Shown here: piece by piece, positions 1 to 64,000 of the stretch
Position numbering within the stretch: the stretch's first letter is position 1
Layout of the letters: each line of letters begins with the position of its first letter
Origin: Vicinamibacterales bacterium
Lineage (GTDB): Bacteria > Acidobacteriota > Vicinamibacteria > Vicinamibacterales > UBA8438
Assembly (NCBI GenBank): GCA_963663195.1
Contig: OY760136.1
Coordinates: forward strand, 4,359,079 to 4,423,078
DNA length: 64,000 nt
Reading direction: 5' to 3'
The notes under the pieces: model-generated
What the model was told of the DNA's origin: nothing
Database searches by the model: none
What the model saw: the letters and a program-made list of their open reading frames with translations, nothing else
Position numbers and translations under genes: made by a program

Positions 1-860
1 ACCACGCGGACGGCCTCCACCAGCCCGGAGACGCGCCCGGCCGGCAGGTCGACCTGCGTCACGTCGCCGGTGATCACCGCCTTCGACCCGAACCCCAGCC
101 GGGTCAGGAACATCTTCATCTGCTCGCTGGTGGTGTTCTGGGCCTCGTCCAGGATGACGAAGGCGTCGTTCAGGGTCCGGCCGCGCATGAAGGCAATCGG
201 CGCGATCTCGATCACGCCGCGCTCCAGCAGGCGGTTGATGCGCTCGGCGTCGAGCATGTCGTAGAGGGCGTCATAAAGCGGCCGCAGGTACGGATTGACC
301 TTCTGCTGGAGATCACCGGGCAGGAATCCCAGCTTCTCGCCCGCCTCCACCGCCGGACGGGCCAGGATGATGCGGTTCACCCGTTTGGACGTCAGGAACG
401 CCACCGCCTCGGCCATGGCCAGGTACGTCTTGCCGGTGCCGGCCAGCCCTACGCCGAGCACGATGTCGTGGCTCTCGATGGCGTCGAGGTAGCGCCGCTG
501 GTTCACGCTCTTCGGCCGGACCTGCCGGCGGCTGGACGGCCGCACCGGCGCGCGCAGCAGATAGTCGCGGACGTCGACGGCGGCATCCTCGGCCACCAGC
601 CGGGCCGCCTGCTGCACGTCTTCATCCGACAGCGGATAGCCCTCGCGGATCAGGTTGGCGAGCTGCTCCACCATCTGCTCGATGCGCGCGAGGTTCGCGA
701 CGTCGCCGCTGACCAGCAACGCGTGGCCGTCGGTCTGGATGCGTACGTCGAACTGGCGCTCGAACTGGCGTAGGTTCTCGTCGTGCGACCCGAACAGGGT
801 CTCGATGCCCTCGTCGGGCACCGTAATCTTGATGAGAGAGGGTGTAGTTATTTCAACCAC
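1..860 (-). CDS. phoH: PhoH family ATPase (3' end runs off the window)
   Basis: Not in the ORF track. Manual minus-strand translation gives GPAGTGKT-like [54 protein letters not shown] and GDVTQVDLP. The GTG start at 860 is tentative. Confidence 0.93.
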
Positions 861-957
861 CAGGCGCGCTCGACGACCGGCGCGCACCCATCGATGTGTA
901 CCACGCACGCCGCCCGGTGGTCAAGCATTCTACAATCACCAGCGGGGGAACACTGAC

Positions 958-2145
958 ATGCCGACAACGCCCGCCAGATTCTCGCCGCTTGCCTTTATCG
1001 TCCTGGGGCTTCTTCTCTCCGGCGGGTTGCATGGCTGCGAAGCGCCGCAGACCTCCAGCGATTCGCCCGAGCAAGTGCCGCAATTCGAGGTTGATTCGTC
1101 CTGGCAGTGGCCGCCGGAGCTGCCGAACGACTGGGTCGTCGGCGTCGTGACGTGGGTCGACGTGGACCGGCACGATCACGTATGGGTGTTGCATCGGCCG
1201 CGGCAGGTGCCGGAAGGACTCGAGGATCGCGCCGCGCCGCCGGTGCTCGAGTTCGACGCGGACGGCCGGTTCGTGCAGGCGTGGGGCGGACCGGGCGAAG
1301 GCTACGACTGGGGCGACATGGAGCACAGCCTCTCGGTCGACCACCAGGACAACGTCTGGCTCACCTTCCACAACCCGCTCGAACGATCCTGGGCCGCACC
1401 GGTGTGGCGGACCGACGACATGCTCCTGAAGTTCACGAGCGAGGGGCGCTTCGTCCGGCAACTCGGCGGTCGTGACCTGTACCCGCTGGCGGACGGCGCG
1501 AATACCGACACCGCGAGCGTGCACCTCGCGACCGAAGCGGCCGTGTTTCCCGAGACGAACGAGGTGTTCGTGGCGGACGGCTACGGCAACCGGCGCGTGC
1601 TCGTTCTCGACGCGGATACGCTGGCCTTCAAGCGCATGTGGGGCGCCTTCGGCAGGCAACCGCCCCCGACGCTGGGGCGCGGCGCCGACTCGAGCGCGAA
1701 CATGATCGCCACGACCGATCCCGAGGGACCCGAGCACTTCAACTCGGTGCACGCGGTCAAGCTCTCCCGCGACGGCCTCGTCTACGTCGGCGACCGCAGC
1801 TACCGTCGCATCCAGGTCTTCACCGTCGACGGGGAATACGTCGACCAGGTATTCGTGAATCCCGCCGCGGACGGGTTCAGGACAACGAGCGGCCTGACGT
1901 TCTCACCGGATCCGGAGCAACGGTTCCTGTACGTGGCCGACTACGAGAACGGGCAAATGCACATCCTGAACCGCAAGACGCTCGAGACGCTCGGATCGTT
2001 CGGCGAGCTGGGCGAGGCGCCGGGACAATTCATCGGGCTACACACGGTCGCCGCCGATTCGCAGGGGAACCTGTGGACCGCCGAAACGCAGCCGAAACCG
2101 GTGGGCTCGCGGGTTCAGCGGCTCGTCTTCAAGGGGATTTCGTAG
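958..2145 (+). CDS. NHL-repeat / PAL-like 6-bladed beta-propeller lipoprotein
   Basis: The ATG at 958 begins a signal peptide with lipobox LHGC. Repeated NHL motifs follow (VFVADGYGNRRV, VYVGDRSYRRIQVF, LYVADYENG, GEAPGQFIGLH). Confidence 0.8.
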   Translation: MPTTPARFSPLAFIVLGLLLSGGLHGCEAPQTSSDSPEQVPQFEVDSSWQWPPELPNDWVVGVVTWVDVDRHDHVWVLHRPRQVPEGLEDRAAPPVLEFDADGRFVQAWGGPGEGYDWGDMEHSLSVDHQDNVWLTFHNPLERSWAAPVWRTDDMLLKFTSEGRFVRQLGGRDLYPLADGANTDTASVHLATEAAVFPETNEVFVADGYGNRRVLVLDADTLAFKRMWGAFGRQPPPTLGRGADSSANMIATTDPEGPEHFNSVHAVKLSRDGLVYVGDRSYRRIQVFTVDGEYVDQVFVNPAADGFRTTSGLTFSPDPEQRFLYVADYENGQMHILNRKTLETLGSFGELGEAPGQFIGLHTVAADSQGNLWTAETQPKPVGSRVQRLVFKGIS

Positions 2146-2165
2146 CCGCGGCGCCCGGCGCCCTG

Positions 2166-3928
<1,763 letters not shown>

Positions 3929-3932
<4 letters not shown>

Positions 3933-5194
3933 GGGGCGCCGCATTCCTTCCGCATCCGGCGCAGGCGCTCGACGGCGTCGCCGCGCGGCACCGTCTCCTG
4001 TTCGCCGGTTGTCATGTCCTTGAGTGAAACCTTGCCGTCCGCCAGCTCGTCCGCGCCCAGGATCAAAACCCGGGCCGCCTGCGTCTTGCCGGCGCGCTTC
4101 ATCTGCGAACGGGGCGACCGGTTATCGTAGTCGACCAGCGCACACACGCCCGCATGCCGCAGGTCACGGGCCAGCACCTGCGCCGGCAGGCGCGCCTCCT
4201 CGCCGATGGCCACGACGTACGCGTCGGGCGGTGCGGCGGCCGCCGCGTCGGGCGGCATCGCCAGCACGAGGCGCTCCAGGCCGGCCGCGAACCCTATGCC
4301 GGGGCGGTCCGGCCCGCCGAGCTGCTTGACGAGACCGTCGTAGCGCCCGCCGCCGAGCAGCGCGTCCTGGGCGCCGAGCGCCCGCCCGAGTATCTCGAAC
4401 GTGGTGCGGCTGTAGTAGTCGAGGCCGCGCACCAGCCGGTGCGATATGCGGTACGGCGCGCCGAACGCGTCGAGCGCCTGCCGCACGGCGGCGAAATGCT
4501 CGCGGCAGGGCTCGCAGAGATAGTCGACCGTATGCGGCAGACTGTCGATGAGCGGCTGGTCGGCCGGCTGCTTGCAGTCGAATATCCGCAGCGGGTTGGT
4601 CTGCGCGCGCCGCCGGCAGTCGCCGCACAGGTCGGCCACGCGCTCTCCCAGGGCGGCGAGCAGTGCCCGGCTGAACGCCGGCCGGCACGCGGGGCAGCCG
4701 ACCGTGTTGATCACGAGCTCGGACTCCGTGATTCCCAGCGCGGCCACCAGGTGGGCCGCCATCTCGATCACCTCGGCATCCAGCGCGGGCGCCTCGACGC
4801 CGAACGCCTCGACGTCCAGCTGGTGGAACTGCCGGTAGCGCCCCTTCTGCGGCCGCTCGTAGCGGAACATCGGCCCCACGCCGTACACCTTCGCCGTCGG
4901 CAGCGCCTGCTCCAGCGCGTGCTCGACGAATGCCCGCACCAGGCTGGGCGTCGCCTCGGGCCGCAGCGTGACGCGCTCGCCGCCCTTGTCCGTGAAGGCG
5001 TACATCTCCTTCTGGACGATGTCGGTCGATTCGCCCGTGCCCTTGGCGAAGAGCTCCTCGCGCTCGATCACGGGCGTGCGGACCTCGCGGTACCCGTAAC
5101 GGCGGCAGACGTCGTGCGCCACCTGCTCCAGGTGCTGCCAACGTTCGACTTCGCCGGGGACGACATCGCGGGTACCGCGAACGGCTGGAATCAT
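3929..5194 (-). CDS. hisS: Histidine--tRNA ligase
   Basis: MIPAVRGTRD start, LRPEAT, FRYERPQKGRYRQFHQ, LVRGLDYY and GGGRYDGL. The true start is trimmed to the ATG at 5194. Confidence 0.98.
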
Positions 5195-5244
5195 GGGATG
5201 CGGGGCAAGTCCGTGGCGATTATACCCGCGCGCCCGCCGGTGCA

Positions 5245-5530
5245 GGCCGCGCACAGCGCGGCCCGCCCGCCACGGAGTGGGGCAATGCCCATTTAGCGAC
5301 GAAGTAGCAAAACCCCTCTGACGTTGAAGTACGGAAGGGGACGGCAACATGGAAGCGTCCGTCCCCAGGCCGCGCACAGCGCGGCCCGCCGGCCACGGAG
5401 TGGGGCGAAGGGCCCCCGCGAGTGGCCGGCGGGGTTTGGGGCGCAGCCCCAAGGAGGTGATGCCCACGGAGTGGGGCAATGGGGTCCCCGCGAGTGGCCG
5501 GCGGGGGTTTGGGGCGCAGCCCCATCTAAC
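5245..5530. repeat. Cluster of three partial copies of a REP-like GC-rich repeat
   Basis: GGCCGCGCACAGCGCGGCCCGCC at 5245 and 5368. CCACGGAGTGGGGC three times. CCCCGCGAGTGGCCGGCGGGG(G)TTTGGGGCGCAGCCCCA twice. Confidence 0.85.
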
Positions 5531-5553
5531 AAAGCTGCGATAATGGACCGCAG

Positions 5554-6573
5554 ATGTCCACCCTCGACCGTCGCGGCAGACCGCTCGGCAGCCTGCGGAT
5601 CTCCGTGACCGACCGCTGCAACCTGCGCTGCCAGTACTGCATGCCGGAGCCCGAGTACGTCTGGCTGCCCCGCTCGGACATTCTGGCATTCGAGGAAATC
5701 GGCGCCCTCGCCGACGTGTTCACCGGCCTCGGCGTGGACCGGGTGCGGCTGACCGGCGGCGAGCCGCTGCTGCGCACCGACCTGCCGGACCTGATCCGCA
5801 TGTTGGCCGGAAGGCCGGCCATCCGTGACCTGGCGCTGACCACCAACGGCCTGCTACTGGGCGAGCAGGCGGCGGCGCTGCGGGCGGCCGGACTGCCCCG
5901 CATCACCGTGAGCCTGGATACGCTGCGCCCCGAACGCTTCCGCGACCTGACGCGCGTGAACGCGCTCGACGCCGTGCAAGCGGGTCTCGCCGAGGCCGCG
6001 CGGCGCTTCGATGTCGTCAAGATCGACACCGTCGTCATCCGCGGACTCAACGATGACGAGCTGATAGACATCCTGGAGTACGGCCGGACGCTCGGCGCCG
6101 AGGTCCGCTTCATCGAGTACATGGACGTCGGCGGCGCCACGCGCTGGTCGCTTGCGGATGTCGTCTCGCGCGCGGAAATGCTGCGCGCGATCGAAGCGCA
6201 CTACGGCCGGGTGCAGCCGGTCGAGGAACGCACGTCCGCGCCGGCGGATCGCTTTCGTCTGGACGACGGCTCCACGTTCGGCATCATCTCCTCCACGACG
6301 GCGCCGTTCTGCAGCACCTGCGACCGCAGCCGGCTGACGGCCGACGGCATGTGGTACCTCTGTCTGTACGCGCTGGCCGGCACCAACCTGCGGGATCCGT
6401 TGCGGGCCGGCGGCGCCCCGGAAGAGCTGCGGCGGCTGATTGAATCGGTGTGGACGGCGCGCGACGACCGCGGCGCCGAGCTGCGCGCGGCGGCGGCGGA
6501 CCGGCGGCCGCTCATCCCCGTCGAGACGCTCCGGAAAGCACCGCACCTGGAGATGCATACCCGGGGCGGATAG
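5554..6573 (+). CDS. moaA: GTP 3',8-cyclase MoaA
   Basis: LRISVTDRCNLRCQYC, RLTGGEPLLR, FCSTCDRSRLTADG...CL and a C-terminal GG. Confidence 0.97.
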   Translation: MSTLDRRGRPLGSLRISVTDRCNLRCQYCMPEPEYVWLPRSDILAFEEIGALADVFTGLGVDRVRLTGGEPLLRTDLPDLIRMLAGRPAIRDLALTTNGLLLGEQAAALRAAGLPRITVSLDTLRPERFRDLTRVNALDAVQAGLAEAARRFDVVKIDTVVIRGLNDDELIDILEYGRTLGAEVRFIEYMDVGGATRWSLADVVSRAEMLRAIEAHYGRVQPVEERTSAPADRFRLDDGSTFGIISSTTAPFCSTCDRSRLTADGMWYLCLYALAGTNLRDPLRAGGAPEELRRLIESVWTARDDRGAELRAAAADRRPLIPVETLRKAPHLEMHTRGG

Positions 6574-8008
6574 CGATAGCCCGGCCGGCGATGCCACGCA
6601 GCATGCCACCGAAGATGCGCGCGTGCGCCGGATAGATTCCGTACCAATAGCAGAGTCCGAGCAGGCCGGCCGGCTCGATCACGGAAGTCTGGCGGATGAT
6701 GGACCGCGTTGCGCCGTGAGGCTCCACCTCGAACTCGAGCCAGGCGCGCCCGGGCAGCTTCATTTCCGCCGCCAGCCGCAGGCGGGCATTCGGCTCGTAC
6801 GCCTCGACGCGCCAGCAGTCGAGCGGATCGCCGACCGCGGGCGTATCCGGGTCGCGGCGGCCGCGGCGCATGCCGACGCCGCCCAGCAGCAGGTCGATCG
6901 CGCCCCGCAGTTGCCATAGCCAGTCGAGGCCGTACCACCCGTTGCGGCCGCCGATCCGCCGGATGGGCGCGAATGCCGCCGCGGGCGGGGCGTCGACCAC
7001 GAGCGAGCGGGTGTCGAACAGGCGAGGGCCGATGCGCACGCCGCCCCAGGCGGACGGCAATCCCGTCGACGAGACCGCGTCCGACCAGCGCGTGACCGCG
7101 AAGTGATGGTCCTCGTTCGCGATGGCCCGCGCGATTGCCCTCCGCAGCCCCATGGGCCGGATGACGAAGGCGTCGCGCGCGGCGCGATCGCGAACCACCG
7201 TCGCGTTGCGGAGCCCGTCGATCAGCCTGCGGCCAATGCGTGCGTAGACCGGCGTTGTCAGGCCCAGCCACAGACTGGAGAGCCGCGGAGAGAGCAGCGG
7301 CACCGGAATCAGCCGTCGCCGCAGGCCGCGCTGCCGCGCGTATTCCAGCATGATTTCGCGGTACGAGACCTGCTCGGCGCCGCCCACCTCGAACGTGCGG
7401 GACGCGCCGTTCCGCAGGTGAAGCGCCGCCATCAGGTAGGCGATCAGATCCTCCACCGCGATCGGCTGGGTCGGCGTGCGGATCCACGTCGGACACACCA
7501 TCACCGGCAACCGCTCGACCAATGCCCGAATCAGCTCGAATGACAGGCTGCCGGAACCGAGCACGATGCCGCTGCGCAGCTCGACGACCGGCACGCCCGA
7601 CGCCCGCAGCACCGCGCCGGTCTCGTGCCGGCTCCGCAGATGCTGCGACAGGTGGTCGCGGTCGCCCAGCCCGCCCAGGTAGATGATCCGCCGCACTCCC
7701 GCAATCCGCGCCGCGTCGCCCAGGTTGCGGGCGGCGGCGCGGTCCCGCGCCGCGAAATCGCCGGGCGAGGCCATCGAGTGGACCAGGTAGTACACCACCT
7801 CGATGCCGTCACAGACGCCGCGGAGCGAGTCCGCATCGAGGCAATCGCCGCGCACGACCGAGGTCCCGGGAGCGGCGCGCGACGCCACGAAATCAGGATG
7901 CCGGGCGAGACAGCGGACCGAGTGCCCGCGCGCCTCCAGCGCCCGCAGCAGCCGGCCGCCGACATAACCGCTGGCGCCGGTCAGCAGGATGCGATGTCGT
8001 TTTTCCAC
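6512..8008 (-). CDS. Atypical SDR with C-terminal DUF2867/SRPBCC domain (YbjT-like)
   Basis: ILLTGASGYVG, YYLVHSM, HLRSRHETG and AEMKLPGRAWLEF motifs. The GTG start at 8008 is inferred. Confidence 0.85.
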   Translation of the reverse strand: MEKRHRILLTGASGYVGGRLLRALEARGHSVRCLARHPDFVASRAAPGTSVVRGDCLDADSLRGVCDGIEVVYYLVHSMASPGDFAARDRAAARNLGDAARIAGVRRIIYLGGLGDRDHLSQHLRSRHETGAVLRASGVPVVELRSGIVLGSGSLSFELIRALVERLPVMVCPTWIRTPTQPIAVEDLIAYLMAALHLRNGASRTFEVGGAEQVSYREIMLEYARQRGLRRRLIPVPLLSPRLSSLWLGLTTPVYARIGRRLIDGLRNATVVRDRAARDAFVIRPMGLRRAIARAIANEDHHFAVTRWSDAVSSTGLPSAWGGVRIGPRLFDTRSLVVDAPPAAAFAPIRRIGGRNGWYGLDWLWQLRGAIDLLLGGVGMRRGRRDPDTPAVGDPLDCWRVEAYEPNARLRLAAEMKLPGRAWLEFEVEPHGATRSIIRQTSVIEPAGLLGLCYWYGIYPAHARIFGGMLRGIAGRAIAIRPGYASPGAVLSGASRRG

Positions 8009-8112
8009 TTCCAGAATGTACGACGCGCCGGGAGGCCGGAAAGGTGCACGGCGCACGCACAAGAGCGCCGGCAATGCCCGAAATGGCGTCGAAACGGGGC
8101 CGCGGGAGGTGG

Positions 8113-9210
8113 CTATACGAAGCGGACCAGACGCACGTTGAGGGTGCGCGTCTTGCCGCCGGCGCCCTTCCACTGAACGAGGATCGGGCTCTGGTAGGTG
8201 CCCCAGCCGATCTCTCCGACGCCCTCGCCCTGGCGGTCGAGGACGGGCAGGCTGATGCCGCGCTTCATCCGCAGGAAGTGGGACACCGGCAGCGCCAGCG
8301 CCCGGTTGACCATCCGCTCGACCAGCGAGCGGCGCGCGCCGACCTGGTCCACGAGCTTGTTGAACACCTGGACCACGTCGTACTGCGCGTAGTTGAGCAC
8401 CTTGGCCGGTATGGCGCGCGGCGCCTGGAGGGCCTCCCTTCCGATCTGCTTCGCGAAGCGCAGCGGGTCGCGCAGCACGTCCCGCAGATCGTGGGTCATG
8501 AGCAGGGTTTCGTATTCGTTGACCGTCAGGCCGGCGTTGCGCTCGTCAAGGGGCAGGGAGATTTCGAATCGCCCGAACGCCACCCCGTGCTCGCGCGCCA
8601 GCGTCTCCAACTGGCCGATCAGGCCGAGGCCCGGATCCCGCAGGTTCTGGGCGTCTATGGAACGCGCCGACGCGGGCACCTGGACCTGAATGCGGGAGAC
8701 TTCCTCTTCCCCGGCATAGGCGATTACCGTCGTGCGCCTGTGCCGGGTGCCCCCGACGTGGACCCCGTCCAGCTCCACGAACCACACCGGCTCGTCCCCG
8801 CGCAGCTCGTACGACGTGGCGCTGCGCAAACCGCTCCCCATGAACGCGAGGTGCGAATCCGCATTCTGCGGCTCGACGGCGCGCTGCTGCTCCGACAGCT
8901 CGGTGCGCAGGTGCAGCTTGTCGTGGACGTAGTCGGCGCCGGCCGGAAACAGCTTCAGGAATACCTGGAGGTAGTCCTCGATATTGCCGCTGTCGTGGTC
9001 CAGCACCTTTGCGAGACGCTGGTCCAGATAGCCGGCGGTCGTGTGGTCCGAGATGTAGAACGCCTTGGGATAGCGCGTGAACTCCGACCCGAATTCCTCG
9101 CGCAGCTTGCCGCGCACATCGATCAGATCGACGCGCGAAGCCGGTTTGATGCGCAGTGTCGCGTGGAACGGCCCACCATCCGCGTGGGTGTGCCGATTGA
9201 CCAGAATCAT
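8113..9210 (-). CDS. Hypothetical protein with two tandem YjbQ/UPF0047-like domains
   Basis: Domain 1 has HTTAG, YVHD, NADSHL and FVELDG..R.R. Domain 2 has AGLTVNE, SHF and GTYQ. Confidence 0.65.
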   Translation of the reverse strand: MILVNRHTHADGGPFHATLRIKPASRVDLIDVRGKLREEFGSEFTRYPKAFYISDHTTAGYLDQRLAKVLDHDSGNIEDYLQVFLKLFPAGADYVHDKLHLRTELSEQQRAVEPQNADSHLAFMGSGLRSATSYELRGDEPVWFVELDGVHVGGTRHRRTTVIAYAGEEEVSRIQVQVPASARSIDAQNLRDPGLGLIGQLETLAREHGVAFGRFEISLPLDERNAGLTVNEYETLLMTHDLRDVLRDPLRFAKQIGREALQAPRAIPAKVLNYAQYDVVQVFNKLVDQVGARRSLVERMVNRALALPVSHFLRMKRGISLPVLDRQGEGVGEIGWGTYQSPILVQWKGAGGKTRTLNVRLVRFV

Positions 9211-9304
9211 TTACGGGTTCCGCAGTATACAAGTTACACAATCGGCCCCGCACGTTGATGGGCGGAACCCGAGGGGCGCGCGCACGCCGGCCGGTAGTGC
9301 GGCA

Positions 9305-11116
9305 TTACGCCGGGCAGCAGGGGCACGTCGGAGCGGACGGTGCGAAGCTGCTGGAGGCAGCCTGCGCCCGTCCGGGAGTGGTCGCGGGCGCCCGGGCTGC
9401 GGCGGCCGCGGCCATCGCCGCGGAGGACGTACCGGCGGCTGCGCGCACAGGCCGTTCCCCGCGCCGGGCCTGCGCCGGCCGTTCGCCGCCGCCCCGGTAA
9501 CCGGTGAAGATCTGATAGTGGCGCAGGTCCACCGTGCCGTCGATGCGGATGGCGTCGGGGCCGGTCACCTCGAAACGCCGGAACGGCTCGCCGTCGCACA
9601 GGATGAACACCTGGGCGGGATCCGGCAGGTGCGTGATGCTCCAGCTCGTCTCCTGGCCGCGGCGGTCGGGCGCGGCGGCATAGGTGCCGACGTGCAGCAC
9701 ACCGCTTGCCGCGTCGTTCCACGCCTGGTAGAGCCCGAGCGTCGGGAAGTCGACACCCTCGACGGTCGGCGCGTCGTACTTGTCGCGGTGCGGCGCATCG
9801 AACGCCCGCTGCCAGGCATCGCCCTCGCCGACCTCGGCAACCATCTGCATGGCGCTGAGCTGCCCGCGCGGATAGCCCTCGTTCAGGCCGAACCACCAGC
9901 CGAACTTCTCGTCCCGCTCGCCGAAGAAGCGCGGGTCGAACTGCCGCTCGGCGGCGGCGCGCAACCGTTCGAGCGCCGTGTGATCGCCGAGCTCGCGCGC
10001 CAGGATCAACCCGGTCGAGTCGGCCCTGATCTCCCGGCGCGGATCGTTCCAACCGAGGGCCGTGGCCGCCGCCTCATAAAGGAATGTCGCCAGCTCGGGC
10101 TGCTGCGGCAGCAGCAGGAAGGCCGGCACCAGTCCGGCCCCGGCGCCGAGGTTCATCTTGTGGTTGACGACCGGGTCGTAGTAGAGAGTGACCCACTCCA
10201 GCGCGCCGTCGCCGCCGACGCCGACATAGTTGTCACGCGCGAACTCGATCCAGCCTTCCACCGGCCGATGCGCGGTGCGGCCATGGATTCGGTCGTACAG
10301 CTGAAGCCCGAGCCCGGCGGCGCTGTTGCAGGCGAACCAGATCTTGGTGTTCTCGCAGTGTGGACCCTCGGGGCGCTCGCGGTACTGCCGCTCCAGGAGC
10401 CCGGCGATGCGGTGCTGGTCCCACTGGAACACTTCGTCGCCGTAGCCGGTCACGTCGAACGGACGCTCGTACTTGTCGTCGCCCGACACGTAGCGGTAGA
10501 CGCCGAGCACCAGGTTGAACCAGCCGCGGAAGAACAGGTTCCCCTCGGAGCCGATCGGATCGCGCGACAGGCCCCAGGGCTCGACGCCGTTCGCCGTCCA
10601 CCCGATGCGGTTGTAGCGCCCGCGCAGCCGCTCCGGAATCGCGCCCATCACCTGCTCGGGATCGTTGGCGCGACGCGGGTCGTCGCCGATCTGCGTCAGC
10701 CAGTCGATGGCGCCCCAGTAGGTCGGGTAGCGGCTGGCGAGACCGTCGGCAATGCGCGTGTACACCTCGCGCCAGGCCGGCGTCTGGTCGGCCATCACGA
10801 GCAGCGCGTACGACGAGTTGTGCAGGTCGAAGCGGCCGTAGCTGGTGACGACCGGGCTGGTGTAGCGGTCCCACCACGGGTGCGGCACGCCGTCGGCGCT
10901 CCAGTCGTCCGGCGTGGTGGCCTTCTCCCACAGGAAGCGCAGCCAGCCGCGCGCGCGCCGGTTCAGGGTGGGATGGACGGATCGGGGCGTATCCGCGAGC
11001 TGCGGGGGCGCCTGCGCGGGTTGCGCGGCGAGAGCGCCGGACGAGAGCGCGGCGGCGCCGGCGGCGCCTACCTGCTGCACGAACGCGCGCCGGGAATGTC
11101 TGTCGCTGACGGCTAT
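9305..11116 (-). CDS. Linalool dehydratase/isomerase-like protein with Tat signal and Cys-rich tail
   Basis: CENTKIWFACN resembles LDI CEPDNYFVQCN, and GNLFFRGW resembles ENIMYKGH. An in-frame SRRAFV Tat motif lies upstream of the ORF-track GTG. An ATA at 11116 follows the Shine-Dalgarno (SD) sequence AGGGAGG. Confidence 0.7.
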   Translation of the reverse strand: MAVSDRHSRRAFVQQVGAAGAAALSSGALAAQPAQAPPQLADTPRSVHPTLNRRARGWLRFLWEKATTPDDWSADGVPHPWWDRYTSPVVTSYGRFDLHNSSYALLVMADQTPAWREVYTRIADGLASRYPTYWGAIDWLTQIGDDPRRANDPEQVMGAIPERLRGRYNRIGWTANGVEPWGLSRDPIGSEGNLFFRGWFNLVLGVYRYVSGDDKYERPFDVTGYGDEVFQWDQHRIAGLLERQYRERPEGPHCENTKIWFACNSAAGLGLQLYDRIHGRTAHRPVEGWIEFARDNYVGVGGDGALEWVTLYYDPVVNHKMNLGAGAGLVPAFLLLPQQPELATFLYEAAATALGWNDPRREIRADSTGLILARELGDHTALERLRAAAERQFDPRFFGERDEKFGWWFGLNEGYPRGQLSAMQMVAEVGEGDAWQRAFDAPHRDKYDAPTVEGVDFPTLGLYQAWNDAASGVLHVGTYAAAPDRRGQETSWSITHLPDPAQVFILCDGEPFRRFEVTGPDAIRIDGTVDLRHYQIFTGYRGGGERPAQARRGERPVRAAAGTSSAAMAAAAAARAPATTPGRAQAASSSFAPSAPTCPCCPA

Positions 11117-11178
11117 GGAGGCCTCCCTGAAGGCACCCCGACTATAGCAAACGAGGGAGACCGCCGCAGTCGCCGGAA

Positions 11179-13329
<2,151 letters not shown>

Positions 13330-13501
13330 GGTGACCCCTCGTTGCGTAGATCTATCGCACCATATCCAGTTTTTGATGAGGGGAAAGGATATCCGGGATG
13401 CGAGGCGAACTGCCAGACTTTTTTGCCGTACTGGCGCTGCGGCGGGGTGAGCGGGCGTCAGCGCCGCCGAATGGCCGGACGCCGCGGGGCGCCCGTGACC
13501 G

Positions 13502-16024
13502 TCAGCAGCAGCCGGGCCCGCAATCGCCGCCGTCGACGGCCGCGACCTCGCGTGCGCCGGACGGGTCGTCGACTATGACGAACGAGCCGTCGTACGGCCG
13601 GTTCGACAGCTTGGCGGCCGTATCGGTGCACACTTCAACAGGTACGCCGCGCGGGAACAGGTGGCCTTCCTCGTCGATGACCGCCTTCTGCGGACCGAGG
13701 TAGACCGCGTACTGGCCGACGAACCGGCAGCCGGCCTTCTTCTCGAACTTGTAGCCGCGCACCGTCACCGAGAAGAACCGGCAGCCTTCGACCTCGCGCC
13801 ACGGCGTCTTCTTGAGGATGGCGACGCCGTAGAAGCCGGCCCGCTCCAGAGCGCTGAGAAACGCCTCCTCCGTCAGCGCCCCGCTGATGCACTCGCCCCA
13901 CAGCCGGCCGTCGGCGCGTACCTTGGGCGGCACGTCGCGGTCGGATACGATGTCGGCGATCACGGTGCGGCCATGGTCCTTGAGGACGCGCCAGATCTCG
14001 CGCAGCACGCGCGGCTTGTCCGCCGACAGGTTGATCACGCAGTTCGACGTCACCGCGTCGGCCACCGCGTCGTCGAGCGGAATCCGTTCCAGGAACCCCT
14101 TGCGGAACTCGACGGCGTCATAACCGAGCGCGGCCGCCACCTGCGGCTGGCTGTCGCGCGCCACGGCCAGCATCTGCTCGGTCATGTCCACGCCGTACAC
14201 GCGCCCCCCGGCGCCAACCTTGCGGGCGGCGATGAAGCAGTCGATGCCGGCCCCCGAGCCGAGGTCGACCATCGTCTCGCCGGCGGCGAGCGCCGCATCC
14301 GACACCGGGCTGCCGCAGCCGTAGAATCGTTCGACCACCTCCGGGGGAATGTGCGCCAGGTCCTCCGCCGCCGGCTGCACCGGACAGCAGAGGTCTCCCT
14401 TGGGCTCCTCGGCCGCCGCTCCGTAGTACTCCCTGACCGTCAACCGCGAGCGCTCCATCACCTCTTCCGACAGCACGCAGGCGGTGTGCGTCGTGCGGAC
14501 GATGGCCTGCTCGTCGTGCAGCATGTGCTCCCCCATCGCGCGGAACACGACCGGCCGGTCGAACCCCGATCGGGCCTGCACGGTCTGACGCCCTTCCTGC
14601 GACATCTCCGCCAACGCATCGTCGGCCAGCCCCTTGTACAGGTCGCAGTAGGGATCGTGCGCCAGGAAACTCCCCCGCCGCCCCGAGCCCTCCGTGGCCG
14701 AGGTCCAGTAACCGTGCTCGAGGTCGCCGCCGCCGCACAGGAACTTGAACACGCAGGACCGGCACAGCGGCTTCTTCTCGACGCTCGCCTCGCGCAGCTC
14801 GCGGCAGACGTCGCTTTCCCGCCAGATTTCCGCCAGCGGCGCGGCGGCCAGATCACCGCAGCGCAGCTCGGGGACGCCGGCGGTGGATGCGGACGGGTAC
14901 ACCCAGCCGTCCGTGTAGAGGCAGAGGCTGTTCCAGCCGGCGCCGGCCAGGTCGTTCTTCACCCCCGGAGCGCCGTCGAGACGCAGGCGAAACTCCTCCA
15001 CGTTGTCGATGGAGACGCCGATCTCGCCGGCCCTGCGGCGCGCCCCGCGCACCGCCCGCAGAATCTCGTCCGCGGACGGCAGCTCCGCGAACGGACCGCT
15101 CAGCATCCGGCCGCGGCGGTGCGGCCAGAGCAGATGGACATTGCCGATGCCGAGCTCACCGGCGAGGCGGACGATGTTCTCCAGATCGTCGAGGTTGTGC
15201 TTCAGGATCGTCGTGGTCAGCGTGGGACGCAGGCCGGCGGACACCGCGGCCTCGAGTCCGGCAATCGTCGCGGCGAAACTCCCCCGGCCACGCACCGGAT
15301 CGTTGATGTCGGCGCTCGAGCCGTCCAGGCTGACCTGGATGCGCAGGCTGTCGACCGGCGGCTCTCCTTCGCGCGCCGGCAGCTCGATCGCCGCCAGCTC
15401 GACGAGCGCCGCGAGCCGCTTGCCCATGAGCAGCGTGCCGTTGGTGAGGATCACCAGCTCCCGGCCGCGGGCCGCAATAACATGTCGGCACAGATCGACG
15501 ATGTCGGGGCGCGCCAGCGGCTCGCCGCCGGTGAAGAACACCCGCTCCGCGCCGAGCGCCGCCGCCTGGTCGATCGCGTCAACGATCCGTCCGGTCTCCA
15601 GCCCCTGGTCGCGCGTCGGCCCGGACGAGACGAGGCAGTGCGCGCACGCCAGGTTGCAGAAGTCGTTCACCTGCACCCACAGCTCGTGGAGCGCCGCGGT
15701 CGCCAGGTACGCCGAGCGGCCCAGGTAGGGGGCCGGCGCGGCGCCGTCCGTCGACAGGAAGCCATGCCGCAACGCGTCGCCGGCGAGCGTTTCCACGTGG
15801 AGCCACGCCCGCGTCACATCGAGCCCGGAGGCGTCGGCGTACTCCCTCACCACCTGCGCGAAGGGAGTGCGGCCGTCGAACTGGCCAAGGAGCCGGATAC
15901 CGCGGTCGTCGCTGGCAAGCCAGTGCGGCCTGGCCGGGTCCAGGGCAATCGCCTGGCCATCCGTGCGCCGGACGGAGAACGCCGGCGCGCGCAGCAGCGT
16001 CCCGTCATCGATGAATGTCGGCAT
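13502..16024 (-). CDS. Fusion of PqqD/RRE-like, radical SAM, degenerate SPASM and arsenite methyltransferase (ArsM/AS3MT-like) domains
   Basis: Radical SAM/SPASM part: CNLACAHC, FTGGEP, CRSCVFKFLCGGGD...PYC. ArsM part: FYGCGSP, DLGSGAGIDC, SNCVINL, GECISGA, VEVC. C-terminal CGPGCC. Confidence 0.85.
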   Translation of the reverse strand: MPTFIDDGTLLRAPAFSVRRTDGQAIALDPARPHWLASDDRGIRLLGQFDGRTPFAQVVREYADASGLDVTRAWLHVETLAGDALRHGFLSTDGAAPAPYLGRSAYLATAALHELWVQVNDFCNLACAHCLVSSGPTRDQGLETGRIVDAIDQAAALGAERVFFTGGEPLARPDIVDLCRHVIAARGRELVILTNGTLLMGKRLAALVELAAIELPAREGEPPVDSLRIQVSLDGSSADINDPVRGRGSFAATIAGLEAAVSAGLRPTLTTTILKHNLDDLENIVRLAGELGIGNVHLLWPHRRGRMLSGPFAELPSADEILRAVRGARRRAGEIGVSIDNVEEFRLRLDGAPGVKNDLAGAGWNSLCLYTDGWVYPSASTAGVPELRCGDLAAAPLAEIWRESDVCRELREASVEKKPLCRSCVFKFLCGGGDLEHGYWTSATEGSGRRGSFLAHDPYCDLYKGLADDALAEMSQEGRQTVQARSGFDRPVVFRAMGEHMLHDEQAIVRTTHTACVLSEEVMERSRLTVREYYGAAAEEPKGDLCCPVQPAAEDLAHIPPEVVERFYGCGSPVSDAALAAGETMVDLGSGAGIDCFIAARKVGAGGRVYGVDMTEQMLAVARDSQPQVAAALGYDAVEFRKGFLERIPLDDAVADAVTSNCVINLSADKPRVLREIWRVLKDHGRTVIADIVSDRDVPPKVRADGRLWGECISGALTEEAFLSALERAGFYGVAILKKTPWREVEGCRFFSVTVRGYKFEKKAGCRFVGQYAVYLGPQKAVIDEEGHLFPRGVPVEVCTDTAAKLSNRPYDGSFVIVDDPSGAREVAAVDGGDCGPGCC

Positions 16025-16138
16025 GCGAATTCTCCCCGGCGCCGGCAACAAGCAAGCAGGGCATTTTGTCGAATCAGGTGGCCAATCGCAAACCGCGCGA
16101 CCGGCCCGTCGCACCGGCCATGGTTTCTTGGACGCGGA

Positions 16139-17446
16139 TCAGCGCGCTGGGGATTCATCCGGGCGCCGGCGCACCGCCCAGGCGGCGGCGAGCGCGGCGA
16201 TCAACAGGCCGTACTCGACCGGCTCCACCCAGCCAGGCAACACCCAGCCGGCGCCGGACGCGCGCACGGTCCACACGATGTAGGTCAGTGGCGCGGCGAG
16301 GGTCCAGGCGATCAACGGCCACGCGCGCGGCGCCGCCAGGAACGGGATCATCCAGACGAGGTACCACGGGTAGACCGTCGGTAACAGGAGGAGCGTCGCC
16401 GCGAGCGGCCACGCCCACGCCTCCGGGGCCGTTGCCGGCAGGTGCGCGCGCGCCGCGGCGGCCGCGGCCATCCCGGCGCCGACCGCGAGGGCGAACGCGA
16501 CGGGCGCGCCCACCGCGGCCTCGATCCACGCGAACAGCGGTCCGTTGAAACGCCACTGCGCGGCGTACTGCGGCAGCGAACCGATCGGGACCGTCACCGC
16601 GCCGCCGACGAACGGCAGGTACAACAGGCCCACGGCCGCGACGGCCGCCAGACCGTCGCGCAGGCGCACGCGGCGCCACAGCAGCGGCGCCAGCACCAGC
16701 GGCAGGAACTTGACGCTGAACGCCGCCGCCAGTGCGAGCGACGCGGCGAACGTGCGGCGCGCATGGAGCGCGGCAGCGGCGGCGACCACGAGCAGCGTCC
16801 CGAGCAGATCGATGTGGCCGGCCGCCGCGCCCTCGATGGCAGGCAGCGGATGCCAGGCATACACGAGCACCCACCACGGACTGCGGCCGCACGCCGCCAG
16901 CCAGCGCCACAGCAGCAGCATGATCAGCAGGTCGCACACGATCATGGCCGCGGCGACGGCCGTCACCGATTCGTGGATGGCCGTGACGGCGCGCAGGAAG
17001 AGCTGCGCGGCGGGCGGGTAGATTGCCGGCAGGACCGCGCTGGTCGGATCGATTCGGCGCGTATCCGCGGTGTGCAGCCCCGCCAGCGCCGGGTCGGCGG
17101 GCGCCGCGGCGTACGGGTTGTAGCCGTAGCGCTGCACCCGCCCGTCCCAGAGGTAGCGATAGACGTCATCGGACGCTATCGGCGCGGCGCCCAGCAGCAG
17201 GAGGCGGCCGGCGATGGCGATCAGCAGGCATGCGGCGAGCTGCCGGCGAGAACCGTGCCGGCGGCGCACCAGCAGCAGCAGCGTGGCGACGTAGGCAACC
17301 GAAGCGCCCCCGAGCAGCCACAGGAACGGCAGCGTTGCGACCCGCGCATCCAGGTGCGAGACGCCGGCCAGTAGCAGCAGCTGGGCCGCGCCGCAGGCGA
17401 GGATCCACCACGGGGCGGCGCCGCGGTGCGGCCGCGCGGTATCCAT
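16139..17446 (-). CDS. Polytopic GT-C (GT87/DUF2029-like) membrane glycosyltransferase
   Basis: SDDVYRYLWDG, NPY, YPP, YAWHPL..E...GHID, VKFLP and YPWY motifs with many TM helices. The start overlaps the upstream stop (TAATG). Confidence 0.75.
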   Translation of the reverse strand: MDTARPHRGAAPWWILACGAAQLLLLAGVSHLDARVATLPFLWLLGGASVAYVATLLLLVRRRHGSRRQLAACLLIAIAGRLLLLGAAPIASDDVYRYLWDGRVQRYGYNPYAAAPADPALAGLHTADTRRIDPTSAVLPAIYPPAAQLFLRAVTAIHESVTAVAAAMIVCDLLIMLLLWRWLAACGRSPWWVLVYAWHPLPAIEGAAAGHIDLLGTLLVVAAAAALHARRTFAASLALAAAFSVKFLPLVLAPLLWRRVRLRDGLAAVAAVGLLYLPFVGGAVTVPIGSLPQYAAQWRFNGPLFAWIEAAVGAPVAFALAVGAGMAAAAAARAHLPATAPEAWAWPLAATLLLLPTVYPWYLVWMIPFLAAPRAWPLIAWTLAAPLTYIVWTVRASGAGWVLPGWVEPVEYGLLIAALAAAWAVRRRPDESPAR

Positions 17447-18180
17447 TACCGGGATCCGTCCGGCGGCCCGTAGTAGGCGCGCGCGAGGCGCGCCGTCGGC
17501 ACGCCGGCGGCGTACCCCAATAGCAGCAGCAAGTTGAGGGCGGTCCGCCGCGTCCAACCGTCCCGCTCCCAGCGCCGCGCCGACGTCAGGATCGGGACCT
17601 CGAGGTACGCCATCCGTCCGCTGCACCGCACGCGCCGCGCCAGATCGACATCCTCCATCAGCGGCAGCGGCCGGTACCCGCCGAGCTGCTCGAACAGCGC
17701 CCGGCGCACGAAGATCCCCTGGTCGCCGTACGGCAACCCCATCCACCGGACGCGCCACGCGACACCGCGCTCCACGATCCGGGCGCGCCAGTCGGCGGAA
17801 CGCAGCGTCAGCCGCAGCGCGCCGCCGACCGTCAGCGGATCCGGGTCGATGCGGCGGATCTCGTCCAGCCAGCCCGGCGCCGGGCAGGCGTCGGCATGCA
17901 GGAACAGCAGCCACGCGCCGGACGCCGCCTGCGCGCCCGCGTTCATCTGCCGCGCGCGTCCGGGCTCGGCGACCATCCAGCGCACGGCCTCGAAGCGCGC
18001 CTGTAGCGGCCCGATCGCGCAATCCCCCGCGTCGCCATTGGCCACGATTACTTCGCAGCCGCCACTCCGCGCGATCTCGGCCGGCAACTGCCGCAGCAGC
18101 TCGCCCAGCAGCCGCTCGAGCTCCGCGGCATCGTGGAGCACCGGAATGACAATCGATACGAGCGGACTGTCAGCAACCAC
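17446..18180 (-). CDS. TIGR04283-type family 2 glycosyltransferase (rSAM/selenodomain- and arsenosugar-associated)
   Basis: SIVIPV, GRARQMNAGA, LLFLHAD, YGDQGIFVRR, LPLMEDVDL and TSARRW motifs. Confidence 0.85.
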   Translation of the reverse strand: MVADSPLVSIVIPVLHDAAELERLLGELLRQLPAEIARSGGCEVIVANGDAGDCAIGPLQARFEAVRWMVAEPGRARQMNAGAQAASGAWLLFLHADACPAPGWLDEIRRIDPDPLTVGGALRLTLRSADWRARIVERGVAWRVRWMGLPYGDQGIFVRRALFEQLGGYRPLPLMEDVDLARRVRCSGRMAYLEVPILTSARRWERDGWTRRTALNLLLLLGYAAGVPTARLARAYYGPPDGSR

Positions 18181-18841
18181 CGTCCAGCCCCAGAAAGGCC
18201 GCCGTCTCCGTCCGCACGCGGTCGATGCTGGCGGCCAGCCTGTGGTCGTCATCCAGCAGCACCAGGCGCACGTGCGCGCGGCCGTCCGCGAATCGCCGGA
18301 CCATGTCGGGGTCGACCACCTCGTCGCCGCGCCCGTGGAGGACGAGCATCGGCGTTTCCGCGCGCACCGCGAACGAGTCGTAGCGCGCGGCGTCGGCGAT
18401 CAGCTCGAAGTGCAGCCGCCGCGGCTCGTCGTATCCGTGGTGCTGCACCTCGGTCCAACCGTCCCGCCGCCAGCGCGCGAGCCAGTCCGTCTGGCGTTCG
18501 CGCATGCCGGGCGCCCCGAAGTCGAACGCGGGCGCCAGCAGCACGAGCCGCTCGACCGGGTGGGCGGGCAGCGCCGAGCGGAGGTGCTCCGCCAGGTGCA
18601 GCGCCACGAATCCGCCCAGGCTCGAACCGATCAGCGCGACCGGCGCCGGCGGCAGGCGACGCAGCGCGGCGGTTACCTGGCCGATCATCCGCGTGGTCGT
18701 CAGCGTGGAGAAATCGGGCTCGTTCAGGTCGGGACAGTGCAGCGTCAGACCGCGCGCGGTGAACTGCTCCGCCAGGAAGCGGGCCTTGCCGGAGCGGGGC
18801 GACGACGCCAGTCCGTGGAGGTAGAAGAAGTGGCGCGGCAT
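18170..18841 (-). CDS. YqiA/YcfP (UPF0227) alpha/beta hydrolase
   Basis: YLHGLASSP, GSSLGG nucleophile elbow, HGRGDEVV and DDHRL. Confidence 0.88.
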   Translation of the reverse strand: MPRHFFYLHGLASSPRSGKARFLAEQFTARGLTLHCPDLNEPDFSTLTTTRMIGQVTAALRRLPPAPVALIGSSLGGFVALHLAEHLRSALPAHPVERLVLLAPAFDFGAPGMRERQTDWLARWRRDGWTEVQHHGYDEPRRLHFELIADAARYDSFAVRAETPMLVLHGRGDEVVDPDMVRRFADGRAHVRLVLLDDDHRLAASIDRVRTETAAFLGLDGGC

Positions 18842-18971
18842 TGCCTGGATGGGGCCGCGCCGTGCGCGGCCGGGGGGCGCCTGACCGGTCTCGGTGCAAC
18901 GCGGAGTTTCACGGGCTGCAGAATTATAGCTGGTATACTGCGCGGCGCCGATTCGCCGCCGACCGACTGTC

Positions 18972-19682
18972 ATGCCGTCTCCGCGCTTTACCGACGCCAC
19001 GCTCGCCTTCCTGCGCGCCCTGGAACGCAACAACGATCGCGAGTGGTTCCGCGAACGGAAAGCCGAGTACGAGCGCGTCGTACGGCAGCCGATGGTCGAG
19101 TTCATCGAGCAGCTGGCGCTCGACCTGCCGCGCTTCGCCCCCGATCTGGTCGCGGCGCCGAAGGTATCGCTGTACCGCGTCTACCGCGACACGCGCTTCT
19201 CGAAGGACAAGCGCCCGCTGAAGACGCACATTGCCGCCATCTTCCCGCACCGCGAAATCAGCAAGCACAACGGCGCCGTCCTGTATTTCCACGTCCATCC
19301 CGACCAGGTCTTCATCGGCGGCGGCGTCTACGCGCCCGACCCGCGCCAGCTGTACCGGCTGCGGCAGCATGTCGCCGACAACCTGCAGGAACTGCTGGAC
19401 ATCGTGGAGGCGCCTGCGTTTCACCGCAGCTTCGGGGCCCTGAGCGGCGAACGGCTGCGGCGCGTCCCGTCCGGGTTCGCGAAGGACCATCCGGCGGCGG
19501 AGTATCTCAAGCTGAAGAGGTTCCTGGCCGGCTGCGAGCGGCCCGGCAGCTTTGCGACCGGCCCGCGCGTCTACAGTGCGCTGCTGCGGCTGTTCGAGCG
19601 GCTGGCGCCGCTCATCGCCTTCCTCAACGCGCCCCTGGCGGCGATGCCGCCGCCCCCGCCGGTCGATCGGGCGTCCCGCTGA
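18972..19682 (+). CDS. DUF2461 / TIGR02453 family protein
   Basis: FL..L..NNDREWF, RVYRDTRFSKDKRP and L.RVPSGF..DHP motifs. Confidence 0.9.
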   Translation: MPSPRFTDATLAFLRALERNNDREWFRERKAEYERVVRQPMVEFIEQLALDLPRFAPDLVAAPKVSLYRVYRDTRFSKDKRPLKTHIAAIFPHREISKHNGAVLYFHVHPDQVFIGGGVYAPDPRQLYRLRQHVADNLQELLDIVEAPAFHRSFGALSGERLRRVPSGFAKDHPAAEYLKLKRFLAGCERPGSFATGPRVYSALLRLFERLAPLIAFLNAPLAAMPPPPPVDRASR

Positions 19683-19735
19683 CCTCCATCCATCGCCGCC
19701 ACGGGCTGCTAAGATACGGTGTCGGAGCGGTCGGC

Positions 19736-20116
19736 ATGCCGGGACTACTGGGTGAACTCGTCGACAGCCTGCACCGCGGAATCCAGTTGCGCTGTCCCTG
19801 CTGCGGCTACGGGCCGCTGTTCGCCACCCGCTTCAAGACATACGACCGCTGCTCCGTGTGCGACGAACGCTTCGAGCGCGAGCCGGGCCAGTGGTTCGGC
19901 GCCGTCTACGTGAATCTCTGCCTCACGCTAGTGATCACCGCCGGCGGCTTCTTCCTGACGCGGACCTTCACGCCGCTCTCGTCCACCCAGCAGCTCTGGA
20001 TCTGGATACCGCTCGCCGTCATCGGGCCCCTGCTGCTCCATCGATCGTCGACCGGGCTGTGGACCAGCCTCGTCTTCATCGGTGAAGGGCTGTATCTCCG
20101 GTGGCCGCGCCGGTAA
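19736..20116 (+). CDS. DUF983 zinc-ribbon membrane protein
   Basis: RCPCCGYGPLF...CSVC...EREPG.F.GA.Y followed by two TM helices. This is the 3' part of ORF 17534..20116. Confidence 0.75.
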   Translation: MPGLLGELVDSLHRGIQLRCPCCGYGPLFATRFKTYDRCSVCDERFEREPGQWFGAVYVNLCLTLVITAGGFFLTRTFTPLSSTQQLWIWIPLAVIGPLLLHRSSTGLWTSLVFIGEGLYLRWPRR

Positions 20117-21330
20117 CCTGGTCCGGCCATATCTCGGCCGCCCTCTACCGTCTCGGCGCCGCGTTCACCTACCCCGCTTTCCGCAACCTCTGGACCGCCG
20201 CCTTCACGTCGGCCGCCGGCACCTGGATGCAGCGGTTCGCGCAGCAGTGGCTGATCTTCGAGCTGACCGGGTCCGCCTTCTATCTCGGACTCGACGCGTT
20301 CGTCGGCGCCGTGCCGCTGTTGCTCTTCACGCTGATCGGCGGCGTGATCGCCGACCGCTACGACCGCCGCCGGCTGCTGATGGCGTCGCAGGTGGTGCAG
20401 ATGGCCTGCGCGCTCGTCCTGACGCTGCTGGTGCTGACCGACTCCGTGCGCCTCGGGTACATCCTGGCGCTGTCTTTCACCACCGGCCTGGCGCAGGCGT
20501 TCGGCGGACCGGCGTTCCAGTCGCTGATCCCGGCGCTCGTCCCGCGCCACACGCTGCCGAACGCCGTGGCGCTCAACTCCATCCAGTTCAACCTGGCGCA
20601 GTCGATCGGCCCGCTCGTCGGCGGGCTGGTCTTCACCAGCCTCGGATTGGCCGCCTGCTTCGGGCTCAACAGCGTGTCGTTCCTGGTGGTGATCGTCGTG
20701 CTGGCCCTGATGCAGGCCCAGCCTGTCGCACAGGATCGGCGTCAGTCGATGGCCGAGGACCTGAAGGGCGGCCTCTCGTACGTGGGCCAGGGCGGCGCGC
20801 TGCTGGCGCTCACCGTCCTGGCCGTCGCCACCACCTCGCTGGGCCTGCCGCTGCGCGCGTTCCTGCCGGTCTTCGCCGGCGATCCGGAAACGCTCAGCCG
20901 CATGATGACCACCCTCGGCTCCGGCGCCGTCACCGGGGCGCTGATCGTCGCCTGGCTCGGCCAGTTCGAACGGATGGGATTGACGCTGCTGCAGGTGCTG
21001 GCCATGTTCGGCCTGCTGGTGGCCGCGTTCGCATCGCTGCCGGTAGGTCCCTGGAGCTACCTGCTGCTGTTCCTGGCCGGCAACGCGCTGCTCATCGTCT
21101 TCTCGCTGACCGCGTCGCTCGTGCAACTCACCGTGCCCGACGATTTGCGGGGGCGGGTGATGAGCATCTACCTGACCGCGTTCCGCGGCGGCCTGCCGCT
21201 GGGCAGCCTGGTCAGCGGCGCGCTGACGCGTTACGCCCCGACGGAGATCGTCGTCGCCGTCAACGCCGGCCTGCTCACCCTGGTGGCCGTGTACTTCCTG
21301 GTGCGCAGCCACGGCGTGCGCGAGCTGTAG
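20101..21330 (+). CDS. MFS transporter (MFS_3/DUF894-like)
   Basis: About 12 TM helices, GGVIADRYDRRRLL and DDLRGRVMS. Confidence 0.9.
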   Translation: MAAPVTWSGHISAALYRLGAAFTYPAFRNLWTAAFTSAAGTWMQRFAQQWLIFELTGSAFYLGLDAFVGAVPLLLFTLIGGVIADRYDRRRLLMASQVVQMACALVLTLLVLTDSVRLGYILALSFTTGLAQAFGGPAFQSLIPALVPRHTLPNAVALNSIQFNLAQSIGPLVGGLVFTSLGLAACFGLNSVSFLVVIVVLALMQAQPVAQDRRQSMAEDLKGGLSYVGQGGALLALTVLAVATTSLGLPLRAFLPVFAGDPETLSRMMTTLGSGAVTGALIVAWLGQFERMGLTLLQVLAMFGLLVAAFASLPVGPWSYLLLFLAGNALLIVFSLTASLVQLTVPDDLRGRVMSIYLTAFRGGLPLGSLVSGALTRYAPTEIVVAVNAGLLTLVAVYFLVRSHGVREL

Positions 21331-21362
21331 TAGCCCACGAACCACGGATCGAGCTTCGATTG

Positions 21363-21377
21363 CCATCATATTGATGG
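21363..21377. promoter_or_regulatory. Palindrome CCATCA-TAT-TGATGG, candidate operator of the toxin-antitoxin operon
   Basis: Perfect 6-bp inverted repeat in an AT-rich stretch 21 bp upstream of the antitoxin ATG. Confidence 0.5.
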
Positions 21378-21398
21378 AGATGTATATTTGGTGGTGGG

Positions 21399-21704
21399 AT
21401 GGTCAAGACGCAGATTCAACTTCCGGACCGGCTGTACCGCGACCTCAAGCGTCTGGCGGCAGCCCGGGAATGGTCGCTTGCGGAAACGCTGCGCCGGGCG
21501 GCCGAACAGCTTCTGGCACGACACCCGAACGTCACGGTCCCGGCGTCCTCCTGGCGGCCGCCGGTGTCGGACACAGTAGGGTGGCGCGGACTGAGCCACG
21601 AAGCGATTCATGCAGCGGCGCTCGACGATGTCGAGCAGCGATCCGTCCAGGGAACGGCGGGCGAGCGCGGCCGCGGGGAGGCCGCGGACCGTGACGTCCT
21701 TTGA
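21399..21704 (+). CDS. Ribbon-helix-helix antitoxin (VapB/CopG-like)
   Basis: MVKTQIQLPDRLYRDLKRLAAAREWSLAETLRRA fits the RHH pattern. It overlaps the PIN gene. Confidence 0.75.
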   Translation: MVKTQIQLPDRLYRDLKRLAAAREWSLAETLRRAAEQLLARHPNVTVPASSWRPPVSDTVGWRGLSHEAIHAAALDDVEQRSVQGTAGERGRGEAADRDVL

Positions 21705-22131
21705 CGCCAACCTCCTGCTCTACGCCTTCAGCCAGGCCAGCCCGTTCCACGAACGCGCACGGCGCTTTCTCGAAGACCTGACGCCGCGCGACGACGTCGC
21801 CGTCTCCGAGCTGGTGCTGGTGGAGCTCTACACCTTGCTGCGGAATCCCGCCGTACTCCTCAGGCCGCTGGGAGCGCCGGCAGCGGTCGATGTCGTACAG
21901 ACCTACCGCCGGCACCCACGCTGGATGGTCCTTGGCTTCGACCCGGACAGTATTGCGCTCCACGACGAGCTGTGGCCGCTGGCGGCCGAGGCCGGCTTCG
22001 GACGGCGCCGGATCTACGACGCCCGCCTCGCGCTCTCCCTGCGCCGCCAGGGCGTCACGGCCTTCGCCACGGCCAACCTAAAGGACTTCAACGGCTTCGG
22101 ATTCGACCGCGTCTGGAATCCCGTGGCGTGA
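21691..22131 (+). CDS. vapC: PIN-domain toxin (VapC)
   Basis: FDANLLLYA, conserved E, IYDARLA and TAN.KDF acidic PIN motifs. GTG start at 21691. Confidence 0.85.
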   Translation: MTSFDANLLLYAFSQASPFHERARRFLEDLTPRDDVAVSELVLVELYTLLRNPAVLLRPLGAPAAVDVVQTYRRHPRWMVLGFDPDSIALHDELWPLAAEAGFGRRRIYDARLALSLRRQGVTAFATANLKDFNGFGFDRVWNPVA

Positions 22132-22144
22132 CGCCCCGACGGGC

Positions 22145-22798
22145 CTACACCTGCCAGCCGAGGATGGTCTCGGCGGCGGGGCAGAAGACGTGAGCCAGGT
22201 GGGTGTCGACAATGCGCTGGGGGCACTCGGGGTCGAACCAGCCGTCGACGAGGCCCCAGTGGTAGGGGCTGAGCATGTAGTCCTCCTGCAGCCCGCGCAA
22301 TTCCTGGAATTCCTGCTCCCAGACGTGCGTCCAGGGCGTGGGATGCAGCTCGGGGTCGACGCGGCTGAACGCCCAGTTGCGGATAGCGTCGATGTAGCGG
22401 GGCATGCCCATGGTGTCGTGCTCGAAGCGTTCCGCGACGTCGGGCGGCGTGCCCGGCAGCACGCGCAGCAGCAGCGTGCGCTTGACGCAGTCGCGGATGC
22501 CGGGCTCCGGCACGGCAAGGTGCTGCGATTCGAAGGCCACGGTGTCCAGGCGCAGCGCACCATCCGCCACGAGCGGCTGCAGGCTCGGCGCCTGGTGCAG
22601 CGCGCCCGGGTCGCGACCGTCGAGAAGCACGTCCCACGTGTAGTGGCCGCCGCGCACCGATCCCGGCAGATGCCGGCCCAAATGGGTTCGGCGCACGCCG
22701 GCGACGGCCGCGGCCGCCTCCGCTACGGCGCGCCGGATCGCGCGGTCGCGGGCGTCATCGAGCTCGCCCTCGGCATGGAGCATGGTCACGACCCTCAC
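22145..22798 (-). CDS. Dabb/EthD-like dimeric alpha+beta barrel protein
   Basis: KRTLLLRV...IRNWAFSRV..WTHVWEQEF...Y...YHW. The GTG start overlaps the upstream stop. Confidence 0.5.
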   Translation of the reverse strand: MRVVTMLHAEGELDDARDRAIRRAVAEAAAAVAGVRRTHLGRHLPGSVRGGHYTWDVLLDGRDPGALHQAPSLQPLVADGALRLDTVAFESQHLAVPEPGIRDCVKRTLLLRVLPGTPPDVAERFEHDTMGMPRYIDAIRNWAFSRVDPELHPTPWTHVWEQEFQELRGLQEDYMLSPYHWGLVDGWFDPECPQRIVDTHLAHVFCPAAETILGWQV

Positions 22799-23121
22799 GC
22801 GACCACCTCCCCGGGCAGCATGAACTTGCGCTCGCGCCCCAGCGTCAGCGCGTCGCTCTCCGCCCACCAGGCGGTGATGTCCGGATCCCGGCTGCCTCGG
22901 CGCATGGCCCAGAATCCGGCCGGGCCGGGCAGCGACCACAGCAGCAGCAGCTCGTTGGGCGCGTCGGCCAGCTCGATCGGCGGCGTGAACCACTGCCCCA
23001 CCAGCGTCATGCCCCGTTCCCGCGCCAGCGGCAGATAGCGCTCGCGCAGCCGCGCCTGGTAGTCGCGCAGGTGTCCGGGGCGCACCGTGATCCGGTCGAG
23101 CACGTAGATCTCTTCGGCCAT
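22795..23121 (-). CDS. NIPSNAP-like protein
   Basis: IYVLDRITVRPG...YLPLA..RGM.LVG.W...NELLLLW pattern, with SD GGAGG upstream. Confidence 0.6.
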   Translation of the reverse strand: MAEEIYVLDRITVRPGHLRDYQARLRERYLPLARERGMTLVGQWFTPPIELADAPNELLLLWSLPGPAGFWAMRRGSRDPDITAWWAESDALTLGRERKFMLPGEVVA

Positions 23122-23142
23122 CCGAACCTCCTGCCCTGGTAG

Positions 23143-24201
23143 CTACTCGCGGACGAGCGGACGCCACGCCAGCTCCCAGCGGAGCGGCGCTTCCGCCGGG
23201 ATGTAGCACACCTCGTCGTCGCACGCCTGGTACTCGAGCGTGCCTTCGATCACCAGCTTGCCGTCAGCGACCGATGACAACGCCGCCGTCTCCTCGCTCA
23301 TCGGCACGGTGACCTCCTGGACAAGGCGGAACGGCTGCTGGTAGACCGGCACAGTCTCGTCGAGCGGCTCGTAGTGGTACTGCTCCGAGGCCGGGTAATC
23401 CAACGGGTGGACCCGCAGGAAGTCGGGGGCATCGAGGCGCAGCCGGACTACCCGGTACAGATGGTCGCCGGGCGCGTAGACGTGCATGCCCGGCTTGGGT
23501 GTGACGTCGACGACGAGCGCAAAGCGGTTCCCGGGCGTGATCGCGGCGTCGCTCGCGTGGGCGCTCGCGGCGATCAGGCGCGTTTCGACCTCCGTCCCCG
23601 CGACGCCGCCGCCGTCGAACGGCTCGCCGAGCCGCAGCGCCATGCTCGACGCCGTGAACCGCTCCTGATAGCGCTGCTCGAAGAAGCGCTCCACGACGCG
23701 CCCGTCCCCATCGAGCACGAAGGTGCCCGGATACGGGATACCGTACATGCTGACGTCGCCCGCCTGCGCGTCCCGCGCAATCTCGCGGTTCAGGATGCCG
23801 TAGCGCCGGATCACCTCCGATCCGGAGTCCGACAGCACGGGAAACTCGATTCCGCGGGCATCGGTGAACGCTCGGATCGCTTCCGGCGGGTCGTAGAAGA
23901 TGGCGGCTAGACCGATGCCGCGTGCGCTCAGGTCCGCGTAGCGGCCTTGCAGCTCGACGAGCTGCGTCTTGCAATACGGTCACCAGACGGCGGAACGCGA
24001 GAAGACCAGCAGCGCGCCGTTCGGACCGAGGATGGACTCCAGCGTCCCGGCGCGCCCGGTCTGATCGACGAGCTCGAAGGCGGGCGCCGCCTCGCCGACC
24101 TGCGGACCGAACCGATCGACGTCAGGCAATTGATCGGCGACCTGCGCGGCGGCGGCCGCGGCGGCGGCCGGCAGCAGCAGGAAAGGGAGAATATTCCGCA
24201 T
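23143..24201 (-). CDS. Selenoprotein: secreted AhpC/TSA-type redoxin (UPYC) fused to a DsbD-N-like domain
   Basis: ORFs 23980..24315 and 23143..23838 are in the same frame, separated only by TGA 23982-23980 in the context W-U-P-Y-C. A hairpin follows the TGA. C-terminal YQACDDEVCYIP. Confidence 0.85.
23952..23982 (-). promoter_or_regulatory. Candidate bacterial SECIS element
   Basis: After the UGA the minus strand reads CCGTATTGCAAGAC-GCAGCTC-GTC-GAGCTGC-AA, a 7-bp stem with G first in the loop. The stem ends near 23949. Confidence 0.6.
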
Positions 24202-24278
24202 CTTCAACACGCCTCCGGGCCGCCGTCGGGCGGCGTGGCCGGTCGCTCGATCATAAACCGTTGGACGCGCGGCGGGCA

Positions 24279-24923
24279 TCACGTCCAGGCGGCCAGAAAC
24301 TGCAGGCCCGCCCACAGGGAACGGATGCCCAGCAGCGCCAGGGCGGCGGCCAGCAGGCGCAGCGCCGGCCGGTAGTAGCGGCCGTCGAGCCGCATGCGAC
24401 CCTGGCCGGCGGCCACCGCCGCCAACACCTTGGCGCCGACGAGGCAGCTGTACATCCCGGCGAGGAACCCCACCGCCGCCAGACCGCCGGCCGCGCGCGC
24501 CTGCACCAGCGTGGGGGCTCCGACCACCAGCCAGAACACGTAGGGATGCGGGTTCACGAGGTTTGCGGCCGCGCCCCGGACGAACGAGCCGAACCGCCGC
24601 TGCCCCACCCCGGCGGGTTGGCCGGCGGCCGCCACGGGCAGTGGGGCGAGCGTGCCCGCCGCCAGATACAGGAGCACGCCGCCGCCGGCCAGCGAGACGA
24701 CGCCGACGATCGGACCCGGCTCGGTGATCGTCGTGAACAGCAGCAGCGACAGCAGGATGATCGGCGGGTCCGTGGCAAGCGGCGAAACCGCCACCTGCAC
24801 GCCGCCGGCCGTGCCGTGGCGCAGGCTCTCCGCCAACACCAGCGCCAGCAGCGGCCCCGGGGCGAAGCCCGCACCGAGACCGAATACGACCCCGGACGCG
24901 ACGAACCCCAGTGCGGAATCCAT
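24279..24923 (-). CDS. LysE/RhtB family translocator
   Basis: GFAPGPL..LV, NLVNPHPYVFW and about 6 TM helices. Confidence 0.85.
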   Translation of the reverse strand: MDSALGFVASGVVFGLGAGFAPGPLLALVLAESLRHGTAGGVQVAVSPLATDPPIILLSLLLFTTITEPGPIVGVVSLAGGGVLLYLAAGTLAPLPVAAAGQPAGVGQRRFGSFVRGAAANLVNPHPYVFWLVVGAPTLVQARAAGGLAAVGFLAGMYSCLVGAKVLAAVAAGQGRMRLDGRYYRPALRLLAAALALLGIRSLWAGLQFLAAWT

Positions 24924-25037
24924 CCTGGCGGAACGATAACAGCGATGCAGATGACGTGCGCCTGCGCCGCCGGCCGGCGGGCGGTATGATCCGCCTGTTC
25001 GGCGCGGCTGCGTCCCCGCCGACCGAAGGAGGATGAC

Positions 25038-25994
25038 ATGAGACGCCGGGCGGGGCCGGGGCTGCTTGCGGCCACCTGCATGCTCGCGGCCGTGGTCACC
25101 ACCGCCGGCGGCCGGCCGCAGGACGAGCGGGTCGTCGAGATAGACACGCTGAATGTGCGGGACGTCCTCTATCACCTGTGGGGCGGCGGCGCCAACACGG
25201 TGGCGCTGATCGACGAGATCAACGGCGGCGTCGTGCTCGTCGACACGAAGCGGGCCGGCTGGGGCGCCGCCCTGCGCACGGCGGTCGAGCAGGTGACCGA
25301 CCTGCCGGTTACGACCATTATCACCACCACCGCGAGCCCGGATCACGCCGGCGGCAGCGCGGACTTCCCCGCTGTGCCGCTGATCATCGCGCACGAGAAC
25401 ACGCGCGCAAACCTGGAGCGCGCCGGCGGCGGGAATACGGCCGGCCTGCCGACAACCACCTTCGCCGACCGCTACTCCCTGCTCGAGGATCTCGACCGGA
25501 TCGAGTTGTACTACTTCGGCCCGGCGCAAACCGACGGCGACATCGTCGTGGTGTTTCCGGAGAAGCAGACCGCCTACCTCGGGGCGCTGTTCCCGGGAAA
25601 GGCAATCCCGGCCATCGACCGCGACAACGGCGGCAGCGGCCTGGCCTTCCCCGAAACGCTGGCGACGGCGGCGGCGGCCATCGACGGCGTGACGCGGGTG
25701 ATCACCGGCCACGGCCCACGTCCGTTCACCTATGCCGGGCGGGGACCGCGGATAGACGTCGAGCGCCGCGCCGCCGGGCGGATGAGCCGGGAAGACGTGC
25801 AGGAATACGCCGACTTCACGCGCGATCTGGTCGCCGCGGTGGAAGCGGCGTTTCGCGCCGGCCGCAGCGCCGGTGAGGCGGCAGCGGACCTGCGCCTGCC
25901 GGAGCGCTATGCCGACTACGGCAGGGAACAGGCACAGGCCACCGTCGCGGCGATCTACGCCGAGCTCGAGCAGGCGGCAGGCACGGGGAGATGA
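25038..25994 (+). CDS. Secreted metallo-beta-lactamase-fold (cyclase-like) protein with degenerate metal site
   Basis: GANT, LVDTK, ITTTASPDHAGG, IIAHENT, GPAQTDGD and VITGHG motifs, plus a signal peptide. Confidence 0.75.
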   Translation: MRRRAGPGLLAATCMLAAVVTTAGGRPQDERVVEIDTLNVRDVLYHLWGGGANTVALIDEINGGVVLVDTKRAGWGAALRTAVEQVTDLPVTTIITTTASPDHAGGSADFPAVPLIIAHENTRANLERAGGGNTAGLPTTTFADRYSLLEDLDRIELYYFGPAQTDGDIVVVFPEKQTAYLGALFPGKAIPAIDRDNGGSGLAFPETLATAAAAIDGVTRVITGHGPRPFTYAGRGPRIDVERRAAGRMSREDVQEYADFTRDLVAAVEAAFRAGRSAGEAAADLRLPERYADYGREQAQATVAAIYAELEQAAGTGR

Positions 25995-25998
25995 CGTC

Positions 25999-27348
25999 AT
26001 GCGGGTGACGATGCGGACGGCGGCAGGCATTTGCGCGTGCCTCGTGCTCGCGGGGGGCTCTACGCGCCTGCTCGCCGAGGACTGGCCCGAGTTCCGCGGC
26101 GCGGGCCGCCTCGGCATCTGGCACGAGACCGGCGTGCTGGAATCGTTTCCGGCAGACGGCCTGCGCGTGCGTTGGCGTTCGCCGATCAAGGCGGGGCTGG
26201 CGGGTCCGGCCGTGGCGGACGGGCGCGTGTTCGCCACCGACTGGGAGCCGACCGACGGCATGCGCGGCGTCGAGCGGGCGCTGGCGTTCGACGAGATCAG
26301 CGGCCAACTGCTGTGGTCGACCGCATGGGAGGCGGACTACGCGGGGGTGATGTGGGAGATCGGCCCCGGCGCGACGCCGACGGTCGACGGCGAGCGGGTC
26401 TACATGCTCGGACGGACCGGCATGCTCTCGGCCCTCGACGTCGAGACGGGCGCGCTGTTGTGGCGCAAGGATTACGGCGCCGACTATGGCGTCGACCGGA
26501 TGCGGTGGGGCTTCGACTGGGGCTTCGCCAGCGCCCCGCTGGTGGACGGCGACCAGCTCATCTGCCTGGTCGGCGGATCGCCGGACGCGCGCGTGGTGGC
26601 GTTCGACAAGCACAGCGGCGAAGAACTCTGGCGGGCATTGCCGAGCGAAACCGATCTCGGCGTGGCGCAGCCGATCATCATCGAGGCGGGCGGCGTGCGC
26701 CAACTCATCATGTGGGATCCGGAGGAGGTCGTGTCGCTCGACCCGGCGACGGGCGACGTCTACTGGCGCCAGCCCTACGTCGTGGGCGGCGGCATGACGG
26801 TCGCCGTGCCGGTGCAGGCCGGCGCGCAACTCTTCTTCACGACGTTCTACGACGGACCGATGATGTTGGCGCTGAATCAGGACCGGCCGGCCGCCAGCGT
26901 CGCGTGGAAGGGCGCCAGCAACAGCGAGATCCGCACCGAGGGGCTGCACGCCGTGCTGGCGACGCCGATCGTCGACGACGGCTACATCTACGGCATCGGC
27001 AGCTACGGCCAGCTACGAGGCCTCGACGCCCGCACCGGCGAACGGCTCTGGGAAACGCAGGAGGCCACGGTGGAGCGGCGGCGGTGGGTCTCCGGTTTTC
27101 TGGTCCGCAACGGCGACCGGGTGCTGATCAACAACGACCGCGGGGAGCTGATCAGCGCCCGCCTGAGTCCGGAAGGGTACGAAGAAGTGAGCCGTACCCA
27201 GCTGATCGCGCCCACTTCCCCGCCCGGCAACCGGCGTGAGCTGCGCTTCGTCAACTGGGTTCACCCGGCCTACGCGAACAAGCACGTCTATACGCGCAAC
27301 GATGAGGAGATCATCAGCGTGTCCCTGGACCCGGCCGACTATCAGTAG
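25999..27348 (+). CDS. PQQ-like/BamB-type beta-propeller secreted protein
   Basis: Signal peptide, then EDWPEFRG and repeated A(L/F)D..(T/S)G..LW tryptophan-docking motifs. Confidence 0.85.
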   Translation: MRVTMRTAAGICACLVLAGGSTRLLAEDWPEFRGAGRLGIWHETGVLESFPADGLRVRWRSPIKAGLAGPAVADGRVFATDWEPTDGMRGVERALAFDEISGQLLWSTAWEADYAGVMWEIGPGATPTVDGERVYMLGRTGMLSALDVETGALLWRKDYGADYGVDRMRWGFDWGFASAPLVDGDQLICLVGGSPDARVVAFDKHSGEELWRALPSETDLGVAQPIIIEAGGVRQLIMWDPEEVVSLDPATGDVYWRQPYVVGGGMTVAVPVQAGAQLFFTTFYDGPMMLALNQDRPAASVAWKGASNSEIRTEGLHAVLATPIVDDGYIYGIGSYGQLRGLDARTGERLWETQEATVERRRWVSGFLVRNGDRVLINNDRGELISARLSPEGYEEVSRTQLIAPTSPPGNRRELRFVNWVHPAYANKHVYTRNDEEIISVSLDPADYQ

Positions 27349-27354
27349 CAGCCT

Positions 27355-28524
27355 GTGGCAACATCGCCGCTCCGCGAGCTCGCCGCCCTGTTCCTCCGAC
27401 TCGGCATAACCGCCTTCGGCGGGCCGGCGGCGCATATCGCCATGATGCGCGCCGAGGTAGTGGAGCGCCTCAAGTGGCTGAGCGACCGGGAATTTCTCGA
27501 CCTGCTGGCGGCGACCAACCTGATTCCGGGCCCGAATTCGACCGAGATGGCGATTCACCTCGGCTACCGGCGCGCGGGGATCCCCGGGCTGCTGGTGGCC
27601 GGGGCCTGCTTCATCCTGCCCGCGGCGCTTATCGTGGGCGGTATCGCCTGGGGCTATGCCCGCTACGGCGAGACGCCGGCCGTGGGCTGGCTGATGTACG
27701 GCATCGGTCCGGTGGTCATCGCCATCGTCCTGCAGGCGCTGGTGAAGCTGGGGCAGGCGGCGCTGGAACGCTGGGCGCACGGACTCATTGCCGCCGCCGC
27801 GCTGGCGGCTGCGCTAGGCGGCGTGAACGAGCTGCTGCTGCTGGCGGCCGGCGCCGCGGCCGGTCTGCTGTTGACCCTCCGACCCGGACGCGGCGCCGCG
27901 GCGGGCATCTGGCTGGCGCTGCCGGCCGTGCTGTCGCGTGCGCTGACCGGCACCGCCGCACTGGCCGCCACGGTGGCGGCGGCAGCCGAGGTGGCGCCGT
28001 TCACCGTCACGCGGCTGGCGCTGTTCTTCCTCAAGGCGGGATCCATCCTGTTCGGCAGCGGCTACGTGCTGCTCGCGTTTCTGCGCGCCGACCTCGTCGA
28101 GCGCTGGAGCTGGTTGACCGACCAGCAGCTGATCGACGCGATCACGGTCGGTCAGATGACGCCCGGACCGGTGTTCACGACGGCCACCTTCATCGGCTAC
28201 CTGCTGGGCGGCTGGACCGGCGCGGTGCTGGCTACGGCGGCCATTTTCGCACCCGGATTCGTCCTCGTAGCCGTCACCCAGCCGCTCATCCCGAAGATGC
28301 GTGCGTCGCGGCTGCTCGGCGGTTGCCTGGACGGCGTGATCGCCGCGTCGCTCGGACTGATGGCGTCGGTTACCTGGCTGTTGGGACGCGCGGCGCTGGT
28401 CGATGTGTGGACCGTGATCATCGCCGCCGCCGCGGCAGTCGTACTGTTCGTCTGGCGCCCCAATGCAACGTGGCTGATCGTTGGCGGAGCGGCCGCCGGC
28501 TGGCTGCTGAGCGGCACGGCGTAG
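27355..28524 (+). CDS. chrA: Chromate efflux transporter (long-chain CHR)
   Basis: AFGGPAAHIAM, IPGPNSTE, LFGSGYVL and TPGPVFTTATFIGY motifs. Confidence 0.92.
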   Translation: MATSPLRELAALFLRLGITAFGGPAAHIAMMRAEVVERLKWLSDREFLDLLAATNLIPGPNSTEMAIHLGYRRAGIPGLLVAGACFILPAALIVGGIAWGYARYGETPAVGWLMYGIGPVVIAIVLQALVKLGQAALERWAHGLIAAAALAAALGGVNELLLLAAGAAAGLLLTLRPGRGAAAGIWLALPAVLSRALTGTAALAATVAAAAEVAPFTVTRLALFFLKAGSILFGSGYVLLAFLRADLVERWSWLTDQQLIDAITVGQMTPGPVFTTATFIGYLLGGWTGAVLATAAIFAPGFVLVAVTQPLIPKMRASRLLGGCLDGVIAASLGLMASVTWLLGRAALVDVWTVIIAAAAAVVLFVWRPNATWLIVGGAAAGWLLSGTA

Positions 28525-28530
28525 CGCGGC

Positions 28531-29535
28531 TCACTCGCCGCTGTCGGGGCGCGCGGCGGCGGCGGCCGGCCGCTCAGCCGGGCGGGTCTCCTCCAGCGTC
28601 ATCTTGAGCACGCGGCCGACGCGCTTCGGAGGCGCGGCCGGGAGATCGTCGCCGCCGCGCTCGTTCCAGATGTCGCGGCCCGTCTGCCCGGCGGCGGCGC
28701 TCAGATCGAGGACGAGCTCCCGCTGCGCGACGTACTGGCCGTGCAGCTCGCGGCACTCGCGCTCAACGTGCAGCCGCGCCGCCTCCAGCGGCGCGTGCCA
28801 GGGCTCGCCCGCAGCGGTGGCGATCAGGCCCTGCATGAGCCCGGCCAGCACGTCCAGGTCGTGCAGGCGCCCCAGGATCTCCTGTACGCTCCGGGCATCC
28901 CGCACGGCGCGTTTCGTGCGCGCCTCGCCCGTGTCGCCCGCCAGCTCCAACACATAGCGCAAGCGCTTCGTGGCTATGCGCACGGCATGCACGCGGTCAG
29001 CGATGTACAGCGGGCCGGCGGCGTCCACGGTCTCGCGGAGCACCCGCGCGCGGCTCTCCATGCGCGACGCCAGCACCTGCGCCCAGGCATCGGTCTGCTG
29101 CCGCATTCCGAGCAGCCGCGCCACCTCGGCCAGATCGCGCTCCAGCTTGCGCGTGTTGATCGAGCGCAGCAGGTCGAGCATCTGCTCGCGCTGCTCCTCG
29201 CGCTCGTCGAGGAGATGCTGCCGCAGCCGCCGCTCCGCCTCGTCCCGGACGACGCCCTCGCGCGCCAACTCGTCCAACACCTCAAGCGACACGTCGAGCT
29301 CGCGCACCGGCCCCATCGCGCGCCCGACGCGGCGCAGGCGGCGGCGGGCGCGCTGCGCGATCCCCATGGACGCTTCCGGGCCGCAGAGCGGCAGCAGCTC
29401 GCGCAGGCGGCGCGTCGAGACGCGGCACTGGTGCAGCGGCTCGACCTCCCCGTCAACCGCCTCCGGCAGGTACGTGCCGAACGCGCGCGCCTGCCGCTCG
29501 AACGGCGGCAGCAGCGGGTGGAGCGGCATGATCAT
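28531..29535 (-). CDS. CHAD domain protein (polyphosphate binding)
   Basis: LHQCRVSTRRLR, RELDV, HAVRIATKRLRY and QEILGRLHDLDV motifs. Confidence 0.88.
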   Translation of the reverse strand: MIMPLHPLLPPFERQARAFGTYLPEAVDGEVEPLHQCRVSTRRLRELLPLCGPEASMGIAQRARRRLRRVGRAMGPVRELDVSLEVLDELAREGVVRDEAERRLRQHLLDEREEQREQMLDLLRSINTRKLERDLAEVARLLGMRQQTDAWAQVLASRMESRARVLRETVDAAGPLYIADRVHAVRIATKRLRYVLELAGDTGEARTKRAVRDARSVQEILGRLHDLDVLAGLMQGLIATAAGEPWHAPLEAARLHVERECRELHGQYVAQRELVLDLSAAAGQTGRDIWNERGGDDLPAAPPKRVGRVLKMTLEETRPAERPAAAAARPDSGE

Positions 29536-29626
29536 CGGCGGTCCGGGGAAACGGCGTGACGTGCCGGATTGTCCGTATATCATACAGGGCGCGCCGCGCC
29601 TCCGGGCCGCGCACAACCGAACGCAC

Positions 29627-31306
29627 ATGCGCATTGCCGCCATCGACATCGGCACCAATTCCGTCCACATGATCGTCGTGCAGGTACGTCCGGACCGCTC
29701 CTTCGAGGTGGTGGACCGCGAGAAGGAGATGGTGCGGCTCGGCTCCGGCGGCCTGGGCGGCCGTGCGCTGACGGAAGCGGCGACCGCGTCGGCCCTGCAG
29801 GCGCTGTCCAAGTTCCGGCGCCTCGCCGAATCGCACGACGTCGACGAGATTGTCGGGGCCGCCACCAGCGCGGTGCGCGAGGCGGACAACGGCCGGCAGT
29901 TCCTCGACGCCATCCTCCACCGCACGGGCATCCGCGTGCGCGTCATTTCCGGCGCCGAAGAGGCGAAGCTCATCCATCGCGCGGCGGTGTACGGCGTCGA
30001 CGTCGCCGACGGCCCGGCGGTGGTCATCGACATCGGCGGCGGCAGCGTCGAACTCACGCGCGGCACCGCCGCCCGGGTCCACGTGGCCCACAGCGCAAAA
30101 ATCGGCGTAATCCGCCTGACGGAGCAATTCGTCCGCACCGACCCGATCGTCGAGCGAGACGTGCGCCGGATGACCGATTACGTCAGCGACGAGATTGCCG
30201 CCGTCGTCGACCGCATCGTCAAGCTCGGCTTCGAGCGCGTGATCGGCACCTCCGGCACCATCCTGAGCCTCGGCGCGCTCGCGGTCGGCAGCGGCCGGGC
30301 GGTCGCCTCCGACGCGCTGCGGAACCGCCGCATACCCGTAAAGCAGATCCGCCGCGTACGGCGCGAGCTGAGCGGCATGACGCTGGCGGATCGGCTGCGG
30401 ATACCGGGGCTCGACCCGCGCCGCGCCGATCTGGCCGTGGCCGGCGCCATCGTGCTCGACACGATTCTCAAGCGACTCGGGGCGCGCGACCTGACGATCT
30501 GCGACCTGGCGCTGCGCGAGGGTCTGGCGCTCGACTACATCCGCCGCAACCGCGCCCAGATCGCCAACGTCGAGAGATACCCGGACGTCCGCCGGCGCAG
30601 CGTGTTCGAGCTGGCCGAGCGCTGCAGCTACGCGCGCGACCACTCGCGGCAGGTGGCGCGCCTGGCGCTCGAATTGTTCGACCAGACGCAGCCGGCGCAC
30701 CGCCTCGACGCCCGCGCCCGTGAATGGCTGGAATATGCCGCTCTGCTGCACGACATCGGCGAGCACATCAGCCACGCGCGGCACCACAAGCACTCCTACT
30801 ACCTGGTGAAGAACGGCGACCTGCGCGGGTTCGAGCCGGAAGAGGTGGAGCTTATGGCGCTCATCACGCGCTACCACCGGCGGGGCCAGCCCAAGCGCTC
30901 GCACGACGGCTACGGCCAGCTCGGTTCCGAGGCGCGCCGCACGGTGCGCACGCTGGCGGCAATCGTACGGGTGGCGGAGAGCCTGGACCGCAGCCATCAA
31001 CACAGCGTCGCGTCCCTCGAGATCGTGCCCGGCGCCCAGGACTACCTCGTGCGGCTGAAGCCGGACGGCGACACCGAGCTGGAGGTCTGGGCCGCGCAGC
31101 GCAACGCAGCACCGCTGGCGAAGGCGCTGCGGCGCGTCATCCGCTTCGAAGTGGCCGCCAGCGGCGCGCGGGCAGGCGCGCGCAAGGCGCGCCCGAAGGT
31201 CCGCGGCCGCGTCCACCGCACCGTCGCGGCGCCGGTCGAGGCGGCCGCCGGGCAGGCCGGCGCGCCCGCGCCGGACGCAGCCACGACAACCGGCCGGGTT
31301 CATTAG
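29627..31306 (+). CDS. ppx: Exopolyphosphatase Ppx/GppA with HD domain
   Basis: IAAIDIGTNS, ATSAVREA, DIGGGSVE, LREG and LLHDIG..I...HHKHSYY motifs. Confidence 0.95.
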   Translation: MRIAAIDIGTNSVHMIVVQVRPDRSFEVVDREKEMVRLGSGGLGGRALTEAATASALQALSKFRRLAESHDVDEIVGAATSAVREADNGRQFLDAILHRTGIRVRVISGAEEAKLIHRAAVYGVDVADGPAVVIDIGGGSVELTRGTAARVHVAHSAKIGVIRLTEQFVRTDPIVERDVRRMTDYVSDEIAAVVDRIVKLGFERVIGTSGTILSLGALAVGSGRAVASDALRNRRIPVKQIRRVRRELSGMTLADRLRIPGLDPRRADLAVAGAIVLDTILKRLGARDLTICDLALREGLALDYIRRNRAQIANVERYPDVRRRSVFELAERCSYARDHSRQVARLALELFDQTQPAHRLDARAREWLEYAALLHDIGEHISHARHHKHSYYLVKNGDLRGFEPEEVELMALITRYHRRGQPKRSHDGYGQLGSEARRTVRTLAAIVRVAESLDRSHQHSVASLEIVPGAQDYLVRLKPDGDTELEVWAAQRNAAPLAKALRRVIRFEVAASGARAGARKARPKVRGRVHRTVAAPVEAAAGQAGAPAPDAATTTGRVH

Positions 31307-31309
31307 CCG

Positions 31310-32218
31310 ATGGCTTCAGGCAATCGACACGCTCGACGCGCCGGTGTCGTCATCCTTGCCGCCGCGATCTGCCTGCTACTGCCCGCCGCCGACAGTGCGG
31401 CGCAGGAAGCGCTGGCGCTCGTCGCACCGGGCGCGCGCATCGAACGGATAGCGCGCGGTTTCGCCTTCGTGGAGGGACCCGCGGTCGACGCCGAAGGCGG
31501 GCTGTACTTCACCGACATTCCCAACAACCGGATTCACCGCTGGACGCCGGAGGACGGGGTGACGACCTACCGAGCAGACAGCGGCGGCGCCAACGGGCTG
31601 CGCTTCGACGCGGACGGCGTGCTGATTGCCTGCGAGATGGGCAACCGGCGCATCACCGCCACCTCTCCGGAGGGCGCCGTGCGCGTGCTGGCGGAGCGCT
31701 ATGAGGGTGGCCGGCTCAACAGTCCGAACGACCTGTGGATCGATCCGCAAGGGGGCATCTATTTCAGCGATCCGCGCTACGGTCGGGACGACGACCTCGA
31801 GCAGGACGGCCACCACGTCTACTACCTCACGCCCGACCGGACCGACATGTTGCGCGTGGCGGACGATCTGGAGCGGCCCAACGGCATCATCGGCTCGCCG
31901 GACGGCACGCGGCTCTACATCGCCGACCACGGCGGGGGCCGGACGTACGTCTACACGCCGGCGCCGGACGGCACGCTGGGCGGCAAGCGGCTGTTCGTGG
32001 AGCAGGGGTCCGACGGCATGACGATGGATGAGGCGGGCAACGTCTACCTGACCGGAGAGGACGTTACCGTGTTCGACCCGGACGGTGACGTGATCGGATC
32101 GATTGCCGTCCCCGAAGCGCCGGCCAACCTGACATTCGGCGGGCCGGACCGCACGACGCTGTTCATCACGGCGCGAACGGCGGTCTACGCGGTGGAGATG
32201 ACGGTGAGCGGGCAATAG
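31310..32218 (+). CDS. SMP-30/gluconolactonase family protein
   Basis: Signal peptide, FVEGP, NSPNDL, RPNGI, SDGMTMD and NLTFGG. Confidence 0.92.
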   Translation: MASGNRHARRAGVVILAAAICLLLPAADSAAQEALALVAPGARIERIARGFAFVEGPAVDAEGGLYFTDIPNNRIHRWTPEDGVTTYRADSGGANGLRFDADGVLIACEMGNRRITATSPEGAVRVLAERYEGGRLNSPNDLWIDPQGGIYFSDPRYGRDDDLEQDGHHVYYLTPDRTDMLRVADDLERPNGIIGSPDGTRLYIADHGGGRTYVYTPAPDGTLGGKRLFVEQGSDGMTMDEAGNVYLTGEDVTVFDPDGDVIGSIAVPEAPANLTFGGPDRTTLFITARTAVYAVEMTVSGQ

Positions 32219-32274
32219 CCCGCCGCGCGTGGTAGCGGAACCGCCCCTGCTGATACAATCTGGAGTCCCGATCG

Positions 32275-32460
32275 ATGGAAGAGCGCGGCGCCTTGTGCGT
32301 GCAATGCCGCCGCCGGCCGGCCATGCCGGCGTGGCGCCCGTTCTGCTCGGAACGTTGCAAGCTGCTCGATCTCCAGAACTGGCTGGACGACCGCTACCGC
32401 ATCCCGGGACAGACCGATGAGCCGCCGCGCGGCGGCGAGCCGACAGACGGGGAAACGTGA
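32275..32460 (+). CDS. yacG: DNA gyrase inhibitor YacG
   Basis: CVQC...RPFCSERCKLLDL..W....YRIPG. Confidence 0.88.
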   Translation: MEERGALCVQCRRRPAMPAWRPFCSERCKLLDLQNWLDDRYRIPGQTDEPPRGGEPTDGET

Positions 32461-32482
32461 CCGGAGAGGCAAAGAACGATCC

Positions 32483-33766
32483 ATGGCAGACACGCTGACG
32501 ATTACCGACAACCGCACCGGCCGACAGTACGAGATTCCGATCACGGACGGTACGATCCGAGCCCTGGACCTCCGGCAAATCAAGGTGGACCCGGACGAGT
32601 TCGGCATGATGACGTACGACCCGGCCTTTCAGAACACCGCTTCCTGCCGGAGCCGCGTCACGTTCATCGACGGCGACAAGGGCATCCTGCGCTACCGCGG
32701 CTACCCGATCGAACAGCTGGCCGAGCACAGCACGTTCACCGAGACCGCGTACCTGCTGCTGAACGGGGAGTTGCCCACCGCCGGGGCCCTCGAGGCGTGG
32801 GAAGCGGAGCTGGCCGATCACGCGGCGCTGCCCGAGGGGATCACGAGCCTGCTGGACGGGTTTCAGCCCGACGGGCATCCGATGGGCGTGTTTCTCAGCA
32901 CGGTCGGCGCGCTCTCGACGTACTATCCCGAGGCGAAGCAGGTATTCGACGAGGAGAATCGCCGCATCCAGGTGGCGCGGCTGATCGCCAAGGCGCCCGT
33001 CATCGGCGCGTACTCCTATCGGCACGCCAACGGCCTGCCATACGTCGACCCCGACAGCTCGCTCGGCTTCGCCGGCCGTTTTCTCGGCATGCTGTTGGGA
33101 GAGCCCGGCGCGCCGTACACCCCGGACCCGGTGCTCGAGCGGGCGCTCGACATCCTCTTCATCCTACACGCGGACCACGAGCAGAACTGCAGCACGAGCG
33201 CGATGCGCGGCATCGGCAGCTCGCAGGCCGACCCGTTCGCCTCCATGGCGGGCGCGACGGCGGCGCTGTACGGGCCGCTGCACGGCGGCGCGAACGAGGC
33301 GGTGCTGCGGATGCTCGCCGCCATCGGCTCGGTCGACAACGTGCCGGACTTCATCAAGAAGGTGAAGGCGGGCGAAGGCCGCCTGATGGGTTTCGGCCAC
33401 CGCGTGTACAAGTCGTACGACCCGCGCGCCACGGTCATCAAGGAGCAGGCGTACCGCGTCTTCGAGGTGACCGGGCGCAACCCGCTCCTGGACATCGCCA
33501 TCGAGCTCGAGCGGATCGCCCTGCAGGACGACTACTTCGTCAAGCGCCGGTTGTACCCGAACGTCGACTTCTACTCCGGCCTCATCTACGAGGCGATGGG
33601 CTTCAAGCCCGCCATGTTCACGGTGCTGTTCGCCATCGGCCGCACCCCCGGCTGGGTCGCCCAGTGGCAGGAGATGCTGGGCGACAAGGACCAGAAAATC
33701 GCCCGCCCGCGGCAGATCTACCTCGGCGCCGGCGAGCGCGACTACGTGCCGATGAGTCAGCGGTAA
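32483..33766 (+). CDS. gltA: Citrate synthase
   Basis: IDGDKGILRYRGY, HADHEQNCST, GPLHGGANE, MGFGHRVYK and PNVDFYSG motifs. Confidence 0.98.
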   Translation: MADTLTITDNRTGRQYEIPITDGTIRALDLRQIKVDPDEFGMMTYDPAFQNTASCRSRVTFIDGDKGILRYRGYPIEQLAEHSTFTETAYLLLNGELPTAGALEAWEAELADHAALPEGITSLLDGFQPDGHPMGVFLSTVGALSTYYPEAKQVFDEENRRIQVARLIAKAPVIGAYSYRHANGLPYVDPDSSLGFAGRFLGMLLGEPGAPYTPDPVLERALDILFILHADHEQNCSTSAMRGIGSSQADPFASMAGATAALYGPLHGGANEAVLRMLAAIGSVDNVPDFIKKVKAGEGRLMGFGHRVYKSYDPRATVIKEQAYRVFEVTGRNPLLDIAIELERIALQDDYFVKRRLYPNVDFYSGLIYEAMGFKPAMFTVLFAIGRTPGWVAQWQEMLGDKDQKIARPRQIYLGAGERDYVPMSQR

Positions 33767-33836
33767 CAGGCCGCGGCGGGCAGGCGCTCGCCTGCCGGTT
33801 GACCCCGGGCGGTCCGGCCAGCAAGATCGTAGCGCG

Positions 33837-35372
33837 ATGGACGATCCCCCCACTGTGCCGGGCGGCCCGGCCGGCGCCCGCACCCGCGCGCTGCTGATCG
33901 CGGCGTTCACCATCGCCACCTGCGGGCTGATCTACGAGTTGCTGGCCGGCACCATCGCCAGCTACCTGCTCGGCGACAGCGTTACGCAGTTCTCGACCAT
34001 CATCGGCGTCTACCTCTTCGCCATGGGGGTCGGCTCGTACCTGTCGCGGTACGTCCACCGCGACCTGGTTGCGCGCTTCATCGAGATCGAGATTCTGGTC
34101 GGCCTCATCGGCGGCCTCTCCTCGCCCGTCCTGTTCTTCGCCTTCGGCTGGATGTCCGCCTTCCGGGTCGTGCTGTACGGCTGGGTGCTGGCGACCGGCG
34201 TGCTGGTGGGTCTGGAGATTCCGTTCCTGCTGCGCATCCTGAAGGATCAGTTCCCGTTGCGCGATCTGGTCTCGACCGTGCTCTCGCTCGACTACCTGGG
34301 CGCGCTGGCGGCGTCGCTGCTCTTCCCGCTCTGGCTCGTGCCGCGCGTCGGGCTGATGCGCTCGTCGTTCGTCTTCGGTGTGCTCAACCTGGTGGTCGCC
34401 GTCTGGATGTGCCACGTCTTCCGCCACGAGCACCGCCGGCCGCGCCTCACCGTGCAGGCCTGGGCGGCGCTCGCCGTGCTGCTGGCGGGCGCAGTGTATG
34501 CGGACGATCTGATGGAACGCTCGGAGCGGCAGTTGTACGCCGATCCGGTAATCCTGTCCCGCACGTCCCCGTATCAACGCATCGTGCTGACGCAGTCCAA
34601 CGGCGACGTGCGGCTGTTCCTGAACGGCAATCTCCAGTTTTCGTCGCGCGACGAATACCGCTACCACGAAGCGCTGGTCCATCCAGGACTGGCCGCCGTG
34701 GCGGCGCCGCGACAGGTGCTGGTGCTCGGCGGCGGGGACGGGCTCGCGGTCCGCGAGATCCTCAAGGACAGCCGGGTCGAGCAGATCACCCTGGTGGACC
34801 TCGATCCGCTGGTGACCGACCTTTTCGCGGCGCACGACGCGCTGGCGGCGCTCAACGACCACGCCCTGCGCTCGCCGCGCGTGACGGTGGTCAACGCCGA
34901 CGCCTTCGTCTGGCTGGAGGAACACGCAGAGAGTTACGACTTCATCGTGGTCGACTTCCCCGATCCGTCGAACTACTCGCTCGGCAAGCTCTACACCACC
35001 ACCTTCTACCGCCGGCTGGCTGCGCACCTTGGCGCCGGCGGCGCGATGGCAATCCAGAGCACGTCGCCGCTGGCGGCCCGCGAGGCCTTCTGGTGCATCG
35101 TCGAGACGGTGCGCGAAGTCGGACTGCGCGCCGCGCCCTACCACGCGGCCATCCCGTCATTCGGCGAATGGGGCTTCGTACTCGCGTCCCGCGAACCGTT
35201 GCGGGCGGCGGACCGCTTTCCCGCCGCGCTGCGCTACCTGACGCCGGCCATCGCGCGTTCGCTGTTCGACTTCCCGTCCGACATGGCCGCCGTGCCGGTC
35301 GAGGTGAACCGCCTCAACAACCAGATCCTCGTGCAGTACCACACGGACGGATGGAGCCGCTACGCACGCTGA
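33837..35372 (+). CDS. speE: Polyamine aminopropyltransferase with N-terminal membrane domain
   Basis: About 7 TM helices (CGLIYEL), then SPYQRI, LQFSSRDEYRYHEALVHP, LGGGDG, DFPDP and PSFGEWGF. Confidence 0.88.
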   Translation: MDDPPTVPGGPAGARTRALLIAAFTIATCGLIYELLAGTIASYLLGDSVTQFSTIIGVYLFAMGVGSYLSRYVHRDLVARFIEIEILVGLIGGLSSPVLFFAFGWMSAFRVVLYGWVLATGVLVGLEIPFLLRILKDQFPLRDLVSTVLSLDYLGALAASLLFPLWLVPRVGLMRSSFVFGVLNLVVAVWMCHVFRHEHRRPRLTVQAWAALAVLLAGAVYADDLMERSERQLYADPVILSRTSPYQRIVLTQSNGDVRLFLNGNLQFSSRDEYRYHEALVHPGLAAVAAPRQVLVLGGGDGLAVREILKDSRVEQITLVDLDPLVTDLFAAHDALAALNDHALRSPRVTVVNADAFVWLEEHAESYDFIVVDFPDPSNYSLGKLYTTTFYRRLAAHLGAGGAMAIQSTSPLAAREAFWCIVETVREVGLRAAPYHAAIPSFGEWGFVLASREPLRAADRFPAALRYLTPAIARSLFDFPSDMAAVPVEVNRLNNQILVQYHTDGWSRYAR

Positions 35373-37054
35373 TGCGGGGCCGGCTCCTGTCGCGGCGGGA
35401 CCTGCTCCGTCTCGGTCCCGTCGCCGCCGGAGCGCTTGGGCTCGGCTGCCGGCCGGGCGCGCCGGGACCGGCCGCCCGGGCGCCGGGCGCGGGCCGCATC
35501 GGCGGATCGATTGTGGGCGCCTCGCACCGCATCGGCCACCGCCTGCGGGACGGCGGGTTTCCCGAGCCGCAGCAGACGCGCGAGGTGCCGGTGGTCATCG
35601 TGGGCGGCGGCATGGCGGGGCTGTCCGCCGGCTGGAAGCTCGCCGGGAGCGGCATGCGCGACTTCGTCCTGCTGGAGCTCGAGCCGCAGCCGGGGGGCAA
35701 TGCCCGCTGGGGAGAGAACACCGTCTCGGCATATCCATGGGGGGCGCACTACGTGCCGGTACCGGGCGCGGAAGCGACGGCAGTGCGCGAACTGCTGGAC
35801 GAGATGGGCCTGGTGCAGGAGCACGGCCCGGGCGGCGAGCCTGTCTACGACCCGCGGCATCTGTGCCACGCGCCGCAGGAACGCCTGTTCATCGACGGCC
35901 AGTGGCGCGACGAGATATCCGCGCGGGCGCTGCTGGACGTGGGCGATCCCGGCGCCGCGGCGGCGCTCGCCGCATTCGATGACCAGGTTCGGCGCTACAG
36001 CGACTACCGCGATGCGCGCGGCCGCCGGGCGTTCGCTCTGCCGCGCGCGGCAAGCACGACCGACGCGGAGATCGTCGCGCTCGACCGACTCTCCATGCGC
36101 GACTACTTCGACCGCGCCGGCTGGTCATCGGAGCGGCTGCGCTGGTATGTCGACTATTGCTGCCGCGACGATTACGGCTGCACGCTCGACACCACCTCGG
36201 CCTGGGCCGGCTGGCACTACTTTTGCTCGCGGCCCACGGACGCCGAATACCTGACCTGGCCGGAGGGCAACGGCCGCATCGTGCGCCACTACATGGCGCG
36301 CGTGGCGGAGCACGTCAGCACCGGCATGCTCGTGTACCGGCTGCGCCCGGCGCTGGACGCGGCCGGGGCGCCGGCCCCGGACGGCGGCGTCGAGGTCGAC
36401 GCGCTCGACACCGCCAGCGACACCGCGGTGCGCTTCCAGGCGCGCCACGCCATCTACGCCCTGCCGCGATTCACGGCCCGCCGCGTCATCGAGGGCTACC
36501 CGCCGGCCGGGGCGCCGTCGGACGAATTCACGTACTGCCCCTGGATGGTGGCCAACCTCACGGTCGACCGGCTGCCGGCCGGCGCCGCCTGGGACAACGT
36601 GCTGTACGACAGCCCGTCGGTGGGCTACGTGGTCGCCACCCACCAGAACCTGCGGACGGCCCCGGGCGCGAGCGTGCTGACGTACTACCTGCCGCTGACG
36701 CCGCCGAACCCGGAGGTGGCGCGCGCGTGGATGCTGGAACGGAGCTGGGACGACTGGGTGGCGCTGATCTTCGCCGACCTCATTCAGGCGCACCCGGAGA
36801 TCGAGTCGCTCGTGTCCAATGTCGACGTGATGCTGTGGGGGCACGCCATGATCCGGCCGGTACCCGGGTTCCTGTGGGGCGCGGCGAGAAGCGCCGGCCG
36901 GCGCCACGGCGCGATCCGCTTCGCCCACTCCGACATGAGCGGGCTGTCGCTGTTCGAGGAGGCGCAGTACCACGGCGTGCGGGCGGCCGAAGAAGTGCTG
37001 CGCGCCCTGGGGCATCCCCACGCCAGCAGCCTGCCCCCCGTCGCGGATACCTGA
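35372..37054 (+). CDS. Tat-signal FAD-dependent oxidoreductase (amine oxidase-like)
   Basis: SRRDLL Tat motif with LGLGC, GGGMAG dinucleotide fold, WGAHYVP, WGHAM and HSDMSG.SLFEEA. TGATG coupling to speE. Confidence 0.85.
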   Translation: MRGRLLSRRDLLRLGPVAAGALGLGCRPGAPGPAARAPGAGRIGGSIVGASHRIGHRLRDGGFPEPQQTREVPVVIVGGGMAGLSAGWKLAGSGMRDFVLLELEPQPGGNARWGENTVSAYPWGAHYVPVPGAEATAVRELLDEMGLVQEHGPGGEPVYDPRHLCHAPQERLFIDGQWRDEISARALLDVGDPGAAAALAAFDDQVRRYSDYRDARGRRAFALPRAASTTDAEIVALDRLSMRDYFDRAGWSSERLRWYVDYCCRDDYGCTLDTTSAWAGWHYFCSRPTDAEYLTWPEGNGRIVRHYMARVAEHVSTGMLVYRLRPALDAAGAPAPDGGVEVDALDTASDTAVRFQARHAIYALPRFTARRVIEGYPPAGAPSDEFTYCPWMVANLTVDRLPAGAAWDNVLYDSPSVGYVVATHQNLRTAPGASVLTYYLPLTPPNPEVARAWMLERSWDDWVALIFADLIQAHPEIESLVSNVDVMLWGHAMIRPVPGFLWGAARSAGRRHGAIRFAHSDMSGLSLFEEAQYHGVRAAEEVLRALGHPHASSLPPVADT

Positions 37055-37075
37055 GCGCTGCGCCGCGGCCGGACG

Positions 37076-37792
37076 TTACGCCGGCGGCGCGATTCCCATC
37101 TTCTTCTTCAGCGCGGCCAGGGAATCGGACTGGGCGCTCGCCGAGGGATTGGCCAGCGCCTTGTCGATGTCGCCGTCGATATCGCCCCCGACGTCGGCCA
37201 GCTCGTCGTACGCCTCGGCTAGCGATTCCTCCTCGCTCACCTTGTCCTTCATCTTCTCGAGCATCGCCACGGTGCCCGAAGCGTCGGCGCCCGCCAACTG
37301 CTGGTTGATCTTGCGCATGGACGACGCGGTGCGCGCGCGGGCCTTGAGGGTGATCGCTTCGTTCTCGAACTTGGCGATCTGCCGCTTGAGCTCCTCCACC
37401 TTGCCCTGCAGCTGATCCGCCATCTGCTGCTGCGTCTGGTGGTCGGCAACGGTGCGCGCCGCCTGCTGCAGCGACTCGTCCTTCTTCTCGAGCGCCGCCG
37501 TGGCGAGGCGCTCCGCCTCGGCCGCGTCCATCTCCCCGGTCTCCATCCGGCGCAGCAGCATCATCGCCTTGCGCTCGTAGTCGGCCGCCCGCTTCTTGTG
37601 ATCCTCGCCCTCCTTCTTCAGGCGGATCGCCAGCGACTTCACCTGGGCGAGGCTGACCATGGCGGCCTGCAGATTCTTCTTGAGGTCGCGGATGCCCTGC
37701 TCGGTCATCTTGATGGGGTCTTCCAGGTTGTCGAGCGCGGTATGGGCATTCGACTCGGCGACCTTGAACATCCTGCGAAAAATGCTGGCCAT
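37076..37792 (-). CDS. PspA/IM30 family protein
   Basis: MASIFRRMFK amphipathic start, LEDPIKM.EQ.IRD, long coiled coil and LKARA. Confidence 0.92.
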   Translation of the reverse strand: MASIFRRMFKVAESNAHTALDNLEDPIKMTEQGIRDLKKNLQAAMVSLAQVKSLAIRLKKEGEDHKKRAADYERKAMMLLRRMETGEMDAAEAERLATAALEKKDESLQQAARTVADHQTQQQMADQLQGKVEELKRQIAKFENEAITLKARARTASSMRKINQQLAGADASGTVAMLEKMKDKVSEEESLAEAYDELADVGGDIDGDIDKALANPSASAQSDSLAALKKKMGIAPPA

Positions 37793-37819
37793 GACTGCGT
37801 CTCCTTCAATCGTCCAGAG

Positions 37820-38215
37820 TTATTTCTTCAGATAGGTGAGCAATTCGGCGCCGTACTCCGCCAGCGCCAGGGACAGCGACCGGATCGAACCCTCGAGCTC
37901 GTTGACGTCGAGATGGCTGATCTGCAGCGTGTCGCGGAAGAAGATGCGGCCGCCCGTCTCGTCGAGCACGAACGCGCCGTGCACGAGCGTGTTGTTCATC
38001 TGCAGCAGCCGCACGAACAGGTCGCCCGGCTCCGCCGGCACCTCGGCAATCAGTTGCTCGAGCACCACGATGGGCGGCTCGCAGTCGATGACGAGCTGCT
38101 TTATGCCGTTTTCCTCGTCGTCGACCACCACCAGCGTATCCGCCTCGTTCTCCGCGACAATCGTCAGATCGAGGTCGAGCAGATAGCCCTTCACCCGATC
38201 GAGATACTCAGACAT
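37820..38215 (-). CDS. YbjN/CesT-like chaperone-fold protein
   Basis: Small acidic protein with LLQMNNTLVHGAFVLD...FRDTLQ..LD.NEL. Confidence 0.75.
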   Translation of the reverse strand: MSEYLDRVKGYLLDLDLTIVAENEADTLVVVDDEENGIKQLVIDCEPPIVVLEQLIAEVPAEPGDLFVRLLQMNNTLVHGAFVLDETGGRIFFRDTLQISHLDVNELEGSIRSLSLALAEYGAELLTYLKK

Positions 38216-38312
38216 TCCCCGGCACCTCCTGGCAGGCCGCGTGGCCCGTTCGTCTCCCGTGCGGCAACGCCCGCACGTCTCACTGATCCTACCGTTGTTT
38301 GTGATCCGTTGT

Positions 38313-39356
38313 TTACGGTTCGCCGCCGCGGCCGTTCGCCGCGACGACCACCAGCCGGTCGTCGGCCGCGACGACGGTTTCCGCATCGGGATTCGTGACC
38401 GCATTGCCGCCGCCGTGCGGCAGAATGGCCAGTGCGATCATGCCCTGCTCCCGCTTCAGCGCGGAGAACAGGTCGAAGAATGTCCGTCCCGCAAACGTCT
38501 CGGGCACCGGGACGGTGATCAGATCATGGCCGACCTGTGCGCTCAACAGCTCGCGCAGGACCGTCGAGATGCCGTGATCGAGCGCGGCGGTCGAGATCAC
38601 GCGGCTGCTGAACTCGGCGCCCACGATGATCTCGTCGGCGCCGGCGCGCTCGCAGTGGGCGACATTCTCCTCGCTGGCCAGCTCGACGATCGAGTGAACG
38701 GCCGGATTGAGGCTCTCGACCGTCAGCACCGACAGCACCGCCTTGGCGTCCCGCGGGCCGTAGTCCAGCGAGCGGTCGCCGACCATGACCACGGTGGCGG
38801 CCTGCTCGATGCCGGCCCGCTTCAGGTTCTCCTCGTTCAGCTTGCCGCGCACGAAGAAGAGCTGCTCGTCGGCGACCGGATTCGTCTCGATGTCGGCAAT
38901 CAGCACGATCGGGGCCTCGGCCGCGCGCGGGTCGGCGCGCAGGTCCTTGAGGATCTCCCGTGTCCGATCGTTCCATTCGCACAGGATGATGTGCCCTGCC
39001 AGATCGTACGAGTCCATGCCCCGCTCCTTCCGCAGCCGCTTCTCGACAAATACGCCGGCAATAGTGGCCGTGAACATCCCCAGCATGCCGATGCCAAAGA
39101 ACATGAGCACGACGCCGATCAGCCGGCCGCCGAGCGACGCGGGCGCGATATCGCCGAAGCCGACGGTGGTCACGGTGACGATGGCCCACCACAGCGCGTC
39201 GGGGAACGACCGGTTCGGCTCGAAGACGATAAGCCCGGCGGCCCCCAGCAACACCAGGGCCGCTATGGCGGCCATCAGGCGCAGCAGGTTCTCGCGACGC
39301 AGGAACGCCAGCAGCGCCAGCAGCGGCCGGGCCGCGTTCTTCAACAGCGCGCGCAT
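38313..39356 (-). CDS. 2-TM potassium channel with RCK (TrkA-N/C) domains
   Basis: WWAIVTVTTVGFGD selectivity filter, GHIILC and AGIEQA. Confidence 0.92.
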   Translation of the reverse strand: MRALLKNAARPLLALLAFLRRENLLRLMAAIAALVLLGAAGLIVFEPNRSFPDALWWAIVTVTTVGFGDIAPASLGGRLIGVVLMFFGIGMLGMFTATIAGVFVEKRLRKERGMDSYDLAGHIILCEWNDRTREILKDLRADPRAAEAPIVLIADIETNPVADEQLFFVRGKLNEENLKRAGIEQAATVVMVGDRSLDYGPRDAKAVLSVLTVESLNPAVHSIVELASEENVAHCERAGADEIIVGAEFSSRVISTAALDHGISTVLRELLSAQVGHDLITVPVPETFAGRTFFDLFSALKREQGMIALAILPHGGGNAVTNPDAETVVAADDRLVVVAANGRGGEP

Positions 39357-39390
39357 GGATTGCGTGGCGGTGAGCTGATGTGCGGCGGCG

Positions 39391-40233
39391 CTATAACGTC
39401 AGGCCGATCAGCATCGACGCAGCGACGTAGGTGACCGCCTCGATCACCCCGGCGGCCAGGTTCGGCCGCTCCTTGACCAATTCGTCGCTCAGGTTGGCGC
39501 CCGGCAGAAGCAACCGGTCGGCCACCAGCCGGACGAACGGCAACAGGATCAGCCCGGCCACGGTGTAGTACGCGAACCCGCTCAGGCTCTCTCCCCAGGA
39601 GACGAAGTCGCCTTCGCCGGCCAGCCGGATGATGTTGCCGAATCCGACGAGCACCCCGGCGAACGCCACCCCGACCGCCACGTTGTCCCGCTCGATCTGA
39701 TCGTGGAGGTCGTACGACGTGATCCGGTCGTACAGCAGGCCGGCGACCACGAGCGCCGCAAGCCCCGCGACCCAGAACGCCAGGCCCGGCAGCAGGCCGC
39801 CCTCGCCCGACATCGCCCCCGCCGTGATGAGCCCGACCGCGACGTAGTTGCCCCCTTCGACGGCGCCCAGGCCGGCGTTGCGGTCCTCGACGATCTCCCG
39901 CTCGTTGTCGAACTTCGAGAAGACGACCGTGTCGTTGATCCAGGCGGAGAGATTGAGCAGCGCAATCCCCAGCAGCCCGAAGATCACAAGGCTGATGATG
40001 TCGTCGAGCAGGCTGAAGGAAGCCGGTCCGTACGCCACGCCCCCGAGCACGATCGCCAGACCGAGGTAGTAGCCCGCGACGGCCAGGGCCACCGCCAGGT
40101 TGCCGTTGTCGAGCAGCTCGACCCGCAGCACGAAGCGCCGGTGCAGCGCGTCGAAGACCCACTTGCCGATGACGAGCAGGACCAGCACCACCGCCAGATA
40201 GATGAAGCCCGTCACGATCTGGTCCACCGTCAT
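39391..40233 (-). CDS. Tandem DUF350 (UPF0719/YjfL) membrane protein
   Basis: Repeated N.AV motifs after E(L/I): ELLDNGNLAVA, EIVEDRNAGLG, QIERDNVAVG, ELVKERPNLAAG. Confidence 0.8.
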   Translation of the reverse strand: MTVDQIVTGFIYLAVVLVLLVIGKWVFDALHRRFVLRVELLDNGNLAVALAVAGYYLGLAIVLGGVAYGPASFSLLDDIISLVIFGLLGIALLNLSAWINDTVVFSKFDNEREIVEDRNAGLGAVEGGNYVAVGLITAGAMSGEGGLLPGLAFWVAGLAALVVAGLLYDRITSYDLHDQIERDNVAVGVAFAGVLVGFGNIIRLAGEGDFVSWGESLSGFAYYTVAGLILLPFVRLVADRLLLPGANLSDELVKERPNLAAGVIEAVTYVAASMLIGLTL

Positions 40234-40263
40234 GATTCGCCCTCCTCGGCCGCCCGCCGCGGG

Positions 40264-40965
40264 CTACTTGCCGCCGAAGCGGCCGCCGCCCAGCATCCGC
40301 CCGCGCACCCGATCGCCGAACGACCGCGACTGCGCCGCCTGGCGCGCTTGCTGCCGGCGGAAGAAATCGGGATTCGTCTGGCGCGTAACCGTCCCGCTCG
40401 TGCCGTATGCGCCGCCGGGTCCGTAATACGTCTGTCCGCGGGAGCGGGTATTCCGGTAATCGTCCCAATCGCCGCGGTAGATCGGCCGGTTGAAGCCGCC
40501 GATCAGATGACTCAGCAGGGCGTACTGCCCGTAGAACTCCCAGAACGACCGCCCGCCGCCGTCGTCGCGCCAGCGGCCGTAGCGCTCGTCGCCCACCTGC
40601 TGGTAGCCGGGCGGGTGCTGCTGCTGGTCGACGACCCCGTCGGGGCCCTTCGAGAGGATCACCATGCCCAGGAAAGACTGGTACCGGTTGTACGCGCGGC
40701 GGCCCACCCGCTGCCATTCGAGCACGGTCTCGCGGTGGGCCATTTCCCCGGACTCGCCGTCCGGCGCGCCGACGACGACCCGGTACTGGTGGTAGAAACC
40801 ATCGGGCCGCATGTCCTGGAGGACGACCGAGTATTCGGGAAATGGCTCGAGCTCGCGTTGCAGCCGCTCCAGCGGCGTCTCGCCGGCGCACGCCGCGGCA
40901 AACATGGCGGCGGCCGCGATCGCCAGCGGCCGCCAGCCCGTGAATCGGCGGCGCGGGCGGCTCAC
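40264..40965 (-). CDS. Lipoprotein with Gly/Arg/Tyr-rich C-terminus (DUF1190/YjfM-like role)
   Basis: Lipobox AAAC, YG.W...GG.SFWEFYGQYA and a GGGRFGGK tail. Located in the PspA cluster. Confidence 0.6.
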   Translation of the reverse strand: MSRPRRRFTGWRPLAIAAAAMFAAACAGETPLERLQRELEPFPEYSVVLQDMRPDGFYHQYRVVVGAPDGESGEMAHRETVLEWQRVGRRAYNRYQSFLGMVILSKGPDGVVDQQQHPPGYQQVGDERYGRWRDDGGGRSFWEFYGQYALLSHLIGGFNRPIYRGDWDDYRNTRSRGQTYYGPGGAYGTSGTVTRQTNPDFFRRQQARQAAQSRSFGDRVRGRMLGGGRFGGK

Positions 40966-41510
40966 TCGGCCGCTCCCGGCAGCAGGTGCGTGAATTCGTA
41001 CTCCTCGACCACGAATCCGGCGGCCGCCGCGAACTCCGTCTCGCCGTGCTGTTCGATGCCGACGAATTTCTTCTCGGCGGCGTCCAGGAACTCCCAGCGG
41101 ATCATCTGCTCGCCGGCTCCCTTGCCGTCGGGGAACATGTGCCCGCCGTAGCAGGCGTCAAGGTGGTATTCGGCGCCCTCGAACACGATGCGGGCGGGCG
41201 GATCGTCATGGTCGAGGATATGCCGCCGGATGTCGCCGTCCATGGCGCCTATCGAAATGGTCCTGGACAGCGACCAGCCGCCGTCGGCCAGCTCCAGGTA
41301 GCGCCGCTCGCCGCCGGCCGAGAGCTCCCACTCCTCGACGCTGCGGTCCATGCCGGAGAAGGTGTAGCGGCAGTAGCCGGTGACCTGCCAGGTCTGCAGG
41401 TCATAGTCGACCAGATAGCCGACCTTCAGCTTGTCCAGCACCAGATCGGCCAGCGGATCCGGCGCCTGATCCGCTGGCTTCCGACCGAACATCCGATCCA
41501 TCAGTCCCAT
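40962..41510 (-). CDS. DUF4178-like protein
   Basis: LKVGYLVDYDLQTWQV.G...EW.L...YLE...PP..I.FEG.EY.L. Adjacent to DUF350. Confidence 0.7.
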   Translation of the reverse strand: MGLMDRMFGRKPADQAPDPLADLVLDKLKVGYLVDYDLQTWQVTGYCRYTFSGMDRSVEEWELSAGGERRYLELADGGWSLSRTISIGAMDGDIRRHILDHDDPPARIVFEGAEYHLDACYGGHMFPDGKGAGEQMIRWEFLDAAEKKFVGIEQHGETEFAAAAGFVVEEYEFTHLLPGAAE

Positions 41511-41538
41511 ATCGTCGGCTTCGTTGGCTTCGATATCT

Positions 41539-41566
41539 TGGGGCTGCGCCCCAAACCCCCGGCGGC
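41539..41566. repeat. REP-like repeat core (reverse orientation)
   Basis: TGGGGCTGCGCCCCAAACCCCCGGC is the reverse complement of the core seen at 5430-5525 and 45515-45540. Confidence 0.8.
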
Positions 41567-41663
41567 TGCACAAGTACCAGCCGTTCCCTCTTCTATTGTT
41601 GCGTACGTCGGTCGCCAGCGGGGTGACACGTCTCCGTTGGATGCCAGGTTTCGCCGCGGGCGG

Positions 41664-41930
41664 TCATTTCAGCAGGCGTAACGTCAGCAGCATGCCGGCG
41701 GCGCCCAGCATCAACCAGACCGCCGGGTTGACCGGCTGGCCGCCCACGGCCAGGTTGACGAAGAAGCCGAGCGCCAGCAGCAGGACGACCCCCAGGACGA
41801 CCGGCGCCCACAGGCGGCCGGCCGGCCGGTCCGTCGACGCGGGCAGCTCGGACTCGCTCGTCGCCTCTCCGCAGCGAAAGCAGATCAGGGCATTGTCGGC
41901 TATCTCCGTCCCGCAGTGCCTGCAGTCCAT
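41664..41930 (-). CDS. Small zinc-ribbon membrane protein
   Basis: CRHCG...ICFRCG followed by two TM helices. Confidence 0.7.
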
Positions 41931-41949
41931 CGTCTCTACATCCTTCGCG

Positions 41950-42939
41950 TTAGTCGGACCCGGCGCGCTGGCGCAGTTCGCGCGACACGCGGGCCAGCTC
42001 CAGCAGCAGCCGCTCCAGCTCCTCCGTATATTCGTGCTCCGGCAGCGCCGTCTTGCGCGCCCGCAGCGCGGCCACCTCCGCTGCGAGCGCCTCCCGTCGT
42101 TCGACGAGCGGCGCCAGCGCCGGATCGCCTGAGGCCGCGGGCGACGCCACGCCGGCGCCGAAGTAGAGGCCGGCCGCCAGCCGGCCGTCCGTTCCAGGCC
42201 GGTCGGCGTCGACGCCGATGCCGTCGCCCGAGTCGTCCAGCACCGCCCGCTCGGTTGCGAGGCGACCTTCCTGCTGATACCAGCGCCGCACGCGCGCGCT
42301 GGTCGACACGAACGCTTCCCAGACCGACACGCGCCCGTCCTTGTCGGCGTCGGACGCCGGATCGGCCACCGCCGCGACGAAGAACCGGGGGAACACCGTG
42401 TCGTAACGCTGGGCCGGCGATGCCGTGGCGGCGATCACGACGCGGCCCTCGCGGGCGAGCCGGCGGACAAACGGCAGGCTCGACGCCGTGGTGTTGACGA
42501 ATACGGCGCCGCCCGGCAACGAATCCAGTAGCCGGCGCCATTCGGCGGCGGACAGGTCCGGCCCCACGAGGTTGAAGCGCGCATCCACCCCGTCGTCGGT
42601 CCCGTGCCCGATCAGTACGACCAGCAACTGGGCGTCGGCGGCCATGCGCTGCCGCAGGGCGTCCACCGCGGCCTCGACCCCGCCGCGGGATGCGCGCCCG
42701 ACCCCCGGTCCGGGGATCTCCCCCAGCACGAACAGGTGGTCGTCCCTGAAACCGGGCTGATCGCGCAGCGCCTCGACGAGGGCCTGGCGCCAGGCGGTGT
42801 ATGTCTCCGCGTATTGCGGGCCGCCGGACGCGCCGCTCACCACCAGCGCGAACTGGTCGCCCCGCGCCGGCGCCGGCGCCAGCAGCACCGCGGCGGCGCT
42901 ACACAGGACGACGAGTGCGGAAACCAGTTGGCCGCGCAT
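41950..42939 (-). CDS. Secreted caspase/C13-fold protein, probably inactive
   Basis: Signal peptide, ALVVSG, LIGHG, NTTASS (no Cys), [13 protein letters not shown] and a C-terminal coiled coil. Confidence 0.6.
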
Positions 42940-42950
42940 GCGCCACGACT

Positions 42951-45161
42951 CTACCGCATGCCCCAGGCCCGCCGCAGCGACCACTCGGCCGCCAACAGTC
43001 CGACCAGCAGCAGAAACGTCCAGACGCCGTGCCACAGCTCACGCGTTACGGGCGGCGGCTCGACGGCGGCGGCACGCAGCAGTCCGCCCAGCTCGCGGGC
43101 CTCGGAAGCCTCCAGGTAGGCGCCGCCGCTGCCGCCGGCCAGCCGGCGCAGCAGCGCTTCGTCCCGGCGGGGATCCGCAAATTCCGGGTCGACGCCGCCG
43201 ACCAGCACCCACCGGGTGGCAACCGTCGGTTGCTCCGCGTCGAGTCCGGAGCGGGCGTCGATACGGTACACCCCGGCATCGTCGGCGCGGAAGCGCGCGG
43301 CGTAGCGCCCGGCGCGGCGGTCCGCCAGCACGGCCTCGACGGCCTGCACGTCGCCGGCAGGCGTGGTCACTTCCACGACCGGCGGCGCATCGGGCCGCGG
43401 CCGGTAGCCTGCGTCGTGCACGTGGATGTCGATGTCGATCCGCGCGCCGGGCGCGCGGCCGGACGGCGCTGAGAGCGACAGCCGCCCCGGCGTCTCCGCC
43501 GTGAGCCAGCGCGCGGCCTGGCGCCAGAACAGGTCGTAGGTCCGGCTGTCGGAAGGCAGCATCATCTTCCAGCGCCAGGCCGCCTCCCCCGCGAACACCA
43601 TCGCCCGGCCGCGGCCGTACCGCTGCACGGCAACCAGGGGGCTGGCGCCGCCCTCCGGGCGCCCGACGTGCGCCAGCACGGACGCGCCCGGGCGCGCCGC
43701 GCCCAGGGACACGCTGCCGGCCAGCCGCGGCGCAGCCTCCCAACCCGTCCGCGTTTCCCCGGCGTCCGGTCCCAGCCGCATGATCGGATGCGCCTCGCCG
43801 TCGGCGGTCAGCAGCAGCCGGTGGCGGTTGGCGAAACGTCCGGCGGCGGTCACCGGGCGCCCGCGGTCGGACAACGCCAGCGGAATGGCCGCCTCGATGG
43901 CCGACCCGGCGAAACCCTCGCCCTCCAGCGTGATGGCCCCGAGCAGCAGCAACCCGCCCCCGCGGTCGGCCACGAATTCCGCCGTCATCTCGAGCTGCGC
44001 CGGCTGGAAGAACGCGGGCTCGACATTCGCGAAGACCACGGCGTCATACTCGAAGAGCGCCTCCCGGCTCCGGGGATAACCGGTTGCCAGCGCCGCCGTC
44101 CGGGCCGGGTCGCCCTGCACGTAGAACGTCTGCTCGCCGCGCTCGTTCAGGCCCTTGCGCACCACGGCGTCGATAGCCAGACCGGGGTCGGCCAGCCAGA
44201 CCCGCTTCAGGAAGCTGTGCTCGTGGCCGGGAGCGCCTTCGACCAGCAACAGGCGGCGGACGCGGGCGGGCGGCTGGACGAGTACGCTGCGGCGGTTGTT
44301 CTCGACGACCCGCTCGCCGTCCGCCGATGGAATCTCCACGGTGTAAAGCGTTGCGGCATCGGTGTCGGGCGCCACGCGGAAGACGGTTTGCAGCGGCGTT
44401 CCGGCCGCGGGCGGCGCCACGCGCCGTGTCTCGATCAAGCGGCCGCCATCGAGCAACCGCACCGGGATCGGCGCCGGGGCACCGCCGCGCGCGACCACCT
44501 CGGCGACCAGATCAACGACGGATCCGGCTACCGCGGCCTCCCCGGCCGTCAGCGCCGAGACCTCGAGGTCCGGAAAATCACCGGCCGGACCGAGACCGAC
44601 CGCGTAGACCGGACCGAGGCTGCCGCCAACGATCTGATCCATGCCTTCGCCGCCCGTATCGCCGCCGTCGGAGACCACCACCACGCCGGCAAGCGCGCGT
44701 CCCTCATGGCGTTCGACCACGGATTGCAGCGCGGCGGCCAGGTCGGTCCGCCGCGCCGCCGGCTCCACGGCATCCGCTGCGGCCGGCACGGACGTGCCGT
44801 CGAGCGTGACGACCTCCACGTCGAATCGTCCGGCAAGCGACGGCACGATCGCGTCGCGCACCAGCGTTACCGCGCGGTCGATGCGGCGCTGCGGCAGGCC
44901 GTCCGCGAGCCGCATGCTCCGCGAGTCGTCGAGCAGCACCGCCACCGCCGCGCCGGGGGCCGCGCCCGGCTCCGTGAACACCGGCCGCAGGAGCAACACG
45001 AGGAGCAGCAGCAGCGCCGCCAGCCGCAGCCCGGTCAGGCCGGCGCGGCGGATTCCGGACAGCGGCACGGGCGGGTTGGCGTAGGCCATGTACGCCGTCA
45101 CCGCCGCCGCGGCGGCCAGGACGACCACAAGCCAGAGCGGAATGTCAGCAGCCAGAGACAC
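42951..45161 (-). CDS. Membrane-anchored vWA + glutamine-amidotransferase-like domain protein
   Basis: N-terminal TMs, LLDDSRSM MIDAS motif, RTDL, VSDG, GGGLLLLG, YGRGR..WRW and C-terminal EW.LRR.WG. Confidence 0.8.
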   Translation of the reverse strand: MSLAADIPLWLVVVLAAAAAVTAYMAYANPPVPLSGIRRAGLTGLRLAALLLLLVLLLRPVFTEPGAAPGAAVAVLLDDSRSMRLADGLPQRRIDRAVTLVRDAIVPSLAGRFDVEVVTLDGTSVPAAADAVEPAARRTDLAAALQSVVERHEGRALAGVVVVSDGGDTGGEGMDQIVGGSLGPVYAVGLGPAGDFPDLEVSALTAGEAAVAGSVVDLVAEVVARGGAPAPIPVRLLDGGRLIETRRVAPPAAGTPLQTVFRVAPDTDAATLYTVEIPSADGERVVENNRRSVLVQPPARVRRLLLVEGAPGHEHSFLKRVWLADPGLAIDAVVRKGLNERGEQTFYVQGDPARTAALATGYPRSREALFEYDAVVFANVEPAFFQPAQLEMTAEFVADRGGGLLLLGAITLEGEGFAGSAIEAAIPLALSDRGRPVTAAGRFANRHRLLLTADGEAHPIMRLGPDAGETRTGWEAAPRLAGSVSLGAARPGASVLAHVGRPEGGASPLVAVQRYGRGRAMVFAGEAAWRWKMMLPSDSRTYDLFWRQAARWLTAETPGRLSLSAPSGRAPGARIDIDIHVHDAGYRPRPDAPPVVEVTTPAGDVQAVEAVLADRRAGRYAARFRADDAGVYRIDARSGLDAEQPTVATRWVLVGGVDPEFADPRRDEALLRRLAGGSGGAYLEASEARELGGLLRAAAVEPPPVTRELWHGVWTFLLLVGLLAAEWSLRRAWGMR

Positions 45162-45170
45162 TGCGGTAGC

Positions 45171-45354
45171 CTAGCCCGAATTTCTCACCAGCGTTCGTCG
45201 CGAGGGCATCGAGGCGCCGGTGTGGTGGGTCGCACGGACTGAACGACGCTGCAGGCGTAGTAGTGACTACGTCGAAGCGGCGTGAGGGAGTACGGCCCGC
45301 CACAGCGAGCGGATCGGCGGCCGCAGCAGAAGGTTGGTGAGAAATGCGGGCTAG
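45171..45354. mobile_element. MITE family 1 (184 bp, CTAG-ended)
   Basis: 20-bp terminal inverted repeats CTAGCCCGAATTTCTCACCA / TGGTGAGAAATGCGGGCTAG (19/20 match). Internal CGTAG-N6-CTACG hairpin. No transposase. Confidence 0.85.
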
Positions 45355-45455
45355 CAGCCTGTGGCCAAACCCCGCGTCGCACCGAAACCGGTCAGGCTCC
45401 CGGCTGACAAGGCGTGACGAGGGAGAAATTTGGGCATATTCGACCGAGGAACAAG
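45351..45455. mobile_element. Left-half relic of MITE family 2
   Basis: CCTGTGGC..ACCCCGCGTCGCAC...CCCGGCTGACAAGGCG..GA.GAG.GAG is homologous to 56432-56500. It shares the CTAG with MITE 1. Confidence 0.75.
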
Positions 45456-45545
45456 CCGCGCACGGCGCGGCCCGGCCAGCGCGGCGCGGGGCAACGGGGT
45501 CCCCGCTAGCGCTGGCCGGGGGTTTGGGGCGCAGCCCCATCTAAC
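45455..45545. repeat. Full-length copy of the REP-like repeat
   Basis: GCCGCGCAC.GCGCGGCCCG...GGGGCAA.GGGGTCCCCGC.AG...GGGGGTTTGGGGCGCAGCCCCATCTAAC matches 5368-5530, including the CATCTAAC tail. Confidence 0.85.
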
Positions 45546-48500
45546 GATGCTGCTGCTCGGCGAGCGATCGGTAGTACTCGTCGACCAGGCGGCGGTACGG
45601 CGCCGGCAGGGGCTCGGCGGCGCCCAGGCCCGGCCGCTCATTCTCCGCGTCACCGGCAAGCGCGCGTGCGCGGGACGCCTCGAACTCGTCCAGCAGCACC
45701 TGCAGCTCGCTGTACAAGCTGGTCCAGGCGGACAGGTCCTGCCGCCCGGGGTCGGTGCCCGGCGCCGCCTCGCTCCACCAGTGCTGCGCCCACCGCTCGA
45801 GGTCGGGCTGCAGATCCGGCCGTGCGCGGGCCAACTCGTCCAGCACGCCGTCGATGCCGGCCCCCTGCGCCGCCGGGCCGGCCTCGGAACGGGCGGCCGG
45901 CTCGCGTCCCGGCGCCGCGCCCTGCGGGCGCTGGCCGATCTCCGCCAGCCGCCGCCGCAGCTCCTGAGCCGCCTCCAGCTCGGCCGCCAGCCGCCCGCGG
46001 TCGGCGCCCGGCTCGTCACCGGCGCCAGCCAGCGCCCCGGCCACGCGCTCCAGCGCCCGGGCCAGCCGCCCCGGGGACTCCCCGGCACGATCCGGATCCG
46101 CGCCGCGCGACTGCGCGTCGTCCCGCCTGCCGCCGGCCTCCGCACCAGTGGCCGCCGTATCGTCGGCCGCCGCGCCGTCGCGGCGCCATTCTTCCGCGAG
46201 GTCGCGCATGCGTCGTGCGACGTCCTCCCCGGCCAGCGTCCGTGACGCACCCTCCAGCGCCTGCTGCTCGCCGTCGGACGCCCCCGATTGCGCCCGATCG
46301 ATACGGGTGGCCAGCGCGTCGACGCGGTCGGCGAGACGGCTCTGGCGCTCGGCGCGGCGACCGCCGGCCGCGTGTCCATCCGGCGCCTCCTCCGCGCGGC
46401 CGGACTCGGCGGCCAGCTGCCGCTGAAGACCTGCAATCTGCTGCGCTTCCAGTTGGAGGTCGCCAATCCGGCCGCGCCGGCCGCCGCGCGGCGGGCCGTC
46501 ACCCAGACTCCGTCCCAGCTCGCGCAGACCGTCCAGCGCCTGACGGCCGCTCACGGCGGCCTGCGACGGGGCGCCGCGTCCCAGCTCGTCCGCGGCGCGC
46601 CGCATCTGCTCTGCGGCTTCCCGCGCCGTGCGCGCATCGGGCGGACGCCCCGCGCCCTGCCGCTCGGGCCGCGCCAGCTCGCGTCCAAGCTCCTCCATCT
46701 GCCGCCGGATTTCCTCCTGCTCGCGCGCCAGCCGCTCGAGCATCCGCTCGGCCGCCTGCCCGTCCTCGGGCTGGTCCGCCAGATCCTGCTGCCGGCGGTT
46801 CAGATCCTCCTGGCGGCGGGCGAGCTCCTGCAGCCGCTGCCGCAACGCGTCGTCCCCGGCCTCCGCAGACTGCTCCGCTTGCTGCGGCCGGCTCTCGTAG
46901 TTGGTCTGCTGATCGCGGCGCAGCTCACGGTCGAACAACGCGGACAGGTCTTCCTGCGCGCCGCGCGCGCCGCCGCGCGCGCCCTGGCTCGCCGGCGGCT
47001 GCACCTGCGTGCGGGCGGATTCGTCGCGCGCCCGCAGCAGGTGGTCGAGCGCCGCCATTTCGTGCGGCACCGCCACGCCGGGGCGGCCGGCCCGCAGACC
47101 GGCCTCGGCCGCGGTCATCGCCTCGACGGCCGCGGCGAGCGCCTCCTGCACCTCGCGGGTCTCGTCGCCGGCGCCGGTATCCGCCGCGGGGGCCGGCGGC
47201 CGCAGCCGCGACGCCAGTACGCGGGCCGCCAGCGACACATCGTTCTGGGCGTCCGCAACGGTCTCCAGGTCCTCCGCCGCCCGCTCGTCCGGCGGCCGGC
47301 CGTCCAGCTTCCAGGTGGCGACGATAATCTCCTTCTGCAGCTCCGCGAGCCGAGCCAGCTCGTCGGTCGGCATGCCCGTCGAGTCCTGGCTGCGGGCCTC
47401 CTCGAACTCGCGGCCGAACGGCCGCACCTGGAGGAAATAGATGTCGCTGCGCGTCTCGCCGGCGGCGCTGTCGCGCGCGCGCACGTGGTACGTGATGAAC
47501 TTGCCCGGCTCCAGCGACAGCTCCTCGGCGAAGATGGTAAGGGCGCCGGCGGCGCGCGCCGCGCCGTCGTCGTGCTGCAGGCTGACGACCCGATCCGGCC
47601 GTCCGGGAACGCCGTACACCAGCTCGAACCGGCGCAGCCCGTAGTCGTCCTCGGCGCGCGCCTCGACCACCACCTCCTCGAGCGGCGTGATTTCGCGGTC
47701 GCCGCCGGGGCGCAGAATCTCCACCGCGGGCGGCATGTCACGAATGGCCCGGATGAAGTAGTCGATGCCCGCCGGGTTGGGCAATCCGTCGGCGTCCACC
47801 GCCGCGATGCGGTAGGTGTCGTCGGCCAGCACTTCGAACGAGCCGGCCAGGATCCGCGGGTCGCCGGCCGGCGCCAGGCTCGTACGCCCGCCGGCGGCGC
47901 GGGCGAGCGCGGCCTGCTCCACCGGCTTGCTCATCCGCACGGTGACGGTGACGCGCGTGCCGGGCGGCGCCTGAACATCCCCGCCGTCGATCTCGATCCG
48001 GGGAGACAAGCCGATGGACGGCGGGTAGCGGTACGCGACGTCGACCCGCTCCACCCGCGGCGCATGCAGCGCGGTAACCTCGTACCGCGCCGACGTCAGC
48101 GACGCGGCGCGCACGCGGTAGGAAAAACTGTCGTCGACCGCGGGAATGTCGAGGCTGTACGTCCCGTCGCCGGCGGCCACCATCTCGACCGCCGGCCGCG
48201 CGTCCGCGCCGTCCGTCATGACGACCACCGGCGGCGTCCGCGGCGGCGCGCCGACGGCGGCGTCAAGCCTGGCCTCCAGCCGCAGCGGCTGGCCCGCCGG
48301 CACGCGCGCATCCCCCGGCTCGACATGCAGCGCGGCGGCGTACGGAAAGGCATAGAGCCAGGCCGTGCTGCCGAGACGGCCGAGCGGGCCGCTGCCGAGC
48401 GCAAGTACGAGCAGCAGGACGGCCGCGGCCGCGATCGTCTGCGCGAGCGGCCCCTGGAGCTCCCGCCGCGGCACCACCTGGTGCGGCGCCACCGCACGCG

Positions 48501-48891
48501 CGTGGCGCGCCGCGTCGCGCACCACCAACTCCGGGAAAGACGAGGCCCGGCCGCGGCGGATGACCTCCGCCGCACTGGCAAGCCGGTCCTGCAGCGCGGG
48601 GCAGCGCTCCTCGATGTAGCGCGCGACCTGACCGTCGTCCGGCAGGCGCCGCAGGCGCCAGGCGACGCGCACGGCCGCGGCGCCGGCCAGCAGCAGCGCC
48701 GCGCCCAGAAGGGCCACCATCAACCCGTCGCCGGGCCGCAGCCAGCGGTCCGTCGCGAGCAAAAGCAGCAGGACGCCCGCTGCCGCCGCCACCGTGGCGG
48801 CGGCCGTGCGCAGCACGCGCGCCGCCTGCCAGCGGCGCCGCACCTGGCTCAGCAGCGCCAGGAGATCATCGAGTGCGGTTGCGGGATCCAT
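45541..48891 (-). CDS. DUF4175-like membrane protein with Ig-like and coiled-coil regions
   Basis: N-terminal TMs, L.DRL.SA, YRYP, D.PP.V.I..P, AEDDYGL, Gln/Glu-rich coils and C-terminal P..YRRLVDEYYRSLA. Confidence 0.75.
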   Translation of the reverse strand: MDPATALDDLLALLSQVRRRWQAARVLRTAAATVAAAAGVLLLLLATDRWLRPGDGLMVALLGAALLLAGAAAVRVAWRLRRLPDDGQVARYIEERCPALQDRLASAAEVIRRGRASSFPELVVRDAARHARAVAPHQVVPRRELQGPLAQTIAAAAVLLLVLALGSGPLGRLGSTAWLYAFPYAAALHVEPGDARVPAGQPLRLEARLDAAVGAPPRTPPVVVMTDGADARPAVEMVAAGDGTYSLDIPAVDDSFSYRVRAASLTSARYEVTALHAPRVERVDVAYRYPPSIGLSPRIEIDGGDVQAPPGTRVTVTVRMSKPVEQAALARAAGGRTSLAPAGDPRILAGSFEVLADDTYRIAAVDADGLPNPAGIDYFIRAIRDMPPAVEILRPGGDREITPLEEVVVEARAEDDYGLRRFELVYGVPGRPDRVVSLQHDDGAARAAGALTIFAEELSLEPGKFITYHVRARDSAAGETRSDIYFLQVRPFGREFEEARSQDSTGMPTDELARLAELQKEIIVATWKLDGRPPDERAAEDLETVADAQNDVSLAARVLASRLRPPAPAADTGAGDETREVQEALAAAVEAMTAAEAGLRAGRPGVAVPHEMAALDHLLRARDESARTQVQPPASQGARGGARGAQEDLSALFDRELRRDQQTNYESRPQQAEQSAEAGDDALRQRLQELARRQEDLNRRQQDLADQPEDGQAAERMLERLAREQEEIRRQMEELGRELARPERQGAGRPPDARTAREAAEQMRRAADELGRGAPSQAAVSGRQALDGLRELGRSLGDGPPRGGRRGRIGDLQLEAQQIAGLQRQLAAESGRAEEAPDGHAAGGRRAERQSRLADRVDALATRIDRAQSGASDGEQQALEGASRTLAGEDVARRMRDLAEEWRRDGAAADDTAATGAEAGGRRDDAQSRGADPDRAGESPGRLARALERVAGALAGAGDEPGADRGRLAAELEAAQELRRRLAEIGQRPQGAAPGREPAARSEAGPAAQGAGIDGVLDELARARPDLQPDLERWAQHWWSEAAPGTDPGRQDLSAWTSLYSELQVLLDEFEASRARALAGDAENERPGLGAAEPLPAPYRRLVDEYYRSLAEQQHR

Positions 48892-48927
48892 GGACGGTCG
48901 AATGCAGCGGGACTCCTGCCACGGGCT
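48882..48927. mobile_element. Right-end relic of MITE family 2
   Basis: CGGTCGAATGCAGCGGG (48895-48911) is identical to 56554-56570, and is followed by ACTCCTGCCACGGGCT, which resembles the terminal inverted repeat (TIR). Confidence 0.7.
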
Positions 48928-48942
48928 TCCGGCCCAATTCTG

Positions 48943-50784
48943 TCACGCGACGGCGCGGCCGAGCCAGGACTCGGCCACCAGCAGGACCGCCATGGCCAGG
49001 ATGGCGTACCACCACCAGCCCTGCTCCGCTTCCCGCGTTGCCGCGTCGTCGCGCTGCGCATCCGCGACCGGCGCCGCGGCGGACCGGCCGACGCGCGCCT
49101 CGAACGCCTGCGCGGTCATGCGCGCCGGATCGGACTCGCGCGGATCGACGTTCAGCACGATGGCGCGCCCCCCGTCCGGCTCGACCGCCGTACCGGGGAC
49201 CGGTTCGACGCCGGGCGGCGCGTCGGCCACCAGCCGGCTGCGCGGCTGCTCCCGGCGCGCGCCCAGATACCGCGTCACCTCGTGCGCGAACGGCACGAAC
49301 GCGGGACGGCGCGGAAAGTCGTTCCACTCGTTGCCGAGATCCGAGGCGAGCAGCAGCAACCGGCCGGCGCCGAATTCCTGCTCCACGATCGCCGGCATCC
49401 CGTCCGAAAAGGCCGCGAGCACCCGTCCGCCGGTCAGCTCCACCGGCTGCGTCCGCGCGAACCGCACCTGGCCCAGGGCGCCGGGATCCGCACCGAACGC
49501 CCGGAAGATCGGGTGTCGGGCGTCTTGCACGGTCCACGCCAACGCATTGCCGGCCGGCGGCGCAGCCGGCGCGAATCCAGCGTCCGGACCGAGCAGCTCG
49601 GGGGCCAGTTCCGGGTCGAGGCCCGGGCCGGCCGCCACCAGCAGGCCGGCGCCCGCGGCGACGAGCGCCGCGAGTTGCTCGCGGGCGGGCCGCTCGAGTC
49701 CACCAGTTCCAAGCAGCCACACGGCGGCCACGCCGTCGAGCGGCGCCCCGGAGACGCCGGCCGGCTCGAGATGCCGGATGTTGAAGCGCTCCCGGTCCGC
49801 AGCGGCGCGCAGCGCCCGCTCCAGGTAGAACACGGCGTCGGCGGAGCCGACGAGCGCCACCTCCATGCGGTCCGCGGCGCCGAGCAGGTGGTAGCGGCGG
49901 TCGTCGGCGGCGACGCCGCCGGGATCCTCGACGGCGACTTCCAGCAAGCCCGCCGGCGGCAGAGCCGCGTCGAAGACGACGTCGGTGGACCCCGGCGCCA
50001 AGGTCATCTCCTCGGCTTCGATCACGACGCCGCCAGCGCGCAGCTCGATGCGGCCGGGGCGACCCTCGGCGCCGAAATTCAACACCACCGCGGCGGCGCC
50101 TGCGGGCGTCGCCTCCATCGCCGTCACCGCCAGATTGTCGCCGGGCGACTCCACGACCGCCGCCGTCACGGCAACCTCCGACGGCACGCGACCTCCGGCG
50201 CCCGCGTCCCAGCCGGACTGCTGGAGGTCCGTGACCACCACGATGCGGCCCTCGCGCGCACCGATGACGCCGGCCGCGGCATCCAGGGCCGCGGCGTAGG
50301 CGGTGGCGCCGTAGCCGACCTCCGCGCGGTCGATCGCCGCCACGGCGGCATCGCGGCCGGGCGCCGGCTCCGCGACGACGCGCGCCCGATCGTCAAAGAT
50401 CACCACGCCGACCAGGTCCCCCGCCGGCGCCGCCGCGACCGCCGCGCGCGCCGCCGCGCGGGCGCGCTCGAACATGCCGGGAAACGCCATGCTGAACGAG
50501 CGGTCGAGCGCCACGATCGTCACCGGCCGGCCCGCCAGTCCGGTCGCATCGAAGAACGGCCGGGCGAATGCCGCGGCCAGCAGCAGCAGCGCCGCGACGC
50601 GCAACGCCAGCAGCAGCCAGTCGCGCAGCCATCGCCGGCGTACGGCCGCAGACTGCGCGCGGCGCAGGAACCGCAGGTCGCTGAACGCCAGCGGCGGCGC
50701 CGATTGGCGCCGCACGAAGTGCAGCAGGATTGGAATGGCAATCGCCAGCGCACCGGCCAGAAACGCGGGGAACAGGAACGACAC
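48943..50784 (-). CDS. BatA N-terminal + vWA domain membrane protein
   Basis: FLFPAFL...AIPILLHF, LLALR...AFARP, LDRSFSM, VTDLQ and NVDPRESD motifs. Confidence 0.85.
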   Translation of the reverse strand: MSFLFPAFLAGALAIAIPILLHFVRRQSAPPLAFSDLRFLRRAQSAAVRRRWLRDWLLLALRVAALLLLAAAFARPFFDATGLAGRPVTIVALDRSFSMAFPGMFERARAAARAAVAAAPAGDLVGVVIFDDRARVVAEPAPGRDAAVAAIDRAEVGYGATAYAAALDAAAGVIGAREGRIVVVTDLQQSGWDAGAGGRVPSEVAVTAAVVESPGDNLAVTAMEATPAGAAAVVLNFGAEGRPGRIELRAGGVVIEAEEMTLAPGSTDVVFDAALPPAGLLEVAVEDPGGVAADDRRYHLLGAADRMEVALVGSADAVFYLERALRAAADRERFNIRHLEPAGVSGAPLDGVAAVWLLGTGGLERPAREQLAALVAAGAGLLVAAGPGLDPELAPELLGPDAGFAPAAPPAGNALAWTVQDARHPIFRAFGADPGALGQVRFARTQPVELTGGRVLAAFSDGMPAIVEQEFGAGRLLLLASDLGNEWNDFPRRPAFVPFAHEVTRYLGARREQPRSRLVADAPPGVEPVPGTAVEPDGGRAIVLNVDPRESDPARMTAQAFEARVGRSAAAPVADAQRDDAATREAEQGWWWYAILAMAVLLVAESWLGRAVA

Positions 50785-50786
50785 GG

Positions 50787-51689
50787 TCAGCAGCGCCGGC
50801 TGCGCGCCGACAGGTACGCCAGGAGCGCCGCGTCGAGCGCCTGCGACGTATCCACGAGGCAGTAGTCGATGCCGGCCATTTGCAGCTCGCGCCGGTACAA
50901 CGCGATGAAGGCCTGCACTTCCTCCAGGTACCGCGCGCGCACGGCGGACGGCACGGCGGTCAGCTCGGCGCCGGTCTCCAGGTCGCGGAAGCGCGCGGCG
51001 TTCTCGAATGGAAAGGTCAGCTCCGCCGGATCGAGCAGATGGAACACGATCACGTCGACGCCGCGGAAGCGCAGATGCCGCAGTCCGCGCACGACCTCCG
51101 CGGGATCGTCCAGCAGGTCCGAGATGAGCACCGCCATGCCCCGCCGCGACAGCGCCTCGGCCAGGCGGTCGAGGGGCTTGGACAGATCCGACCCGCGCTC
51201 GGCGCGCAGCGCGTCCAGCGCGAGCAGCAGGCGCCGCAGGTGGCCGGGGCGCGCGCTGGCCGGCAGGTGCTGCACGATCCGGTCGGCGAACGCCAGCAGG
51301 CCGACGGCGTCGTGTTGCCGGTTCATCAGGTACGCGATCGAAGCAGCCAGGTACGCCCCGTACTCCTGCTTCGTCACGCCGCCCGAGCCGTAGCCCATCG
51401 ATCCGGAGACGTCCAGCAGGAGGTGGCACTCCAGGTTGGTCTCCTCCTCGAACTTCTTCACGTAGTGCCGGTCGCTGCGCGCGTACAGCTTCCAGTCGAT
51501 CAGCGACGTATCGTCGCCCGGCATGTATTGCCGATACTCGGAGAACTCCACGCTGAAGCCCTGGGCGGGGCTGCGGTGAAGCCCGCTGAGGAATCCCTCG
51601 ACGACCGCCCGCGCCCGCAACTCCATGGAGCCGATGCGCGCGATGACCGCCGGGTCGAGATAGCGCAGCTCGTTGGGGCGGGGTGCCAC
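50787..51689 (-). CDS. DUF58 protein (MoxR-associated)
   Basis: G.HRS...G.SVEFSEYRQY.PGDD...IDWK..AR, LLDVSGSM and ISDL. Confidence 0.93.
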   Translation of the reverse strand: MAPRPNELRYLDPAVIARIGSMELRARAVVEGFLSGLHRSPAQGFSVEFSEYRQYMPGDDTSLIDWKLYARSDRHYVKKFEEETNLECHLLLDVSGSMGYGSGGVTKQEYGAYLAASIAYLMNRQHDAVGLLAFADRIVQHLPASARPGHLRRLLLALDALRAERGSDLSKPLDRLAEALSRRGMAVLISDLLDDPAEVVRGLRHLRFRGVDVIVFHLLDPAELTFPFENAARFRDLETGAELTAVPSAVRARYLEEVQAFIALYRRELQMAGIDYCLVDTSQALDAALLAYLSARSRRC

Positions 51690-51702
51690 GGGCTGACCTA
51701 CC

Positions 51703-52699
<997 letters not shown>

Positions 52700-52716
<17 letters not shown>

Positions 52717-53482
52717 ACACGATCTCGTTGATGATCATGCGGTACGCGCGGCCCGTGTGCTCCACGTAGCCGGGGTACTCCTCGGCGTTCGACCATTCCC
52801 AGCCGTCGCCCATGTCGGTGTTGAAGTTGGCCAGCACCATCGCCCGGCCATTGTCGTCCAGAATGCCGTGCAACTGCGCCCGGTAGCCACCTTTCTCCCA
52901 GGTCACGCCGCCGAAGAACGAGCCGAGTCCGGCTATCTGCGGATACTCCGGCAGCGCGTAGAAGCAGCTGAACACCGGATGGTCGGGCGGCAGCTCGACC
53001 AGCTCGCGGTCGGGAAACACCCGCCGCAGCTGCTGCTCGAACAGCTCCCATTCGAGCGGGCCGTGGAAATCGTCGAAGGTGGCGGTGCCGCCGCGCAACA
53101 GGAACTCGCGCAGGATGCCGGCCTCATCCTCCGACAGCTCCATGTTGGCCGGCTCGACGAAGTAGATCCATGGATACTCCCAGAGCCGCCGGTCGGACAG
53201 CTCCATGATGAGCGGATCATTGACCTTGACGGAGGTGACGCGCGCCATGCGGCGCGACAGGTTCTGCTCGGCGGCCGGCCCGTCGATGGCCCACGGCTCG
53301 CTCCAGTAGCGGCGGCGGAACTGCTCCAGCCGTTCCGCCTCGGAGCTGTAGCGGATCCGTACGAATGTCCACTCCAGCCCGTCGAGGCTGCCCGCGGGCA
53401 TCTGGGCGGAGACGTCCGGGGCCGCCAGGGCGAGCAGCAGGCCGGCGGCCGCAGCCGAAGGTCGGTGAGAAACGCGGATCAA
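52700..53482 (-). CDS. DUF4159 domain protein
   Basis: FVRIRY, W..D.P.AE.NL, YPWIY, LREFLLRGG...DDF, LPPDHPVF and NTDMGDGWE motifs. Confidence 0.8.
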
Positions 53483-56058
53483 GGCGCCTCCTCGACCACG
53501 CGCAGCAGCAGCTCCTGCGCGCGCTCGTAGGTCGGCGCCATCTCGAGCGCCGCCAGCGCGGCGCGCCTGGCCGCGTCGAGCCGGCCGCCCAGCAGGTGGC
53601 TCTCCGCCAGGTCGCTCCAGGCCGACACGCGGTCTACCGTGCCGGCCTCCAGCGCCACGCTGAACTCCAGCGCCGCCGCGTCTGCGTCGCCGCGCGCCAG
53701 CGCCATCCGGCCGATCGCCAGGTGCGGCACGGGATCGAACGGGTCAATGCCGATCACGCGGTCGTACGCCAGGTTCATGCGGCGCTCGTCGCCCGCTTCC
53801 TCTGCCAGGGCGGCAAGCCGGCGGGCCGCTTCCAACGAGGTCTCGTCGACATCGAGCAGCAGCTCCAGCTCCCGCAGCGCGCGGTCGCGATCGCCCTGCG
53901 ACTCCGCGATCGCGGCGATCAGCCCGCGCGGACTGTCGATGCCCGTCATCATCGGCGCCAGCATCGCCGCCCGTTCGAGCGCGGCCAGCGCGGCGTCCAC
54001 CTCGCCCGCCTCGCGCAGCTCCCGCCCGAGCGCGAACTGGATCTCGAAGCGGCCGGGATGCTCCTCCGCCAGGCGCCGCAGCGCGTCGAGCTGCGCGGCA
54101 GGGTCGGGCTCGGGCGCCGGCTCCTGCGCGGGCGGCTCCACCGCTGCTTGAGGCGCCTCCGACTCCACCGGGCGAAGCGCCTCCTGCAGCGTGCCGAAGC
54201 GCTCGGCGACCGCCTCGTCGAAGCTCGCCTGCAGCGTGTCGAAGTCGAGACCGACGCTGGCCAGCGCCTCTTCGGTGTCGAGGCCGCGCCCGTACGCGGT
54301 GATCAGATCGTGCAGCACCGACTCGCTGTAGCGGTCGACGATGTGGGCCACCAGGATCGACGCCTGGAAGTACGCCAACGAAATGGTGCGCGGGTCCGAG
54401 AACCCGGCGTTGAGATCACGCAGCGACAGCACTGCATCGTCGTTGAGGGCCCGTGCGAACGACATCTGCTGGTCGCGGCCCCACGCCGGGCGGGCGCGCT
54501 GCTCCTCGTAAACCGACACCCCCTCGCTCAGCCAGCGCGGCAGGCGATTCGCCGACATCTGCAACGTGACCACGTGGGCGATCTCGTGCCACAGCGTCGC
54601 GCGCCAGTTGAAATCGCCGGGCGGGCGGGCGCGCGGAGAATCCATGGTCACCACCCGCCCGAAGCAGGCGCCCAGCGCCCCGATCATCCCCGGCAGCCCC
54701 AGGTTGCGCACGGCGAAGTCGTCGTGGCGCGGAAACACCTCGATCAGGATCGGTCCCTGGATCTCGATTTCGTAGAGCGCGGCCAGGGCGTCGAGCGCCT
54801 CCTGCGCAAGGGTCAGCACGTACTCCTGCAGGATCGGCGCCTCCGACGGATGGAGACGCACGATCAGGTCCCCCCGCTCAAACGTCTCGAACTCGTCGAG
54901 CGTGTCCATCATCTCCAGCAGGTTGTAGGTGATGACGTCGAACGGATCGTCGGCGAAGGAGCGCTCCAGGGCGGCCCGCGCCGCCGGCTCGTCGCCGGTG
55001 CGCAGCAGGTGCATGCCGAGCTCGGCGTGCGCCCGGCTGTTGCCGGGATCGATCTCGATCGCGCGGCGCACGAGCGCCACGGCCTCGTCGAAGCGGTACG
55101 CCCGGGCGGCGTGGCTGCCGGCGATGCGGTAGATGTCGCCGTAGACCGGGTTGATCTCCAGCGCGCGCGCCACCTCCGCCTCGAACTCCGGAATGCGGTC
55201 GTCCAGGTACGCCATGGCGGCCGCCAGCGAGCGGGCCTCCAGGCTGCCGGGATTGATCCGCAGCGCCTCGTCGAGCGCCGCGCGCGCGCCGTCGTCGTTG
55301 CGGTCGCCAAGCTCCTGGCCGGCGATGAACAGGTGCGCGGCGACGTTTTCCGGATCGATTTCCAGCGCCCGGTCGACCGCGCTGCGCGCCGTGGGCGGGT
55401 TCTCGTCGACCAGGGCCCGCGCCAGCCCGACCTGGGCCGGGACCCACTCTTCATCCAGCTTCAGGGCGTCGCTGTACGACTGCACCGCGTCGGCCTTGTT
55501 GTACTTGTCGAGGAACAGGTCCCCCCAGGCGGTCTGGATGGCGGGGTCCTCGGGGGCCGCGAGCGCGGCGGCGCGCAACATGCCGTTGGCCTGTCGAAAC
55601 AGCCCCAGAGCACGCGCCGCCAGGCCGCCGCGGTACTTGTCGACCGGCCGGCGCGAGCGCGCGCCGTACGCGGCGACGGCCTCCAGGCGCCCCGCCGCCT
55701 CGGCGGCGCGCCCGACGCGCTGCAGCAACAAACCCAACTCCAGCGCGGCAGCGCTCTCCGGAGCAGCCCGAGCGACCGGGCCGAGCAACGTCTCCGCCTC
55801 GGCGTAGCGGCCGCGGCGCACCAGTACGGCGGCGCGCACGGCGGCGGCGGGAGGATCGTCCGCGGCGCGCGCGGCAGCCAGCGCCTCGGCCGCGTCAAGC
55901 TGGCCGCGCGCCAGCGCGCGGGTGGTTTCCTGATGGAATTGCTGCTCCGCGGTGTAGGTCCCCGTATCCTGCGCGCTGAGCGGCGCCGGGGCGGACGCGA
56001 GTAGAACCGCGGCGAGCACGGCGGCGAGCGATGCGGCCCGCGGGTTCACCTGCAGCAT
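53479..56058 (-). CDS. Secreted TPR protein with peptidase MA-like (gluzincin) domain
   Basis: Signal peptide, many TPR-like helices, and WHEIAHVV...PRWLSEG (HExxH plus downstream E). Confidence 0.8.
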   Translation of the reverse strand: MLQVNPRAASLAAVLAAVLLASAPAPLSAQDTGTYTAEQQFHQETTRALARGQLDAAEALAAARAADDPPAAAVRAAVLVRRGRYAEAETLLGPVARAAPESAAALELGLLLQRVGRAAEAAGRLEAVAAYGARSRRPVDKYRGGLAARALGLFRQANGMLRAAALAAPEDPAIQTAWGDLFLDKYNKADAVQSYSDALKLDEEWVPAQVGLARALVDENPPTARSAVDRALEIDPENVAAHLFIAGQELGDRNDDGARAALDEALRINPGSLEARSLAAAMAYLDDRIPEFEAEVARALEINPVYGDIYRIAGSHAARAYRFDEAVALVRRAIEIDPGNSRAHAELGMHLLRTGDEPAARAALERSFADDPFDVITYNLLEMMDTLDEFETFERGDLIVRLHPSEAPILQEYVLTLAQEALDALAALYEIEIQGPILIEVFPRHDDFAVRNLGLPGMIGALGACFGRVVTMDSPRARPPGDFNWRATLWHEIAHVVTLQMSANRLPRWLSEGVSVYEEQRARPAWGRDQQMSFARALNDDAVLSLRDLNAGFSDPRTISLAYFQASILVAHIVDRYSESVLHDLITAYGRGLDTEEALASVGLDFDTLQASFDEAVAERFGTLQEALRPVESEAPQAAVEPPAQEPAPEPDPAAQLDALRRLAEEHPGRFEIQFALGRELREAGEVDAALAALERAAMLAPMMTGIDSPRGLIAAIAESQGDRDRALRELELLLDVDETSLEAARRLAALAEEAGDERRMNLAYDRVIGIDPFDPVPHLAIGRMALARGDADAAALEFSVALEAGTVDRVSAWSDLAESHLLGGRLDAARRAALAALEMAPTYERAQELLLRVVEEAP

Positions 56059-56094
56059 GTCGCCCGATTATATGCGCATGCCGCACCGCGGCCG

Positions 56095-56123
56095 GCCGCC
56101 GGGGGTTCGGAGCGCAGCCCCGA
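56095..56123. repeat. Diverged REP-like core copy
   Basis: GCCGCCGGGGGTTCGGAGCGCAGCCCCGA compared with the consensus GGGGGTTTGGGGCGCAGCCCCA. Confidence 0.65.
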
Positions 56124-56129
56124 GTGGTA

Positions 56130-56396
56130 CTAAAAAAACGCGAGGTTCTGGTGGGACGGAATCTCGAACCGCCGGCGGCACTTCTGGCAGACGACCATGT
56201 CGTCCACCCGCACGAGGTAGTTGCGCAGCTTGGCGAACAGTGCGCGGTCACGCTCGCCCGCGCCGCGGGGCAGGCGGCTCTTGCGGGTGCGGCGAATCCA
56301 GCGCACCTGGTAATCCCCCCGGAAGCGGCACTTCGGGCAGGAATAGGTGGCCGTCTTCGTCTCCGGCCGTTCGTCGAAGAATTCGCGCTCGTGCAC
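56130..56396 (-). CDS. Small basic Cys4 zinc-ribbon hypothetical protein (about 88 aa)
   Basis: CPKC...CQKC. The GTG start at 56396 is inferred because the ORF-track extension runs through a MITE. Confidence 0.6.
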   Translation of the reverse strand: MHEREFFDERPETKTATYSCPKCRFRGDYQVRWIRRTRKSRLPRGAGERDRALFAKLRNYLVRVDDMVVCQKCRRRFEIPSHQNLAFF

Positions 56397-56428
56397 GACG
56401 CCCCGTCCCGGCCGCGCTAGGCGGCCCG

Positions 56429-56588
56429 GCTCCCTGTGGCAAGACCCCGCGTCGCACAGAGACCGGGGAGGCGCCCGGCTGACAAGGCGCGAGGAGTGAG
56501 CATATTCCCAATATGTGAGCGACGAGCAACGCAGCTCAGCCGGGATGCATCGCCGGTCGAATGCAGCGGGGCTCTTGCCACAGGGAGC
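56429..56588. mobile_element. MITE family 2, complete copy (about 160 bp)
   Basis: TIRs GCTCCCTGTGGCAAGA / TCTTGCCACAGGGAGC (16/16), extendable with CCCCGC/GCGGGG. Central CATATT-CCC-AATATG hairpin. Ends at CTAG. Confidence 0.85.
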
Positions 56589-57295
56589 TAGCAGCCTTTG
56601 CGGAACGTGACCAGCGACCAGATCCGGGGGATGTTGACCTTCTTGATCGACACCGGCGTGAAACCGGTCTGCAGCAGGAATGCCGGCAGGTCGAGATCGG
56701 CCTTGAAGCCGATATGCACCGTCAGGGGCGACAGGATGCGCTCGCCCCATGCCATCGCACGGTTCTCGCTCCGGAAGTGATTGAGCACCACGACGTGACC
56801 GCCGGGGCGGCACACGCGGTGCATCTCGCGGGTGACCTGCACCGGGTCGGGGACGACGCTGATGACGAACGGGGCGTATACGAGATCGAAGGAGTCGTCC
56901 TCGAACTGGAGCTCGGCCGCGTCCATCTGCAGCAGATCGACATTGCGCACGCCGCGCGCCGCGATGCGGCGATCCGCCTTCGCCAGCATGGACGCCGAGA
57001 AGTCGATGCCGGTCACGTGGCAGTCCGGCGGGTATAAACAGGCGTTGATGCCCGTGCCGACGCCCACTTCCAGGATGCGGTCACCCGGCTGGAGCGGCAG
57101 ACGGCCGATGGCCTCGAGCCGTCCGGCCTGCAGCGTCGGTCCAAAGAACAGGTCGTACCACCACGAGATGTCCGTATAGACACGCTCGACGAATTCGTTC
57201 TCGACGGCGGTGACGGACAGCGCGCGGGTTGCCGCGTCCGAGCCGACGACAGCCTGATCGCGCCCCGAACCCGTCTGATCGAAGAGAGAAATCAA
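56588..57295 (-). CDS. Class I SAM methyltransferase, phosphatidylethanolamine N-methyltransferase (PmtA)-like
   Basis: Y...S.WYD..FG, ILEVGVGTG, MDA..L.F.D.SFD, VISVVPDP and LNHF motifs. The start is uncertain (TTG 57295 with GGAGA upstream). Confidence 0.75.
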   Translation of the reverse strand: MISLFDQTGSGRDQAVVGSDAATRALSVTAVENEFVERVYTDISWWYDLFFGPTLQAGRLEAIGRLPLQPGDRILEVGVGTGINACLYPPDCHVTGIDFSASMLAKADRRIAARGVRNVDLLQMDAAELQFEDDSFDLVYAPFVISVVPDPVQVTREMHRVCRPGGHVVVLNHFRSENRAMAWGERILSPLTVHIGFKADLDLPAFLLQTGFTPVSIKKVNIPRIWSLVTFRKGC

Positions 57296-57390
57296 GGGAT
57301 GGACATCTCCGTACCAGCCCCGGACTATATCCTGTCCCGTCGCGCACCGCAAGAAACGGGTATAGTGGTTGCTGCTCCGTACCGGTTGAC

Positions 57391-58722
57391 GTGAAGTTTC
57401 TCTCAGCGTCACAGTTCCTGCTCACGACACTCGTCGTCAAGGTGGCCGTCGTGGCCGTGCTGGCCACGATGCTGGTCCGCTTCCGGCAGTTCCGGCGCAT
57501 CCTGCTCACGGAACAGCGCGCCTGGCGCGAGCGTCTGGTATTCGCCGCGGCGTTCGGCCTGCCGCTGTGCGGCGGCGTCACCGCGCGCCTGCTGCTCGAC
57601 TACAACGCCAGCGACCTGTCGCTCGCCGGACCGTTCCTGACCGGGCTGATTGCCGGGCCCTACGCTGGCGCCATTGTCGGCGTTCTGGTCGGCGCGCCGG
57701 CGCTCATTGCCGGCGAGCTCATCGCCCTGCCGTTTGCCGTGGGCTGCGGTTTCAGCGGCGGCGGCCTGCGCGAGATTTGCCCCAAGGAGGCGATCTGGCG
57801 CTTCTCTCCCATGTTCTTCGCGGACCTGCACCGCTATGCGTGGCGGATGGTCAGCCGGCTGCGGATCGACTGGCTCGTCGGGCTGCTGGCGGCGCCGGTC
57901 GGCCTGGAGCTGCTCCGCCTGGGCCTCGGGCTGCGCTTCGGCGAACACCTGTTCCACATGCAGCCGCCCAACGTCTGGCTGGCCGTGGTGGTGGTCGCGT
58001 CCACCGTGATGTGCGTCGCGATCCCGATCAAGATATGGAACACCGCGCGCATCGAGCACCGCCTGCAGGAACAGGAGAAGCTGCTGCTGGCAGCCCGTCT
58101 CGAGGCGCTGTCCAACCAGATAAACCCGCACTTCCTGTTCAACACCCTGACCTCGATCTCCTCGCTCATCCGCTCGCAGCCGGATACGGCCCGCACGCTG
58201 ATACTGAAGCTGTCGAGAATGCTGCGGCGGCTGCTGCGAAGCGGGGAGCAATTCGTGACGCTGCGTGAGGAGCTGGCGTCCATCGACGAATACCTCGATA
58301 TCGAAACGGCGCGCTTCGGGCCGACGCTGGCGGTCGAAAAGGAGATCAGCACAGACAGCCTCGAGCTGATCGTGCCCAGCATGCTGCTGCAACCGCTCGT
58401 CGAGAACTCGATCAAGCACGGGCTCGCCCGCAAGGTCGGCGGCGGACGCGTCACGATCCGCAGCCGGCGGTCCGGAGAGCACGCGATCATCGAGGTGGCC
58501 GATAACGGCGCCGGCATGACCGCGGGCGCCGCCGGCGACGGCGGCAACGACGGCAACGGCGGCATCGGTCTGCGCAACGTGGACGAACGCCTGCGGGTGA
58601 TCTACGGGGAGAACTACCACCTGCGCTTCGAGAGCACCCCCGGCGAGGGGACCTGCGCGCGGATTCGGATCCCGCTGGTCGACGCGCCGCGGCCGGCGGC
58701 GATGCAGGCGGTCGGGAAGTGA
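57391..58722 (+). CDS. LytS-family membrane sensor histidine kinase
   Basis: Multi-TM N-terminus, QINPHFLFNTL, LQPLVENSIKHG, DNG.G and GIGLRNV.ERL. Confidence 0.93.
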   Translation: MKFLSASQFLLTTLVVKVAVVAVLATMLVRFRQFRRILLTEQRAWRERLVFAAAFGLPLCGGVTARLLLDYNASDLSLAGPFLTGLIAGPYAGAIVGVLVGAPALIAGELIALPFAVGCGFSGGGLREICPKEAIWRFSPMFFADLHRYAWRMVSRLRIDWLVGLLAAPVGLELLRLGLGLRFGEHLFHMQPPNVWLAVVVVASTVMCVAIPIKIWNTARIEHRLQEQEKLLLAARLEALSNQINPHFLFNTLTSISSLIRSQPDTARTLILKLSRMLRRLLRSGEQFVTLREELASIDEYLDIETARFGPTLAVEKEISTDSLELIVPSMLLQPLVENSIKHGLARKVGGGRVTIRSRRSGEHAIIEVADNGAGMTAGAAGDGGNDGNGGIGLRNVDERLRVIYGENYHLRFESTPGEGTCARIRIPLVDAPRPAAMQAVGK

Positions 58723-59507
58723 TGCCGCTGCGCGCGCTGGTGGTGGATGACGAGCAGCCGGCCCGGCAGGAGCTCTGCTTCCAGCTGGATCGGATCGGCG
58801 CGGTGGAGGTTGCCGGCCAGGCCGGCGACGGCATCGAGGCGCTGGCCCTGATCGACGCGCTGCACCCGGACCTCGTGCTGCTCGATATCCAGATGCCGGG
58901 GCGCAACGGCTTCGACGTGGCCCGCGAACTCCTGGCGCGTCAGGTCGACACCCGCATCGTGTTCGTGACGGCATACGACGAATACGCCATCGATGCGTTC
59001 GAGGTCAACGCGGTAGACTACCTCCTCAAACCGGTGGAGCCCGAGCGGCTCGAACGGGCCATAGAACGAGTCCGCCAACGGTTGGCGAACGAGCGGGCGG
59101 CGGGCGAGGGCGCGATGGGCGGCGAGGAATTGCGGCGCATCGTGCAGTACGTCACCGAACGGCAGGCCCGGCAGACGCAACTGGCGGTGAAGGTGGGTGA
59201 GCGATTTCAGCTCATCCAGGCGAGCGATATCATATATGCCGCGCTCGCCGACGACGCCATCACGGTCGTGACCCACGATTTGAGCGGCTCGTCGAGCTTC
59301 CGGACGCTCGACGAGCTGCAGGCGAATCTGGATCCGGCGGTGTTCTGGCGCGTACGGCGCTCGCACCTGATCAACATCAACAAAGTCAAGGAGATCGTGC
59401 CTTGGTTCAGTCGGAACTACATCCTGAAGATGCAGGACGCGAGCGGGACGGAGATCCCGGTGAGCCGCGCGCAAACCAAGCGGTTGCGGACGCACTTGAA
59501 TCTGTAG
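58722..59507 (+). CDS. LytTR-family response regulator
   Basis: VVDDE, LLDIQMP, VTAYDEYAIDAFEVNAVDYLLKP and a LytTR domain (F.RV.RS..IN, IPVSR). Confidence 0.95.
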   Translation: MPLRALVVDDEQPARQELCFQLDRIGAVEVAGQAGDGIEALALIDALHPDLVLLDIQMPGRNGFDVARELLARQVDTRIVFVTAYDEYAIDAFEVNAVDYLLKPVEPERLERAIERVRQRLANERAAGEGAMGGEELRRIVQYVTERQARQTQLAVKVGERFQLIQASDIIYAALADDAITVVTHDLSGSSSFRTLDELQANLDPAVFWRVRRSHLININKVKEIVPWFSRNYILKMQDASGTEIPVSRAQTKRLRTHLNL

Positions 59508-59563
59508 GCGACGATCCGTCCGAAGCCATCGAGCCGGAGCCCGCATGGGACCGCCGCCGCGCG

Positions 59564-60091
59564 GTGCTGCTGCGCCGCGTCGGCGAGGAGCTGGCGGCAT
59601 GGTTCAAGACGCTGGCCTCGGCCGCGGTCTACGCCACGCTCATCGTCACCTTCGGGTTCCAGGTGGCGCGGGTCGAGGGACGCAGCATGGAGCCGACGCT
59701 GCAGGATCAGGATCGGCTGATCGTCAACAAGGCCGCATACCAGTTCTTCGGCGAGCCGGAACCCGGGGACATCGTGATGCTGGATTATCCCCGCGACCCC
59801 GACAAGTCGTTCGTCAAGCGCATCATCGCGGAAGCGGGCGACACGGTCCGCATCGACAACGGTCGCGTATTCGTCAACGAGGTATTGCAGCCCGACCTGT
59901 ACGTGCCGCCGGAATTCCGCAGCTACGAGAACCACGGCCCGGAGGTGGTGCAGGAGGCGTACTACTTCGTGATGGGCGACCACCGCAACAACAGCTCGGA
60001 CAGCCGCCACTGGGGCCAGGTGCCCAAGGGCTACATCATCGGCCGGGTCCAGTTCCGCTGGTGGCCGCTGAGTGACATGCGCGTGTTTTAG
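59564..60091 (+). CDS. lepB: Signal peptidase I
   Basis: G.SMEPTL, GDIV, FVKRII and MGDHRNNSSDSR motifs. The start is uncertain. Confidence 0.92.
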   Translation: MLLRRVGEELAAWFKTLASAAVYATLIVTFGFQVARVEGRSMEPTLQDQDRLIVNKAAYQFFGEPEPGDIVMLDYPRDPDKSFVKRIIAEAGDTVRIDNGRVFVNEVLQPDLYVPPEFRSYENHGPEVVQEAYYFVMGDHRNNSSDSRHWGQVPKGYIIGRVQFRWWPLSDMRVF

Positions 60092-60095
60092 CAGG

Positions 60096-61886
60096 CTACG
60101 GGGTGTAGAGCTCGTCGATCAGGTCGCCCCACTTTTCGGCAATCACGCGGCGCTTGACCTTGAGGGTGGGCGTCAGCTCCCCGCCTTCGATGCTCAGCTC
60201 GGCCGGCAGCAACCGGTAGCGCTTGATCTGTTCGTACGCCGGCTGGCCGGCGTTGACCGCGGCCACGACGGGATCGTAGAGACCCTGCACGTCGCTGCGC
60301 CCCAGGAGCGCTTCCCTGTCGTCGGCCGGCGGCTCGCCGAGCGCCGCCGCGAGCGCGGCGAAGTCGGGCATGAGGAGGACCGTGACATACGGCCGCCGAT
60401 CACCGATCAACACCGCCTCGGCCACCAGCGCGTGCCGCTTGAGACGCTGTTCGACCGGCTGCGGCGCGATGTTCTTGCCGCCCGCCGTGACCAGCAGCTC
60501 CTTCTTGCGATCCGTGATGACGAGATAGCCCCCGTCGTCGAAGCGGCCGATGTCCCCGGTGTGGAACCAGCCGTCGCGGATGGCCTCGGCCGTCGCTTCC
60601 GGCTTGCCGTAGTAGCCGCGCATCAGGTTCGGGCCGCGGGCCAGGATCTCCCCGTCTTCCGCGATGCGAAGCTCCACGCGCGGCAGCGGCTGCCCGACCG
60701 TGCCGGGCCGTGCCGCGTCCAGCGGGTTGGTCGTCAGCACCGGCGCCGTCTCCGTCAGGCCGTATCCCTCCAGCACCGGGATGCCGACCGCGAGCAGGAA
60801 CTCGGCGACGTGGACCGGCAGCGGCGCGCCGCCCGAGCAGACGAAGCGCAGCCGGCCGCCCGTGCGGTCCCTGACCTTCGAGAGCGCGAGCCGGTCTGCG
60901 AGACCGGCAAGCAGCGGCGGCCGGCCGCCGTCGCGGGCCGCCCGCACCCGCGCGCCCCCCACGCCGACCGCCCAGTGGAAAAGGCGCTGGCGGATGGCCG
61001 GGGCCTTGGCCACCATCTCGTGCACGCGGGCGTGCAGCTTCTCGAACACGCGCGGCACGCCGGTCATCACGGTCGGCCGCACCTGCACCATGTCGCGCGC
61101 CACCGTGTCGAGCGACTCGGCGAATGTCACCCCAACGCCCTTGAACAGGTACATGTAGACGGTCGTGCGCTCGAAGGCGTGGCTCAGCGGCAGGAACGAC
61201 AACGCCTCGTCCGTCTCCTCGAAGTGCACGGCCGAATCCACGTCGACCAGGTTGGCCACGATGGCGCTGTGCGTCAGCATGACCCCCTTGGCGTCGCCGG
61301 TCGTGCCGGAGGTGTAGATGATGGTGGCCAGCTGCTCGGCGTCTATCGCCGCCGCGTCCTCCTTGTAGCGACGGGCCAGGCCATCCTCCGTCATCAGCCG
61401 CTGGTGGCCGCGCGCCTGCACCGCGGCAAGGGTCGTCTCGCCGTCCCGGCCGGCGCCGTCCTCACCGTCGATGAGGATCAACTCGCGCAGGTGCGGCAAC
61501 TCCGGCCGCACCTGGCGCACCTTGGCGGCCTGCACCTCGTCGGCGACGATGGCCACCTCGGCGCCGGAGTCGGCCAGGATGTAGCCGGCCGGCGCCGGCG
61601 GCAGGGTCGGGTAGATCGGCACCGTCACGGCGCCCGCGGTGAGTATCGCGAGGTCGGCGATCACCCACTCGGGCCGGCTGTCGCTCATCAGCGCCACCCG
61701 GTCGCCCGGCTTGACGCCAATCGCCGCCAACCCCAGGCTCAGGGTGCGAATCCTGTCGAACAGGTCGTTGCTGGAGTAATTGTCGAATCCTTGCGGCGTG
61801 CAGCGCCGCACCAGCGCCGGACGCGGGAAGCGGCCAACGAAGTGGAACGGCAGGTCGGCCAGCGTGGATATCTGTGATTCGGGCAT
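60096..61886 (-). CDS. Long-chain fatty acid--CoA ligase
   Basis: IIYTSGTTGDAKGV, EGYGLTET, WFHTGDIG, DRKKEL and LTPTLKVKR motifs. Confidence 0.93.
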   Translation of the reverse strand: MPESQISTLADLPFHFVGRFPRPALVRRCTPQGFDNYSSNDLFDRIRTLSLGLAAIGVKPGDRVALMSDSRPEWVIADLAILTAGAVTVPIYPTLPPAPAGYILADSGAEVAIVADEVQAAKVRQVRPELPHLRELILIDGEDGAGRDGETTLAAVQARGHQRLMTEDGLARRYKEDAAAIDAEQLATIIYTSGTTGDAKGVMLTHSAIVANLVDVDSAVHFEETDEALSFLPLSHAFERTTVYMYLFKGVGVTFAESLDTVARDMVQVRPTVMTGVPRVFEKLHARVHEMVAKAPAIRQRLFHWAVGVGGARVRAARDGGRPPLLAGLADRLALSKVRDRTGGRLRFVCSGGAPLPVHVAEFLLAVGIPVLEGYGLTETAPVLTTNPLDAARPGTVGQPLPRVELRIAEDGEILARGPNLMRGYYGKPEATAEAIRDGWFHTGDIGRFDDGGYLVITDRKKELLVTAGGKNIAPQPVEQRLKRHALVAEAVLIGDRRPYVTVLLMPDFAALAAALGEPPADDREALLGRSDVQGLYDPVVAAVNAGQPAYEQIKRYRLLPAELSIEGGELTPTLKVKRRVIAEKWGDLIDELYTP

Positions 61887-61890
61887 GGGA

Positions 61891-62376
61891 TTACTCCGCG
61901 CGGTACGTGCCGGACCGGCCGCCGGTCTTCTCGATCAGTCGGATGTCGCCGATCACCATGGAGCGGTCGGCAGCCTTGAGCATGTCGTAGACGGTGAGCG
62001 CCGCCGCCGAGACGGCGGTCAGGGCCTCCATCTCCACGCCGGTCGGCGCGGTCGTCGATACCCGCGCCTCGATCTCGTACCCCTCGTCCAGACTGCGCAG
62101 GTCGACCTCCACGTGCGACAGCGGGATGGGGTGACAGAGCGGAATCAGATCGGCGGTCCGTTTCGCCGCCATGATGCCGGCGATGCGGGCGGCCTGCAGC
62201 GGGTCGCCCTTCGCGATCCGGCCGTCGCGGATCAGCTGCCGGGCGTCGGCGCTCATGTCGATGCGGCCGCGCGCCACGGCGACCCGCGCGGTGGCCGGCT
62301 TGCCGCCTACGTCCACCATGCGCACGCGCCCGCGCTCGTCCACGTGCGACAGCGTCGCGGCCCTTTTTTCAGTCAC
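61891..62376 (-). CDS. moaC: Cyclic pyranopterin monophosphate synthase
   Basis: MVDV..K, AGIMAAKRT..LIPLCHP, TGVEMEALT, YDMLKA and KTGGRSG motifs. Confidence 0.97.
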   Translation of the reverse strand: MTEKRAATLSHVDERGRVRMVDVGGKPATARVAVARGRIDMSADARQLIRDGRIAKGDPLQAARIAGIMAAKRTADLIPLCHPIPLSHVEVDLRSLDEGYEIEARVSTTAPTGVEMEALTAVSAAALTVYDMLKAADRSMVIGDIRLIEKTGGRSGTYRAE

Positions 62377-63019
62377 GCTTCTGGTTCCGGCCCGCCTCGC
62401 GCGCCAGATAGAACGAGAGGCTTTCGAGCGATACGGTCAGGTCGACGCTCTTGAGCTTGACGTGCGGCGGCACGCGCAAGGCGCCGGGGGAGAAATTGAG
62501 CACGGCCGTGATGCCCGCCTCCACCACCGTGTGCACGACGTCTCTGGCGGACGCCTCGGGCACCGCGATCACCGCAATCGTAATCGCCTCCCGGCGGGCA
62601 ATCCGCTTGAGCTCCCGGATGTCGTGGATGGCGACGCCGCCGCGGGACACCCGACCGACTTTCGTCCGCAGGTTGTCGAACAGCGCGACAATCCGGAACC
62701 CCTCCTGGCGGAAGCCCGGGTAGTCGGCGAGCGCGAGTCCCAGGTTGCCCGCCCCGACGATGGCTACGCCGAGTTCCCGGTCGAGCCCCAGAATCGAGCG
62801 CAACTCCCGCCGCAGGTCCTCCACGACGTAGCCGACGCCGCGCACCCCCAAGGCGCCGAAGTGCGCCAGATCCTTCCGGATCAAGGCCGCCTTCATACCG
62901 AATTGCTCGGCCAGCGTCTTCGACGAGACCGTCCTGACGCCCTTGCCGTACAGCTCGTTGAGGAACCGCAGGTAGAGAGACAGCCGGTTCGTCGTCAGCT
63001 CCGAGATCTGGTCGGGCAT
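62369..63019 (-). CDS. rex: Redox-sensing transcriptional repressor Rex
   Basis: RLSLYLR, IRKDL..FG..G.RGVGY, VGAGNLG.AL and LNF.P motifs. Confidence 0.96.
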   Translation of the reverse strand: MPDQISELTTNRLSLYLRFLNELYGKGVRTVSSKTLAEQFGMKAALIRKDLAHFGALGVRGVGYVVEDLRRELRSILGLDRELGVAIVGAGNLGLALADYPGFRQEGFRIVALFDNLRTKVGRVSRGGVAIHDIRELKRIARREAITIAVIAVPEASARDVVHTVVEAGITAVLNFSPGALRVPPHVKLKSVDLTVSLESLSFYLAREAGRNQKRD

Positions 63020-63106
63020 CGGACATCCGCCACCGCAGGCTGCCGGTGGACAGCGATTCTATGGCCCGCCCCGGCCCCGGTCAAGGCGCTCCGGACGCGT
63101 GATAGG

Positions 63107-64000
63107 ATGCAGCGAAGACTGCCGCCTGCCTGGCTGGAGCGCTTGCCGGTGCAACGAATCCAACGATCCCTGCTCATCTGCGCGCTGCTGCCGGCGGCCC
63201 TGTGCATGCCGGCGCCGGGACACGCGCAGCCGGCGGGCCGGCGCGTCGCCACGCTTGAATCGCTCACCTCCAGGCCTCTCTTCTTCCACGGCACCGACGT
63301 CATCGTGCAGGCCGATGTCGAGGCCGACGGCGTGCTGGCGTACCTGGTCGACGAGCGCGGCGTCCGCCTGCTGGCGCTCGACGTCACGCCGCCGCCGGCC
63401 GGCACGCGCGAGCGGCTGGAGGCGACCGGGACGTTCTACGACGTCGGTCGGCTCGAGCCGACCGATCCGCGGGTTTCGAACCTGCCATTCGATCGGCTGG
63501 CGACATCGCTGCTCGGCAAGGCGTGGCCGGGCGTGGGCGAGCTGCCGGTGCTGGTGGCCTCGTCCACACGCGTCGTCGCCGGCAGCGGACCGGGCGGCGC
63601 ATCGCTGCGGACGCTCGCGCTCGACCCGGACGCGCATGTCGGTGCGGCGGTCACGGTTTCCGGCCGCTTCCGCGGCCGCAACCTGTACGGCGACCTGCCC
63701 GCCTCGCCCGGGAAAAGCCGCTGGGATTTCGTGCTCGCATCCGTCGACGCGGCGGTCTGGGTGGCGGGCCGCGAGCCCAAAGGGGACGGGTTCGAGCTCG
63801 ACGTGCAGGCGCGCATCGACACCGGCCGCTGGCTGGAGGTGACCGGGGCCGTAGCACTGCACGACGGCATGGTCGTGATCGACGCCACGGACATCGCCCT
63901 GGCCGATCCGCCCTCGGACCGTGCGCCGATTACGCCCGTCCGGCCGCGGCAGGGCCCGCCGCCCGAGGTGATATTCAGCGCGCCGCTGCAGGACGACGTG
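63107..64000 (+). CDS. Secreted hypothetical protein (partial; two OB-fold-like repeats, Pro-rich linker, probable Ig-like domain)
   Basis: Not in the ORF track. Open frame from ATG 63107 or GTG 63149 to the window end: signal-like LLICALLPAALC...AQ, FHGTDVIV, VTVSGRFRGRNLYGDLP and PPPEVIFSAP. Confidence 0.6.
   Translation, partial: MQRRLPPAWLERLPVQRIQRSLLICALLPAALCMPAPGHAQPAGRRVATLESLTSRPLFFHGTDVIVQADVEADGVLAYLVDERGVRLLALDVTPPPAGTRERLEATGTFYDVGRLEPTDPRVSNLPFDRLATSLLGKAWPGVGELPVLVASSTRVVAGSGPGGASLRTLALDPDAHVGAAVTVSGRFRGRNLYGDLPASPGKSRWDFVLASVDAAVWVAGREPKGDGFELDVQARIDTGRWLEVTGAVALHDGMVVIDATDIALADPPSDRAPITPVRPRQGPPPEVIFSAPLQDDV

Follow-up and report, generated by a model that had tools for sequence, protein, structure and literature searches.

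Among radical SAM enzymes, ArsS and ArsL are the only families to which the excerpts of the literature examined ascribe As-C bond formation. The steps of arsenosugar biosynthesis were reportedly laid out by Xue in 2019, and the mechanism of ArsS is said to have been given by Cheng in 2021. According to the available parts of two reports, ArsS combines a 5'-deoxyadenosyl radical with DMAs(III) to form DDMAA without consuming net reductant, and the cluster is re-reduced by the arsenic radical (PMC13598754; bioRxiv 10.64898/2026.04.29.721666), and SsArsS works with SsArsM (PMC8552651, in the portion available). ArsL, the radical SAM enzyme of arsinothricin, likewise works with ArsM; the accessible text of two preprints describes binding of arsenic, As(III) in the first, via its C-terminal cysteines (bioRxiv 2024.02.01.577332; 10.64898/2026.04.29.721666), and the first of them a CxxxCxxC enzyme that cleaves SAM differently (bioRxiv 2024.02.01.577332). 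The gene described here pairs a radical SAM core with ArsM, as does the ArsS+ArsM arsenosugar pathway of Synechocystis sp. PCC 6803, and does so in one chain. The earlier note on this DNA had regarded such partners as normally separate proteins, but fusion as such is not unique, since ArsS-ArsM fusions are known in both orders (P0167, P0264 and P0269 above the TIGR04167 cut-off and P0235 at it).

The gene was found in a window of 64,000 nucleotides (the whole stretch of DNA that was analysed), where it occupies 13502..16024 on the minus strand as a single ORF of 840 aa with an ATG start (P0001). Its layout of RRE, radical SAM, SPASM, linker and ArsM, proposed in the earlier note except for the linker, was borne out by the ORF, the Pfam domains, the homologues and an AlphaFold2 model with a mean pLDDT of 92.1 and a pTM of 0.89, the latter predicting a fixed packing of the domains. 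All motifs quoted in that note (CNLACAHC, LAGAG, VYPSA, LCC, FYGCG, SNCV, GECISGA and the terminal CC) are present in the translation. Pfam detected Radical_SAM at residues 119-288 (E 3e-24), Methyltransf_31 at 581-729 (E 2e-28) and SPASM at 362-424 (E 7e-5, barely above the gathering score); thus, among the profile scans that the note had proposed as a check, PF04055, SPASM and methyltransferase were matched, PF05402 gave no match on this protein and TIGR04167 stayed under its cut-off. No NCBIfam model reached its cut-off on the fusion protein, the best being PRK11873 (arsenite methyltransferase; 227 versus 263 bits). The chain ends in a CxxxCC motif (13505..13522, minus strand) of low model confidence, with pLDDT below 50 at residues 831-834, in which C839 is present in 121/121 close rows and C840 in 120/121. 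The full fusion was present in one frame in 19 of 61 related genomes, the window's own included, and a public contig, which may be the same DNA's source, covers the stretch with zero differences; both speak against the assembly artefact that the note had considered. A promoter/terminator scan of the locus stayed at chance level. Over the length of the gene, two RNA runs contained contigs of a relative with ~90% identity, one of them spanning the radical/ArsM junction, although such contigs are not proof of transcription.

The RRE/PqqD-like domain (residues ~14-90; 15755..15985, minus strand), also claimed in the earlier note, had no Pfam match on the fusion protein itself and is supported by its secondary structure and by its relatives. 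PF05402 was matched by the homologues P0114 and P0116 and by 6/50 in scanned relatives, region 17-86 of the model consists of three strands followed by three helices, and the top Atlas match of the segment was PqqD (score 0.90). Residues 14-478 superpose on CteB (Z 30.6, rmsd 4.4, 409 aligned), and the N-terminus also superposes on that of TigE. No conserved small ORF was detected within 1.5 kb on each side, on the same strand, in 64 loci, and the small-ORF clusters near the fusion were shadow frames of neighbour genes in at most eight kin loci. As no precursor peptide was found, the RRE is one without evident external ligand.

The radical SAM core (residues ~112-340; 15005..15691, minus strand) matches PF04055 and carries its CxxxCxxC motif at 15635-15658, where the cluster triad C123/127/130 of CNLACAHC is invariant in 38/38 diverse fusions. 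In both this core and ArsS, a His precedes the third cluster Cys; nevertheless, the radical half scored 52.9 bits against TIGR04167 (ArsS; cut-off 300), over profile positions 3-147 of 303 only, and a profile-profile match to ArsS was confined to 147 core columns. In place of the DUF3641 of ArsS, the fusion carries an RRE and a domain of SPASM length; it has no match to PF12345 (DUF3641, with the HCxGCTAGxGSSC end), its C-terminal Cys motif differs, and the C-terminal profiles of the two radical parts do not align (hhalign probability <=1.5%). Homology of the linker to the Cys-rich end of ArsS, suspected from a shared 'HC..C', was ruled out by hhalign; in our reading, the closer resemblance of the ArsS end is to a shortened AuxII motif. 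NF040542 (ArsL/RCCLKC-tail) was not matched at the fusion locus, and the RCCLKC motif is absent. The closest folds of the radical half were CteB, anSME, ChlB, SuiB, SkfB and TigE, and the RRE-radical SAM-SPASM maturases (CteB, TigE, SkfB, PqqE and MftC) and anSME share its fold and the order of its domains (Z 26-31). In contrast to them, the fusion lacks AuxI ligands and a precursor peptide nearby, is joined to ArsM and falls under all cut-offs, the top NCBIfam radical matches (MftC, StsB, AhbD and ScmF) reaching 105-111 bits, far under theirs. By these profile comparisons the radical half is outside ArsS, ArsL and the named SPASM families, which agrees with the different class of ArsM partner that the earlier note had seen in it.

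The SPASM domain (residues 355-462; 14639..14962, minus strand) is degenerate. Following the ligand roles of anSME, we take AuxI to be lost at all four positions (A360, G363, S378 and D434) and AuxII to keep four Cys (C421, C424, C430 and C460). The motif CxxCx5Cx3D...C, read in the earlier note as AuxII, is indeed present (C421/424/430, D434, C460), but D434 is presumably the fourth AuxI ligand position. Full-SPASM relatives have Cys at the positions of A360, G363, S378 and D434, and the ligands, as assigned by the anSME scheme, dwindle along the family, from members with all eight Cys through the fusion's clade with AuxII only to the forms with DUF5714, which have neither set. Two Fe-S clusters are accordingly predicted for the fusion and one for the DUF5714 forms. 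Across 38 diverse full-length fusions with a mean identity of 34%, invariance is confined to seven Cys, namely the triad, three ArsM Cys and C516 of the linker, whereas C368 and C389, invariant in 121 close rows, occur in just 10 and 13 of the 38. The linker (residues 490-520; 14465..14557, minus strand) contains a conserved M497 and an HxxC motif whose C516 (14477-14479) was found in 38/38 rows of alignment A2 and in 60/67 rows when fragments were included; it is the sole invariant Cys explained neither by the cluster nor by ArsM. Two or three linker Cys are present in full-SPASM relatives, and the stand-alone relatives L172 and P0173 end without the HxxC motif. Where the linker lies is indicated by indirect hints only. 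Residues 491-500 form a strand with pLDDT 92 in the full model and show no strand and ~57-68 in a model without the RRE, a comparison confounded by alignment depth (25 versus 150 rows) and by the removal of ArsM as well. Viperin, BlsE and full-barrel enzymes align as far as model residues 519-525, as far as alignment ranges tell.

The C-terminal half comprises an ArsM/AS3MT domain and its C-domain (residues 526-820; 13565..14449, minus strand), with a class I methyltransferase fold and both ArsM N- and C-domains. It matched solved ArsM/AS3MT structures with E-values from 2.5e-39 (PDB 5evj) to 5e-34 (CmArsM 2.6e-36), and structure comparison (Foldseek and VIA) placed residues 544-820 on chain 42-342. 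C570/C662/C712 correspond to CmArsM C72/C174/C224 (positions counted in the alignment to 4kw7/4fr0) and the match continues through the C-domain, so the complete ArsM domain claimed previously held up at the residues by which it could have failed. C546/547 fall at the N-terminal Cys of CrArsM; the whole set (C546/547, C570, C662 and C712) is kept in 121/121 close rows, with the N-terminal pair missing in ~23 of 38 diverse rows. Fold, C-domain and catalytic Cys set are thus common to the fusion and to CrArsM (5evj), CmArsM (4fr0/4kw7) and human AS3MT (8xt7), the differences being that the domain sits behind a radical enzyme and scores below curated cut-offs (PRK11873 227 versus 263, over model positions 42-235; AsSugarArsM 149 versus 400). 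The ArsM assignment is supported, and methylation of As(III) is predicted. The nearest ArsM outside the fusion family was that of the ArsS-ArsM fusion P0167 (58% identity), and in an ArsM tree of 87 hand-chosen rows with SH-aLRT support only, the fusion grouped with cassette ArsMs and not with stand-alone PRK11873 proteins. The closest ArsMs were those fused or adjacent to ArsS and to a third radical type, as would be expected if radical modules had been swapped on one ArsM lineage.

A total of 554 fusion homologues were detected among 7996 scored candidates, and the best 120 of the 554 had 69-89% identity over 92-100% of the length. They come from Acidobacteriota and Vicinamibacterales and, further out, from Planctomycetes, Omnitrophica, Rokubacteria and Nitrospiria; near-identical gene pieces were also present in one public run labelled sponge metagenome. 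A contig scan by one ArsM-motif pattern yielded at least 80 loci, mostly with other ArsMs. Representatives at 50% identity include the 840-aa form, forms of 1000-1100 aa with a C-terminal DUF5714, ArsM-first forms, stand-alone radical enzymes and one fused to a TIGR04283 domain. With a core-SPASM-linker profile (A3), members scored above 250 bits and the nearest other SPASM proteins below 196, a separation checked by low-stringency searches of five genomes and in the collected loci. In core trees built from hand-picked subsets (97 and 51 of 127 core sequences), a check that the earlier note had proposed, the family formed one group with moderate support (83 SH-aLRT; 79/88 in the second tree), and its sister was the third type, unnamed, whose twitch domain is short and whose Cys end resembles that of ArsS (support 97; 87/94). 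ArsS was a long branch without settled position, and a clade of the family, the third type and ArsS was not rejected (p-AU 0.47); an origin separate from ArsS does not follow from these trees either. No description of the fusion family was found in the literature searched, which took in few subscription papers.

Upstream of the fusion, 114 bases before it and on the same minus strand, lies a gene for a GT87-like membrane glycosyltransferase of ~435 aa (16139..17446; weak MptB match, with orthologues matching PF09594), and further upstream a glycosyltransferase of TIGR04283, named by NCBI as an arsenosugar-biosynthesis family (17446..18252, minus strand; 213 bits, cut-off 182). Genes for TIGR04283, TIGR04282, VTT, MerA-like oxidoreductase and DUF547 proteins lie scattered in the window's genome, which has no ArsS by the TIGR04167 profile. 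In the relatives G048 and G051, the usual cassette consists of ArsM, ArsS, a VTT protein, a MerA-like oxidoreductase, TIGR04283 and TIGR04282. The partners that the family has in common with ArsS are TIGR04283, TIGR04282, TIGR04169-like, VTT, MerA-like and DUF547 genes, in arrangements such as DUF547-fusion-TIGR04283-TIGR04282 in a planctomycete (L048), fusion-VTT-TIGR04282-TIGR04283 in Terriglobia (L049), MerA-like-fusion-VTT in the cultured Hydrosulfovibrio ferrireducens (L058) and, on one strand in L227, TIGR04282, a TIGR04169-like gene (109 bits, cut-off 120), a stand-alone family enzyme and TIGR04283. At least one of six ArsS-cassette markers was present in the fetched flank of 34 of 64 family loci and none in the other 30, some contigs being short; a TIGR04283, TIGR04282 or TIGR04169-like gene was present in 25/64. 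For the labels of TIGR04283, TIGR04282 and TIGR04169, whose 'arsenosugar' is an NCBI name, no experimental test was found in the literature. Within the window's family, TIGR04283 is at the site with or without the fusion, so the adjacency represents one inherited event; the Tes-like radical gene next to the fusion was rejected as linked to it, as this gene is likewise at the site in either case. Genomes of the window's genus with ArsS have nothing in the fusion's slot, flanked by the GT87-like and Tes-like genes, and their arsS is located elsewhere, beside a TIGR04169 gene. The fusion family is associated with ArsM and with TIGR04283/TIGR04282/TIGR04169-type genes, as is ArsS.

The distribution of the two enzymes indicates that the fusion stands in for ArsS in genomes, kin carrying either and rarely both. 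Among 37 genomes of the window's family (f1), 17 had the fusion, 19 had ArsS over cut-off, two had both (8.7 expected) and three had neither. In the genus (g1; 14 genomes), four had the fusion only, nine ArsS only, none both and one, 71% complete, neither; a stand-alone ArsM was present in 8/9 ArsS genomes, and the four fusion genomes had the fused ArsM only. One carrier (G019) retains an arsS remnant of residues 232-347 only, the final third, at the syntenic site, its peroxidase-like partner gone, and in one of the two genomes with both (G031) the frame of arsS shifts near residue 325, a change that may also be an assembly error. A second phylum, sampled around a Hydrosulfovibrio genome (G307; 301 genomes, completeness unreported), contained the family in 30, ArsS in 111 and TIGR04283 in 153; 29/30 carriers had TIGR04283 and only 3/30 had ArsS (11.1 expected, or 20.1 within TIGR04283 genomes), and the family was present in 26 of 47 TIGR04283 genomes without ArsS. 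The Fisher values of 1e-5 and 2e-13 overstate the exclusion because kin genomes are not independent, which applies equally to the tallies. Ten distant carriers, G307 among them and with completeness not given, had zero ArsS among the matches listed. A phylum-wide sample around the window's genome gave no exclusion signal (7/261 carriers, two of them with ArsS, against a background of 52/261), and its five non-kin carriers all had TIGR04283. The family and ArsS were found together in G015, G224, G393, G542 and G564. Two queries did not match ArsM in 8/19 ArsS genomes of f1, and with the queries used all three radical types were missing from 18 of the 153 TIGR04283 genomes, which suggests a cassette less strict than a fixed pathway; the third type was present in only 3/21 TIGR04283 genomes having neither the fusion family nor ArsS.

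The best explanation, to which we assign a probability of about 0.62, is that the fusion works like ArsM plus ArsS and likely makes the same As-C precursor, DDMAA, by a second route, a candidate function drawn from genome context. The ArsM half would methylate As(III) twice to dimethyl-As(III), which, needing one thiol, would pass to the invariant linker C516; the radical core would cleave SAM, the 5'-deoxyadenosyl radical would add to arsenic to give DDMAA, and the arsenic radical would hand its electron back to the cluster of the core, in the way described for ArsS, with transferases of the TIGR04283/TIGR04282 families processing the product onward. Dimethyl-As(III) binds one thiol, and a single invariant C516 therefore fits this substrate. 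A Cys C-terminal to the core would thus hold the arsenic, as in ArsL. With a redox-neutral addition no auxiliary electron sink is required, in keeping with the loss of SPASM ligands across the family; the SPASM clusters would be dispensable and hence decayed. The earlier note had left the product as an unknown alkyl or adenosyl compound; the genome context restricts the choice to the step of ArsS in an arsenosugar-type gene set and makes adenosylation of dimethyl-As(III) more likely than an unknown alkyl product.

A bolder and rather doubtful extension is that the peptide-maturase chassis is a one-chain arsenic assembly line with the linker as tethered substrate, the family, the third type and ArsS being three stages of one SPASM-derived lineage. 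Strand 493-496 would bind the RRE like a leader peptide, the next segment would carry dimethyl-arsenic-loaded C516 to a radical site opened by the loss of AuxI, and As(III) would exit as DDMAA with no free toxic intermediate.

Of the alternatives to DDMAA formation, the one that survives best, though unlikely, is that an As-C bond is formed with another product, through monomethyl-stage adenosylation, ArsL-type aminocarboxypropyl transfer or methyl-arsenic radical coupling. The scaffold unlike ArsS, the several genomes retaining both enzymes, the two or three linker Cys of full-SPASM relatives (enough for less methylated arsenic) and the ArsL precedent of different SAM cleavage by a CxxxCxxC enzyme, as far as its preprint is available, would all agree with this; yet the strong exclusion of ArsS and the decaying arsS genes of carriers suggest that the two enzymes are redundant, the downstream transferases are of the same families, and the locus, with its arsenosugar-type neighbours, has no match to the RCCLKC-tail family. 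It is improbable that the radical half belongs to the same cassette without forming As-C bonds, or that the cassette serves another metalloid or thiol-bound substrate with arsenic incidental. This idea draws on the ArsS genomes without detectable ArsM, on TIGR04283 being nearly universal in f1 (36/37 genomes) and on the in-frame TGA in many ArsS matches, ArsS and ArsM being among the selenoproteins listed in the available part of PMC13188914; it is opposed by the arsenic reaction of ArsS, demonstrated according to the partial texts at hand and an enzyme that the family replaces gene for gene, and by the arsenic-binding Cys set kept in the fused ArsM. Least probable is a peptide maturase or unrelated radical enzyme fused by chance to a detoxifying ArsM, to which the RRE, the closest folds and the top NCBIfam matches would point, but auxiliary ligands are lost, the 64 loci have no conserved small ORF within 1.5 kb (a peptide encoded elsewhere lying outside that search), exclusion of ArsS would not be expected of a passenger, and the cassette also contains stand-alone members, without ArsM.

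As a single soluble chain, the fusion allows a direct test of the transfer of methylated arsenic between ArsM and a radical enzyme, and an RRE without a separate peptide would, if true, be a rare case. The family is carried by about half of the window's family and by 10% of the sampled second-phylum genomes, and the pieces from the sponge metagenome bear on the bacterial sources of marine organoarsenicals. If the family does carry out the ArsS reaction, surveys based on arsS would miss many producers.

Three genes that neighbor the fusion gene in the window lie on the minus strand. The first (11179-13329) encodes a Tes-like radical SAM protein, which scores 309 bits against the tetraether lipid synthase model (cut-off 450) and is kept at its site throughout the window's family, with or without the fusion. 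The second (9305-11080) encodes a protein that resembles linalool dehydratase/isomerase (PF18566, E = 6e-15), and the third (8113-9210) a 365-aa protein with no family match, a homologue of which, with a weak UPF0047 match, adjoins an ArsM-ArsS cassette in another genome (G051, locus L041).

In eight loci of related genomes (L026, L028, L030, L031, L033, L034, L038, and L040), msrPQ immediately precedes the fusion, which in most of them is followed by a sarcosine-oxidase-like FAD enzyme and AlkB; all of these neighbors were also present at the same site in related genomes that lack the fusion. Transporter genes were detected in two further loci. In G050, a betaine/choline-type ABC transporter (L035:13272-15595) is encoded upstream of the fusion, two genes away, and in L047 the fusion is immediately followed by a gene for a PHO4 phosphate transporter (L047:12400-13512); a role of both in the uptake of arsenic species is possible.

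A third type of radical SAM protein, besides ArsS and the fusion family, was found in L050 (595-2463), L063, L066, L075, and L262-L264, and as proteins P0154, P0223, P0249, and P0260. These proteins are about 300 aa long and have a twitch domain; their end resembles the CxxC...SC end of ArsS, and their core is the closest to that of the fusion family. The ArsM partner is either fused to the third-type protein or adjoins it, and in L063 and L066 the latter lies within an arsenosugar-type cassette. In the NCBIfam scan, all third-type proteins scanned fell below every cut-off. This type was present in 3 of the 21 TIGR04283-containing genomes that have neither ArsS nor a member of the fusion family.

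Several loci (L130-L139 from G020, G022, G023, and G033-G036, and L126 from G006) contain arsS and a TIGR04169 partner, and ArsM was not found in these genomes with two queries, which may reflect uptake of methylated arsenic or a divergent methyltransferase. An unassigned ORF lies immediately 3' of arsS in L130. The window's genome encodes an ArsL-like radical SAM protein (G000:C1:4475969-4477309; 252 bits against the RCCLKC-tail model, cut-off 450), which ends in WYC rather than RCCLKC.

The fusion family itself occurs in other forms. In a Gemmatimonadetes record (L045:7473-10418), a single in-frame stop directly after the SPASM part splits the fusion. Forms of 1000-1100 aa (P0131 and others) carry a C-terminal DUF5714 domain with a weak match (159 bits, cut-off 600) to the model of the metal-binding double selenoprotein MbdU, and at L222:10500 a second, stand-alone DUF5714 gene is located upstream. 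Five full-SPASM relatives (P0198, P0215, P0185, P0188, and P0226) have a C-terminal partner other than ArsM. In P0198 this partner is TusA, and in P0185, P0188, and P0226 it is a methyltransferase that lacks the ArsM Cys set. Some members of the fusion family may have other functions.

Follow-up and report, generated by a model that had tools for sequence, protein, structure and literature searches.

A radical SAM/ArsM fusion protein in a Vicinamibacterales genome as a candidate replacement for ArsM plus ArsS

Locus organization and arsenic gene inventory

Four co-oriented genes in a 64,000-nucleotide stretch of a Vicinamibacterales genome (the window) place a radical SAM/ArsM fusion behind an esterase and two glycosyltransferases. 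Do they form one pathway that attaches an arsenic sugar to a lipid, or does the fusion work on its own? Our best explanation, to which we give a probability of about one half, is that the fusion would stand in for ArsM plus ArsS as a non-orthologous, self-contained enzyme making dimethylarsinoyl-adenosine. The upstream genes are likely what is left of an older gene string, which is kept whether or not the fusion is present.

All coordinates are those of the window, and all features lie on the minus strand. The locus begins with an alpha/beta hydrolase (esterase) gene of YqiA/UPF0227-like type (18170..18841; 223 aa; PF05728, 68.9 bits), followed by a TIGR04283 GT2 (17446..18180; GTG start, 244 aa), a GT-C membrane glycosyltransferase resembling GT87, PimE and PIG-M (16139..17446; 435 aa) and the fusion, the core of the finding (13502..16024; 840 aa). 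GC3 is 0.90-0.92 across the four ORFs. A sequence-only reading had described this layout exactly, with an 11-bp overlap of esterase and GT2, TAATG coupling of GT2 and GT-C, and a 114-bp gap before the fusion gene. Its TIGR04283 assignment was confirmed (213.6 bits against a cut-off of 182), as was that of the GT-C, whose model resembles GT-C enzymes. A fifth co-oriented gene, encoding a Tes-like radical SAM protein (11179..13329; NF045702, 308.7 bits against a cut-off of 450), lies 172 bp downstream of the fusion and is the constant downstream anchor of the family locus, fusion present or not. As an arsenolipid partner it is unsupported, since it persists without the fusion and occurs in 0 of 38 outside loci. 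MsrPQ, also considered as a partner, belongs to the same ancestral gene string and is found with and without the fusion. A promoter and terminator scan was uninformative (1 promoter-like site against 0.4 expected; 5 terminators against 3.1).

No member of ArsS, TIGR04282 or the ars efflux families was found among the 43 window ORFs scanned, in line with the same reading. Genome-wide searches (one contig, 99% complete) did not find ArsS, TIGR04169, Acr3 or ArsB; an ArsC-like gene was found, and the sole ArsM detected by the genome scan was the fusion's own domain. Of the two families that the reading proposed to seek in the rest of the genome, TIGR04282 was located 3.7 Mb away, fused to an LPG-synthase transmembrane domain, and TIGR04167 (ArsS) was not found.

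Domain architecture of the fusion protein

The fusion comprises a PqqD/RRE-like domain, a radical SAM core, a degenerate SPASM region, a Cys tail and a long-form ArsM with a C-terminal CC. The model of the N-terminal domain (15740..16024; about residues 1-95) matches RRE-bearing SkfB, SuiB and the sactipeptide maturase 5WGG, and one fusion homologue (L055) passes Pfam PqqD (33.7 vs 23.4 bits). The radical SAM core (15161..15670; residues 119-288; PF04055, 86.6 bits) carries CxxxCxxC at C123/C127/C130, with all three Cys invariant in 61/61 sequences; the fusion thus combines an RRE-like domain with this motif, as radical SAM/SPASM peptide maturases do. In the SPASM-like region (14630..14959), the first-cluster positions are replaced (A360, S378, D434) and the second-cluster Cys are present (C421, C424, C430, C460). 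Across the 61 sequences, Cys occurs at positions 378 and 434 in one, C421/424/430 are kept in 48 and C460 in 40. The full seven/eight-Cys SPASM motif is therefore lacking, the first-cluster Cys being replaced in 60/61 and the set complete in L055 only. The Cys tail of the radical SAM module (14465..14503; C516, in 60/61) is a candidate As(III)-binding site; with a loose search pattern, a Cys tail was found in 63 of 74 members of the fusion's radical SAM clade vs 0 of 32 sequences outside it.

The long-form ArsM/AS3MT domain (13502..14452; C546/547, C570, C662, C712, terminal C839-C840) matches CrArsM 5EVJ (E 6e-40), CmArsM and human AS3MT in the PDB. Alignment to 5EVJ and 4KW7 shows the class I SAM-binding fold and four conserved Cys characteristic of ArsM/AS3MT; these Cys, which are required in such enzymes (PMC8552651), are kept in 58-60 of 61 fusion sequences. 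Scores on the NCBIfam ArsM models were all below cut-off (PRK11873, 227.4 vs 263 bits; AsSugarArsM, 148.9 vs 400; AST ArsM, 192.7 vs 500), and one remoter homologue (P0186) passes PRK11873 with 273.2 bits. The joint conservation of the ArsM Cys, CxxxCxxC, C516 and the terminal CC supports the ArsM-plus-ArsS replacement.

The radical SAM part is not ArsS: it reaches 52.9 bits on TIGR04167 against a cut-off of 300, over model positions 3-147 only, and the profile match between ArsS and the fusion (E 7e-16) lies chiefly over the radical SAM core. The Cys-rich C-terminal domain of ArsS, with the motifs DCDFNQM and HCxGCTAGxGSxC that are invariant in 14 ArsS sequences, is absent from the fusion, which has the SPASM-like region instead. 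In a FastTree tree the fusion forms a clade separate from ArsS, and no sister relation between the two was seen; the placement of ArsS relative to this clade is unsure because of its long branch. Nor does the fusion have the features of ArsL, as it lacks RCCLKC, ends in a CxxxCC-type tail after ArsM and has no arsQML context; no ArsL model was among the best 25 of 79 NCBIfam matches.

Proposed reaction sequence

If the fusion replaces ArsM plus ArsS, the ArsM domain would first methylate As(III) to dimethylarsenite using SAM, a step strongly indicated by homology and the four conserved Cys. If the Cys tails of ArsL and ArsS are a guide, the trivalent product may then be handed via Cys thiols (the C516 tail and the terminal CC) to the radical SAM site; ArsL binds arsenic through a C-terminal Cys motif (10.1101/2024.02.01.577332; 10.64898/2026.04.29.721666). 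There, a 5'-deoxyadenosyl radical would add to arsenic, giving dimethylarsinoyl-adenosine. PMC13598754 describes adenosylation of DMAs(III) by ArsS without reductant, and a redox-neutral reaction of this kind would fit the loss of auxiliary-cluster ligands in the fusion. More speculatively, a nucleoside phosphorylase, a CofC-like TIGR04282 and TIGR04283, all present in the genome at the locus or elsewhere, might convert this product into an arsenoriboside glycoside.

Distribution of the fusion and ArsS

Among 94 family genomes, 27 carried the fusion, 55 an intact ArsS and two both; a third case of overlap (G368) has the fusion plus a 107-aa ArsS remnant. Within the genus, the fusion was found in four genomes and ArsS in eight, with zero overlap, and 3 of 50 fusion genomes passed the ArsS cut-off. 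The genome-level Fisher p of 8e-11 exaggerates this complementarity: in a tree-corrected test with seven independent pairs, 3.5 lay in the expected direction vs 0.6 in the opposite one (median p 0.375), or 4.0 vs 0.0 when the G368 remnant was counted as absent (p 0.125), which is the same direction but not significant. There was also no ArsS depletion in the phylum sample, since 2 of 7 fusion-family genomes carry ArsS vs 59/301 overall, and the 13 of 94 family genomes with neither gene argue against a replacement. ArsM was matched, with the query used, in only 12 of 54 ArsS-only family genomes; the swap is therefore not like for like.

The fusion tree mostly tracks the marker tree, and in ArsS-bearing sister genomes the same locus has the GT-C directly followed by the Tes-like gene; the fusion was thus probably lost there. 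An in-place exchange of fusion for arsS was ruled out, as the fusion slot is empty in same-genus relatives and arsS lies at another site, adjoining a gene for a 110-aa TIGR04169-like protein.

In support of the replacement, VTT, MerA-like oxidoreductase, DUF547, PiT, TIGR04282/83 or DUF3179 genes adjoin the fusion in 14 of the 19 outside sequence clusters with flanks of at least 4 kb, and the same neighbour set flanks arsM-arsS in three loci (L127, L131, L138). Against the replacement, the neighbour profiles were built from fusion loci, and ArsM was adjacent in only 5 of 19 ArsS loci read. Also in its favour, three 50%-identity clusters of the fusion's radical SAM clade (support 99) have the two domains in reverse, with ArsM first, and one lineage has radical SAM, ArsM and TIGR04283 in a single chain. 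The clade also includes stand-alone forms (L151, P0171, P0189) and fusions to non-ArsM methyltransferases (P0172, P0181, P0195, P0218), both of which speak against the replacement. TIGR04283 was present in 25 of 31 fusion-bearing genomes, mostly of other lineages, and in 7/7 fusion-family genomes of the phylum sample, where its base rate is 101/301. On its own TIGR04283 says little about arsenic, as 52 of those 101 genomes carry neither ArsS nor the fusion. From the sequence-only reading, the view that the fusion looks biosynthetic is supported, given its company of arsenosugar-associated genes and the triple fusion; the four-gene arsenoriboside and lipid-carrier pathway is not.

Alternative functions of the fusion

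A different function, possible but unlikely, is that of a peptide or protein maturase, whose RRE-like domain would hold either a peptide or the Cys tail of the fusion itself for cross-linking or arsenylation while ArsM supplies or finishes the methylarsenic group. The PqqD-like domain suggests that a peptide or a second protein takes part; ArsS works without such a partner, and this counts against the replacement. The nearest solved radical SAM structures are PqqE, SkfB, SuiB, TigE and ChlB, peptide maturases lead the NCBIfam matches of the domain (each far under cut-off), and the stand-alone clade members fit as well. However, no conserved small ORF for a precursor peptide was found near the fusion among 4389 short ORFs from the fusion loci, with the top 14 clusters inspected; those that recur look like shadow frames of the genes nearby, and a diverged or distant precursor would escape such a search. 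A maturase also leaves the ArsS complementarity and the triple fusion with TIGR04283 unexplained.

A bolder extension, to which we give little credence, combines both ideas: a peptide-maturase scaffold (RRE plus SPASM) may have become a third family that forms C-As bonds by radical chemistry, taking methylarsenite from its own ArsM via the Cys tail, with TIGR04282/04283 loading the arsenic sugar onto lipid to give arsenolipids or arsenic-decorated envelopes in many uncultured phyla, an undescribed route. TIGR04282/04283 are fused to polyprenyl-sugar machinery in several lineages.

It is also doubtful, to a slightly greater degree, that the fusion occupies an ArsS-like niche with another product, a different small organoarsenical that could arise through aminocarboxypropyl transfer of the ArsL kind or by placing methylarsenic on another carbon skeleton. 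Its position outside ArsS in the tree, the retention of both enzymes in two genomes and the better score of its ArsM half on the arsinothricin than on the arsenosugar model (both below cut-off) would agree with this, and H297, H302, D340, D358, D434 and H437, also conserved in the fusion, suggest a distinct active site. Yet its neighbours match arsM-arsS clusters rather than arsQML, and, as noted above, no ArsL model ranked in the first 25 of 79 NCBIfam matches.

The upstream glycosyltransferases and the esterase

The GT-C protein itself has no Pfam match, whereas 6 of 12 aligned homologues match GT87. Its predicted model (pLDDT 86.4) resembles GPI mannosyltransferase I, PimE, ArnT and ALG3, and combines the multi-helix fold with the acidic residue in the first external loop that mark the GT-C superfamily; this loop carries an acidic pair (SDD), with D94 invariant in 12/12. 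A same-genus genome (G120) encodes a 493-aa two-domain protein whose first half is identical to the locus TIGR04283 at 157 of 235 positions. In relatives, a TIGR04283 fused to a DPM-synthase-like GT2 lies directly upstream of the GT-C in 23 of 43 family GT-C loci and in 0 of 19 loci without GT-C; the TIGR04283 here lacks this second domain. The GT-C's usual partner, a GT2 resembling polyprenyl-phosphate-sugar synthases, has been lost from this locus, and a DPM-like GT2 is encoded 1.5 Mb away.

The pathway proposed from sequence inspection, here read with TIGR04283 as the enzyme that loads an arsenoriboside onto a lipid carrier, the GT-C as the one that delivers it to an acceptor on a lipid or the surface and the esterase in a tailoring role, now appears quite improbable. 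The three upstream genes are tightly coupled, and TIGR04282/83 are joined to lipid-carrier machinery as TIGR04283 plus DPM-like GT2, DPM-like GT2 plus TIGR04282 (L008) and LPG-synthase transmembrane domain plus TIGR04282. GT-C with DPM-like GT2 occurs inside the canonical arsM-arsS cluster L127, GT-C adjoins the fusion in 4 of 19 outside clusters, and three genera retained the GT-C after losing the DPM half. Against this, the proposed neighbourhood comparison showed that the GT-C does not follow the fusion: among the 62 loci of the family, TIGR04283 and GT-C occurred without the fusion in 32/43, the fusion without GT-C in 5/16 and the exact four-gene arrangement in 3. In the seven independent pairs, GT-C went with the fusion in 0.5 and against it in 2.0, and neither family loci, independent pairs nor outside loci showed co-occurrence and joint loss of the four genes. 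The GT pair persists in genomes that yielded neither ArsS nor the fusion (G354-356, G367, G369, G381; MAGs, 86-100% complete), and another DPM-like GT2 is present in 5/5 tested genomes without the DPM half, as in this one. Because the fused DPM-like GT2 goes only with GT-C loci in the family, an ordinary polyprenyl-phosphate sugar is a simpler choice of lipid-linked donor than an arsenoriboside; the GT-C most likely moves such a sugar, with the donor made by the DPM-like GT2 1.5 Mb away. The esterase was rejected as a pathway member (0/38 outside loci); it is a lineage neighbour and probably no part of the pathway.

Least probable of all is detoxification only, with ArsM replacing efflux and the radical SAM half as passenger or accessory, for although the single ArsM, the ArsC-like gene and the failure to find Acr3 and ArsB in the genome would suit it, many phyla strongly conserve the radical SAM half, which is found both before and after ArsM, and several fusion genomes keep a separate short ArsM.

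Significance and comparison with known systems

The literature covered names ArsS and ArsL as radical SAM enzymes that make C-As bonds. Our searches, with subscription papers mostly outside their scope and supplements excluded, returned no paper that describes this fusion or tests what TIGR04282/04283 do, and a mention in print is possible; term look-ups in PMC9582695 and PMC5552862 gave none. If a third, unrelated family fused to a methyltransferase exists, arsS-based surveys would overlook producers of organoarsenicals in phyla such as Acidobacteriota, Nitrospirota, Omnitrophota, Elusimicrobiota and Planctomycetota, and a single soluble protein would allow the conversion of arsenite into a complex organoarsenical to be assayed directly. 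The joins of fusion to TIGR04283 and of TIGR04282/83 to lipid-carrier machinery name candidates for later arsenosugar steps, for which the literature searched gave no assigned genes. Adjacency of TIGR04283 and GT-C alone is no evidence of arsenic chemistry.

The arsenosugar pathway of Synechocystis (Xue et al. 2019 and Cheng et al. 2021, as cited in PMC8552651, PMC12159101 and PMC13598754) likewise pairs an As(III) methyltransferase with a radical SAM enzyme bearing a Cys segment after its radical SAM domain, and systems of this type have TIGR04282/83, DUF547, VTT, MerA-like and PiT neighbours in common with the fusion. The fusion differs in being a single chain with a non-ArsS radical SAM part and RRE-like and SPASM-like domains, in a genome without the TIGR04169 partner. 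With arsinothricin ArsL and ArsM of Burkholderia gladioli (PMC8552651) it shares a radical SAM enzyme, a long ArsM and a C-terminal Cys motif, implicated in arsenic binding in ArsL and a candidate here, but not RCCLKC, the arsQ context or an AST-ArsM score above cut-off (192.7 vs 500 bits). Residues 1-465 follow the fold and domain order of the RRE-radical SAM/SPASM maturases PqqE, SkfB, SuiB and MftC, from which the fusion departs by its mostly replaced auxiliary-cluster Cys, the lack of a precursor peptide in our search and the attached ArsM. The upstream genes recall DPM/Ppm1-type GT2 and GT-C pairs (PimE, GPI-MT-I) in the GT-C fold, the first-loop acidic pair and the DPM-like partner of relatives, although that partner is gone from this locus. 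Finally, although the fusion bears a 515-residue radical SAM module in front and scores 227.4 vs 263 bits on PRK11873, its ArsM half has the three-domain architecture and four catalytic Cys positions of the long-form ArsM/AS3MT enzymes CrArsM (5EVJ), CmArsM (4FR0) and human AS3MT (8XT7).

Complementary distribution of the fusion and ArsS

Across 94 genomes of the family, the 840-aa fusion (13502..16024, minus strand) was found in 27 and a match to the arsenosugar radical SAM enzyme ArsS in 57, of which 55 were over the cut-off, while both occurred intact in only two. A further genome, G368, carries the fusion together with a 107-aa C-terminal ArsS remnant. Within the genus, four genomes have the fusion and eight have ArsS, with no overlap. 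The tree of the fusion largely tracks the marker tree. In ArsS-bearing sister genomes, the slot between the GT-C and Tes-like genes is empty, and arsS lies at varied positions adjoining a 110-aa partner. At nine ArsS loci (L119-L122, L124-L126, L157, L158), this partner is TIGR04169-like and the neighbourhoods vary. The fusion behaves like a stand-in for ArsS, and the empty slot and tree agreement fit a history in which one or the other of two redundant enzymes was lost several times. A tree-corrected test, which had only 7 independent pairs, gave 3.5 in the expected direction vs 0.6 against (median p 0.375), and p 0.125 when the G368 remnant was scored as absent.

In the phylum sample, ArsS was present in 2/7 fusion-family genomes vs 59/301 overall, and the 50 fusion genomes reached through loci included three with ArsS over the cut-off and one with a split match. 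Only 12 of the 54 ArsS-only family genomes have an ArsM match; the other 42 gave none, so their ArsS may act on dimethylarsenic from outside or on a different substrate.

The window genome, a single contig estimated to be 99% complete, yielded no ArsS, TIGR04169, Acr3 or ArsB. The sequence-only reading had proposed searching the rest of the genome for TIGR04282 and TIGR04167 (ArsS), and of these only TIGR04282 turned up, fused to an LPG-synthase TM (flippase-like) domain at G000:C1:672592-674325 (locus L004), convergent with recR. Matches to TIGR04282 in the family lie mostly in open frames of 570-690 aa, which fits the same fusion. Elsewhere, the window genome also encodes VTT, nucleoside phosphorylase and ArsC-like genes and a MerA-like oxidoreductase (G000:C1:1510560-1513157) of the type of arsM-arsS clusters, immediately 3′ of an msrP paralogue. 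A second GT-C, 34% identical to that of the window, forms one run with a DPM-like GT2 and DUF547 (G000:C1:2860775-2863805); the trio recurs in genomes G156, G290 and G373, distant from arsenic genes.

Conservation of the four-gene set

The open reading frames agree exactly with the sequence-only reading, which had derived an operon from them: of four genes, the first two overlap by 11 bp, the second and third are coupled by TAATG, and the last follows after a 114-bp gap. The GT2 belongs to TIGR04283 (213.6 vs a cut-off of 182 bits), and the esterase is a UPF0227/YqiA-like hydrolase. A GT-C fold is predicted for the 435-aa membrane protein, whose structure model (pLDDT 86.4) matches GPI mannosyltransferase I, PimE, ArnT and ALG3; 6/12 of its homologues match GT87.

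From genomes of the family we took 60 regions surrounding TIGR04283, pooled them with the earlier loci and annotated them by profiles built from fetched loci. Genomes in which the profile missed the GT, or in which no downstream marker was reached, were dropped, leaving 62 family genomes with a usable locus, some of which end at contig edges. The conserved string comprises DUF2461, DUF309, SET, esterase, TIGR04283, GT-C, msrPQ, fusion, DUF547, Tes-like, hisS and aspS, with losses that vary by lineage. The four genes did not hold together as one unit: GT-C was present in 43/62 loci, 32 of these 43 without the fusion; the fusion was inside the locus in 16/62, five times without GT-C; the exact four-gene layout occurred in 3/62. 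Outside this block, 38 genome loci, several on short contigs, contained the esterase in none, GT-C in 3, TIGR04283 in 7 and TIGR04282 in 13.

Both glycosyltransferase families are near-universal in the family (TIGR04283 in 90/94 genomes, TIGR04282 in 88/94). Of the 13 family genomes in which both ArsS and the fusion are missing, 11 have TIGR04283, and in the phylum sample, which includes one unpublished genome (G073), both are likewise missing from 52/101 TIGR04283 genomes. TIGR04283 of the string is often fused to a DPM-synthase-like GT2; this domain occurred in 23/62 loci, every time with GT-C. The window protein resembles the two-domain protein of G120, a genome of the same genus, over the first half of the latter only (157/235 identical), and another DPM-like GT2 was present in all five tested genomes lacking the DPM half. 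The idea that an arsenoriboside is loaded onto a lipid carrier keeps some support because TIGR04282 and TIGR04283 are fused to polyprenyl-sugar machinery in several lineages, but nothing links GT-C to the fusion.

Downstream of the fusion, a Tes-like radical SAM protein (11179-13329, minus strand; 308.7 vs 450 bits), a candidate membrane-spanning-lipid enzyme, is kept at this locus throughout the family, with identities of about 85-92%. A linalool dehydratase/isomerase-like protein (9305-11080, minus strand) is shared with the closest relatives only, as is a 365-aa protein (8113-9210, minus strand) that matched neither Pfam nor NCBIfam.

The 139 fusion loci formed 28 clusters at 58% identity. 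Flanks of 4 kb or more were available for 19 outside clusters; 14 of these had at least one of TIGR04282/83, DUF547, VTT, MerA-like, PiT, DUF3179 and DUF3047 within 9 kb, four had GT-C nearby and none had the esterase. These neighbour profiles also matched around arsM-arsS at loci L127, L131 and L138; only 5/19 ArsS loci read had an adjacent ArsM. This gene context, together with the further fusions described below, lends the stand-in reading independent support.

Architecture of the fusion and its radical SAM clade

Residues 1-95 of the fusion are PqqD-like, and the Pfam PqqD model passes in a homologue (L055). The CxxxCxxC motif is invariant (61/61 aligned homologues). In the degenerate SPASM region, Cys at 378 and 434 occurs in one of 61 homologues and the second-cluster Cys triplet in 48/61; C516 was found in 60/60 fused sequences of the alignment and the terminal CC in 58/61. 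A long-form ArsM makes up the C-terminal part; it is nearest to CrArsM, CmArsM and human AS3MT, and has the four Cys positions described as required for catalysis in PMC8552651. The structure model was confident (pLDDT 86.1, pTM 0.83). Neither half reached a curated family cut-off, and the ArsS model gave 52.9 vs 300 bits.

From a homologue search across 1.84 billion representatives, we examined the best 150 matches. In their tree, the fusions fall in a clade with support 99 that, among these 150, also holds stand-alone forms, forms with C-terminal DUF5714, three clusters in reverse order (ArsM first, then radical SAM) and four fusions to other methyltransferases. In one lineage, represented by three near-identical records, a single chain contains radical SAM, ArsM and TIGR04283. 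ArsS was not placed within this clade and sits on a long branch. By a loose pattern, the Cys tail after the SPASM region was present in 63/74 clade members vs 0/32 outside, and because of this clade specificity we assign C516 to the radical SAM module.

Six records of about 1000-1080 aa (P0178, P0196, P0202, P0204, P0225, P0233) combine radical SAM, ArsM and C-terminal DUF5714, and four of these six, which were scanned, also resemble part of the selenoprotein MbdU. In the PqqD/radical SAM/SPASM relatives P0231, P0236, P0238 and P0256, no CxxxCxxC motif was found, and these are possible pseudo-enzymes. A stand-alone clade member (L151:9805-11343, genome G104) has neither ArsM nor the Cys tail. 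In G357, G358, G360, G361, G405 and G415 we found short homologues of ArsM that contain a single in-frame TGA and are probably selenocysteine forms.

Proposed reaction and comparison with known systems

We infer all catalytic steps of the fusion. Most likely, its ArsM domain would make dimethylarsenite, the Cys thiols would hand this to the radical site, and there the adenosyl radical would add to arsenic. Later roles for the nucleoside phosphorylase, TIGR04282 and TIGR04283 are speculative and presume the general chemistry of these families. TIGR04282 is CofC-like, and the phosphorylase gene has a housekeeping-looking context.

According to PMC13598754, ArsS carries out adenosyl addition to arsenic without a reductant, and auxiliary clusters would therefore be dispensable. 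The arsinothricin enzyme ArsL binds arsenic through a C-terminal Cys motif, as stated in 10.1101/2024.02.01.577332 and 10.64898/2026.04.29.721666. We found no description of the fusion in the literature searched, and the ArsM fusions listed in the accessible part of PMC13188914 are all other than the radical SAM/ArsM form. What the analysis adds is the dismantling of the four-gene operon reading, the reverse-order and triple fusions, the clade-specific Cys tail, and the complementary distribution of the fusion and ArsS inside one family.
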